Source: Mobula hypostoma (Eukaryota). Taken from it: a stretch of 64,000 nt of DNA. The stretch's first letter is position 1. Each line of letters opens with the position of its first letter. The translations under genes were made by a program, and so were the position numbers. This document shows positions 1 to 64,000 of this stretch, in pieces. The stretch covers positions 168,270,001 through 168,334,000 of the forward strand of contig NC_086097.1 in NCBI RefSeq assembly GCF_963921235.1. The letters are read 5' to 3'. The notes beneath the pieces were generated by a model, which saw only the letters and a program-made list of their open reading frames with translations, had not been told where the DNA came from and made no database searches.

Positions 1-171
1 TAATAGTAGAAATAATTGGCAGTTCAACATATCTGACAATTGATCTTGAATTACAGGTAGAATTTATTAAAAGGCTTTGAAATTAACTGGTCACTGTCTG
101 TATGTTTTTGCCTTTTCACCTGGTCTCCTATGTCAGTGGATACAGTATCAGCTCGGTGAAGAGGGGTGACC

Positions 172-360
172 CACAGTGATGGTGATGTTGCTCTGACGGT
201 GACACTGTTGAGTCCAGCTGTGATGCTGACAGTTACAGTGTTGATCCCAGCTGTTAAGGTGTGACAGTGACGCTGTTAACTCCACATGTAAAGGTGTCAT
301 GGTGTTGATGTCCAGCTGTAAAGTGTTGCAGTGACAGTTGTTGATCCCAGCTTTAAAGCT
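172..360. repeat. Degenerate minisatellite, ~33-bp unit, about 5 copies
   Basis: Recurrent (gaca)gtgacNNtgttgaNNccagctgtNaagg motif. Confidence 0.6.
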
Positions 361-428
361 ATACCTCAGTTACTTCAAAGGCCGGACAGAAAGAGTCCTC
401 CAAAAGAAAAGTAAACACTGCACACCTT

Positions 429-832
429 AAGCAACACAAAAAGCTCTGGAGGAGCTCAGCAGGTCAGGCAGCATCTATGGAGGGAAATGTTCACTACTTA
501 AGATCCTCTGGATCAGCTTGGTAACAGATTCAATTGTTTCATTTTCCCCTATTCGTTCTTCACCTTTCCTGCTTATCCCCTCCCTGCTTCCCCTCCCCCA
601 CCCCTTTATCTTTCCCCTTACTGGTTTTTCACCTGGAATCTACCAGCCTTCTCCTTCCCACCCTCCCCCCACCTTCTTTATAGGGCCTCTGCCCCTTCCC
701 CCTACAGTCCTGAGGAAGGGTTCTGGCCCGAAACGTTGACTGATCTTTTCCACGGATGCTGCCCGATCTGCTGAGTTCCTCCAGTGTGTTGTGAGTGTTG
801 CTTTGACCCCAGCATCTGCAGAGTATTTTGTG
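429..832 (+). mobile_element. Penelope-like element terminus with inverted pLTR fragment
   Basis: 429-488 (gcaacacaaaaagctctggaggagctcagcaggtcaggcagcatc) is an approximate reverse complement of 745-804. A pyrimidine-rich tract and a hammerhead motif lie between them. Confidence 0.75.
705..742 (+). ncRNA. Minimal type I hammerhead ribozyme motif (Penelope-associated)
   Basis: CAGUC-CUGAGGA-A-GGGU(UCUG)GCCC-GAAA-CG-UU-GACUG. Stem I is CAGUC/GACUG, stem II has 4 bp, and the palindrome ACGU replaces stem III. Confidence 0.65.
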
Positions 833-1069
833 TTTAAGATTCAATTGTTTGACCTTTGGCACATCTACAGTTGGGCTGGGTGTCTGCCTCCTGTACTGTC
901 CGTAATCCTTTCTAAATGGTAGAAGCATGCCAACAGACAACATTTACTGAGGAACAGAAATGGGGGTGGGAGGTGGGGAGCAGGGTGGTGCAAACATGCA
1001 TTTTCTGGGCATGAAATCATGCACATTACTAGCCATTAATTTGCCTGAGAAGATTAAACACTAAAAAAC

Positions 1070-1510
1070 ATTAAACTGGAAAGAGTGCAAAGAAGATTTA
1101 TGAGGCTGTTGATAGGACTTGAGGGCCTGCATTATGGGGAGAGGTTGGGCAGGCTAGGACTTTATTCCTTGGAACAAAGGGACTTGACTGGCAAACTTAC
1201 TGATGTGTACAAAATCATGAGGGATGAAAATACAGTCTTTTTCCCAGGGAAGGGGAACCAAAATAACTAGAGGCTAGTAAATAAGGTGAGAGGAAAGATT
1301 TAAAAGGGTCCCAAAGGACAACTTCTTCATGCAGAGGCCGAGGAGTATATGGAATGAGCCACCAAAGAAAATGAATGAGGCAGGTATGACAGCAGCAGTC
1401 AAAGGACATTTGGAAGAGTATACGGGCCAAACATGGGCAAGTGGGACTAGATTGGTGTGGACGAGTTAGGCATTAAGCTTCAGGGCCTAATTGTGTGCTG
1501 TAGCTTTATG
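1070..1510 (+). mobile_element. CR1 LINE 3' fragment
   Basis: QRRFMRLLIGLEGLHYGERLGRLGLYSLE (ORF2 C-terminus) plus tail ending gtgctgta. Confidence 0.85.
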
Positions 1511-1779
1511 ATCAAAAGTTTAGAGGCCACTTGCTAAAGTGCTCTAGTCTCACTGATGGCAGATTGCTGCTTTGTAGACTACAGATTTCTGTTGCGCTGT
1601 CTGAGGTGTCTTTCAGATGTGATATTAAGATGATACCCAAGCACTCTAGGACATTCTGAAAGGTCCTGTAAAAAAAGAGAATCTTTCTCAAAGCTCGTTT
1701 CATAAGGTGGTATCCAAAACATCACAGAACCCTCATCAGTCTGTAACATTTACTTTCTATAAAAAACTAGAGGGTGTTA

Positions 1780-2525
1780 GGGTGAGGGATAAGAGTTTTA
1801 GAGGGGATCTAAGGAAGAATTTCTTCACCCAAAGGGTGGTTGGTACCTGAAACACACTGTCTATTTGGATGATGGAGGTAGATAATACCAACCTTTGAGA
1901 AGTATCTAGATGAGCCCTTTAAATGCTTAGAAGTTGACGGATCTAGTGCTGGCACATAGGATTACTGAAGATGGGTAGTTAATGCACATAGTGAGCCAAA
2001 GGGCTAGCTTCTGTGCTGTATCACTATCACATTTTGATAAGGAATAAGTCAAGAACAAACGTTACTGTCTGTACGACTCAGTGAATCCAGAGGAGGTTCA
2101 CAGGAAGGAGAGAGTTAAGATTGCTCTGGGCCTGTACTCACTGCTGTTTAGAAGAACGAGGAGGGATCTAATTGAATATTGAAAGGCATTGATAGAGTGG
2201 ATGTGGAGAGGCTGTTTCCTGTACTGGGCAAGTCCTAAGACCAGGGGGCACTGCCTCAGAAAAGAGGGACGTTCTTTTAGGACAGAAACAAGGAGAAATT
2301 TCTTTGGCCGGAGGGTGGTGAATCTCTGGAACTCATTGCCATGGATGGCTGTGGAGGCCAAGACATTGAGTATATTTAAAGCAACGGGTTGATAGGTTCT
2401 TGTTAGTCAGGGTTAACAAGGCGAGAGAATGGGGTTGAGAGGGATAATAGATCAGCCATGATGGAATGGAGGAGCAGACTTTCTGGGTCAAGTGGCCTAT
2501 TTCTGCTCCTATGTCTTATTGCCTA
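1780..2525 (+). mobile_element. Two adjacent degraded CR1 3' fragments
   Basis: TRGHCLR...FRTETRRNFF..RVVNLWNSLP motif. Tails at ~2020 and ~2520. Confidence 0.8.
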
Positions 2526-2584
2526 AATGTCACTCGAGTGATCTGTGAATGAGGTTGAAGGAACTGGAGGAAAGAAGTAAAGTC

Positions 2585-3020
2585 ATGAACCAGATGGCAT
2601 GAACATCGATTTCTCTAACTTGAAGTAATTACTCCCAACACTATTTTTCTCCTCCCATCCTCCTCCATTTTTCTGCATTCTGGTTACCCTCTCTCACTCC
2701 TTCTCTTTTCCTCCTCTGACCTTATCATCTGCCCATCACCACCTCCTACTTTTTCTTCCATGGTTCCCTGTCCTATTAGGTTCCTCCTCCTTTGGCCTTT
2801 TACCTCTTCCACTTACCCCATCCCAGCTTCTTGCATCATTCCCCTTCCTCCACCCAACCACCTTCCCCTTTGCCTGGTCTCATCTATCACCTGCCAGCTC
2901 GTACTCCTTCCACTCCACCGATCCTCTTATTCTGCCTTCTGCCCCTTTCCTCTCCAACCCTGATGAACGTCAACTGTTTATTCCCCTGCTGATTTGCTGA
3001 GTTCCTTCAGCATTGCTCAA
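2585..3020 (+). mobile_element. Penelope-like element 3' end
   Basis: Encodes PDGMNIDFSNLK* (GIY-YIG ORF terminus), followed by a pyrimidine-rich UTR and an internally deleted hammerhead (ctgatgaa..cgtcaactg, ~2960). Confidence 0.7.
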
Positions 3021-3149
3021 AGGAACAGATCTCGATAAGCATGTGGGAGTGGTGGCTGAGACAATGTATCCATTTGATTCAGCTCAGTGTTGTCACCGCT
3101 GCTCAAGTTACATCTTGATTACTTCCAGAAGAGCAGGCAACTTTTACCT

Positions 3150-3360
3150 TATTTAGAGATGCAGCACAGTAACGGGCTCTTTCAGCTCAACACAATTACA
3201 CCCGTGTAACCAGCATGTCTTTGAAATCTGGGAGGAAACCAGAGTATCTGGAGGAAACCCATGCGGTCACTGACAAACTCCTTATAGAGAGCGGCAGGAT
3301 TGAACTTGGGTTGTTGGCACGGTAGTAGCATTACACTAACCCCTACACTACCGTGCTGCC
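3150..3360 (-). mobile_element. tRNA-derived V-SINE (HE1-like)
   Basis: Minus-strand head ggcagcacggtagtgtaggggttag...gttcaatcc, V-domain gggtttcctcc..ctctggtttcctcccag, CR1-type tail. Confidence 0.75.
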
Positions 3361-3486
3361 TTTACTAGTACAGATAAGAAAGCTGGCTACTCAGGGCGGT
3401 CGAGGAGAATTAGTGTCTGTTGGTAGGTAGTAACTCTGCGGCACAGGGCACATATATTTTATAAAATTTAAGCCTACCAGAAATCG

Positions 3487-4707
3487 TTATTTAAGAAAGG
3501 AAGGAGGCAGCAAAAAGAAAATGAAATACCTCAAGGTGCATGACAAGATAGGCCGAAGCCAGCATGGTTTCATGAAGGGAAGATCCTGCCTCACCAACCT
3601 CTTGGAATTTTTTGAGGTAATCTCGAATAAGATTGGCAAGGCAGAGGCTGTGGATGTTGTGTATTTGGATATTCAAAAGGCCTTCGATAAGGTGCCGCAT
3701 ATGAGGCTGCTTAATAAGATGAGAGCCCATGGAGTTATAGGAAAGATATTGAAATGGGCGGAGCATTAGCTGATAGGCAGAAAGCAAAGGGTGGGAATAA
3801 AGGGATCCTATTCTGATTGGTTGCTGGTTACTAGTGGTGTTCTGCAGGGGTCGGTGTTGACAATGTATATCGATGATTTGGATTATGGATTAAATGGTTT
3901 TGTGGCTAAATTTGCGGATGACACCAAGATAGGTGGAGGAGCAGGAAATGTTGAAGAAACGGAAAGGTTGCAGACAGACTTCGTCAGTTTAGGAGAGTGG
4001 GCAAAGAAATGGCAGATGAGATACAACGTTGACAAATGTACGGTTGTACATTTCGGAAGAAGAAATAATCGGGCAGATTATTATTTAGATGGGGAGAAAA
4101 TTCAAAAATCGGAAGTGCAAAGGGACTTGGGGATCCTCGTTCAGGATACCCTAAAGGTTAACCACCAGGTTGGATCGGCGGTAAGGAAAGCGAATGCTAT
4201 GTTGGCATTCATTTCAAGAGGAACAGTGTATAAGAGTAAGGAGGTGTTGATGAGGCTCTATGGGGCATTAGTGAGACCTCATTTGGAATACTGTGTGCAG
4301 TTTTGGGCCCCCTATCTTAGAAAGGATGTACTGATGTTGGAGAGAGTTCAGAGAAGATTTACGAGGATGCTTCCTGGAATGCAGGGGCTAACATATGAGG
4401 AGCGTTTGTCGGCTCTTGGACTGTATTCATTAGAGTATAGAAGAATGCAAGGGGATCTCATAGAAACATTTTGAATGTTGAAAGGGTTGGACAGACTAGA
4501 TGTGGAAAGGTTGTTTCTTTGGTGGGTGAGTCCAGAACAAGAGGCCATAGTCTTAGAATTAGAGGGACCCAGTTAAAACAGAGATGAGAATTTTTTTTAG
4601 CCAGAGGGTCATGGATTTGTGGAATTCATTGCCACATACAGCTGTGGAGGCCCGATCATTGAGGGTGTTTAAGGAGGAGATTGACGGGTATCTAATTAGT
4701 CAGGGTA
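3487..4707 (+). mobile_element. CR1 LINE RT region, outer element (its 3' end continues at 9068-9200)
   Basis: QHGFMKGRSCLTNLLEFFE, DIQKAFDKVPH, KFADDTK. The sequence attagtcagggta breaks at 4707 and resumes as tatcaaggg at 9068. Confidence 0.9.
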
Positions 4708-7700
4708 CCACAGAAACCATAGAAACTACAGCACAGAAACAAGCCCTTTGGCCCTTCTTGGCTGTGCCGAACCATTTTCTGCCTAGTCCCACTGACCTGC
4801 ACGTGAACCATATCCCTCCATACACCTCCCATCCATGTATCTGTCCAATTTATTCTTAAATGTTAAAAAAGAACCTGCATTTACCACCTCGTCTGGCAGC
4901 TCATTTCATACTCCCACCACTCTGTGTGAAGAAGCCCCCCCTAATGTTCCCTTTAAACTTTTCCCCCCTCACCCTTAACCCATGTCCTCTGGTTTTTTTC
5001 TCCCCTTGCCTCAGTGGAAAAAGCCTGCTTGCATTCACTCTATCTATACCCATCATAATTTTATATACCTCTATCAAATCTCCCCTCATTCTTCTACGCT
5101 CCAGGGAATAAAGTCCTAACCTATTCAACCTTTCTCTGTAACTCAGTTTCTCAAGTCCCGGCAACATCCTTGTAAACCTTCTCTGCACTCTTTCAACCTT
5201 AATTATATCCTTCCTGTAATTTGGTGACCAAAACTGAACACAATACTCCAGATTCGGCCTCACCAATGCCTTATACAACCTCATCATAACATTCCAGCTC
5301 TTATACTCAATACTTTGATTAATAAAGGCCAATGTACCAAAAGCTCTCTTTACGACCCTATCTACCTGTGACGCCACTTTTAGGGAATTTTGTATCTGTA
5401 TTCCCAGATCCCTCTGTTCCACTGCACTCCTCAGTGCCTTACCATTAACCCTGTATGCTCTACGTTGGTTTGTCCTTCCAACGTGCAATACCTCACACTT
5501 GTCAGTATTAAACTCCACCTGCCATTTTTCAGCCCATTTTTCCAGCTGGTCCAAGTCCCTCTGCAGGCTCTGAAAACCTTCCTCACTGTCTACTACACCT
5601 CCAATCTTTGTATCATCAGCAAACTTGCTGATCCACTTTACCACATTATCATCCAGATCATTGATATAGATGACAAATAACAATGGACCCAGCACTGATT
5701 CCTGTTGCACACCACTAGTCACAGGCCTCCACTCAGAGAAGCAATTCTCTACCACCACTCTCTGGTTTCTTCCATTGAGCCAATGTCTAATCCAATTTAC
5801 CACCTCTCCATGTATACCTAGCGACTGAATTTTCCTAACTAACCTCCCATGCGGGACCGTGTCAAAGGCCTTACTGAAGTCCATGTAGACAATATCCACT
5901 GCCTTCCCTTCATCCACTTTCCTGGTAACCTCCTCGAAAAACTCCAATAGATTGGTCAAACATGACCTACCACACACAAAGCCATGTTGACGTTCCCTAA
6001 TATGTCCCTGTCTATCCAAATGCTTGTAGATTCTGTCTCTTAGTACTCCCTCCAATAACGTACCTACTACCCATGTTAAACTTACTGGCCTATAATTTCC
6101 CGGATTACTTTTCGATCCTTTTTTAAACAATGGAACAACATGAGCCACTCTCCAATCCTCCGGCACCTCACCTGTAGACAGCGACATTTTAAATATTTCA
6201 GCCAGGGCCCCTGCAATTTCAACACTAGTCTCCTTCAAGGTCCGAGGGAACACTCTGTCAGGTCCTGGGGATTTATCCACTTTAATTTTCCTCAAGACAG
6301 CAAGCACCTCCTCCTTTTCAATCTGTACAGTTTCCATGGTCTCACTACTTGTTTCCCTCAATTTCACAGACTTCATGCCAGTTTCCTTAGTAAATACAGA
6401 CGCAAAAAACCTATTTAAGATCTCTCCCATTTCCTTTGGTTCCGCAGATAGCCGACCACTCTGATCTTCAAGAGGACCAATTTTATCCCTTACAATCCTT
6501 TAGCTCTTAATATACCTGTAAAAGCTCTTTGGATTATCCTTCACTTTGACTGCCAAGGCAACCTCATGTCTTCTTTTAGCCCTCCTGATTTCTTTCTTAA
6601 GTATTTTCTTGCACTTCTTATACTCCTCAAGCACCTTATTTACTCCCTGCTTCCTATACACGTAATACAACTCCCTCTTCTTCTTTATCAGAGTTGCAAT
6701 ATCCCTTGAGAACCAAGGTTCCTTATTCCTATTCACCTTGCCTTTAATCCTGACAGGAACATACAAATTCTGCACTCTCAAAATTTCTGCTTTGAAGGCT
6801 TCCCACCTACCGATCACATCCATGCCAGAGAACAACCTGTCCCAATCCACGCTTTTTAGATCCTTTCTCATTTCTTCAAATTTGGCCTTCTTCCAGTTAA
6901 GAACCTCAACCCTAGGACCAGATCTATCCTTGTCCATGATCAAGTTGAAACTAATGGTGTTATGATCACTGGAACCAAAGTGCTCCCCTACACAGACTTT
7001 CTGTCACTCGTCCTAACTCGTTTCCTAACAGGAGATCCAATATTGCATCCCCTCTAGTTGGTCCCTCTATATATTGATTTAGAAAACTTTCCTGAACACA
7101 TTTTACAAACTCTAAACCATCTAGACCCCTAACAGTATGGGAGACCCAATCAATATATGGAAAATTAAAATCCCCTACCACCACAACTTTATGTTTCCTG
7201 CAGTTGCCTGCTATCTCTCTGCAGATTTGCTCTTCCAAGTCTCGTTGACTATTAGATGGTCTGTAATACAATCCCACTAACGTGGCCATACCTTTCCTGT
7301 TTCTCAGCTCCACCCACAAGGACTCAGTAGACAAGCCCTCTAATTTGTCCTGCCTGAGCACTGCTGTAATATTTTCCCTAACAAGCAATGCCACTCCCCC
7401 ACCTTTCATTCCTCTGCCTCGATCACATCTGAAACATCGGAACCCTGGAATATTAAGCTCCCAGTCCTGCCCCTCCTGTAGCCAAGTTTCACTAATTGCT
7501 ACAACGTCATAATTCCACGTGTCAATCCACGCCCTCAACTCATCCGCCTTCCCCGCAATACTCCTAGCATTGAAATATATACACCTCAGAAGATTTTTAC
7601 CACCACTCACAACCTTTCTATTAGCGGATTTGCTTGAATTTTTAACATCATTTATTTTCACCCCAGGCACACTGTCAGCTCTGGCACTTTGGTTCCCATC

Positions 7701-9067
7701 CCCCTGCAAATCTACTTTAAGGCCCCACCCCCCAATAGCATTAACAAACCTCCCTGAAAGGATATTGGTCCCCTTGTAGTTCAAGTGTAACCCGTCTCTC
7801 TTGTACAGGTCCCACCTGCCCCAGAAGAGGTCCCAATTATCCTGAAATCTGAAACCCTGCCCCCTACACCAGTTCCTCAGCCACTTGTTCATCCTCCAGA
7901 GCATCCTATTCCTACCCTCACTGGCACGTAGCACAAGTAGCAATCCTGAGATTACCACCCTCGAGGTCCTGCTTTTCAACTTCCTACCAAGCTCTCTATA
8001 CTCTCTCTCCAGGACCTCCTCACTCTTCCTTGCTATGTCATTGGTACCGATGTGCACCACGACATCTGGCTTATCACCCTCCCACTTCAGAATGTCATGC
8101 AATCGATCAGAGACATCCTTGACCCTGGCACCCAGGAGGCAACAAACCATCCTGGATTTTCTGTCACGACCACAGAACCTCCTATCTGTACCTCTAACTA
8201 TCGAGTCCCCTATCACTACCACTCTCCTCTTTTCCCCCCTCCCTTCTGCACTGCAGAGCCAGCCTCAGTGCCAGAGATCCGGCTATTGCAGCTTGTCCCA
8301 GGTAAGTCATCCCCCCCAACAGTATCCAATGCGGTATGCTTGTTGTTGAGGGGAATGGCCACAGGGGAACCCTGCTCTGCCTGCCCTTTCCCCTTCCCTC
8401 GCCTGACAGTGACCCAATTTCCTGTCCTCTGCTTTTTTGGCGTAACTACCTCCCTGTAGCTACGATCTATAATCTTCTCATTCTCCCGAATGATCCGCAG
8501 GTCATCCAGCTCCTGCTCCAGTTCCCTAACGCGGTTTGTTAGGAGCTGCAGCTGGATACACTTCCTGCAGGTGTCGTTGTCAGGGACACCGGAGGGCTCC
8601 CTGACTTCCCACATCCTGCAAGAGGAGCATTCCAACATCCTGCCTGGCATTCTCTCTACGCTAGACAATCTGAACAAAAAACTTACCGGAACCTACCCTG
8701 GCCTCTGCCTGTTCTCGCGGAAGTCTGTTGAGCCAAAGCCACCCCACTCTGACTCAGTCCACTCCGATGATGGCCAATCCGACAATGGCCGCTACAACGA
8801 TGGCCGCTGTATATGGTGGTCTGCTTTTTAAACCTTGGCACGCTACGTCACACGCCTGCGCAGTGCAGACCCTTCGCCCTGAGCAGTTTTTAAGAAAGAA
8901 AAACGACTTTTTCGACCCGAATTCTTCCGCTCACTTCTTCAGCTACTTGCTTCGACTGAAACAAGAACCATTGAAATTTTCCCTTCTTAAACCTTGGCGT
9001 GCTACGTCACGCGCCTGCGCAGTGCAGACCCTTCTCCCCGAGCAGTTTTTAAGGAAAAAAAAATGAC
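4708..9067 (-). mobile_element. Near full-length CR1 LINE nested in another CR1
   Basis: 5' UTR 9067-8651. ORF1 has CxxC..CxxC finger, coiled coil and SGNH esterase (GDS, GTND, DGLH). ORF2 has APE endonuclease (YFNARS, SETWL, GDFN) and RT (KFADDTK). Tail is (tttctatgg)n. Few frameshifts. Confidence 0.95.
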
Positions 9068-9200
9068 TATCAAGGGTTTATGGGGAAAAAGCCGGAAATT
9101 GGAACTAGGTGGGTGAATAGTTTAGCTCATGGGGGAGCTGTGGAGCAGACTCGATGGGCCGAATGGCCCACTTCTGCTCCTTTGTCTTGTGATCTTGTGA
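9068..9200 (+). mobile_element. 3' end of the outer CR1
   Basis: ggagcagactcgatgggccgaatggcc..cttctgctcct tail with tcttgtga repeats. Confidence 0.85.
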
Positions 9201-10060
9201 AATCAAGTCAATTTTATTGTCATTTCGACCATAACTGCTGGTACAGTACACAGTAAAAACGAGACAATGTTTTCAGGACCATGGTGCTACATGAACAATG
9301 CAAAAACTACACTGAACTACGTAAAACAACACAAAACTACACAACAAGCAACACACTAAAAAAATATTGACGGAATGCAGCAGGCCACGCAGCATCTACA
9401 GGAAGGGGTAGTCGACAGCAATCTCTTACCATCTCTTCTTTCAGTTAATCCTGACGAAGGGTCTCGGCCCGAAACATCGACTGTACCTCTAAATATAGAT
9501 GCTGCCTGGCCTGCTGCGTTCACCAGCATTTTTTATGTGTGTTGCTTGAAATTCCAGCAGCTGCAGATTTCCTTCTGGTTGTGTTTTTAAACAAAACTAC
9601 ACTAGACTACAGACCAACCCAGGACTGCATAAAGTGCACAAAACGGTGCAGGCATAACAATAAATAATTAACAACACAATATGCACAGTAGAGGACAGTC
9701 CAGGCTCTGGGTTTTGAGGAGTCTGATGGCTTGGGGGAAGAAACTGTTACATAGCCTGGTCGTGAGAGCCTGAATACTTCGGTGCCTTTTGCCAGATGGC
9801 AGGAGGGAGAAGAGTTTATATGAGGGGTGCGTGGGGTCCTTCATAATGCTGTTTGCTTTACGGATGCAGCGTGTGGTGTAAATGCCTATCGGTGGGAAGA
9901 GAGACCCTGATGATCTTCTCAGCTGACCTCACTATCCGCTGCAGGGTCTTGCAATCCGAGACGGTGCAATTCCCGAACCAGGCCGTGATGCAGCTGCTCA
10001 GTATGCTCTCAATACAACCTCTGTAGAATGTGGTGAGGATGGGGTGTGGGAGATGGAACC
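9201..10060 (-). mobile_element. Rex1/Babar LINE 3' fragment, interrupted by a Penelope insert
   Basis: Minus-strand translation PILTTFYRGCIESILSSCITAWFGNC...KDPTHP..LFSLLPSGKR...NSFFPQAIRLL. Confidence 0.8.
9343..9590 (+). mobile_element. Short Penelope-derived insert with inverted ends and 12-bp TSD
   Basis: acaaaactacac duplicated at 9331-9342 and 9591-9602. Inverted arms at ~9348-9415 and ~9478-9545. Hammerhead core ctgacga-a-gggtctcggccc-gaaa at 9451-9474. Confidence 0.8.
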
Positions 10061-10289
10061 ACTACTTGGTACTCAAACTCACTGCTGATGGTTACTTAGT
10101 TAATTCGATGGATGTGAGCAGCACTCCCTGAACGTCTCTTCTGCCCTCAAGAGGGTGGTGAACTACTTGCTTGAATTAAAGCAGAAAGTACTGGACTACC
10201 AAACAGGTCAGGTCAGATATGTAGAAAGAAAAACAGAGCAACAAGCACAACATCCCATCTAAGACAGTTCCAATTGCCCACACCCCTCT

Positions 10290-10710
10290 AATTCCCTAAC
10301 CATGTCCATGGCCAGTCCAAGTGCCTTTTAAATGTTGTTAATGTACCTGCCTCAACCAACTTCCTCTGACACCTCATTCAATTTACTGACCACATGCTGA
10401 GTGAAATCGTTTCCTATTACATCTCTCCCCTCTCACTTTAAACCTATATACCCCAGTTCTTCATACCTCAACCCGGGGAAAAAGGCCATGCACATTCACT
10501 CTTACCTATGCTCCTCATGACTTGATACACTTCTATAAAATCACCTCTATGCTCCAATGAATAAAGTCTCAACCTGCTCGTTCTCTCTAATAACTCAGTC
10601 CCTCGAGTCCCAGTAACATCCCCATAAATCTCCTTTGCATTCTCTCCAGCTTAATGGCATCTTTCCAGTAGCATGGTGACGAAAACTGAACACAATATCC
10701 CAAATGCAAA
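10290..10710 (-). mobile_element. CR1 3' fragment
   Basis: HLGYCVQFSSPCYWKDAIKLERMQRRF. Confidence 0.8.
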
Positions 10711-10811
10711 GTTTCCAAGGTTAAGGGGGGTACATCCTCCACTGGCAGAGAGAAAAAACAAATAATCTGAACCAATATCACAGATGAACGACTGATACAG
10801 CCTGACAAAAC

Positions 10812-11032
10812 AAGTTACCTGAAGTTGTAGAGTTCAATATTGAGCCCATAAGTCTGTTGCTTGCCTGGATGCAAGATGGGATACTGTCCTTCAAGCTTCA
10901 TTTGGGCCTCAATGTGACAGTGCAAGAGGTCACAAAGGAATAGGTGAGAGTGGGTATGAGATGAGGAATTATAGTGGCAGGCAACAGGAAGCTCAAGCAC
11001 TCGACATAGGTGCTACGTAAAATGATCACCTG
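10812..11032 (-). mobile_element. Penelope-like GIY-YIG endonuclease C-terminal fragment
   Basis: PVACHYNSSSHT...LLHCHIEAQMKLEGQ...YGLNIELYNFR* matches the PLE ORF terminus pattern. Confidence 0.75.
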
Positions 11033-12249
11033 AGAAAAAGGGCTTGTCTTGCTGTCGGTTTACTGTCATTGTTCTGAACATTGACACAAGCTATGTTAGC
11101 ACCGGAATGTGTACGATCAATTGAGAGCTGTCCCCAGCACATCCTCACACTGTGTTGTCTGTTAATGCGAATGCCACGTTTCACTGTATGTATCTGAATC
11201 CATTAATTGTACCTGCCTTGACCACTTCCTCCAGCAGCTCATTTCCGGTACTCACTGATTCACTCCCCGCTGTGTAAGGAAGTTGGCTCTCTGGTCTCTT
11301 TAAAATCTCTCCCCTCTTATCTGTGTCCTCTTGCTTTAGACTCTCCAACCCTGAGGACCATCCACCTTATCTGCACCTATCATGATTTTATAAGCTCCTA
11401 TGAGGTCCCCTCTCATTCTCCTACACTCCATGGAATAAAGATTTCACTCCGCACTGATGAAGAAGCATTTAGCCAGAGCAGAATGATGTGCAACTTAGAT
11501 ATAGAGGAGATACTCCAATACTCCTATTGACCTTGTCCTTCTGTGTGCTTCCCAATACTTGAGGCCATGTTGAAGTTAGAAAAAGTCACATTTAGATGGT
11601 GTGATCAGCGTGTTCCTCATGCTGACAGAGAAGACATTTAGACAGGTTTGAGCCACTGGACCGAGCTTGGGAGCAGAGCTGCATAATGAGTAAAGGCTGG
11701 AGAATATCTCCATCCTTGTTGGGAGGCAACTGAGAAACGGACTTTAGAGAAATTTAAACAAGAAAGCAGAAGCAACATGATTTAAGGTTGTGTAGATTTA
11801 TAAACCAAGGAACACATGGAAACTGTACTGAAAGTCAATAGGGAACTTTTCTATAATAATTTACGTTAGAATCGCCTTAACATTAGGTGGCTACACTTCA
11901 AAAGTAACTCGCTAGAATGCAAGACGGAATGGGTTACAGGGGAAGGCGCAGGAATGGAGCCATTCTCAGAGATGACAATGTAATCAATGGGCTGAATGGC
12001 CTCCTTCTAGGTTATGAGAACAAGAGAAATATGAGACTTTGATAGGACGTGGGTTTGCAAAAAGACCCAAATGCAATTTTTGAAACACACGGAACGGACT
12101 TCTTGGTGGCAGTGGAGGTCATAGCTGCCGAGGATTGGGTGTAAGCTGTAAATGCTGATTCTCCCCAAATATTCTCCACTCTTTTAGAAAAGGAGCAATA
12201 ATACTTAGCCTGACCAAAGTGCAAAAGTGCATAAATTTATTATTGAAAA

Positions 12250-13420
12250 TGCAACAGCATTTGGGAAACTACGAGGATTTTGGTCAAGGACTTACGAAAG
12301 GGAAACCTTGTTAACCAAAGTTACCTGAATTTTTTGAGGATGTAATCAGTAGAATGGATGGGGGAAATGGATGTGGTAATTTGGACTTTCACAAGGCTTT
12401 AAAAGGTCCCATTTAGGAGACTAGTATGCAAAAATAAAACCCATGTGATTGGGGTATGAATGACATGGAGAGAGACTGGTTGGCAGTGAAGGTGTAGGAA
12501 CAAATATTATTTTTTCGAATTGCCATCAGTCACTAGTTGAGTACCATAGGGGTCATTCTTGGACCACAGCTAGTGAAGCTATATGATAATGATTTAGATG
12601 GGGGAAATTAAATAAAATATATCTAAGTTTGTGGACAATACGTTTGTGGTGGGTTTGGGGGCTGGGTTTTGTAAACCTTAAAAATGCAGAAAAGTTCCAG
12701 TGAGATTTGGACAATTTGATTGAGTGGAAACACTTGAACCTGATTTAGGATCACACGAACAAATGTGAGGTTATCCACGTTGATGCAAAAATTGGAAAGC
12801 AGAATATTACTTGAATGATGATAGGATGGGATGATGGGGATGTAACAAAAACAAGGTGTCCTTGTACATAAGCTGGTGAAAGAAAGCACGGAGCTCCAGC
12901 AGGACTTGAGTAAAGGAAATGACTGAGATGCAAATATGTTGTTTTTAAAATCATGGAATAGACTTCTTGGTGGAAGTGGAGGATGAAAACCCATGAATCA
13001 ATCAGTTAAGAAACTTAACAGTGTACCAGTGCTTGTAGTGAGGGGATTTGAATATAGGGAATGTCATATTGCAATTTATAGGACTTTGAAGAGACCACAA
13101 TTAGAATATCGTGTGTAGTTTTCATCTCATCAGGGAATATTCTTGCTATGGAGAGTGCAGTAAGGTACACCAGACCGATGGAAGAACTAATGTAAGAAGA
13201 ATAGATTTCTATTCATTAGAGCTTGGAAGAATGAGAGGGGGATCTCAGTTAAACATCTAAAATGCTGATAAGACAGGATAGACTAGATGCAGAAAGAATG
13301 CCTCCAGTTGTGGTGAGGTCCAGATTCAAGGGTTGGAGCACAAGAATACAGGATAAACCATTTAGTACTAAGATTAGGATAGATTTTGTCACCCAGAAAG
13401 TTGTAAATTAGAGAAATGTA
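12250..13420 (+). mobile_element. Old, highly degraded CR1 RT/3' region
   Basis: Remnants of NLLEFFE, DFxKAF, KFxDD and RMRGDL motifs recognisable at the nucleotide level. Confidence 0.7.
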
Positions 13421-13559
13421 AACTACTTAACAAATTTAAAATAACTTGAAGGAAGAGTAAATTAACATTTTAATAACGTTATCTTTTACATTTGTGGAAA
13501 AAAACAGGGATAACTGACAATCTAAATAATACTTTTATAAACCCTTCTCAGTATTTGGT

Positions 13560-13680
13560 GCAGTGCATACAAAATAGTGGAAGAACTCAGCAGATCAGAC
13601 AGCATCTGTGGAAGTGGACATACAACATTTCAGGCCAACTCTTCATCAGGGACTGGAAAGAAAGGGGGAAGATGCCAGAT
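13560..13680 (-). mobile_element. Penelope terminal fragment with degenerate hammerhead
   Basis: Minus strand reads ccagtcc-ctgatga-agagttggcct-gaaatgtt, adjacent to the gaactcagcag..cagcatctgtgg terminus motif. Confidence 0.6.
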
Positions 13681-13957
13681 GTTTGGTGTTGTATCTTTAG
13701 TTGCTTGATCACAAGATTCCAAGCCTATCGCTGACAGGCTGAACTCTCAAACAGATCTCTGATCCTGATTTAACTTTCCTCTTACTCTCCAAAGACATAC
13801 AGGTCGGTAAGTTGTGTGCTTGCTATGTTGGCACTGGGAGTATGGTGACACTTACAGGCTGCCCCCAGAACATCTGCTGACTATACTGCTCATGATGCAA
13901 TTGACATATTTCACTGCATGCTTTAATGTTTCAATGTACAAATGTCAAATAAAGCTC

Positions 13958-15010
13958 AGAACATGGAATAGTAGAGCACGGGGACAGGCCATTCAGCCGA
14001 CAATGTCATGCTGAACCAGCTAAAAGGTAAATCAAAAACACCCAAACACTAATCCCTCCTGCCTACACCATTTCCATATCCCTCCATCCTCCTTACATCC
14101 ATATGCCTATCCAAACATCTCTTAAAAGCCTCTAATGTATTTGCCTGTACAGTACCACCATACCAGGCAGTGCATTCCAGTCATCCACCACTCTGAGTGA
14201 AAAAACTTACATAGAAACATAGAAAACCTACAGCACAATACAGGCCCTACAGCCCACAAAGCTGTGCCCAACATGTCCCTACCTTAGAACTACCTAGGCT
14301 TTACCCACAGCCCTCTATTTTTCTAAGCTCCATGTAGCCATCCAGGAGTCCCTTAAAATACCCTATCGTTTCTGCTTCCACCAGCCCATTCCACACACTC
14401 ACCACTCCCTGCGTAAAAAACTTTCCCCTGACATCTGCTTTGAACCTATTTCTCACCATCAATGCATGTCCTCTGATAGTAGACATTTCAACCATGGGAA
14501 ATGGATACTCTCTGTCCACCTTATCTACGGCTCTCATAATCTTGTAAACCTCCCTTCAACCTCCAACTCTCCATAGAAAACAAGCCAAGCTTATCCAGCC
14601 TTAGCCGGCTGGTGGCATAGTGGCATTAGCGCCAGACTTCGGAGCAAAGGCTCCCAAGTCTGAATCCAGCCGGCTGCCTTGCATGCTTTCCATCAGTGCT
14701 GGGTTGAGTGTCGAGGCAGCAACTTGCTCTCATAAAAATAAGAAAGCCTGCTTAAAAAACGCTGTCATGATGGTGTCCCGATGACCCCACTTGGAGTTAA
14801 GGGCTTTCTTCTTCTTCTTATCCAGCCTCTTGTGATAGCACACGACCTCGAAACCTGACAGCATCCTGGTTAACCTCTTCTGCATCCTCTCCAAAGCCTC
14901 AGCATCCTTCCTGTAGTGGGGTGACTGGAACTGTACGCAATACTCCAGCTGTGGCTTAACCAGAGCTTTATAAATGTGCAACATAACCTCCTGAATCTTG
15001 AACTCAATGC
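13958..15010 (-). mobile_element. CR1 3' region with a second CR1 tail nested at ~14209-14420 and a SINE insert
   Basis: IEFKIQEVMLHIYKALVKPQLEYCVQF; IRGHAL..RGKFFTQGVVSVWNGL. Two separate tail motifs. Confidence 0.8.
14602..14816 (+). mobile_element. tRNA-Arg(TCG)-like SINE with (CTT)n tail and 12-bp TSD
   Basis: TSD cttatccagcct at 14590-14601 and 14817-14828. A-box tggcatagtgg, anticodon-like gacttcgga, degenerate B-box gtctgaatcc. Confidence 0.8.
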
Positions 15011-18000
15011 CTTGTCTTGTGCCCCTGTGCAAACTGAATGGTTCCGAGAGGGTCTGATTAGTTAGTATTTTAGCACTAGGGTTACTGTACAGTAGCTTAA
15101 TCCAAGTTATAAGTTTGTCTCTCATTCCAAATTTTTTTCAAAACCTCATAGATGTATTGCCATTCCACTTGGTCAAATGCTTTCTCAGCATCTAAACTTA
15201 ATATTATAAGGTCTTCCTTAGGATGTCTTGGGGAATGCATTATATTAAGAAGGCACCTGATGTTATGGAAAGAATTCCTTTTAGGGATAAACCCTGTTTG
15301 ATCTGAGTGTACCAATTTATTTATCTGCTGAGTCTCCTTGCCAGTGTTTTAGCCAAAATTTTCTGATCCAAACTTAGCAGTGAAATTGACCTATAAGATC
15401 CTACCTCCTCTGGGTCTTTGTCCTTCTTCGGAATAAGCGTGATAATGGCCTCGTTCAGGGTTTGGGGTAACCTGCCAGTTTCAAACGACTTTCTATACAT
15501 CCTTATCATACAAGGTGCTAATAAGTCACTAAGCTTCTTATAAAACTCATTACCTATTCCATCCGAACCTGGACTCTTGGCATTTTTCAGACATCTTATT
15601 GTTCTTACTATTTCATCATTTGTAATCTCAGTTTCCAAAGCCTGACGCTCCGTCAGATTGAGTGAAAGTAGCCTACAAGTGTCCAGAAATGTATGCACGC
15701 TCCCCGTCGGTACATTAGATTGAGATGCATATAATTTTTCATAATACTGACGGAATCATCAAATGAAGAAGTTCTCAGAAGAGCCCAAGCAGTTCGATCA
15801 CTCATACCAACAATAAGAGAAAGACAACTCAGATTCCTAGGACGCATCATGCGGAAAGATGAACTAGAAAAACTCATACTCTCTGGAAAGACTGAGGGGA
15901 GTAAACCTAGAGGAAGACCTCGGCTTATGTACATCAAAAACATAGCCAGGTGGCTACACATCGAGGAAACGGAAGTCATCCAAAAAACGAAGGATAGATC
16001 TATATGGAAAACCATGGTCACCAAAGTCCGCATCGGATATGGTACCTAGACAGACAGACAGACTGACGGAATCTTTGATTCATGTCTTTGTGTGACATCA
16101 ACGGAGTGCCCGAGTCTGATGTAATTTTATGAATGGTCTGATCACCTTCCAATTTGCGTAGCTGTCTTGCCAGCAATTTGTGCGTCTATCACCAAATTGA
16201 AAGAAATTCTGTTTTGTAAACACAAAGGCTCTGCACACCCTTTTTGAGAGTATTTCGTTAAGTTTGTGATTTAATGCTGAAATTCTGTTGTATTTTTCTG
16301 CGGATGGTTGTCGCGCATTCTCCGTATCTAGTTTATGTATTTGTTTTTCTAGTTCTATTTGTTCTGCTCTACTATGTTTCCTTAGGGAAGACTGAAAAGA
16401 AATTATACATCCTCTAACTTAAGCTTTAAATGTTTCCCATAGCAGTCCTGGGGGTGTTTCACTATTATCATTTGTCTCAAAAAACAACAAAATTTGCGAT
16501 TCTAAATACTCACAAAATTTTGGGTTTGTAAGTAGCTGAGGATTAAACCTCCAATTTCTATGTATTTGCGTCGATTCACCCAGCTCCAGTGAAAAAGTAA
16601 CAGGGCTGTGGTCTGAGATGACAATATTATATCTTGCGTTATCGACTTGTGGCAGTATTTTGCCATCGAGGAAATAGTGCAAAGCTAGTACAGTATATAC
16701 ATTATGAACTCTAGAGTGGAATGAATACTCTCTCCCTGTTGGGTTGAATAGTCTCCATACCTCACACAGATTCATATTGTCTGTATATGTTTTCAACAGG
16801 TTACTTGCCTTTGATGGTAATGCCCTTTGATTGGAAGATCTGTCTAAAATTAAAATCTCCTCCAATAATCAGGTTAGTGCTGGAGACCGCTGGTATCAAT
16901 CCTAGAACTCATCTAAAAAATTTCGGGTCATCCCAGTTTGGTCCGTGGATATTCAGTAAGATAACTGGCATAGATTGTATTTCCCCAGTAACTGTAACAT
17001 ATCTCCCATCCTTGTCTGCTATTGTTGTTAGGTGATGGAATGGAATGGCGCGAATTATTATTGCCACACCCCTAGATTTCATTGGAAACTTTGAGGAATA
17101 TATTTGGCCTAACCACTTGCCCCTAATTTTACAGTGAGCTTCATTCTTCAAATGTGTTTCCTGCAAGAAGATCACATTGGCGTGTAGCAATTCTAGGTGA
17201 GACAGCACTTTACCCCTTTTCACCGGCTCATTAATCTCATTTACATTCCAGGAACAAAAGGTAATGGGATTTCTTGTCCCCTGACTTCCTACCACCTCAG
17301 TACTTAATATCTGTATGATAATGTTTTTGATCTGTTCTGGACCTTGTAAATCTATCGGTCATTAGAAATAAACGGATCCTAAACAGCACTCCCTTACCCC
17401 TGTCCCTCCCTCCCCCCACAACCCCCATCACCCCCATCACCCTTGAAAGCTGGAAAAAACCAACAAAAAAACATATCTCCATACACAAATACACCCAGTC
17501 AAAACTCTAGGAATAACTAGTTGATCTCTAACATCTCTGAACCAATTTAGCAGTTCCAGTTGTATAGATGGTCACAAAGCCAAACCTGGCATCGGAATGA
17601 AAAAAAAAACACAAGAAAAACTAGCAAACAGAGATTATCGAGATGTTAAAGTAAGTGTGATTCTCAAAGCTAAAGGCTAGCACCATTAACAACATACTCC
17701 TCGTACAACACCAGTTTAGACCAACCCTTATTACTATCTGCGCATTCATAGGGCTTTAATCCGACATAGTACAATCCAAATATAACTCAGAGTCCTGTTT
17801 TCTACAGGGATTAGAGGTAGGGCCTCATTAATGTTCGAAACATTAACAATTTCCTACAGCGGAGTTTAACTTGGGGCGTCTTCATTCTGTAAGGGTTTTT
17901 TTTTTACTGTGCACAGTTACTTCTCAGCATTTCCCAAATGACGTCCCGCACACCCGCGAGCTTCTTCTGGATCTGTAAACACCGCTTCGGTTCCATTAAT

Positions 18001-18998
18001 TGTCACTCGTAGCTTCGCGGGATAGAGGAGGCCAAACTTGACTCCGGGTCTATCTCGCAGCAACCTCCCGACCAGTGTGAAAGCCGCACGTCGTTTAGCC
18101 ACCGTGGATGGAGGGTCTCTGAAGATCTGAATCCTTTGTCCTTGATACTGTAGATTCTTGGTACCTATCGCCTTCCGCATTATATCTTCAAATACATGGC
18201 AATAATGAATCCTCACGATCAGGTGTGGCGGCGGCTCGTCGTCCCCCAGGCGGGTCTGAAGTTTGCTCTATGTGCTCGGTCTGTCACCGGAGCTTCTTCC
18301 AGGTTTAGAGCTTCTTTTGGCATCTGTGCCGCGAAATCTCGTCTTCTGCCCATTTTCCTTCCCCTCTCGTAGGCCCGCGATTCACAGATTCTGTCGTTTC
18401 AAACGCCCCTCTAAATCCAGGCATTTTTCAGAAAGTTGTTTAAATTGCCCACAAAGTCGTTTCACCTTGCTTTCCAGCTCTACAACTATGTCCGAAGCTC
18501 CATTAACCGACTCTGCTATCTCTTTCAGAGTTTGATCTTGTGTATTCAACTGGGCTTTCACTGCGGTAACTGCAGTATCATTTTCCGCTTTCAACGAAGC
18601 AATTTCACTTCTCAAAGCGACCGCTACCTCTGCAACTTTTTCTTCAATTTTCTTACAGTTGTCTGATATCATAGTTAGCTCTGCACGTAGCGCCTCTACG
18701 GTCACCAATACCGCATTGTCGTCCATACTGTGCACGTGGCCCTCATCCTGAGCTCCGAGGCGTCAATTGGGCCTGTTTCTTCATTCGTCCCTGCCTCAGC
18801 CGTTCCTCTTCGCAGCATTTTGTAGCGCACTCCTTTCTTTCTCTTTCTGGTATGTATTGAAGAGCACCTCCACTTCGTTTGCCTCCCTAAACCTCTAATT
18901 GACTGTGTAAATGAAGTTTTAATATCAAATCTGCCGGAGCTACAGGAGGGTGCGTCCCACTTGCTCATGGCCCAACAGCGTCTCCCCCGCCCCCCCCA
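15011..18998 (-). mobile_element. L1-clade LINE with intact 5' end, 3'-truncated within RT
   Basis: ORF1: coiled coil, LEGRLKRQNL, QRIQIFRD, FGLLYPAKLRVT. ORF2: SWNVN..FLQETHL, ISDHSPV, KSPGSDG, LDAEKAFD, RGTRQG. G-rich 5' start. Multiple frameshifts. Confidence 0.92.
15758..16061 (+). mobile_element. 5'-truncated RTE-clade LINE inserted in the L1, 12-bp TSD
   Basis: TSD actgacggaatc at 15746-15757 and 16062-16073. Open frame SNEEVLRR..RQLRFLGRIMRKDELEKLILSGKTEGSKPRGRPR..DRSIWK..* and (CAGA)n tail. Confidence 0.88.
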
Positions 18999-19004
18999 TC
19001 ACCC

Positions 19005-19236
19005 CCTTCTTACCTGCTCTAGCCCGTGGCACATGTAGTAATCCAGAGATTACAACCTTGGAGGTCCTTCTCTTCAGCCTCTTTCCTAACTCTATATACT
19101 CACTTTTCTGCATACGTCATTGGTGCCAATATGCACCACAACCTCTGGCTGTTCATGAACCCCAGCACCTAGGAAGCCACACACCATCCTGGTGTCTCTT
19201 TTAGAGGCCACATAATCTCCTTTCTGTCCCCCTAAT
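19005..19236 (-). mobile_element. Old CR1 ORF1 (esterase) fragment; continues at 21361-21535
   Basis: Collinear with 7910-8200 of the intact copy (aatccagagattacaaccttggaggtcc). Resumes as gagtcccctctcactac at ~21360. Confidence 0.7.
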
Positions 19237-21360
19237 GAGTGATCATAATATGATTGAATTCATACTACAGTTTGAGAGGGAGATGCACAAATTACATGTA
19301 TCAGTATCACAATGGAATAAAGGGAATTACAGAGGCGTGAGAGATGAGCTTCAGAGAGGATGATGGGCACAGCACAGCAGGGATGCTGAGGTTTCTGGGA
19401 ATAGTTCACAAGGCACAGGATACATACATTCCACAGGAGTTGTTTTCAAATGGCAGGGGTTGGCAACCATGGCTGACAAGGAAAGTTAAGGATGGCATAA
19501 AAGCCAAGGAAAGGGCATATATGGTAGCAAAAGTGAGTGGAAAGTTGGATGATTGGGAAGCTCTTAAAATCCAACAAAAAGCAACTACAAAAAGCCAAGA
19601 GAAGGGAAAAGATGAAATATGAGGGCAAACTACCCATTAATATAAAGCAGGATACTAAAAGTTTTTTTCAGTAAAGGGAGATGAGAGTTGATACTGGACC
19701 ACTGGAAAATAATGCTGGTGAGGTAGTAATGAGGGACAAAGAAATGGCAGATGAATTTAATGGGTACTTTGCATCAGTCTTCACTGTGGAAGACACTAGC
19801 AATGTGCCAGAAGGAAAAAGTGCTAGGCAAACTGAAAATCTTAAGGTGGATAAGTCACCTCGACCAGATGGACTACATCCCAGAGTCCTGAAGGAGGTTG
19901 CTGAAGAGATAATGATGCATTGATCATGATCTTTCAAGAATCACTTGATTCTAGCATGGTCCCAGAGGACTGGAAGGTTGCAAATGTCAATCCACTTTAA
20001 GAAGGGAAGAGGGCAAAGGGAAATTATAGGCTAGTTAACCTAACCTCAGTGATTGGGACAGTGTTGGAGTCTACTATTAAGGATGAGATTTCGGGGTACT
20101 TGGAGACTAATAAGTCAAAGTCAGTATGGTTTCTGTGAAGGGAAATCTTCCCTGACAAATCTGTTAGAATTCTTCAAGGAAGTAACAATCAGGGTGGACA
20201 ACGAAGAGGCAGTGGATGTCATTTACGTGGATTTTCAGAAGGCATCTGATAATGTGCCACACATGAAGCTGCTTAACAAGATAAAATCCTATGACGTTAC
20301 AGGAAAGATACTGACACGGATAGAGGAATAACTGACAAGCAGGAGGCAGTGAGTGTGAATAAAGGGGGCCTTTTCTGGTTGGCTGCCAGTGACTAATGAT
20401 GCTCCTGAGGGGTCAGTATTGGGAGTGCTATTTTGTGGCAAAGTTGCGGATGATACAAAGATAGGTGGAGGGGTAGGTAGTGTTGAGGAACAACGTGATT
20501 GCAGCAGGACTTAGACAAATTGGAAGAATGGGCAAAAAGGTGACAGATGGAATTCAGTGTTGGGAAATGTATGTTGATGCATTTTGGTAAAAAGGAACAA
20601 TAGTGCAGACTATTATGTAAATAGGGAGAAGGTTCAAACATCAGAGGTGCAGAGAGACTTGGGAATCCTCGTGCAAGACTCCCAGAAGGTTAATTTACAG
20701 GTCGAGTCTGTGGTAAAGGCAGCAAATGCAATGTTGCCATTATTTCAAGGGGAATAGAATATAAAAGCAAGGATAAAATGCTGAGCCTTTATAAGTCACT
20801 AATCAGGTTGCACTTGAAGTATTGTCAACAGTTTTGGCCCCTTATCTCAGAAAGTATGTGTTGTCATTGGAGAGGGTCCAGAGGAGGTTCACAAGGATGA
20901 TTCCAGGAATGAACTGGTTAACATTTGAGGCGTGTTTACCAGCTTTGGGTCTGTACTCACTGGACTTTAGAAGAATACAGGGGGGATCTCATTGAAACCT
21001 ACCAAATGTTGAAATGACTAGATAGGGTGGATGTGGAGAGGATGTTTCCTATGGTGGGGGTATCCAGATATAGAGGATACAGCCTCAAAACTGAGGGAGT
21101 GACCTTTTAGAATAGAGATGAGGAATTTGTTTAGCCAGAGAGTGGTGAATCTGTGGAATGCTCTATCACAGACTGCATTGAAGGCTGAGTCCATGGGCAT
21201 ATTTAAGGCAAACTTGATAGGTTCCTGATCTGTCAAGGCATCAAAGGATATGGCGAGAAGTTAGGTGTATGGGGTAGAATGGGATCCGGGTTCAGCCATG
21301 ATGGAATGGTGGAACAGACTCCATGGGCGGAATGGCTAATTCTGCTCCCATGTCTTATGG
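19237..21360 (+). mobile_element. 5'-truncated CR1 ORF2 + 3' UTR inserted into the minus-strand CR1
   Basis: QPWLT, YFASVFT, KSPRPDGLHPRVLKE, LTNLLEFF and ADDTK motifs. Tail ttctgctcccatgtcttatgg. Confidence 0.88.
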
Positions 21361-23304
21361 AGTCCCCTCTCACTACTGCATTTGCCTAACTATACCCTTC
21401 CCTGTTGAGCCTCAGGGCCAGACAGTGTCTCCAGCCTGGCTGCTACTAACATGATATGGTGGGTCATCGCCCCAGGAGGATTCAAAGGGGAACCCTGTAC
21501 TGACTTCTTAATTCCCTTACCTCTCCTGGTGGTAAAAAGATCTTTAATCTGTTATCCATTTCAGTTAAACTTTATGACCAGCATCAGATTTCACCACTGC
21601 CAATTAACTTCATTAACCTCTTGGGTTATCATTTCCACACAAACCAACACTGTCCTAACTCATTACTTTATTGTCATAATCCCAAATAAAAGCAGCAAAT
21701 ACTGGAAACTTACAGGTCAGGCAAGAGCTTTGCTGAGAAACAATTTGTACTTCCATTCAGTAATATTTTCATAAGTCCTGCATATACATGATTTTGCTTT
21801 CATCATAAGCTTAAGGTACTGACTCACTGTCCCTTTAATTTTATGCATCAAACCATTGGATTAGCTTTCTATTCTGGGGAAAATTTGCATGCTCACACAA
21901 CTTTAAAGGAAACAATCTATTGCTCTGGCATTGGTTACAACTGTCAACAGTAGCACAAACCATGAGGGTCCTAGTTCAATCTAGGAAAATTAGTCAGAAG
22001 TCTAACTGGATTTATAGGAATCTTACTTCAACGTTGAAATTCACACAATTCTACCATTGATATCTCTCCTGAATGCTTCTAGTCTCCACAGTCTCCAATC
22101 AATTTTGTCATGATATGACTTCAGTTAATCAGTACCTATGCACATGTAACAGCTGTAAGTACATAGTACTGCTAGCAATACCAGTACTATGTGCTGACAA
22201 TGAGAACAGATTAAATACTCTTTTCTTTAGTTACATGAGCTGAGAAGGTCAAGGAAAAAGTATCTGCTGATTTTGGGGGCTGGTGTCAGATGAAGTAGAA
22301 ATATGGAAACATTTAAATGCAGGGTTAAGACTCAAAAAATAATGGTAAATGTGTTAAGAACATGGTCAATGGTTTGATTAAAGCTTTTTGTCAAGTGATT
22401 GTTATATGACAGGAGGGACTTGTCATTGTTTGCTCACACGATTAAAAAGAGATTGCGAAGACCGGGACTGAGAGTGGCACCATGTTCAATTTGCTGTCCC
22501 CAGGAAACAAACCCCTTTAGCAGAAGAAATGCAAGAACACTGCTGAAGAACTGTTTGTTTCTTTGATTAAGAGATCTTCCCTTTTCAACTGTAGTCATGA
22601 ATCGTGCCCAAAGTAATTGAAGACTCTTACATTTGCTGTTGCCACACTAATAAAAATGACGTACAAGTTGTGCTTACTTTAACAGAGTAAACTACTTTGT
22701 TCCTCTTCATTGCTTAATAAAGCAATTTTCTCAAACATTAATTGGACCAGAACTATATTGTAATGAACCAGTGTTTTGAAACATGTGAAACCTCAATTGA
22801 TATCAGGTAGGATGTACAAGTTTCAAGTTCTGATCATTTCTGGCTACACTGCAAACCAGAGTTAATAGAAAATGATCACAGAGGCATGGGCAGGGGAGGT
22901 ATGCAGAAAGTCGGGGTTTAGTACAGTAGATGCAAAGTGCTTGTGTAGGATCAGAACCAATTTGGTTGGGTTGACCCCATATCAAGAACAAATTTTACTC
23001 AGAAGCAAACCTCCACTGGAAATTAGCGAATTGGAGGAACAATTAATCTTGAGTTTAAGACATCAAGAAATCAACAGCCCAGCTGTTACAAATGTCATCA
23101 GGCAACAGTGACAGTCATTTCATGAAAGTTAGCTCTGTTTCAGAACTTATGTCCTTTTTGAATTTCAGATCTAAATTTTGTAGATGGATTGAAGCACTAT
23201 ATATTACTACAGTGGGAATTAATTGTGAAGGTCAAGGTCTTTCCTTCAAAATTATTCTGGGGGACCAGCCCAAAACTAATTAAAAATAAATCAATATTTT
23301 ACTT

Positions 23305-23513
23305 TTTATTTTTGTACACACAAGTTTCAAAATAAACATTATTTACATACTTTAATTACAATCATGCCTTCAGTATCTTTAGAGACTTCAACTGTAAGCA
23401 GAATCAAGTTGTAACACTTGTGCGTCTTAACCATCCTGCTCCAGGTCACTCAGCAGATGTCACTTTTCGTCTTCAAATGCATGATAAAACTGTGTCATAA
23501 ATAAAAGTTTATT
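23305..23513 (-). terminator. Candidate polyadenylation signals of the AFG3-like 3' UTR
   Basis: Minus-strand AATAAA (plus-strand tttatt) at 23508-23513 and 23305-23310, about 300 and 500 nt past the stop, in AT-rich unique sequence. Confidence 0.55.
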
Positions 23514-23808
23514 CTGTTATAGTCTGTAGAGGCAGAGATGGGAATTTTCCCAATGCTCAGGACAATCAGCACTCTGTCGAAATATACACAAGGCCTTGGA
23601 ACAAATTGCTATTTTTGCTTCATATTCATTTTGACACTGGCCAGATTAACAGAAATTACTTGTAAGGTGCAATAAATGTGCACAGCTCAGCTGGTGAACC
23701 AGATAAGGATGTTAAAATGATTTATCCACAGGTCTAAACATAGACAAGGAAGCATAATTTTCAATCGTGGAATTTCAATTTCAAATACACATAGCTGGAT
23801 AATTATTC

Positions 23809-24048
23809 TCACATAGTTTGGCACTCTTCCAATGACACATTCTGCAATTTCTGCTGTTTCTTTTTCCCATTTTCAACTTCCTTGTTCCAATCCTTGAGGC
23901 CCTCAGGTAGAGTAGTGTCTTCATCAAGGCTACCTGTCCCTTCTACAAACTCCTCATATGTTGATTTTTCAGCAAAGGGTCTAGGCCCCAAGAGCTCAAC
24001 CATGTCTGCCTTGTCAAGTACCTCCTTTTCCAACAGTCGCTGGGCAAT
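23809..24048 (-). CDS. AFG3L2: AFG3-like terminal coding exon (exon 17 equivalent), TGA stop at 23809-23811
   Basis: [57 protein letters not shown]...CQTM*. Acceptor tttcag. Confidence 0.93.
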
Positions 24049-25437
24049 CTGAAATGTAGCACAAATGACAGCTTGACACAAGAATTCCTCAGTAGAAAAT
24101 GCTGTCATATTTCTCAAAAATACTAATGGTGAATTGATAGATTTCTAGTGCTAGAATGGGACAGAAATTGAGAATATGCTCCCCAATATGGAGGAAATTT
24201 AAAGCAGAGCTAGCAAAATACAAGATAATCACTAACAAACGCTATGGGAAGATTGATTATGCAGAAAATGATTAGTAGCTGGAACTCATTACACTCAATA
24301 GTAGTTGAGTCAAATACCATAAATATATGTAAAGGAAAGCTAGGTAAAGACATGCTGACAGTGATGGATGAAGTAGACTAAAACCACATCCATCACCCAA
24401 AACGTTCTTTCTCTACTCGATTTTTGTACAATTGTTACAGCAGTCCGTACCATTTCCAAAATATGTGATTTATTCCAACAGAAACTCTCAAACCTTTGAT
24501 TTTTACCAAGCTGCTCAAGGCAGAACATTCATGGGACCTGTGTTTCCCTCCAAGTAGTACACTATTCACAATTGGAAACCTATCACTGGGTCTTATTCCG
24601 GGAATTCACTGCACAGTAACATTGTGGGGAGTACCCTCACTAGGACTGCAATAGTTCCAGATGGCTCATCATCAATTTCGCAGGGGCAATTAAGGATGGA
24701 CAATAAATGTAGGCACTGCAAACAACTACTTGATGCCTAATGAAGATGTTCCTCCAAACATAAGCCAATTTTGTGCTATCATTTTGCATCATCTGAGTCA
24801 AGAAATAGAAATGGAGTATATGAAAGGCATTGTAACAAAGCCTGAACCAAATATACACACTTCAGTACAGATAAAGGACCACCAATAAAATGCTGAGTTT
24901 TTCATCTTTGTTAACGTAATATGGATAATGGACTGAAAATGGGACTTAACCAGGCTTCACTGTATCTCTGTGTGCTAATAAGTATTGAGATCCAACTACC
25001 TTAATTAGGTATTAAATTCTTTATATAATATGAATTCAGCAAAATCAAATGGTTTTGGCTGTAGGCAGACTTAAAGATACTACAAATGCAAATGTGATAA
25101 TATTGAAGTACCTCTGCAGGTTTGAGTGTCTAAAGCTTGGGCCATCCTTATTAGTTTCAAAAGTAAAAAACAAATCCACTAGTCCATGTGCCCTCCAATC
25201 TAAGTGCTGAAGTTTTTGTGTTAGTGGATTCAACTTTAAATGCATTTTATAGAGATCCACTAAGGAAACTCAAATGGTCATGTTCCTGGCCCAATGGGAA
25301 ATTGTAGAACAACCCTTCTGATGTCCCTTTCCATTTCAGAGATCTATGCATTTGTAAAGGATCAAGATAGCAGCGCATGCAAAGGTATCTTCATAACTGT
25401 AAATAATGATATTTTTTGGAGATTGAAATTTTCTAAC

Positions 25438-25632
25438 CTTCTCAACTTCTTCTTTCTTTTCTGTCAGAAGTTTCAGAGTCTTCTCGTATGCAGAATTGAT
25501 GAGTGATCGCACTTCTTCATCTATTAGTTGGGCAGTCTCCTCACTGTATGGTTTTTCTAAAGTCATCTCACCTTGTCGTGGGAAGTCAAAGGACACTTGC
25601 CCCACCTTTTCATTCATACCAAACTGAACAAT
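25438..25632 (-). CDS. AFG3L2: AFG3-like exon 16 equivalent (195 bp)
   Basis: [65 protein letters not shown]. Acceptor cactag, donor GTTAG. Confidence 0.94.
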
Positions 25633-27018
25633 CTAGTGGAGTGGGAAAAGACCATATAAAATTAACAAGTATATGGTACATATTAGTGTATGTCACTGAA
25701 GCTAAAGTTCAAACTATCTACTCAAGGTGTATTTTTCAACCATTCCCCACCCAGTAAGGGTTTTATTCACCAATTTCCACTTCCCCAGCACCATTGTTTA
25801 TTTCTAGAAGATTCCAAGAGGCTTTAGATAGGCATGTTAAAATGCAAAGAATGGAGGGATATGGATCACATGCAGGCAGAAGGGATTAATTTAGTTTGGC
25901 ATCATGCTCAGCAGACATTATGAACCAAAGCGCCTCTTTCCATGCAGCATTCTTCTGTATTTTGCATTTGATTTTCTAGCCTCAGCTAGAATGTGACTGT
26001 TCCAGGTTAATAATGACTTAACCAATTCCGTAAATAATAATAAAGGAATTCTACATCAACCATCCCCATGCAATGAATGGTTTTGTTTTAATAGATATCC
26101 AAATGTTGATTTTGACCACAAGTTGGAAAATGGATAAAAATTATTCAATATTGTATCTCCACCTCCAGTACTGCAATAAACAGCATCAACAGTATACAAG
26201 ACTAATGAGGAAGAACAATGATTAAAAATAGAGAGGGGAAACTAGCTTTGCTATACATAGGAATGAATGTATGTTAGACTTTGACTTTAATATTATGGGA
26301 ACTTTATATAGTAGGGTGTCCAAAAGAAAGAAATTTATAACCCAAGAATGGACTATACCTTGTAAAGAATACCCAGTGTTTCACACAAGCTTTTCGTTAT
26401 GTTATATGGAAAATATGCACACATTTCAAGGTAACAATTAGAATGCATAATAAAGCAAAATGGCAAACAAAATAATTTTGTTGAGTGCAATGACTGTCAG
26501 TACAAGGTTAAAAGGATGGAATATTGAGTTGTGGGAAACATTTAGTATTATGCAACAGAGCAAGTGGAAGTGAAAGCTGAATACAAGGTTGCCTGGTACA
26601 GAGCTTATCAAAGTTGGATATTTGCATTAGGTTCTGTGTAAGTTCAAAACTCTGATTATTCCAGGTATTTATGGAAATCTCATGTTGACTTTCATTGAAC
26701 GCCAGAGAGAAAGGACTTCATCCTCTCTTCGGTTGGGTCACTAATCTGAATCAAATTCATAAGATCACTGGCATGAAAATTTCTTTAATCTTTGCTTTAT
26801 CCATCAATCATATCATTGGCCAAACACTGAATTCAAAGATGACAGGAGCCAGTTTGCAGCAGATAAGGATTGAGTCATATAATTGTTGCTGTACAGAGCA
26901 GGCCATATTCAACCTAATTAATCTACTCAGATACATTAATGGCATTTTATATATACTTGGTTTCCAATTTACTTAGCAACAGCATTATTGAGTAAACAAG
27001 GGCAGAATAAAATTTTCA

Positions 27019-27276
<258 letters not shown>

Positions 27277-27849
27277 TCATTTTGTATATTTACTGCATTG
27301 CATTTCTACAAAACTAGAATGTCTGGACTTAAACAGCCTGGCTCATACTGGCTCATAAGTGCTATAAGGTCACTGTCAGCACCTAAAAGGCACCACACAA
27401 ATGCTCAAGAGGTTGTACTATGCACAAATTATGAACAAGGTCAGAAATTTCTCTGCACCCAAGTGCCACCTCTGGAAACAATCTGAGAAGTCATCTTGGT
27501 ATGTTCCTGAATGGCCATACAGAATTAGGAATTTTGCACAAGCAGTCAAAACTCCTGCAATGGACAAAGTTCTAGATGACCTCCCTATGAATTATATTTC
27601 TTAGTATGCCAAATTACTGATTGTCTTACTTGGGTTCAATGTATGTGTTTTATATTCCCTAGCATATTATCCATACCAAAGTACAAAGCTCTTGTTTATA
27701 GGAATGCTTTACAGAGGAAATACATTAAATAAAAGTCCCAAGTAAAATGAAGTGTCAAAGACCACACCTTTGGAAATTGTTATAAACAGGCACCCCGAGA
27801 TTTGATAAAACATTATAAAGCAGGCTTTTATTGAAACTCTGCATTAACC

Positions 27850-28030
27850 TGGCTCAGAAGTAGCATTCAGAGCTTCTGGATTTACGTCCCATACTGGATA
27901 CTTAAGAATATAGTCTGGTACTGCTACTTCAGCACAACACAATCAACACCACACCACCTGAAGAGTCATCTTTCCAATGAGACCTCACACAAAGGCACCA
28001 TCTTTGCTGTTGGGCAAGTTTAAAGGATTT
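27850..28030 (+). mobile_element. Possible ancient Deu-domain SINE remnant
   Basis: Weak resemblance, from memory, to the DeuSINE head and core (gtcccatactgga..tctttccaatgagac..aaaggcaccatct). Confidence 0.35.
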
Positions 28031-28039
28031 AAAGACCTT

Positions 28040-28325
28040 TAAGGTTAGCTTTATTTGTCACATGTACATCAAAACACAATGCAAAATGCTTCATTTAAGT
28101 TAATGATCAATGAAGTCTGAGGATGTACTGGAGGCAGCCCACAAGTGTTGCCATGCTTCTGGCTCCAACATAGCATGCCCACAATTTACTAAAGCTAACC
28201 TATACGTCTTTGGAATGTGGAGGGAAACTGGAGCCCTTGGAGGGAACTCAAGGGGAGACCATACAAACTCCTTTTCAACAGCGGTGGGAATCGAACTCTG
28301 ACTGCTGTGCTATAAAGCATTATAC
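28040..28325 (-). mobile_element. V-SINE-type element with Rex1-like tail
   Basis: cgtctttggaatgtggagggaaactggagc core on the plus strand and a gttcgattccc B-box on the minus strand. Related copies at ~13780-13955, 31570-31760 and 35590-35855. Confidence 0.65.
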
Positions 28326-28469
28326 TGGACTCCATGCTACTTTCTCCTTGACAAAATAATCATAATTACTTTTGGAACAAAAATTTTTAAATTACCTCAA
28401 TATCAGGGCCATTTACCTCTCAACGAAAGACATTCAAACATATATTAATATGCATAAAAATTAAAAATA

Positions 28470-28655
28470 AATGCGAGAAACACTCAGCAGGTCAGGCAAC
28501 ATCTGTGGAAAGAGAACTACCTAACATTTCAGCTCTTGGACCTTTCATCAGTTCGGATTGTTTCTTTTTCAACTGACCTACTGACACCAGATCTACTGAA
28601 TGTATCCAGCACTTTCTGTTTTTATTTCAGATTTCCAGTACCTGCAGTATTTTAT
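28470..28655. mobile_element. Penelope-derived inverted-terminus relic
   Basis: cactcagcaggtcaggcaacatctgtgg arm, minus-strand ctgatgaaaggt..gaaatgtt, and an inverted arm ending atttccagtacctgcag. Confidence 0.6.
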
Positions 28656-29114
28656 CTAATAGATGTGCAAATTAGCCAGTGTGCTTCATTGTATTATAAC
28701 TCCAAAATACCCAAAGAACTTTGTGCCTTTGGCTCATAAGAAGTGAAAAATAAACTGAAGTTTATTCATGCCTTTCCTCTATTTGTTCATGGTTCAAGTT
28801 TCCCAATGTCTCTCAAGGAGTACAGTAAAAATCAAACATGGAACTGTTTTATTAGAACTCCCTACAAAAGCACGAGGGCCATTAGCAGAGGGAATAAGAC
28901 ATTACCTCTTTCAGATATTGAATTCTAACTTAGTCATAATAATAATCATGCTGTTTTCCCCAGAATATGCAAAAATATATTAACAAATTAATGTAACACT
29001 TCTCAATAGAAAAAAAATTCCCAAATATTCAATTGTTGCCTTGAATAAGAAGACTGAACCAACACTCAGACGTCAAACACTGCAGGCTTGGTTTGGTTGG
29101 AATTTCCTTGGGGT

Positions 29115-29816
29115 TGTTATGATTTTGTAATGTACCAGCAGCAACAGATGACAAATTGAGTTGGGTTTTAATATTAAAACCACTATATTTATTTACAACT
29201 ACTCAAGAATATAGAAAATTAAATAAACTACTTTCTTAAACAGAAGTTAACAGTGTTATGTGTCTATAGCTCCCTTACAGTCAAACTTAGAACCCGTTCT
29301 TAACAAATCCTACTCAAGCACAGTCTTAAAGTGGCAGTTCAGAGAGTCCCAGTAATTCACAAAATAGCTGAGAGGAAAGACTTGTGGATTCACAGTGCAG
29401 CGACGAGGTGATCATGACAAATTCCAAAAATTCCACAGCTAGCAAATGAAGAAACGGTTACCGAAGATCCCAGCTGAGGAATACTGTTCCAAAGTCCACG
29501 AAGAGGAATTTCACAAAGTGACTGTCATGAAATCCACACCCATGGATCATACGAAGGGCAGACATGTCTCCACAATGCACAGTGGGCCGCTGATTAACCC
29601 AATCCTTTGGGAGAGGTAAGCATTAGACTTTACCCTTCTCGATCGTGAGCTGTTCCTGGATAGCTCGAAGTGCAGTCTTCACTCTCTCTCTCTCCTTCGA
29701 CTCTTTCTCAGCACGGTGCCCACATTTCTTTTATACTGTCGTCATACGTCATAAGCTAACACTCACAGAAATGAAACTGTGGACTTCCAGGAAAGCGAAA
29801 CTGTGGACATGTAACA
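29115..29816 (-). mobile_element. Solo LTR (702 bp, probably Gypsy-type) in AFG3L2 intron 14
   Basis: Termini TGTTA...TAACA. Perfect 4-bp TSD GGGT at 29111-29114 and 29817-29820. Minus-strand TATAAAA at ~29730 and AATAAA at 29188-29193. Confidence 0.8.
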
Positions 29817-30108
29817 GGGTCAATTGGCTGAAGAGTGGTCAACCTAGCCCCGGTAACTGCCTGTGTTATTCCTACGCGGTACCAATTATTTTTGCCCCCT
29901 AGGTCTAAATGTCTCCCAGACTTCACGCCGCAATCATATGTGGAGAATGATGTACTGTATGGCAGTGGTTACAAAACTGGCAAGTGAGCAATGCAGTCTG
30001 ATTCACACCAGCCTCCTATATTACAGCTTATTATAGCTATCTCTGTAGCTTCAGAAACATGGCTCAGCACTGGATAATCTCCACAATTTACCTTAATACA
30101 CTGGCTTA

Positions 30109-30282
<174 letters not shown>

Positions 30283-30367
30283 CTAGGAGTTGACACTCTG
30301 CCAAAAAAACAATAGACTAAACATGCAAATATCCTGCTGTTAATGTTCCCTACTTAACTTTAAAATT

Positions 30368-30740
30368 GCCTCCTTCTCGCTGCTACCATTGCGCAGGAGA
30401 TACAGAGCCTTAGGTCCCACACCACCAGGTTCAAGAACAGTTATTACCTTTCAAACATCAAGCTCTTGAACTAATGTGGATAAGTTCAATTATCATCACT
30501 CTTAACTGATTCTATGACCTAGATTTGCTTTCAAGGACTCTTTACAACTCATGTTCTCAGTATTATTTTTATTTGCAAAGTTTGTCTTCTTTTGCACATT
30601 GTTTATTTGTCAGTCTTTGCCTGTTCATATAGTTTTTTCATAAAATTCTATTGTATTTTTTTTACTGTAAATGCCTACAAGAAATTGAATATCAAGATAG
30701 TATATAGCAACATTCATGATTTTTGATAACAATTTACTTT
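30368..30740 (+). mobile_element. Rex1/Babar 3' end
   Basis: ttctcgctgctaccat..gcaggagatacagagcct..accaccaggttcaagaacag followed by a T-rich tail. Confidence 0.7.
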
Positions 30741-30744
30741 GAGA

Positions 30745-31160
30745 ACCAAAGGTTCGGTTCACAGAGATGGAGACAGAAACACCACTATCCTTTGAATATA
30801 CCCAAATATTCTTCAGCTAGAGTTGAAGTTATTCTGAGTCCGCCTGAAAATTTCACGCCTCTGACCAGCCCCTCCAATACAGCCTCTCTGAGCACCATCC
30901 TCTGCTGAGCGCTTCGGCCTTGCCCCGGCCGCCGAGCAACAAGCAAAGCCAAGGACTCGGGGCCTTCTCCTCCAGAGATTCCGGACCACACAGCAGCAGC
31001 GAAGCAGGCATTTCAGAAGTTTTTCCAGATGTTCCTCCATGCTCTCACATCCACCTCCATCAAATCAGGATTGTGTACCGCACCCTACTTGACAAATAAC
31101 AGACATCACCACTGGAGTGGCCGCCGCGAGCTGCGTCGTGCTGCCATCTTCTCCTCCCGA
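30745..31160 (-). mobile_element. GC-rich 5' end of an unclassified non-autonomous retroelement
   Basis: Starts on the minus strand with ggagaagatggcagc (YY1-like, typical of LINE 5' ends). CpG-rich block inside an AT-rich intron. Confidence 0.5.
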
Positions 31161-32359
31161 GAAGGCTTGAACAAAAGCAGCAGCGTTAGGATTTACCGTT
31201 CTGGTCCAGGAAGCATGCTTTACAATTACCAAGGTCACTTATGATTTTCTATCTTCATGTTCCTCAATTTCCTTCATTTTTTAGAAATCAGATTTAACTT
31301 TCTAGTGATGAGGGTTGTGTGTGTCAGTGCACCAGGGAGGTGATAAAGTGAGTTGGCTATTGGGTAAAGGGTCCTCTGTTAAGAGTTATTGGTTGGACTG
31401 TCAGCCTCTGATGAATTCTGTTTTATTACTTCTCCAGATTATGTGCATTTTTCCATCATTCCTTATGATATTGAGTCTATGCTAACTCACAGACCCATTA
31501 TAATTCTTCATTAATTCCCTCTCCCCATAATCTATTTTCACTACAGTTCCATTAACTCCCCTAGATTCTATTACTCACATTGACACTAGGGGTAAGTTAC
31601 AGAAGACAATTAACTAAACCACCCACACATCTTTGGGCTGGGGAAGGAAACTGGAGCACCTGGCAGGAAACCCATGCAGCCAAAGGGGAAAAAGGTGGAA
31701 AGTCCACAGAGGGTTCCAGAGGCCAGCATCAAACCCAGGTTACCAGATCCACAAGACAGCAGCTGTTAGATTTATCATTGTGCTGGACATTTAGGCCTGC
31801 TTTGCTTAATCAGATTTGAGCTTCCATTTCTGCTTGCCGAAAACCAACAACTTTCAAAAGCATTAATTATCGCATATTCCTTGGAATTTATTATTATGTT
31901 GATTATTTTCCTGTCCACTCTATTCTTTTGTGTAAATTCATGGCTGCAAATGTTTTAAATCCTGTTTACCAAAGGGATCTTCCTGTTCTGATAATTTCTC
32001 ATACATGCTTGTTATGTGACTTCATGCGAATGTCTTGCAGTACTTGCAGTTTTAACTTTCATGTAATTCCAGCATCTGCAAGCTTTTATTATCTAAGGAA
32101 GGTTCAGTATTCCAATCCAATAATATCACATTAATAAAAAAATAACTTCTTAAAGTGGATTGCAACAGTTCAATGTGCATCACTCCCACAACCACTAGAC
32201 CCACATCCCCCATACAAATTCTAATGAAACACTTACAATGATATTACAATAAATTTTTGGTTAATGTTCCTGAAATATGGTTTGTACCTGTATGCTTTAT
32301 AGTTAGAAAATACGAAAACCATTTTTATTTTCATCTTTCCACACAAAGCTTTTTCTGCT

Positions 32360-33790
32360 ACTTAGAATCAGGTTTAATATCACTGGCACATGTCGTGAAA
32401 TGTGTTGCTTTGCAGCAACAATACATTGCAATAAATAATAACTCAATTACAATAAGTACAAATTTAATTTTTAATATAAGTAGCATAAAAAGAGAAGAAA
32501 AAAAAAGACAGAGTTTGTTCATGGGTTCATTGGCCTTTCAGAAATCTAATGGTGAGGGGTGGGGTGGGATGGGGGGCAGGGGGACGAAGCTGTTCCTGAA
32601 ACATATGAGTGTGTTTTCATGCTCCTGTATTTCCTCACTGACGGTGGCAATGAGAAGAAGGCATATCCTGGGTCATGAGGGTCTTAATAATGGATGCCAC
32701 CTTTTGACGCATTACCTTTTGAATGTTCTCGATGTTAGGGAGTCTAGTGCCCATGATGGAGGTGGACGAGTTTATAACTTCCTGCAGCATTTTCCATTCC
32801 TGTACAGTGGCCTCTCCATACCAGATCCTGATGCAATCAGTTAGATTGCTCTCCGCAGTACATCTTAGAAATTTATTAGTGTCTTTGAAGGCATACCAAT
32901 TCTTCACAAATTCCTAATTAAGTATAGCCTTTGTTGTGTTTTTCTTTGTAATTGCATCAATATATTAAGCCCAGGATAACTCTCAGAAATGTTGACGCTC
33001 AGGAACTTGAAACTGCTCATGCTTTCCACTTCTGATCCCTCGATGAGAACTGGTATGCGTTCCCTCAACTTCCTGAAGTCCACAATCAATTCTTTGGTCT
33101 TACTGACATTGAGTGCAAGATCGTTGCAGCAATACCCACCCAACCAGCAGATCTATCTCGCTTTTGTACACCTCTTCGGCACCATCTGAAGTTCTGTTGA
33201 CAATAGTTGTGTTGTCGGCAATTTTAAAGACAGCATTTGAGGTGTTCCTAGCCCCACATTTGTGGTGTAGAGCAGAGCAGTGAACTAAGCACACATCCTT
33301 GAGGTGCACCACTGTTGACCACCAGCAAAGAGGAGATGTTAATTCCAATCCACACAGACTGTGGTCTCCCAGTGAGAAAGTCATGGATCCAGTTGCTATG
33401 GGAGGTACAGAGGCCCAGATTTTGGAGCATGTTGATTAGAACTGAGTATGATTGTGTTGAACACTGAGCTGTAGTCAATAAACAGCAACCTGATGTAGAT
33501 AATACTATTGTGCAGGTGATGGAAGGCCATGTGAAGAGCCAAGTGAGATTGCATCCGGTGTAGACCTATTGTGACATAGGTAAATTGCAGTGGGTCCAGG
33601 TATTTGCTTAGGCAGGAGTTGATTCAAGCTATGACTAATCTCTCAAAGCACTTCATCACAGTAGATGAGAGGGCTACTGGGTGATAGCCTTTGAGGCAGC
33701 TCATCTGTTCTTCTTGGACACTGGTATGATTATCAACCTTTAGGAGCAGGTGGGAACTTCCAACTGCAGCAGTGTGAGATTGAATGCATA
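32360..33790 (-). mobile_element. Rex1/Babar LINE RT + 3' region
   Basis: [62 protein letters not shown]. Confidence 0.85.
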
Positions 33791-34282
33791 AATAACTTGC
33801 ATGCCTGTGGAAGTACCACTCTACAGCTACCTACCAGCAAGTGCCAGAATGTACAGGGACTAAACTTCTAGGGCTTAAACAAGAGTTAGCAATAGGGATG
33901 TGGGGAATCCTATCAAAAAGTTACAATGGATAGAATAAGAATGTATTGATTTTACACACTATCACTTCCAATTGTTCATCAAAAATATTACTTGCTTAGG
34001 ATTGGCTATATTACCACCTTCTTCTTATTCCACAATGCCTGCCACAAAAGTCAAATGAGCACTGGCCAGCAGCCTTACTGCTTGAAATGGGATTAATTAA
34101 AATATCTCAGCAAAATGCATTGCATTTCCTTAATGTAATTAACCAGTGTGAATGAAATTTCACTGCTAATGTACATCCTTCCAACTAATTGTACAATTCA
34201 GTGAAATGTTTTAATTCCAGTCACTGAAACCTCAACTCTTGCTAGCATATCACTTCTTTTTTTAAACATTTATATACCTTAC

Positions 34283-34393
34283 CTCCTATTACCCGCTCAA
34301 TGGCCTGTTCAAAATGCTTCTGTACAATGGCCTCAGATAGATGTCTGGCAGCAATTAAAGCGGCTTCATTGCATACATTAGCAATATCTGCTC
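34283..34393 (-). CDS. AFG3L2: AFG3-like exon 13 equivalent (111 bp)
   Basis: (G)[36 protein letters not shown]. Acceptor ttcttag, donor GTAAG. Confidence 0.95.
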
Positions 34394-34744
34394 CTAAGAA
34401 AATGAGAAAAAAAATGAGATGATTCACTTCAAACTTGACATTCCCAGAGCATGAGTCATCACTGGAAGAAAACAATGTTTCATTGCTATGTAAGTCAAAA
34501 ATTCAAAGCATAAATGTTGCCAGTTACAGATACAGAAAAATCATTCTCTCTCTGAAGGAGGGAAAGGGAGAGAGACAAGAACAAAGGAGCACACAGCTAA
34601 AATATTCAAAATAAAAAGTAACTTTATTGTATCACAGAGAGTACAAGGATGTAACAACTATCATTTTGAGCTGCACTATTCCAATCAGTCTGGGCACAAG
34701 TTAGGAAAGATGCAAGAAAATGTTGAGGTTTAGCAAAAATGAAT

Positions 34745-35580
34745 CTAGAAATAAGGGACTATTTATGTGGACAGACTGGAGAAGCTGGTGTTTTGCCCGT
34801 TGGAACAGAAGGAGTTGAAGGTGGAAGATAAGAAGATTAGCTTTATGTTTTTGAGATTGAGACTCAAGATTGTTTAATGTTAATTCCAGTACACAATTAT
34901 AGAGGAGAACAAAATAATTGCTACCCCAGATCAGATGCAGCCTATAAAAACACACTAAGGTCAGGAAAACACAATATTAAAAAATATATAAATACATAAG
35001 ACAGCTTATATACATAGATTATACATACATAAAGTGACGATTGGTACAGGAGTGTCTGAACATAAGGTGACTGACAGGAAATAATGTGGTGGTGGTGGGG
35101 GATGGGATGGAGGCATCGATCAGCCTTACTGCTTGGGGAAAGTAACTGTTTTTGAGGCTGGTGGTTCTGACATGGATAGTACATAGCATCCTCCCTGAAG
35201 GGATTGGGACAAATAGTCCATGAGAAAGGTGGATGGGCGGGATCCTTCATGAGATTGGCGGCCTTTTTTCTGGCCCCTTTCTGTATGTATGTCCTTGATG
35301 GCAGTCAGTGATACACTGGTCAGTTTTGAACACCCATTGTAAAGCATTCCTGTCTGCTGCAGTGCAGCTTCTGTATCGTGCAGTGATGCAGCATGTTAGG
35401 ATGTTCTCTATTGCACATCAGTATTATATGCATTGTTCAGCTCTTTTCAGCCTCCTCAGAAAGTAGATATTCAGTGAATTTTCCTTATTGTTACAGGATG
35501 TGTTCTGGGCCCACGAGAGGTAGCGCAAGATGTGCACCCCCAGGAGTCAAAAATGATCTCCTCTGTCTTGCTGACATTGA
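34745..35580 (-). mobile_element. Rex1/Babar 3' fragment (short CR1 piece at left end)
   Basis: MKDPAHP motif and ctgcttggggaaagtaactgtttttgag tail motif. Confidence 0.7.
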
Positions 35581-36904
35581 GTAAGTGGTACACTGAAATA
35601 TAGTGAAATGTGTCATTTGTGCCAAATCAGTGAGAATTATGCTGGGCAGTCCGCAAGTGTCACTATGCTTCTAGCACCAACACAGCATTCCCACAACTCA
35701 CTAAACCTAACCATACATCTTTGGAATATGAGAGGAAATTGGAGCACTCAGAGGAAACCCACAGCCACAGGGAGAACATACAAACTCCTTACAGGCAGTA
35801 ATCGATGATTGCCAGCACTGTAATAGCGTTGCCTTCTGCTATGTTACTGTGCCGAACCGAAAGGGTCTAACACCACAAAGGGCAGTCTCGAAGAGGAAAT
35901 TCCATAAGTAGAGCAGTCAAGAAACAAGAAATAAGGGGCACAAAGTGCAATTTGCAAAAGAATCTTAAAAAAAGTAGTACAGTAACTTGGGGTCTGGATG
36001 TTGGTGAAGATAAATTTAATTGTAGTGCTCTAAAGGAAGTTGGATAAGTTCCCAAGAGAAAAGAATTCAAGGGATAGGTTGGGAGTATGGGGTTCTGAAG
36101 AAGGCAAGCAGTGGAACCATTTGGATTGATTTTACCTAAAGCTGGAAAGGACTTAACTGAACAATCTTACTCCACATTGTAATCATTTGGTAATAATTTA
36201 CTTACATGGGCCATCAAAATCTGAACTTCACTTCTCCAAAAAGTTACCACAGAATAGAATGGGTTATGGGTTAGAAAGAGACCAGTTATCAAATTTATGT
36301 TCCCATTTCCTCTTTCAGCCCCCTCTTTGCTCTAGATTACCCAGCCTGCCTTTGAATTAATAACCACAATATGAATAGTTGAACTGGTTAAGCTTATATC
36401 AATGGTGATAAACTGCCAGCACCTTTTACCTGTCCAGGTTCAGGAACCTGTTGGCAAAGTGTTTTGGTATTGACTGTTTTGGTATAGACTGGCAGAAAGT
36501 CTATGCATCCATTATTGGAGAAGGTCAGCAGCTTGAACTTGAGGTTTAAGATGTTAAATGCCTCTCACCAGTACAGTCACTGAGACTCATTACATGTAAC
36601 CGTTTATCACAATCACTGAATCAGTTCACAACCGATAATCTTCTGAAATGGAGAACAGATGATTGAAAAGTAGCTGACAAAAGGTGGTTCTGTGATCATT
36701 ACCTATTCAACTTCCATTTGCTTAGGGCTAGGAAAAGTGGCTTCTAACACCCTTGTGCAAGTATCATGCCAGAAACTAGACAGAAGTTTTCCCTAATCTC
36801 CTCAATCTAGAATCCTTACATCAGTTTTACTAGTTACTACACTTCTGAAGCAATAATTGGCTGCAAACTATTTGCTGGCAGCCTTATAAATGTAAGCTTA
36901 CCAG

Positions 36905-37330
36905 TGACATTACCATCAACTGTGATGGAAGTGCTTTGAGAGGCTGGTCATGGTTAGAATCAACTCCTGCCTCCCCAGCATTGAGGACACCTTCAAAAGG
37001 TGCTGCTTCAAAAAGGCAGCATCCATCATTAATAACCCCCATTGCCCAAGATATGCTCTCTTCGCACTGCTACCATCAAGGCGATGATACAGGAACCTGA
37101 AGACACACACACTCAATGTTTCAAGAACAGCTTCTTCCCCTCTCATCAGATTTCTGAATGGACGATGAACCCATGAACACTAGCTCACCATACTTTGCTG
37201 TTTTTTGCAATACTTTACTTTTTTAAAGCATATACTTAATGTAATTTAGTTATTTTTACTAAGCATTGCAATGTACTGCTACCACAAAACACCAAATTTC
37301 ACATATGCCAGATATTAAACTTGATTCTGA
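36905..37330 (+). mobile_element. Rex1/Babar 3' fragment
   Basis: aaggcagcatccatcatt..ctcttcgcactgctaccatc..aacagcttcttcccc; tail attaaacttgattctga. Confidence 0.75.
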
Positions 37331-37659
37331 TTAGCCATTTGTATTGTTAAAAGCATCAGACTAGTTCTCATCGAGGTTTGAAACAGAAATCCATAGAGTA
37401 ATGTATACAGTAAATCATTCTTGTAGCACCTGACATGACATCCAATCAGTATTTGATACTTTTACTCTTAAATTGATTGCTAATAGACTACCACAAATTA
37501 CCCTGAGCTCCCACTGCTTTAGAGTTATGTTACCTTTCCTGAGAAACTGTCAAATGCTTTGGGAATGTAAGACTCTATGCGGAATGCAGGTGATCAGTTC
37601 TTTCAGATGTCAGACCAAACAACTCTTAAAAAACTAATATCCATTCTATGAACACACAC

Positions 37660-40600
37660 AAAAGTGAGTGATTGGGCCAGTGAAGGAATGGAGATTTGAG
37701 GCTTTGGCTCGAGAGGTTTTGGCAGTTGGATTGTGCAATCAAGTCAATCAAGATTTGAATAGCTCAAGACTCAGCACAAAGCAGTTGATTGGGCAATCAA
37801 AAATTGAAAAGCTCAAACAAATAAAAAGAAGGGTAGCTCAAGCAGAGCGACCAGTGAGTGAGTGGGCCAGTGAAGGAGTGGAGCTTTGAGGCTTTGACTC
37901 GAGAGGTTTTGGTGAGCAAAGGCTGAGGACGAGCTTGCTCCAGGTGAGGTAAGGCTGGGTAAGTTTCTTTAATTAATTTAATTAACTTGGGAGTTGGTAA
38001 TGGAGGCAGTAGAAAGGGCAGTCCAGTGCTCCAATTATAAGATGTGGGAAGTCAGGGACTACACCTGCAAAAAGTGCGTCCAGCTGCAGCTCCTGTTATG
38101 GTTGACTGTCAGAAAAGGGAAAGGGAATAGACAGAACGAGCAGAGCACCCCTGTGGCTGATCCCATCAACAATAAGTATACTGTTTTGGATACTGTTGGT
38201 GGGGACGACCTACCAGGGACAAGTTGTAGTGGTCGCGTCTCTGGCACCGAGACTGGACCCTCAGTTCAGAAAGGAAGGAGGGAAAAGAGGAGAACAGTAG
38301 TGATAGGGGATTCGATAGTTAGGGGGACAGATAAGAGGTTCTGTGGGAGAGATCGAGAATCCCGGATGGTCTGCTGCCTCCCTGGTGCCAGAGTCTGCGA
38401 TATCTCGGACTAAATTCTCGGTAATCTCAGGAGAGAGTGTGAGCAGCCAGATGTCGTGCTCCATGTGGAGACCAATGACATAGATAGGAGTAGGGATGAG
38501 GTCCTGAAGAATATAGGGAGTTAGGAAAGAAGTTAAAAAGCAGGACCTCAAGGGTGGTAATCTCGGGATTGCTGCCTGTGCCACGAGGCAGAGAGGGTAG
38601 GAACAGGAAGTTATGGCAGATGAATGCGTGGCTGAAGGGTTGGTGCAGGGGGCAGGGGTTCAGATTTCTGGATCATTGGGATCTCTTATGGGGAAGGTCT
38701 GACCTGTACAAAAAGGATGGGCTGCACCTGAACTGGAAAGGGACCAATATCCTGGCGGGCAGGTTTGCTAGAGCTGTTGGGGAGGGTTTAAACTAGCTTG
38801 GCGGGGGGGTGGGAATCAGAATGTGAGTGCAGAGATTAGAGTGGAAGGACAGGGGCATGATGCTATGTGTTCTGAGTTGGTGAGGAAGGACAGGCAGGGG
38901 ACAAAACATAAATGTAGCCAGTTAGAGGGGTTGAAATGTGTCTATTTCAATGCTAGGAGTATTAGGAGTAAAGGGGATGAACTTAGAGCATGGATCAGTA
39001 CATGGAACTATGATGTTGTGGCCATATTGAAACTTGGCTGGAGGAGGGGCAGGATTGGCTGATGCAGGTACCGGGGTTTAGGAGTGTTAAAAGGAATAGG
39101 ATGGGAGGTAGAAAAGGGTGGGGGGAGTAGCATTACTGGTCAGAGATAGTATCACGGCTATAGAAAGGGAGGACGCTTCAGAGGGAGTGTCCACTGAGTC
39201 GGTGTGGGTGGAAGTCAGAAATAGGAAGGGATCAATCACTGTGCTGGGAGTAGTCTATAGGCCCCCAAATAGCCCTTGGGACACCGAGGAGCAGATAAGC
39301 AGGCAGATTTTAGAATGGTGCAGGAAATACAGAGTTGTAATTATGGGTGATTTTAACTTCCCTCATATTGACTGGCACTTCCTGACTGCAAGGGGAATAG
39401 ATGGGGCTGAATTTGTCAGGTATGCTCAAGAAGGATTCCTGACACAGTACGTGGACTGGCCGACGAGAGGAGAGGCCATACTGGATCTAGTTCTGGGTAA
39501 TGAACCTGGTCAGGTGGCAGACCTCTTGGGGGAGCAATTTGGTGAGAGTGACCACAACTCCCTTAGCTTCAGCATAGCTATGGAAAAGGATAAAAACAGA
39601 CAAAATGGGAGAGTGCTAAACTGGGGAAGGGCTAACTATGAAGGGATGAGGCAGGAGATAGGAAAAGGGAACCGTGGATGACGAAACACGTGAGGCAACT
39701 CGTCAAGAGGAAGAAGGAAGCATATGTAAGAGGCAGGAAGCAGGAGGGGCTCATGAGAAATATAGGGTAGCCAGGAAGGAGCTTAAGAAACTACTTAGGA
39801 GAGCTCAAAGGGGGCATGAGAAGGCCTTGGCATGTATGATTAAGGAGAACCCCAAGGCATTCTATGTGGATGTGAAGAACAGAAGGTTGACAAGAATGAA
39901 GGTGGGGCTGCTAAAGGATACAGAAGGCAATTTATGCCTGGAGGCGGAGGAAGTTGGGGAGGTCCTAGAAAAGGACCTTGATCAGGGTGAGGTTGAAATA
40001 GAACAGGCCTGTGTGTTGGACAATGTGGAGATTAAGGAAGAAGTGTTGGATCTTCTTAAAAACATCAAGATTGATAAGTCCCCAGGGCCGGACGTGATAT
40101 ACCCCAGGTTGCTGTGGGAAGTGAGAGAAGAGATCGTTGGAGCAGTAGCTATGATCTTTGAATCCTCTTTGGCTACAGGGGAGGTGCCGGAGGTCTGGAA
40201 AATGGCAAATGTAGTTCCTTTGTTTGAAGAAGGTAATAGGGAGAATCCTGGGAACTATAGACTGCTGAGTCTTACGTTGGTGGTCTGCAAACTATTGGAA
40301 AGGATTCTTAAGGATAGGATCTACGAGCAATTGGAGAAGTACAGTCTACTCAAGGACAGTCAACATGGCTTTGTGAAGGGAAGGTTGTGCCTCACGAGCC
40401 TAATTGAGTCTTTTGAAGAGGTAACAAAAGAAATAGATGAGGGTAGGGTGGTAGATGTGGTCTACATGGATTTTAGCAAGGCATTTGACAAAGTCCCCCA
40501 CGAGAGACTCATCCAGAAAGTCATGAAGCATGGGATCAGTGAAACCTTGGCTGTTTGGATAAAAAATTGGCTTATAGGAAGAAAGCAGAGGGTAGTAGTG

Positions 40601-41620
40601 GAAGGAAAGTATTCTGCCTGGAGGTCAGTGACTAGTGGAGTGCTACAAAGATCTGTCCTGGGACCCCTGCTCTTTGTGATTTTTATAAATGACCTGGATG
40701 AAGAGGCAGAAGGATGGATAAGTAAATTTGCGGATGACACGAAGATTGGAGGAGTTGTGGATGGAGTTGTAGGTTGTCGAAGGTTACAAGAGGATATAGA
40801 CAGGATGCAGAGTTGGGCAGAAAAGTGGCAGATGGAGTTCAATCTGGATAAGTGTGAGGTGATGCATTTTGGAAGGACAAACCAGAAGGCTGAGTACAGG
40901 GTTAATGGTCGGTTACTTAAGAGTGTGGTTCAAATCCATACATCCCTCAAGGTCGCTGCACAGGTTGATAGGATAGTTAAGAAGGCCTGTGGGATGCTAG
41001 AGTTCATTAATAGGGGGATTGAGTTCAAGAGTAGAGGGGTCATGACTCTACAAATCTCTGGTGAGACCACACTTAAGAGTATGGTGTTCAGTTCTGGTCA
41101 CCTCATTATAGGAAGTATGTGAAAGATATGGAGAGGGTGCAGTGGAGATTTACCAGAATGTTGCCTGGATTGGAAAACAAGTCTTATGAGGCAAGGTTCG
41201 CAGAGCTGGAACTTTCCTCTTTGAAGCGTAGAAGGATGAGAGGAGACTTGATAGGGGTCTACAAGATTGAGAGGCATAGATAGGGTGGATAGCCAGTACC
41301 TGTTTCCCAGGGCATGAATAGCAAACACCAGAGGGCATATGTACAAAGTTAAGGGAGGGAAGTTTAGGGGAGACATCCGGGGTAAGTTTGTTTGTTTTTT
41401 TTTACACAGAGGGTTGTGGGTGCCTGGAATGACTTGCCAGGGATGGTGGTGGAGGCTAAAACATTAGGGGTATTTAACAGCCTCTTGGATAGGCACATGG
41501 ATGAAAGAAAAATAGAGTGTTACGGGGTAGCGTGGGTTTAGTACTTTTTTTTTCAGTAATATATGGGTCGGCACAACATGAGGGCCGAAGGGCCTGTACT
41601 GTGCTGTAGTATTCTAGTGT
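37660..41620 (+). mobile_element. Near full-length degraded CR1 LINE in AFG3L2 intron 12 (antisense to the gene)
   Basis: 5' UTR with a 190-bp-period repeat. ORF1: QCSNYKMW..TCKKC, VVIGDSIVRG, DGLHLN..VGEGLN*. ORF2: YFNARS, GDFN, KSPGPD, KFADDTK. Tail gggccgaagggcctgtactgtgctgta ends ~125 bp from exon 12. Confidence 0.93.
38784..38796 (+). promoter_or_regulatory. Putative -1 programmed ribosomal frameshift site at the CR1 ORF1 end
   Basis: G_GGT_TTA_AAC_TAG contains two overlapping X_XXY_YYZ heptamers in ORF1 phase. The -1 frame from 38793 is open into the ORF2 endonuclease. Confidence 0.55.
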
Positions 41621-41747
41621 CTAAAAATGAGAAATTGATTAAAGAAATGAGAAAATAAAATATAAAGCCACAAATTATAACCCACAGAAGGAAATCATTT
41701 GTACAAGTTGTATTAAATACCTTTCAAATCACAATATTTATGGATAC

Positions 41748-41873
41748 CTGTAAAGCCTGGAGTCAAAGCTGCTAGCTTCCTTGCCAAATTTTCTGCATCG
41801 ATAGATGATTCTAATTTTAAGGGACTGAGATGAACTTTAAATATCGAAGCTCTTCCTTTTATATCAGGCGGAC
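41748..41873 (-). CDS. AFG3L2: AFG3-like exon 12 equivalent (126 bp)
   Basis: Translated by hand: (G)[44 protein letters not shown] acceptor after a pyrimidine tract, donor GTATCC. Confidence 0.93.
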
Positions 41874-43066
41874 CTTAATAAAGGAGAAAAATTTAAACTT
41901 AAATTAATTTCAGGGAATGGAATAAAGGACATGTTGCACAATTTATATTCACAAACTGTTGTAAAGGGCACTAAAAACATACATTTGCTGATTATGTCCT
42001 GCAATCTCCAAGATCTGCATTGTTCTATAAATTGCACATTTAGACGGAGACGTAATGTAATTTTTTTTTATTCCTCATGTATGCGAAGGACTTAATAAAT
42101 AAAGTCAATTCAATTCTAATGCTGGCATAAACATTTCTGCTGAAATATGGTTTCTCTTTAAATGTACAAGCACCGCTACATGATCTGTCTTCCACTTTTC
42201 ACTACTGTAGAGCAAGCAGCTCAGTTATTGCACATTAATTCCTTTTACAGGAAGATGGTGTGTAAAACTCATTTCTTGTTATTCTAATTCTACAGAATGA
42301 ATTCAGAATTGAACGAGATATACGTGATACATACGTCCAGAAACTGGAGTTCACAAGGATACTGGGTTTAGCTTGCACGAGATCCAGAGTTCATTTTTGG
42401 ATTAATATTCTTTCCTCACAGAAACCTTTTCCACTCTTGCTTTGCACAGATCTGTGGGCATTCAACATCCTACCAGAATTCTATGTGACTATTATTCTTG
42501 TACAAGTTTATATGTGAAAGGTACTATTGGCAATATTGACATTGGCATATCAACCAACTGTTCTCACCAAAGTTCTAATTCAGCAAACCTCTTGGTATAG
42601 ATTATAAAATGATGTTGCTACATGAACATTAGTTCTGTCTCCACCCCTATCCCAATATTCCTTGCCATTAAAGTCAACAATAACCTCAGCCACAGCTCCA
42701 AATGAGATCAACTAACCCAGTGCAGATTGGAAATGGAACCCTGGATTTTAGTACTTACTGTATAGTAAAATTGACTTGAAGGAGGAGGAATTTTATTTTT
42801 ATTCAATTTATTTTCACTGCTGAGGTGTGTTGGAGATCTTAGTGCACTTAATTAAACACTGATTTAAGAAATAACTTGGAGGGCTGGGGCCTAGAGGAAA
42901 GTGGGCGGAAGGCAGGAAATTGAAACCAGCTGAGTGGGTGCTGTGGTGGGTATGGACTCACTAGACTGAAATGTCTGTAACTAACTGTATTGTATTGCTA
43001 TAGATCTCCAACTCTAAAATTTCAATGTCTATTACTTTCCATAACAAATAGTCACAGAATGCTTCA

Positions 43067-43267
<201 letters not shown>

Positions 43268-43469
43268 TTAAACACAGTCTGTAAGTCTCAAGGTCACTAG
43301 GACTCTTTCCGACTCAATCACAAAATACAGTTGAACCCAATAGGAAAGGCAGGAAGACCTTTAAGCACTCAGTTAAATTCAAAAATTCAGCTATATTCAA
43401 GCTTCACATTCATATCTGACAACTGTGTTTAAACGCCTAAATAGAAAACCGTTACAGATTAAGATACAA

Positions 43470-43790
43470 GAACCTAAGATACAGGAGCAGAATTAGGCCA
43501 TTTCATCATGGGTGATACAATTTTGCTTTCAGCCCCCAACTCCTGCCTTCTCCCAATATCCCTTCATGCCCTGACCAATCAAGAATCTACCAGCCTCTGC
43601 CTTAAATATATATAGACTTGGCCTCCACAGCTGCCTGTGCCAAAGAATTCCACAGATCCACCACTCTTTGGCTAAAGGAATTCGTCCTTATTTCCATTTT
43701 AAAAGGATGCCCTTCTATTCTGAGGCAGTATCCTCTGGTCTTAAGATTCTCCCGTCATAGGACATATCCTCTCCACATCCACTCAATTGC
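43470..43790 (-). mobile_element. CR1 3' tail fragment
   Basis: ggagcagaattaggcca tail and reverse RVVDLWNSL motif. Confidence 0.8.
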
Positions 43791-43871
43791 ATGGTCTGAA
43801 CATAGTGCTAAAATTACAAGGTTTAAAAAAAAATGCAGGTTTTCTTAAAACAGTGTTAAACTATTTGCATA

Positions 43872-44366
43872 CACTTAGTGGCCACTTTAAGTATACCTGC
43901 TCATAATTGCAAATATCTAATCAGCACTAGTGGCAGCAACACAATGCATAAAAGCATGCAGACATGGTCTGGGGGTCTGTTGTTGTTCAGACCAAACACA
44001 AGAATGGGGAAGAAACATGGATCTAAGTGACTTTGACCATGGAGTAATTGTTGATGCCAGATGGGATCGTTTAAGCATCTCAGAAACTGATGATCTGCTG
44101 GGATTTTCACACATTGCAGTCTTTAGAGCTTACAGTGAATAGTATGGAAAAGAAAAACATCCAGTGAGCAGCATTTCTGTGGGTGAAAATGACTTGTTAA
44201 TGAGAGGTCAGAGGAGAACTAGCAGACTGGTTCAAGCTAACAGGAAGGCAACACGTGTTACAACAGTGGTGAAATGCTTTGATCTGAATGCACAACACAT
44301 TGATCCTTGAAGTGGATAGCAGCAGAAGACCAAGAACTGGAGGTACCTGAAAGTGGCCACTGAGTG
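43872..44366 (+). mobile_element. Internally deleted Tc1-like DNA transposon
   Basis: TIRs ta|CACTTAGTGGCCACTTT ... AAAGTGGCCACTGAGTG|ca. HTH remnant DLSDFDHGVIVDAR..LSISETDDLLGFS. Confidence 0.85.
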
Positions 44367-44544
44367 CAAAGTCACAGTGTTTGGCATTCACTGAACACTG
44401 CCTGCACCCCAGTTCCACTCAGTTCCCCCAAAATCACAGCTTGTTCAAAATTTGTCATTATTTGAGTGATTGAACTGAGGGTGTTCACATCCATACTGAC
44501 AAGAATGAGCATTTCAGGCGATCATAATATGTCTAGAGTCAGCG

Positions 44545-47500
44545 TCTTAGAGAAGCACAGCACAGAAACAGGCCCTTTGGCACATCTACACCATGCCAAA
44601 ACCATTTACACCGCCTACTCCCATCGACCTGAATCAGGTCTATAGCCCTCATATCCCTACTATCTATGTACCTATCCAAACTTCCCTTAAAAGCTGAAAT
44701 CAAGCTCACATGCAACACTTGTGCTGGAAGCTCATTCCATACTCTCATGACCATCTGAGTGAAGAAGTTTCCCTTCATGTTCCCCTTAAATTTCACCTTT
44801 CACTCTTAGCCCACGACCTCTGGTTGTAGTCTCACTCAATCTCAGTGGAAAAAGCCTGCTTGCATTTACCCTATCTATACCCCTCATAATTTTGCACACC
44901 TCTGTCAAATCTCCTCTCAATCTTTTATGTTCTAAAGAATACAGTCCAAACTTATTCAATCTTCCCTTATAACTTAGGTCCTCCAGACCCAGCAACATAC
45001 TTGTGTAATGCCCTGCTAAGAGATTTACTACTATGCTGTAGGTATTTTATTTTAGCAGTTCTACAAGAGCAGTCTGTTCTGGTTTCCGGTTGTTTGGGTT
45101 TGAGCTGAGATAAGAGGTTTGTTGTTCAACTTAAGAATGTGGTATCAGCCAATCAGGATGGTAGAAGTGGGAGTAGATTCTAGAGAATGCTGGGTGGAGA
45201 GATCTTTGTTGGCAGGAGCTGGGAGAAGACAGGCGGGAAGATGGTGGAGGACGCCATCCCTGTTGCACAAGGTGCTTTGTGCAGATGAATGACTTTGAGG
45301 AGGAAGGACCAATAACCCTATGGGAGAGCCCGGTTTACGATCGATTTCGAGTGATCTTTGGAAGGTGGTGTGTGCTTTCACACAGACCGAGGGTCCAGTG
45401 CGCGATTTACAGACAAGGTCAAGGTTTGAGCTCCACCGTGAACATGTGACTGTTTAAGTATAATTGGCCCTTTTTGTTTTTTTTCTTTCTTTTCTTTAAT
45501 AACTACTTGCTTAAGTTAACATTCTTAAATATACTTCTGATTAACCATCCACAGTGTACGATTTGCTATTTCTTGCTGACTGGCAATTGCCGGGGCAGTA
45601 AATCACACAGCAGTCACACAAACTGGGGTTTGGGTGCGCGAAACATCTCAACCTCACAGATGTGGCAAGACCAAAGTCATGAACACCCTAAACGTACGAA
45701 GCCTGGGAAAGGTGGGTTTCTCGCCGTGGAATCTAGTGGCTGTTAGCAAAGGGCTAACAATCTGCATTTCCAGAGATGTGCAGTAAAAGGGGGTTTCACT
45801 TATAAATTTTCTCTGCACTCTTTCAACCTTGTTTACATCTTTCCTATAAGTAGGAAACCAAAAGTGCACACAATACTCCAAATTAGCCCTGACCAACGTC
45901 TTATACAACTTGAACATAACATGCTATCTTCTGTACTCAATACATTGACTTATGAAGGCCAATGCGCCAAAAGCTTTCTTTACTACTCTATCTACCTGTG
46001 ATGTCACTTACAATGAATTATGGACTTATATTCCCCAATCCTTTTGTTCTACCACATTCTTCAGGGCCGTACTCTTCACTGTGTAATACCTACCCTGGTT
46101 GGTTCTACCAAAGTGCAAAACATCACACTTGTCTGCATTAAATTCCATCTGCCATTTTTCAGCCCATTTTTCTAGCTGATGCAGATCCCTCTGTATGCCA
46201 TGATAGACTTCTTCACTGTCCACTTGGTGTCATCCTCAAATTTGCTGATCCGATCAATCACATTATCATCCAGATCATTGATATAGATGACAAACCACAA
46301 AGGATTCAGCACAAATCACTGCAGCACACAACTAATCACAGCCCTCCTGACAGAAAGGCAACCCTCTATTACCACTTTGGCTTCTCCCACAAAGCCAAAT
46401 GTCTAATCCAATTTACTATCTCATCCTGAACGCCAAGTGACTGAACTTTCTTGATCAACTTGCCATGCAGGACCTTGTCAAATACCTTACAACAGTCCAT
46501 GTAGATAATATCCAGTGCCTTGCCTTCATCTACTTTCTTGGTAACTACCTTGAAAAACTCTAAAAGATTGGTTAGACATGACCTACCATGCATGAAGCCA
46601 TGCTGACTATCCTTAATCAGTCCATGTCTATCCAAATATCTATATATCCGGTCGCTTAGAATACCGTCCAATAACTTTCCCCACAACTGATATCAGACTC
46701 ACTAGCCCATAATTTTCTGCTTTTATTTAGAGCCTTTTTAAACAGCAGAACAACATCGGCTATCCTCCAATCACCTGGTACCTCTCCTGCCACTAAGAAT
46801 GTTTTAAATATCTCTGCTAGGGCCCCAGCAATTTCTGCACACCTCCTGTAGGATCTGAGGGAACACCTGTCATGCCCCAGGAATTTATCCACCCTGATTT
46901 GCCTCAGGGTAGCAAATACCTCCTTCTCTGTAATCTGTACAGGGTCCATGAAGTTGATGTTGCTTTGCCTCACTTCTATAGACTCTTTATCCATCTCTCG
47001 AGTAAACACAAATGAAAAGAATGCATTTAAGACCTCTCCCATCACTTTTGGCTCCACACAAGAATTACCATTCTGGTCTTCCACAAGACTAATTTTATCC
47101 CTTGCAATCCTTTTGCTCTTAACGTATCCACCTAATCCCTTTAGATTCTCCTTCACCTTGTCTGATAGACCAACTTCATGCCTTCTTTTAGCCTTGATTT
47201 CTTTCTTAAGTGCTCTCTTGCATTTCTTCAACTCCATAAGCACTTTATTTGTTTGTACTTGCCTATACCTACTATGCACCTCTTTTTTTTCTCTTAACCA
47301 GGGGCTCAGTATCTTTTGAAAACCAAGGTTCCCTATACTTGTTACCTTTACCTGTTATTCTGACAGACATACAAGCTTTGTATTCTCAAAATTTCATTTT
47401 TGAAGGCCTCCCACTTTCCAAGTACACCTTTGCCAGAAAATAGCCTGTCCCAGTTCACACTTGCCAGACCATTTCTGATACCGTCAAAATTGGCTTTTTA

Positions 47501-47785
47501 GCAATTTAGAACCTCAACCCTCAGACCAGACCTATCTTTTTGTACATTTATTTTGAAACTAATGGCATTATGGTCACTGGATTCAAAGTGTTCTGTCACC
47601 TGTCCTGTCTCACTCCCTAACTGCAGATCCAGTATTGCACACTCTCCCATTGTGACTTTTATGTACTGATGAAGGAAACTTTCCTAAAAACATTTGACAA
47701 GCTCAATCCCATCTAGTCCTTTTACAGTATGGGATTCCCAGCCAATATGTGGAGAGTTAAAATCATCTATGATAACAACCTTATA
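44545..47785 (-). mobile_element. 5'-truncated CR1 ORF2 (sense to AFG3L2, intron 10), interrupted by a solo LTR
   Basis: SQHGFMHGRSCLTNLLEFF; EKWAEKWQMEFN; LEYCVHFW; RLRGDL. Tail at ~44550. Confidence 0.9.
45004..45798. mobile_element. Solo LTR (795 bp) inserted in CR1
   Basis: Termini TGTAA...TTTCA. 4-bp TSD cttg/ctta with one mismatch. Removing it restores the CR1 sequence gcaacatNcttNtaaattttctctgcac. Internal CCAATC box. Confidence 0.75.
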
Positions 47786-47884
47786 TATCATTTAACATGA
47801 TCATGGCTGATCTGACACAAACAAACAACCGCAAGGAAAAATGCAAGAATGAAAGTTGGGGCAGGTGCATAAAGAAAAATGAGG

Positions 47885-49000
47885 AATTTATTTAAGTTTA
47901 TTGTCATCCTTCTGTACATATAAACAATCAAATGGAAAAAAGTTTCGCTGGACCACAGTGCACCTACAAAATATATCAAAAACAGCACAAAACAAAACAT
48001 TACCATAAATGAGTTAACACAATTCAAATGCATGTAGTGCACAGCACAGGTAAATATTAAACAGCTCGCTCTCCTAGTGATGAGACCCTGTGGTTGCAGA
48101 GTATTAGTTTCTCAGTCTGAGGGAAGAAGCTGTTACCAAGTCTGGCAATCCTAGCTGATGCACGTGTGACTCCTTCTTGATAGTAGTCGGTCAAAGAGAT
48201 TGTAGGGTGAATGGTAGGGAGCTTTAACAATACTTTGGACCCTTTGTCTGCAATGCTCCTGGTAAGGGTCACAAATAGGGGAGGAGGAGCGATGATCTTC
48301 TCAGTGGTTTTAACCACCCTCTTTTGGGTCTAGCCATCCGATGCCTTGCAGTTTCCATACCACACAATGACGCAGCCAGACATGACACTATTAATGCTGC
48401 TCCTGCAGAAAATTGTTAGAATGGGGGCGGGGAGTCTTGAACACCTCAGTCTCCTCAGAAAGTGTAGATATTGCTGTGCCTTCTTGACTAATGAGGTGTT
48501 GTGGTTCCAGGTTAGGTTGTCCATTATGTGCACACCAAGGAACATTAGAATGAAGAGTGGTCGACCTGCGCTTTCCTCAAGTCGACAATCATCTCGTCTT
48601 GTCCATGTTAAGACTTGGGTTGTGGTTCTCACACCATCTGACAAGCCTCTCTACCCCCTCTCAGTATGGCGACCCATTATTGTTGTTGATGAGACACAGC
48701 GTAGTTCTATCATCAACAAATTTGATGATGTGGTTTGAGGTGGATCTAGCAGTGCAGTCATGAGACAGTGGCATGAACAGTAGTGGGTTGAGCACACTGC
48801 CCTGGGGGGCACCAGTATTCAGTGTGATGGAGTTTGAGATGTTGCTGCCAACTCGGACTGACTGGAGTCTTTCTCTCAAGAAGTCCAAGATTCAGCTACA
48901 GAGAGGGTTGTCTAGTCCCAAGAAGGACAGTTTACCCACCATCCCTCTGAGGGATGATCTGTTAAACACCAAGCTGAAGTTGACGAACAATATCCTGACA
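47885..49000 (-). mobile_element. Rex1/Babar LINE RT + 3' region
   Basis: DFLRERLQSVRVG..LNTGAPQGSVLNPLLF..IKFVDD; FLGVHI..LTW..KKAQQYLHFLRRL. Confidence 0.88.
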
Positions 49001-49289
49001 TCCAGTTAGTTGGAGTATTAGACTTTCTAAGCAAGAACCTCACCCTTTGAACACAATAGTATAGGTGGGAAAAACAGAAATGGTGGAGATTTTTTTCAAC
49101 TTATTCAGTAATTCTGTCATTAAACTGGTTGAGGGCAGAGAGCCTCCAAAAAGTTTGAAAAATCCTCTGAAGCAGCCATAAAATCTCTCCTGCATTTAGT
49201 GCATCAATAATCAAGCTTAAACATTTGTGCCTTGTTTTCTTTAAAAATGACATACATCAATTAAAAATGTGATGCATTTTAAAAAAAAA

Positions 49290-49590
49290 GGTGGCAGGGT
49301 GACACAGCTAGAGATGCTGCCTTACAGTGTCAGAAACTTCAGTTTAATCCAGGCCTCAGGCTGTACGCAGTTTGAATGGCTTAATGTGACTGAGTGGGTT
49401 TTCTCTGAATACTCGGGTTGTGTTCCACATTCTACAGACATGTAGGTTGTTATTCTAATGAATGCTCCTACCGTAAGGGTGAGTGCAGAGTTGATTAGAA
49501 TGTGGGGAAAATAATGGGATTAATATAGGGAAAGCATAAATGGGTAGCAGACTCAGTGAACTGAAGGGCCTTCTGCTGTGCTGTATCTCT
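49290..49590 (+). mobile_element. Degraded V-SINE (HE1-like)
   Basis: ggtggcagggtgacacag head, gtgactgagtgggtttt core, CR1-type tail gaagggcc..tgtgctgtatctct. A similar copy lies at ~61545-61830. Confidence 0.6.
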
Positions 49591-49923
49591 GTCTCTCTGC
49601 TTCCATGACCAATTAATTACAGCAGCTAACAGAATGTTTAGAATTCCAGAATTTGTTTCTAAACCTTGGGCAATGATTAATTGCACAAGTTATGTGCACT
49701 TCTTTAAATGTGCCGAAATAGGAAACCACAAACTGTGAAGTCAGAGAAACAGATTACACTCGCAGGGTTGCAACAGTGGCAATCAGTTGAAAGTGTATAT
49801 TTCCAAAGCAGAATAATTTGAAAATAAAAGCTTTACATTAATTTTGAACCAAAATGACATCCACCGAAGTCTCCTGGCTTTGGTTACACCACTATTTAAA
49901 GACTTAACAACAAGCAGATTTTA

Positions 49924-50082
<159 letters not shown>

Positions 50083-50319
50083 CTAGAAGGAAAGGTGCAG
50101 AATGCAAACCTGTTAGTTTTTTTATCTATCAATTTACAAAAAGGAAACGCATTGCCTTAAAACAATTCTCATGGTCTTTGGACACCCAAAAGCAAGAAAT
50201 ACCTTGAAGGTTAATCAATGTGGTCACACAAGAAACCTGAGAAACAATTTGCATGCAGCAAGCTTCCAAAGAGATATTTACAGAAAGGATACACTTAGGA
50301 GGAGATTTAGAAAGACATG

Positions 50320-50680
50320 GTAGAATGCAGAATGCAGCCCTAAGGAAAGGTTGGATAAGCTGGGGTTGTTCTGTTTGGAGCAGAGGATGCTGAGGGGACA
50401 CTTCATTGCGATGTACAAAATTATCAACAGCCTTGAACAAAAAGATAGGACAGACACATTTCCCTCAAAAGAGAGGGACCAGAAACCAGGGCAATATATG
50501 CAAAGTAAATAGGATTTAAGAGGTACCAAGGAACTGGGAGTCACTTCCTGAAAGGATGGTAGGAACAGAAACCTTTCTATTTAAATAGTGTTTGGAAATG
50601 TATAAGTAGGATTAATGATCTAGTGCTAGGAGAAAAGATTAGGCTGAAAAATACTTCTGTGACCACCGTAAACAATAGTT
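50320..50680 (+). mobile_element. Degraded CR1 3' fragment
   Basis: aggttggataagctggggttgttctgtttggagcagaggatgctgagggg (RLDKLGLF.LEQR). Confidence 0.7.
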
Positions 50681-51614
50681 CCTCTATCAGAACTACTCCA
50701 CAATCCTAGAATTTTATGAAAAACAGTTTGATAACAACCAGATATTTTCATCCTGAAAATATGACACAGGATTCATGTATGATCACCCAAGCAGCACAGA
50801 TGATGCCTTGGTTTAACCTCTCAATCAAATCAATTAGACCATTTCTTCATGGACAGTATTAGACAGTGTGGGACATCACCAAAATGCAAAACAGTAGTCT
50901 AGTATTTCTACCACATTCCCCACTGCAATTCTCCACTCAAAAGTGCACGTGTGTAGAAAGCCTAGCATCTAATAGGTAAATAGGTTTATTATTGTCACAT
51001 GTACTGGTGTACAATGAAAATCTTGTTTTGCATACCATTCATACAATTCATGACAACACTGAAGTAATACAAGCTAAAACAATAAAGTGCAGAAGAATAT
51101 GTTACAGTACAGAGAAAGTCCAGTTTAATTAGACAATAAGGTGCAGGTCATAATGAGGAAGATTGTCAGGTAAATTGAACTAGGGAACCATTTAATTGTC
51201 TTATAACAGCGAGACACAAGTTGTCCTTGAGCTTGGTTGTATGTGCTTCCAGGCCTTTGTATCATCAACATGCATGGCTCAAGGAGGGAACTGAAAAAAA
51301 TGTGAAACGGAATGCTTAGTAACCAGTAGCTGTCAGAAGTGAAACTTTCCTGTAATCCAGTTATGACTGATTTATAGTGCAAGAGATAGGATCAAGTTTA
51401 TTTATTTATTGACATACAACATGGAATAGGGCTATCCGGCCCTTTGAGCCACGATACTCAGCAATGCCCAATTTAACTCTAATTGACAATTTACAATGAC
51501 CAATTAACCTACCAACTGATACATCTCTGGACTGTGGAAATCAGCAGTACTTTGTGGCATGTTAGAAATTCAAGTAACATGGCTCCCTCTGCAGGACACA
51601 TGGTAATGTTCAAA

Positions 51615-51795
51615 CATGACAAGTAACTGGAGAAACTCTCAGGCAGCACCCACAGGAGGGAATAAACATTTGACATCTTGGCCTGAAACACTGACTGTTT
51701 ATTCCTCTCCACAAATGCTATTTGACTTGCTGAATTCCTACAGTATTTTGTGTGAATTGCTCAAAATTTCCAGTATCTGCAGAATCTCTTGTACT
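51615..51795. mobile_element. Penelope-derived inverted-terminus relic
   Basis: ctggagaaactc..caggcagca arm and inverted ttgctgaattcc..cagtattttgtgtg..tccagtatctgcaga arm. Confidence 0.55.
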
Positions 51796-52849
51796 TAAGA
51801 CAAATAACTGGGCCTCTCCTTAAATCTGTCATTAGATGGACCAAATGGCCTAATTCTGGTCATATGACTTATGGTCTTACAGATATCGAAGATAAAATAC
51901 AAGTTATTATCAAAACAAGTACAAAAGGCAGCAGTAAGAAAGGAGAAATGAAAAACTGGACAAGCGAGAAAAATCCAAAAACTGAACCTTGAAGAAATGA
52001 CATGTTAATAAAAGGACAGTTTCTCCAGTGCTAATTGGTAGTATTTATCACCATTATTCAAGTAGCGATTCATTCTAGAATGGTGAAACCCTAACTTTGT
52101 GGCATATTTTGCCTATCTCTACATTGCAAGTAAATAGCAAAACCTGGCTCAGGTTAATTTGCATTTTCAAAAAAAAAAGTGGGTAAAAAAAAGTCCAACA
52201 TATTTTTTGAAGGATTTCCTGCAGGAATAGCATTACCCTCAACAAACTTTCAAATGAAACCTTAACTTGTATAGTGGATTTAATAGATTATTTTGTATAG
52301 AAGTGCATAGCCTAATTATTCTCAGACTGGGAATAATTACACAGATTTTAACTTATGTTATAGCTATGTTCAAAAGCTATCTGAATGAAAACAAACATGC
52401 AAATCAGATCTTAATATACGCATGAGAAAAAAATGGTCGATGTATGTCATGACAATAAAATCCAGTGATTTTAACCAGCACTACAGTACCCCAGATAAGC
52501 AGAAGCAATTAAAAGAACAAAAGATACAAGAATAGATGTGCAATTGATAAAATTAATCTATTTTGTGTCACATTATTTTCAGATTAAGGTCTAATGGAAA
52601 TTTAATGCCACTTTTCCAATTATTTAACCTTAAACTGGAAAAAGAGTGCAGAAAGTTCTTTTCATGTCTCTTTGTATTACCAGTTGGCAGTAAATTGCAG
52701 AGGAAGATTTAGGAAACTATTATGTACTCCTTTTTCACACTTGTCTTTTGCGGTGGAATGACTTTGCCCCAGGATGTCCTACAATCAAGTTCTGTTCTAG
52801 AAAATGTTGGATGGCCATTTCCAAGGACCTATCATACCTGATTGTTTCA

Positions 52850-53152
<303 letters not shown>

Positions 53153-54053
53153 TCAAATACAACAAAAGTTTGTATGCAAATAACAATATAAACTGGCACA
53201 CATGTTCAAAAATTATCTAGCTTAAAATAGTAATAAAAACTTAAATGATAGAATGGGAAGTTGAATGGAAATGGCCTAACTAGAACTGTATAGAACTGAA
53301 ATTGCATGAGAACACTGAACATCAGACACCTAATAGAGAAATAACAGAAACTAAGTTTGCTTACAATATGATCTTAAGGATTCAAGATCCCTTGGAATGC
53401 TATGCTGAACAATGAAAAGTGGTAAGAGGGGCAAAAAGGTCAGACCAATACAGCTATACACAAATTGAAATAGGCAATTTGGTCGGCATGGATGAGTTGG
53501 GCCAAAGGGCCTGTATCTGTGCTGTATGACAATAAATAGTGCTAATCAAGTCATGATCCAAAGCACCTACTCTACTTCTTCCACACATGCTGCCCAATTT
53601 ACTTAACATTTCCTGTTTCTGGAGGTTAAGTATGGACTAAAATGGAGGTGATCAATGCTGATAACACCAGAAACTGGAGAGACATTTAACAAGAACATGA
53701 AAGAATATAATGTATATTCTGTGTCAAGTTACGAAGTGGAGGCCGAGATATGAAGGTCAGTTATTTAGAGTTTCAAAAGAGGCTGTTATATTACTAGTGG
53801 AGGGAGTGAGAGAGTAATGGTAACATGGAGATAACATAGACTACTTCCCATTTCAATTATTTCTGGTTAGTGTTTATATTGTGCACTGCCTGAACATACT
53901 TGGAAGGACTAGCACATTATTTTAATCTTCAAGGTTAAAATCCGCAATGGCAAAATTAAACCTAAGGGATAAGGGTAATAATACCACTCATTCCCCCAGA
54001 GCTATCAGTCATAACCCTAATGCACTCCATGGATTTTGTCTACAGCAAAGTCA

Positions 54054-54365
<312 letters not shown>

Positions 54366-54379
54366 TTAGAATGTAAGCA

Positions 54380-54830
54380 AGTTCAAGTTCAGTTTAACTA
54401 CCACACAAAACAATGTTCCTCTGGATCAAGGTACACAATGCAGTACATATAACAAATTATTATTACCACAACTAAATTAACAAATAATGTGTATTTCTGA
54501 CCTAAGTTAATAAGTAAACAGCATAACACTGCTGGTGCTTCATATGTGAGGAGACCAGGGTGGTGGCAGGGAGTTCACTAGTATTACAGCCTGGGGGAAG
54601 AAGCTGCTTCCTATCCTAATGGTTCTTGTCCTAATGCTACAGTCCCTCCTGCTGGATGGTAGGGGGTCAAAGAGATTGTTGGGCAGATGGGACAGATCAC
54701 TGACAATGCTAAGAGCCCAGGTTATGCAGCGCTCTTGATAAGTATCTCTGATAGTTGATAGAGAAACCCCAATAGTCCTCTCAGCAGTCCTCGCAATCCT
54801 TTGTAGGGACTTGCGGGCCGAGCTGCAACA
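54380..54830 (-). mobile_element. Rex1/Babar 3' fragment adjacent to exon 8 acceptor
   Basis: RKSLQRIARTAERTIGVSL..HLPNNLFDPLPSSRR..SSFFPQAV. Confidence 0.8.
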
Positions 54831-55047
54831 TATATGTGGGAGAACATTATAAAATATTAAGCACAAAATCCAAAGTTTAAAAACACTTCAAAAGCCATTT
54901 TGCAAATGAATATTTCAAATTAACAGAAAATTCCCATTTTAAATTTGTTATTATGTGCTTGATGTCCAAAGATCCACAATCCAAAAGGCTGGAGTTCTAA
55001 TTTCAGGCATGATGACCTTTAAGGAATCTTTGTGCTACAGTGATCTA

Positions 55048-55835
55048 TGAACATAGAACAGTACAGCACAATACAGACCCTTCAACCCACAATACTGTGC
55101 CAAGCTTTTAACCTACTCCAAAGTCAATCTAACCGTTCCCTCCCATACTGCCCTCCATTTAGTTTTCATTCATGAGCTTACCCAAGACTCCCTTAAGTGT
55201 TCCTGCCTCTACCACCACCCTCAGCAGTGCGTTCCATGCACTTACCACTCTAAAAAAAAAATCTACCTCTGACCTCTCTCTTATACTTTGCTCCAATCAA
55301 CTTAAAAGTATGCCCTCTTGTATTATCAATTATCTCTGTGGGGAGAAAGGTGCTGGCTGTCCACTCTACGCCTCTTACCATCTAATTTATCTATATCAGG
55401 TCACCTCTCATCTTCTTTGTTCTAAATAGAAAAACCCTAGCTTGCTCAATCTATCCTCACTTATGTTCTCCAATCCAGGTAGCATCCTCGCAAAACTCCT
55501 CGTTATAGTGAAGTGACCAGAACTAAATACAATACTCCAAGTGTTGTCTTACTAACGTTTCATAGAGCTTCAAAATTACCTCACACTCTTGAACGCAATC
55601 CCCAAACTAATGAAGGCCAACACACAATATGCCTTCTTAACCACCTTGTCAACTTATGCAGCAACTTTGAGGGATCTATGGACTTGGACCCCTACATTCC
55701 ACTGTTCCTCCACATTGCTAAGAATTCTGCCATTATCCCTGCACTTCGCCTTCAAGTCTGATCTTCCAAAGTGCATCACTTCATACTTTTCCAGAATTGA
55801 ACTTCGTCTACCACTTCTCAGCCCAGCTCTGCAAC
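55048..55835 (-). mobile_element. CR1 3' fragment
   Basis: EKYEVMHFGRS..VGVQVHRSLKVA; tail gaacatagaacagtacagcaca. Confidence 0.8.
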
Positions 55836-56244
55836 CTGTCAAAAGTGAATCCAAATTAGGAAAATTATTTTTACGCACTTGGGAAATAACATCTTCTGTT
55901 GTCCATAATTCTTGCAAATTATGAATTTTTCGCAAGCATTTAAAGAAATATTTAAACTTAAAACTACTATTATTTCCTTAAAAGCAGATCCAATGAAATT
56001 ATCTCAACCTGGAACAGAATGAATTACTAACATAATTTTCAAGCCCAAATATCCTAAATTACTCAATAACAAAATAACGGTGAGTGCTGGACATCATGCC
56101 AGGGGCAGCAAATAAAACATGGATTAAGCCAACGATTCAACATGGTGCTCAACAATTGATCATGGGAATGCCCCTTGATATGAGAAGGTTAAAAAAAGTG
56201 CAAACACTCAGCTGGACAGGCAGCAGCTGTGGAAAGAGAGTTAG

Positions 56245-58160
56245 CAAGACATAGGAGCGACCCAGCCCAATGAGTCTGCTCCACCAATCCATTAGAGATG
56301 ATTTATTATCCCTCTCAATCACATTCTCCTGCCTTCTCCAAGTAACCTTTCACACACTGAGAAAACAAGAATCTAGCAACCTCCACTTTAAGTATACTAA
56401 ATGACATGGTCTCCATAGCCATCTGTGGCAATGAATTGCAGAGATTTGCTACCCAGTAGCTAAACAAATTCCTCCTCATTTCTGTTCTAAGTGGATGTCT
56501 CTCTATTCTGAGGTTGTGCCCTCTGGTCCTAGACTCATCCACTAAAGAACGCATCCTCCCCCACATCCACTCTATATAGGCATTTCAATATTTGATTGGT
56601 TTCAATGAGATCTCACCTCCCATTCCTCAAAATTCCATTTACAACTCTAATTTTTGAATTTTCTCCCATTCAGAAAACAAGTCTACCCCTTTACTCATTC
56701 TACCAAAGTATATGACCATATATTTCCCGACACTTTATTCTATTTGCCATTTTGCACATTCTCCCAATCAGTTTAAATCATCCTGCAGATTAATTTCCTC
56801 ATCACCACCACCTGTCTTTGTACAGTCCACAAGCCAGACCACAAAACCATAAATTCCATCATCCAAATCACTGATATATAACTTGAAAATAAGTGGTCCC
56901 AACATCGACCGTTGCAGGATACTAGTCACCAGCAGTCAAACAGAAAAGCCCCCCCACCCACTTATTCCCACTCTTTGCCTCCTGCCAGTCAGACAATCTT
57001 CTATCCATACTAGAATATTTCCAGTAATACCATGGGCTCTCATCTTGTTCAACAGCCTCAAATGCAGCACCTTATCTGAAATTCCAAGGAAACAACATCC
57101 ACTGACTTCCCATTGTCTATCCTGCCTGTTATTTCCTCACAGAATTCCCCCTTAAGGAAACCATGATGACTTTGGTACATGAGCCTTCAAGTACCCAGAA
57201 ACTTCATCCTTAATAAGGAATTCAACATCTTCCCAACCATAGAAGTCAGGCTAATTGACCTATAACATCCTTTCTTCTGCCTTCCTCCATTCTTAAAGAG
57301 TGGAGTGACATTCGCAATTTTTCTCCGGAACTATTCCCAGATCTAGCAGTTCCTGAAAGATCATTACTAATGTATCCATAATCACTTCAGCTACCAATTT
57401 CAGAACCTTGGGGTGTAGTCCATCTGGTCCAGGTGACTTACTTAGTTCTGTATTCATCACCCTTTTCGATTTTGCCCCATGTTACACTTCAACTCATCCC
57501 ACTGACTGTCATTTCACCTTATCATCTGTACTTCCTCAGTGTCACTACATACTGTATCTACTTGTATACCAACTACTCCATCCTCAGTCCTATCACTCCA
57601 GTTCCCACACATGCAGGTTTGCTAGAGTTGTTGGGGAGGGTTTAAAGCTTAAAATTCAAACTCTCCCCAACAACTATAGCTCATCTGCCTGCAAGAACAT
57701 TGGAGACCCTCAGGTTCGGGTGTAACCCATCTTTTTTGTATAGGTCATACCTTTCCCAGAGAGAGATCCCAAGGATCTGGAAATCTGAAACCCTACCCCC
57801 TACACCAATTCGTCAGCCATGCATTCATCTGCCAAATCATCCTATTTTTCATAGGCATGAGGCACAGGCAGTAATCTCCCTATATTCTCTCTTCAGTACC
57901 TTATTCCTTTTCCCATCTATGACATTGGTACCAATATGTACCACAACTTCTGACTGCTCATCCTCCCTCTTTAGAATGCTGTGGACCCGATCTGAGACAT
58001 CCCTGACCCTGGCACCCAGGAGGCAAAATACCACCTGGGTGTCTCTTACACTGCCAGAATCTCCTGTCTGCTCCTCTAACTATAGAATCTCTTATCACTA
58101 CTGCACTACTCTTCTCTCCCACTTCCCTTCTGAGCCACAGAGCCAGATTCAATGCCATTA
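56245..58160 (-). mobile_element. Internally deleted CR1 (ORF1 esterase, spacer, RT pieces, tail)
   Basis: AVVIRDSIVRG, VVVHIGTN; SRTRGHNLRI..RRNLFS..NLCNSLP. Contains a small inverted duplication at 57613-57646. Confidence 0.82.
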
Positions 58161-58179
58161 ACTGCTTCTCCTTCCACAG

Positions 58180-58925
58180 ATCAGAATCTGATCAGGTTTA
58201 ATTTCACTGGCATATGTCGCAAAATATGTTTTGCGACAGTACATAGCAATACATATTTTTAAACTATCAATTACAATATAGTAAAAAGTCAGTAGTGCAT
58301 AAAGAGTTAAAAAGAAAAAAGAAAATAGTGAAGTAGAAAATGGATTCATTGCTCATTTAGAAATCTGATGGCAGCGGGGAAGAAGCTGTTCCAAAACACT
58401 GAGCGTGTTTCTTCAGACTCTTGTTCATCTTTCTTGATGGTAGCAATGAGAAGGCATGGCCTGGGTGATGGGGGTCCTTAATGATGGATGCCTCCTTTGT
58501 TTGCAACTTCCTGTAAATTTTTCCTATCCTGTGTAGTGGACACTGAATACCATATGTGATGCAACCAGTTAGAATGGTCTCCAGTAGACATCTGTAGAAA
58601 TTTGAGAGCTTTTGGTGACATAACAAGTCTCTTCAAACTGCTAATGAAATACAGGCGCTGTTGTGCCTTCTTTGTATTTGCATTAATATGTTGGGCCTAG
58701 GATAGATCTTCAGAGATGTTGACACCCTTCCCGCTGCTGATCCCTTGATGAGGACTGGTGTGTGTTCCCTCCAGTTCTCCCTCCTGAAATCCACCATCAA
58801 TTCCTTGGTCCTACTGACAATGAGTGCAAGGTTGTTGTTTTAACACCTCTCAACCACCTGATCAATCTCACTCCTGTCTGCCTCTTCATCACCATCTGAA
58901 ATTCTGCCAACATTAGTTCTGTCAT
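58180..58925 (-). mobile_element. Rex1/Babar fragment
   Basis: LSNFYRCLLETILTGCIT..ASIIKDPHHPGHAFSLLPS. Confidence 0.82.
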
Positions 58926-59429
58926 TCCTGCTGGGCATTTCCAAAATTCCCCATTTTCATTTCAGATTTCCAGCCTGTACAGGTGGCTTTGGTTTTCTCC
59001 CAAGCGGGAGAGTGGAAGAAATGACATATTAGGCACCAAATCAAATCTGAAAAATAGAAGCCAAGATCCAGACTGGTCTTAAATGATAATTATCTGTGAC
59101 AAAACCAAACTAGTTTTAACCACATACACAGCATTGAAGATTAAATCTGAAAATTCTTTAGAAGTATCCAGCAGGATTGACTCATGGATATAGCATGTAA
59201 AACAATCTGCTACATAGCTCTAATTGAATCACAACAGCGCACAGAGATACTCAATTACATTTTAACAAGCACAATTAAGTAAAAAGCACAATTAGTAAAA
59301 ATGATCTGAAATTTTTGCAAACAGATTCATTAATATTGCGTAAAAAAGTTGCTGCCCATACAACTTATGAAATTGTAGTTCCAGGTTGAGATCACTCAAT
59401 GTATACCTTTGCCTCAAGGACCAGTTTAC

Positions 59430-60140
59430 AATCAGATTCAGGTTCATTTACTTATCACATGTACATTGAAACATACAGTGAAATGCGTTGTCTGCATTAA
59501 CAAACAACACTCCTAAAGATAAGCTGGGGGCAGGCCGCAAGTGTCGCCACACATTCTGGCATTAGCATAACATGCCCACGATGTTCAGCAGAATAAAACA
59601 ACACAACAAAACAAGCTCCTTTTTTCCCTTCCACCCACCCACTCGGACACACAGCAAGTCTCCAACCTCAGGCCAGGTTGCTTCTGGATTTCCAAACTCC
59701 GGTCCCCACCCTGGATTCGCATAAATCAGGCCTCGAGCTTCCAGACCCATAAATCAGGGGCCTTGGTCATCGACCTTGACTTTCGGACTTGCCAACTTCT
59801 GCGTTCAACCTCCAACCACTCAGAGGCCTCCAATTCTGGGTCTTGCCAACCTGGGAGTGAGGTCACCTTCCCTCATCCACGAGGTCTGCTGGTCTCTGTC
59901 ACTGACCACATCAGCACCTGCCCACCGACATTCACCCACAAAGACCAGTGGCCTTCTGCAGCAGAATGCTTCAACCTAGACACCAGCTCCTGCCCCAATT
60001 CTTCATTTACTGCCCCTAATCTCCAATTCCTCTCACCCATACCTAAATCCTAACCTTTATTCTAACTCCTTACGCTGCCCAAGGCTACTCCTATGAAGAA
60101 ACTACCAAGTCTGAGCCCGCATCTTAGCACCATCTTAATC
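59430..60140 (-). mobile_element. Non-autonomous retroelement with Rex1-type tail
   Basis: Minus-strand start aagatggtgc. 3' end shared with the SINE tails at 13850-13955 and 28050-28200. Confidence 0.5.
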
Positions 60141-60402
60141 AGAAGTAATGTGACAAACAGCTTCAAGAATCTCCACTAACACCAGCTTAGATCAGGGTGA
60201 CCAATGAGACTAGTAAATGTTAAACAACTGCTGCATCTCTATAACGAATAAAAAAAGCAAGTTATTCTGTGCTCATGTGGTGAAATAGGGAAACTATACA
60301 GGGAGAGCTACTTGCACAAAAATCACTTTTTAACATTGTTATTGTATAGCTTTTACATTTGTAATTACAAGATCAACATATGGTGACACAAAGAAAGGAT
60401 TA

Positions 60403-61294
60403 TCGTCGAATCCTGCTAATTGGGACACATTGGGACTAATATTTTGGACCAATTAAGTGGCTGCACCAATTAGCTGAAGTTTTACGAAAATAATTAAAAA
60501 GCTATATAAAAAAAGACAAACTACCATTCAAATGAGTATTAAATTATGTACGTAACTAAAATACAGAACAAATGAGAACTCTACCAAAACTATGATAGTA
60601 CTATAAAACTAGGTACAAGTTCTTAATAGTTATGACAGGAATTAATCCAGTGTCTGTTGCCGTGTTCTTTTGATTGACTGTACATGAACAAAATCAATGC
60701 AGACACCAAGTGCAGATAATAGACAGCTTTCATACAATGCTTTCGATAATTGCATCCTCCAATATCTTCAGGTTCTTTGTAATTCCTAACTTGTTAAAGT
60801 AGTGAAATCATTTCATTTTCACTCCCAAGATAAAAAATCTGCAGATGCAGAAAATCCGAGCAACACACAAAATGCTGGAGGAACAGGCCAGGCAGCAAGT
60901 ACCGAAAAGAGTTCAGTTGACGCTTCTGGCCAGAACCCTTCGGCAGTACCACAGTGTGCAAAACAGTTCTGAATTGTCTTATTGCTTATTACTCGCCAAC
61001 CGTCAGTGACAAAAATCACAGCTTTTGGAACACAAACACATGCAAGTAATACTATCTAAAAATTCTTCACTCTAAACAAGGTGTAGTGTCTAATGGCTAC
61101 ATGATCTGCATGCAACTGATGCTAGTTAGAAACTGTTTGGCAATGATCTCCTGTCACAATTATAAAGAGTATAGTGCCTCAAATAAGCAAAGGGAATCCA
61201 AGCTATTTTCTCGATTAGTTTTTGTTCTTTAAGAGTTGTCCCAAGTAAGCAGCTGCTCTGATCAACTGATTGCTCAATTTACTGGAATCCACTG
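60403..61294 (-). mobile_element. Degraded Tigger/pogo-like DNA transposon with a Penelope fragment inserted at ~60830-60945
   Basis: Right TIR reads CAGTGGATTCCAGTAAATTG on the minus strand; degenerate left TIR gaatcctgctaattggg. Transposase remnant WRVISNKTIQNCFAHCG. Confidence 0.65.
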
Positions 61295-62029
61295 AATTGT
61301 AAAACTTCTTTAATCCTTATAGGCAGAGAGCAATGTTGAAATCATCCCTGTAGCTGCAGATCTGATTACCCTCCCAAGAAAACACCAATTGTAAATGCTT
61401 AGACATAATCCACTTGTGGTCAAGTCAATTTGCACATGGCTATCAGGACAAAGTCAAACGTGAGTGCAAGTTGATTATTAAACCTGCTCTTTCCAAGTAT
61501 TAAGTGCAACAGGATTTAAACCACATTTCAGATAGCTCAATGAAGCAGCAGTTAGTGCTGTTACTGCACAGCTTCAACATCCTAGATTTGATCGTGACCT
61601 CAAATGCTGTTTGTGTGGACTTTGCACATTCTGCTTCTGCCTAAACAGGCATCCCCATTTCCAGCCACATCTTAAAGGAGCATCAGTAGATTAACAGGCT
61701 ACTGTAAATTACCAGCAGAGATGCTCTGCAGAAGCATCAGATCATGTTTAAGAACATATTACAGAGAAACAAGGTAGGAGATGGGATTACTGGAATACTT
61801 CAAGAATTAGCACAGACTTGAAGGGGCAATATGAGATATGAAAATGAGGTTTATGTTATTGTTCAATACATCAAGTATTCCCCTGTGAGCTTACAAATTA
61901 TTCTGGTGTTTATAATGATATGGTTCATAGGATGACATACAAAAAAGGTAATGATCCTTCTAATTACTTGGTGACATTGTCCTTATGTGTGTAGTACTAG
62001 TTTTCAATTACAGTACAGTATATATAAAT

Positions 62030-62385
62030 TTAAATATGTAGTTCAAAAAGAGTAAAAATAGCAAGGTAGTGTTTATAAGTTGATTCACTGCTCATTCAGA
62101 AATATGAAGGCAGAGGGAAAGAAGATACTCCTAAAACATTGAGGGTGTGTTTTCAGGCTCCTGTAGTTCCTCCCTGATGGTAGCAATGAGAAGAGGGCAT
62201 GTCCTGTGTGATTGAGGGGTGGGGGGTCCTTAATGATGGATGCCTCCTTTATTTGAGGCATCACCTTTTGATGATGTCTTTGATGGTGGTGGTGAGGGGA
62301 GGGGACAGGGTTAATGCCCATGTTCGAGCTGGCTAGTACAGTGGCCTCTCCATACCGGATGGTGACGCAACCAATTAGAATGCTA
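62030..62385 (-). mobile_element. Rex1/Babar 3' fragment
   Basis: EASIIKDP..GHALFSLLPSGRNYRSLKT..RSIFFPSA. Confidence 0.8.
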
Positions 62386-62429
62386 CTTCTGTTACAGAGA
62401 AATTAATAGTAAAGAAATGAAAATCTTAC

Positions 62430-62554
62430 CCATCACTCTCTGTGGAATATACAACGGGTATCCTACTTTCACCTTCTATACCCTGTTCCTGCTGTGCAGA
62501 TTCCAGATTCCTTTCAAAGGTATCTACACTCCCGATGTTAAACCATACATAGTG
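62430..62554 (-). CDS. AFG3L2: m-AAA protease AFG3-like, coding exon (human exon 7 equivalent, 125 bp)
   Basis: Encodes [42 protein letters not shown]. Acceptor ctacag, donor GTAAG. Ends in phase 2, matching the next exon. Confidence 0.92.
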
Positions 62555-63849
62555 CTGTAGAAACAGATACAAGAATATGAGCAGACTAATTACAATGAAG
62601 ATAATATAGTAAATATGGCACACTAAATCAATTTAAGACAAGTTTCATTAAAAAGTCAAATAGTTTCAATTCACATCTAGATAACTTTGGGGGCTCAATC
62701 GCATAATAACATGTTTTCTCTTTTCCTTCTACGTTTCAACTCTTGTAACATATCCAAGCACACCAGCTAATTTATTCATAGCAATTAGTAGAGTTAAGAG
62801 GCCTTCTTAATGTGTTTATAGTTCCTCCAGATTCCAGCAATCTGCAGTCTCGTATCCTTCTCTAGCATTTGGAAATACTGCTTTAGGATTAAACATAAGG
62901 ACACCTTAAAAAAATCCACAGTCCTTAGATCAGGTAGTCCTTTGGGTTGAAGATACCCCAATTCCAAAGTGATCCATGGGTTTCAAGCTGGCTGCTATGG
63001 CCAGCATAGGACTCACAAACTGCCAAAGATGAACAAGGAATACTTAATGGAAGAAGCACACTGCTCAAACTTGTCATTTACCTAGGGCTCCTGCATGCTC
63101 ACAAACTTCAATGGTCATGGGTCCTGGATATTCATGAATCAATAGGGAAGTTATAGATGTCTAGAGCAGGGGGGACATTAAGAACACCTTTGAACCTTGG
63201 TAATCACTTGTTGTGATGGAGTTGAGTACAGTTTAAGTGTCAGGCATGTGAATAACATGGCCTACCCTTCACATATGGCTGACTGAATTTACCCATCACA
63301 TCTGGCTGACTGAATTTAGACCCTCAGTACTTTTAGTGCATGAGGATTTTGTGAAGATAGACCAACAAACAATCTGCTGAAGGAGATCAGCAGGTCAAAC
63401 AGCAGCCAAAGAAGGAAAGGAATCAAGAAATTTTGGGCTGAAACCTTGCATCAGTACTCTTGTATCTCTTGTTAAGACAGCAACAGTGCTTTAAGGTGCT
63501 TGTTATAAGCAATTTATAATTCTGAAGGATAGCAAACGGGGATTGTGGCAGCCCAGTAAACCATAAGCTGTGTGGTCCAGAAATTCAAACAGCCAAAGGC
63601 TGTTCTAGTAGTAGTGACTTTCATCATCCATGTCAGCATTTATTAACAGGTTTCTCTCAAGAAGTAGAAAATGATTCTTTTAATGACTGTCATTGATCTT
63701 TATATTCTGGAAGTTGAGGTTAGGAAGAATTTCGCATCAAGGGCTGGTAAGGCACCATTTCTATGTGGAGGTCAGGGCAAAGCCTCAGTGAATCAACCTA
63801 TAATAACTTGGAAATCAGAGATCATATAAGGTCTTGGCCAGGTACAACA

Positions 63850-64000
63850 TCATGGCCAGATGCTTTCCGTGACACTTGAATGAATACTGAAGAGCTGTAT
63901 TCTCCTGGCTGGACTGTTTACTAACATCTTCAACCTCTCACTTCAGCAGTTTGAGGTACCCAAATGCTTCAAGCAGGCTCCAATCATACCATTGCCTAAG
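63850..64000 (+). mobile_element. Rex1/Babar RT fragment running off the window end
   Basis: [32 protein letters not shown]. Confidence 0.75.

Follow-up and report, generated by a model that had tools for sequence, protein, structure and literature searches.

The stretch analysed here, referred to as the window, comprises 64,000 nucleotides of the 3.5-Gb genome of Mobula hypostoma (NC_086097.1, positions 168,270,001 to 168,334,000). It contains minus-strand exons of an AAA protease gene (23809-24144, 52847-53152 and 54051-54365; AAA domain E 6e-14), which we take to be FtsH/AFG3L2-like, and several decayed LINEs sit between the exons of this gene. A decayed L1-type element was recognised by eye in the ORF list at 14730-18762 (minus strand; ORF1, APE and RT pieces), with an RTE-like fragment near 15735-16049 inside it. 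The element of interest, at 38-41.6 kb, lies in an intron of the protease gene and antisense to it. It is a near full-length CR1 on the plus strand, with an esterase ORF1 (approximately 38000-38796) followed by APE and RT. The features of this copy and of two further CR1 pieces are:

38000-38796, plus strand: CR1 ORF1 (Cys-rich N-terminus, SGNH esterase), ending G-L-N-stop
38769-38771, plus strand: TAG in the ORF2 (-1) frame, closing that frame 5 sense codons 5' of the U_UUA_AAC heptamer
38784-38790, plus strand: G_GGU_UUA heptamer, found only in families with GGT, after a G, as third-last ORF1 codon
38787-38793, plus strand: U_UUA_AAC heptamer in ORF1 phase, the predicted shift site
38793-38942, plus strand: open -1-frame linker of 50 codons, from the predicted shift site to the APE domain
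38794-38796, plus strand: ORF1 stop directly 3' of the heptamer, TAG in this copy
38803-38809, plus strand: G run, candidate stimulator, with a conserved core of G5 at +11 to +15 after the heptamer (38804-38808)
38865-38867, plus strand: in-frame ATG of family A, with three out-of-frame ATGs 5' of it; most families lack it
38943-41541, plus strand: ORF2 APE endonuclease (begins YFNARS) and reverse transcriptase, with several frame breaks; end approximate
7700-7735, minus strand: degenerate junction in the second CR1 copy (family B), with 4 extra bases and the heptamer lost
57613-57646, plus strand: 34-nt ORF1-end fragment, stopping at TTTAAA and abutting the inverted ORF1 end of another copy

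Pfam matches in ORF2 identify the endonuclease (PF14529, E 2.4e-11; also PF03372) and the reverse transcriptase (PF00078, E 5.2e-29), in the order APE then RT as in an esterase-type CR1 LINE. The ORF1 of the junction-bearing copy aligns to full ORF1 proteins at 53-66%, and that of the second window copy matches the SGNH esterase family PF13472 (E 7e-14). Among named ORF1 proteins, rays and sharks supply the nearest ones, and relatives occur in shark, ray, frog, turtle, lizard and bird. CR1 elements carry a short 3' repeat in place of poly(A); inspection by eye found a degenerate short repeat near 41595-41622 and no long poly(A). Also by eye, a unit of approximately 55 nt occurs twice in the 5' region (37666-37915), the two copies approximately 190 nt apart. 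The element is an ordinary decayed member of the vertebrate esterase-ORF1 CR1 LINEs. Its ORF1 contains an internal stop, a frame break near 38500 and a deletion, and with both ORFs broken the copy is evidence only as a fossil of its family.

An earlier note on this DNA had drawn attention to the ORF1/ORF2 junction, and its reading of the letters is accurate. The ORF1 frame ends GAG GGT TTA AAC TAG. From 38793, the -1 frame translates as LAWRGGGNQ...LKCVYFNARSI and stays open into the APE endonuclease. The in-frame AUG mentioned there as a caveat is present, starting at 38865 rather than 38864. The note had further described the junction as a virus-like tandem slippery site, G_GGU_UUA (which we take to be the yeast L-A virus site) overlapping U_UUA_AAC. 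This holds for the present copy but not as a general signal: G_GGU_UUA is family-specific, occurring in 28/30 members of family A, 0/30 of family B and 24/58 heptamer loci, and the tandem was rejected as the core signal.

Two other pieces of the window had been cited in support. In the second copy the linker indeed lacks an in-frame AUG, but the heptamer itself has been lost (C TTA AAG) and 4 bases have been added, so that ORF1 and ORF2 form one open frame. This frame (6966-8264, minus strand) joins the ORF1 esterase and APE over 432 codons by way of the 4 extra junction bases. Similar in-frame fusions made by decay were seen among the predicted proteins P0020, P0048, P0094 and P0155, and can mislead gene annotation. 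The fragment at 57613-57646 was discarded as evidence for the junction, being an ORF1 end only, with no stop, G run or ORF2. It forms part of a head-to-head pair of CR1 ORF1 ends from different copies (57610-57691), which make up an imperfect inverted repeat of 82 nt with 78% identity. In each piece the sequence breaks off at the heptamer position or immediately after it, a hint that the site doubles as a breakpoint.

Families A and B, named after the junction-bearing and the second copy respectively, were each represented by the best 30 of 40 scored matches, including the window copy. Family A retains the heptamer in 28/30 copies, with ORF2 in phase in 25/28 and an ATG in the linker in 23/25. 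In family B the heptamer plus stop occurs in 28/30 and ORF2 is in phase in 27/28, with a linker ATG in just 1/27. A motif-blind sample was drawn using a pattern for the first APE motif (20,680 genome matches, control 3), from which the first 100 on contig 1 were taken. ORF1 ends were placed by tblastn using ORF1 tails minus their last six residues; 27/100 loci had no upstream ORF1 end and were dropped, leaving 73. Exact TTTAAAC was found at the projected ORF1 end in 51/73 and within 6 nt of it in 58/73, while TAG or TAA directly follows the heptamer position in 55/73 (TAG 30, TAA 25). Approached from the APE side, the heptamer lies 100-260 nt upstream in 65/100 loci, compared with 0/100 in a control stretch.

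The APE domain is in the -1 frame at 46/58 heptamer loci and out of phase at 12/58; a stop interrupts the linker in 15 of the 46 in-phase loci, and we read both the out-of-phase loci and the linker stops as decay. The heptamer-to-APE distance is a multiple of 3 in 50/65 loci (binomial p 8e-13, which is overstated as the copies are not independent), and the phase stays fixed at -1 in linkers of 12 different in-phase lengths (141-234 nt). The 46 in-phase linkers together contain 20 stops in the ORF2 frame; the two remaining frames contain 203 and 239, and the linker thus looks translated. On the 5' side, the ORF2 frame is closed 2-8 sense codons before the heptamer in 42/46 in-phase copies, and no ATG occurs between that stop and the heptamer in any of the 46. 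Entry into the linker would therefore be possible only at or right beside the heptamer.

No in-frame AUG is common to different families. An in-frame linker ATG occurs in 13/46 in-phase loci, at scattered positions, and characterises two of seven families, family A and one other (4/4). In the families and lineages without one, the earliest Met of the ORF2 frame falls within the N-A-R motif of APE or 3' of it. In 34/58 loci (the families of L085, L153 and L074) the G run contains an ATG in the frame of ORF1, flanked by G at positions -3 and +4, from which a short out-of-frame ORF begins directly 3' of the ORF1 stop.

The sites at which ORF1 is free to vary silently are constrained. In the seven multi-copy families, ORF1 closes with NNT (for four amino acids) followed by TTA and AAC, each of the latter in 7/7. 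Elsewhere in the tail, three invariant Leu are encoded by 2-3 codons each and invariant Gly codons also vary. The Phe codon of the tail is likewise TTT in 7/7 families, so relatedness of the families explains part of this conservation. Among 14 lineage representatives, which are intact copies picked by hand, the residue preceding the terminal Leu is G, S, A, D, C, T, H or F, yet its codon ends in T in 14/14. Read in the -1 frame, the G run spans the third position of a variable codon (Q, K, L or R) and a Gly codon that is GGG in 14/14, which points to a constraint at the RNA level. The heptamer shows no variation among lineages at synonymous sites.

Genome-wide, the motif TTTAAAC-TAR-N7-GGGGG occurs 22,141 times, compared with 8 for a reversed control. 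Single-base variants are rare: 476 with the first T changed to C (2.1%), 766 with AAT (3.5%), which is still slippery, and 313 with TTG (1.4%). A non-silent control variant occurs 162 times (0.7%), so the silent TTG change is approximately twice as frequent as the control, a point that tells against the frameshift reading. The variants are scattered over many spacer types, as decay after insertion would give, and no large family has thus fixed a variant.

The junction extends beyond the source genome. A metagenome scan yielded 15 loci, with a usable junction in L161 only; 10 others are weak matches, L162 is incomplete, L174 lacks an ORF1 end, and L163 and L173 lack such a junction. L161 is 97% identical to a protein whose cluster includes sturgeon sequences. 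This sturgeon-type element reads CAT TTA AAC TAG, N7, G6, followed by an ATG-free linker into APE. A more distant lineage is represented by 13 loci from one public assembly; these are eukaryote-type LINE copies, counted here as one lineage, with L183 (incomplete) and L190 (weak) left out. Its esterase is 31-44% identical in the comparisons made, 31-38% to that of the source genome, and the junction reads TTT or TAT TTA AAC TAG, N7, G6, with the exact heptamer in 12/13 loci, the G6 run at +11 in 11/13 and a linker ATG in 0/10 in-phase loci. Between L012 and L177 the only blastn match is the 23-nt junction, with 22/23 identical. Given the amino acids and each element's own codon use, the chance of the silent letters is roughly 0.0008 for L161 and approximately 0.003 for L177 and L185. 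Most distant-lineage copies carry T TTT TTA AAC (L177, 2540-2549), creating a second overlapping heptamer, U_UUU_UUA; this tandem partner differs from the G_GGU_UUA of family A. The contigs concerned (CBDHHR01; L176-L189) belong to a bacterial MAG record with at least 13 copies of this eukaryote-type esterase LINE, and host DNA is probably present in the record. Entries assigned to Pseudomonas (P0022) and Klebsiella (P0239) likewise include esterase CR1 ORF1 proteins.

At the protein level, 80/93 ORF1 relatives with a DGLH-type motif (from 128 proteins) end in L-N. An amniote-centred search gave an L-N end in 65/100, including frogs, turtles, squamates, alligator and birds; 29 of the remaining 35 are without the DGLH-type motif and look shortened or fused. 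Support from amniotes and amphibians is at the protein level only. At the junction, the fused predicted protein P0155, which belongs to a third distant cluster, has F-K-L, the -1 reading of the heptamer. The cyprinid esterase ORF1 proteins P0120 and P0128, which may be L2-type, do not end in L-N, and the signal is thus not common to all esterase LINEs. Among viral contigs, query A1 found no ORF1 relative and query A3 gave 5 weak matches, while none of 62 motif matches carried a CR1 protein by tblastn.

Several features of canonical -1 frameshifting are present at the junction: an X_XXY_YYZ heptamer in the upstream frame, a downstream ORF open in the -1 frame with no shared start, and conservation at silent sites. 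Canonical sites require a stem-loop or pseudoknot 5-9 nt downstream as stimulator, and its apparent lack here tells against a canonical signal: folding of 17 copies in three windows revealed no shared helix 3' of the site (z <= -2 in 2 copies). Two-tier G-quadruplexes over the G run are predicted for 5/17 copies and for none from the outside lineages, and no position emerged consistently when the sequence was scanned for a distant pairing partner of the G run. Neither a conserved hairpin nor a conserved G-quadruplex, for both of which the earlier note had suggested folding the downstream sequence, was thus found, nor a long-range partner. The conserved downstream element is a bare G5 with a fixed 10-nt spacer, present in 7/7 families and 44/58 heptamer loci. 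By analogy with known systems, a protein-bound G run is a reasonable idea for the stimulator, and the adjacent stop may in addition slow the ribosome.

We suggest that esterase-type CR1 LINEs probably make ORF2 by programmed -1 ribosomal frameshifting, yielding an ORF1-ORF2 fusion. Most ribosomes would terminate at the UAG or UAA, so that the released ORF1p ends x-L-N. The others, a minority, would slip back by one base, with tRNA-Leu and tRNA-Asn on UUA AAC, read CUA as Leu and continue through a linker of 30-75 codons into APE and RT. The predicted product is an ORF1-APE-RT fusion whose junction reads ...G-L-N-L-(V/A)-W...; as with Gag-Pol, it would be produced in a low, fixed proportion. 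Tandem slippage on U_UUA_AAC would explain together why the heptamer and the phase are kept, why the overlap is short and the linker open, and why an AUG is missing; it is from this pattern that we infer the slip, the fusion protein and a stimulator role for the G run or adjacent stop. The Gag-Pol-style fusion put forward in the earlier note is thus supported as an interpretation. The observations that the note had named as telling against it (a conserved in-frame ORF2 AUG, a variable ORF2 phase, free variation of the heptamer at synonymous sites) were sought at the level of sequence, and none spoke against frameshifting.

The main rival is an AUG-free restart in the -1 frame, close to the ORF1 stop, by ribosomes that have terminated there; aided by the heptamer/stop context and the G run, it would give a separate ORF2p. 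A stop always directly 3' of the heptamer and a linker open from the stop onward are compatible with such a restart, and a UGGGA found 3' of the G run in most families of the source genome resembles the calicivirus restart motif. However, the calicivirus motif acts 5' of the stop, whereas UGGGA lies 3' of it and is lacking in L161 and L177. L1 provides a precedent, as a passage of PMC5009743 describes L1 ORF2 being made without its AUG; the missing AUG in CR1 therefore does not by itself prove frameshifting. An AUG-free restart leaves unexplained both the exact X_XXY_YYZ sense codons and the fixed -1 phase with an overlap of 13-25 nt, and we consider it unlikely. Less plausible still is reinitiation or internal entry at a downstream AUG, with an untranslated linker and the motif serving another role such as RNA packaging or termination context. 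Reinitiation and IRES use are named as ORF2 options in the review text consulted (PMC3894237), and the linker ATGs of family A and the one other family would suit them; these two families could use both a frameshift and an AUG start. A linker ATG is nevertheless lacking in 33/46 in-phase loci, in 26/27 family B copies and in both outside lineages, the out-of-frame ATG inside the G run would be met first in 34/58 loci, and of the linker's frames only -1 is kept clear of stops, all of which make this reading very improbable.

We also weighed an RNA-level route that would bring ORF2 in frame, by splicing onto the AG of TAG or by polymerase slippage. In TAG families, TTTAAACTAG resembles a 3' splice site, but 25 of the 55 stops are TAA and provide no AG. 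The G run lies 3' of the stop, where polymerase slippage could not bring the two ORFs into one frame, and T3A3 is a short run. A splice acceptor and polymerase slippage were both set aside on these grounds, and an RNA-level route seems hardly credible.

Programmed frameshifting is hence our preferred account, and the junction, a real and deeply conserved feature, is best read as a signal for -1 frameshifting in a LINE family that is already known. A bolder proposal, which we regard as possible though doubtful, is that U_UUA_AAC-stop-N7-G5 constitutes an ancient, structure-free frameshift signal of esterase CR1s within and probably beyond vertebrates. A protein, either ORF1p itself or a G-run binder of the host, would occupy the G run 11 nt downstream and block the ribosome, mirroring the C-rich stimulator of PRRSV, and the dominant retrotransposon of most vertebrates would make a regulated esterase-endonuclease-RT polyprotein.

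The literature searched, in which the 1997 CR1 sequence papers and most subscription journals fell outside the scope, contains no description of the conserved heptamer, stop and G run of CR1. The word 'frameshift' is absent from the accessible portions of PMC13343379, PMC8665684, PMC2734521 and PMC3905857, 'CR1' from the first 300,000 of the 449,034 characters of PMC5009743, and frameshifting from the ORF2 options in the portion consulted of PMC3894237, where the mode of LINE ORF2 translation is called an open question. The CR1 group is described in part of PMC13343379 as the dominant retrotransposon in most vertebrates. If CR1 does use a frameshift, ORF2 translation would acquire a precise and cheaply testable mechanism. 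The start of CR1 ORF2p would be wrongly annotated, the enzyme would carry an esterase and coiled coil at its N-terminus, and ORF2 constructs started from the first AUG would lack some of the endonuclease. The natural frameshift signals would, in addition, gain one in which a bare G run replaces a folded stimulator.

The comparisons with known systems below refer to the passages of the cited sources that describe them. The elements studied here share an SGNH esterase ORF1 and an APE plus RT ORF2 with canonical vertebrate CR1s (PMC13343379, PMC3905857). Like L1 and SART1, they would have a bicistronic LINE RNA from which little ORF2p is needed. L1 and SART1 make a separate ORF2p by restart, SART1 through a UAAUG stop-start (PMC3894237); in CR1 the ORFs overlap at a slippery heptamer and there is no UAAUG. 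A precedent for frameshifting in an APE-type LINE is provided by the Dictyostelium non-LTR retrotransposons TRE5-A and TRE3-A, for which a -1 frameshift is stated to be required for ORF2 (PMC5911963). CR1 differs in clade and host, and the likeness derives from that stated requirement. U_UUA_AAC is the -1 frameshift site of IBV and among the most shift-prone heptamers on mammalian ribosomes (PMC5009743). CR1 shares with such viral sites and with retroviral Gag-Pol the same heptamer in the 0 frame, a -1 downstream ORF and, if our reading holds, a polymerase fusion made at low level. It differs from the viral sites in having G5 at +11 and no 3' stem-loop found, and from retroviral Gag-Pol in being a non-LTR retrotransposon without a protease for processing a fusion. 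A parallel for the candidate stimulator is the PRRSV frameshift stimulated by nsp1beta and PCBP, where a protein-bound motif lies 11 nt from the shift site (PMC5009743). Both systems have a short unstructured element 11 nt 3' of the site, although the PRRSV motif is C-rich and follows a different heptamer, whereas that of CR1 is G-rich.
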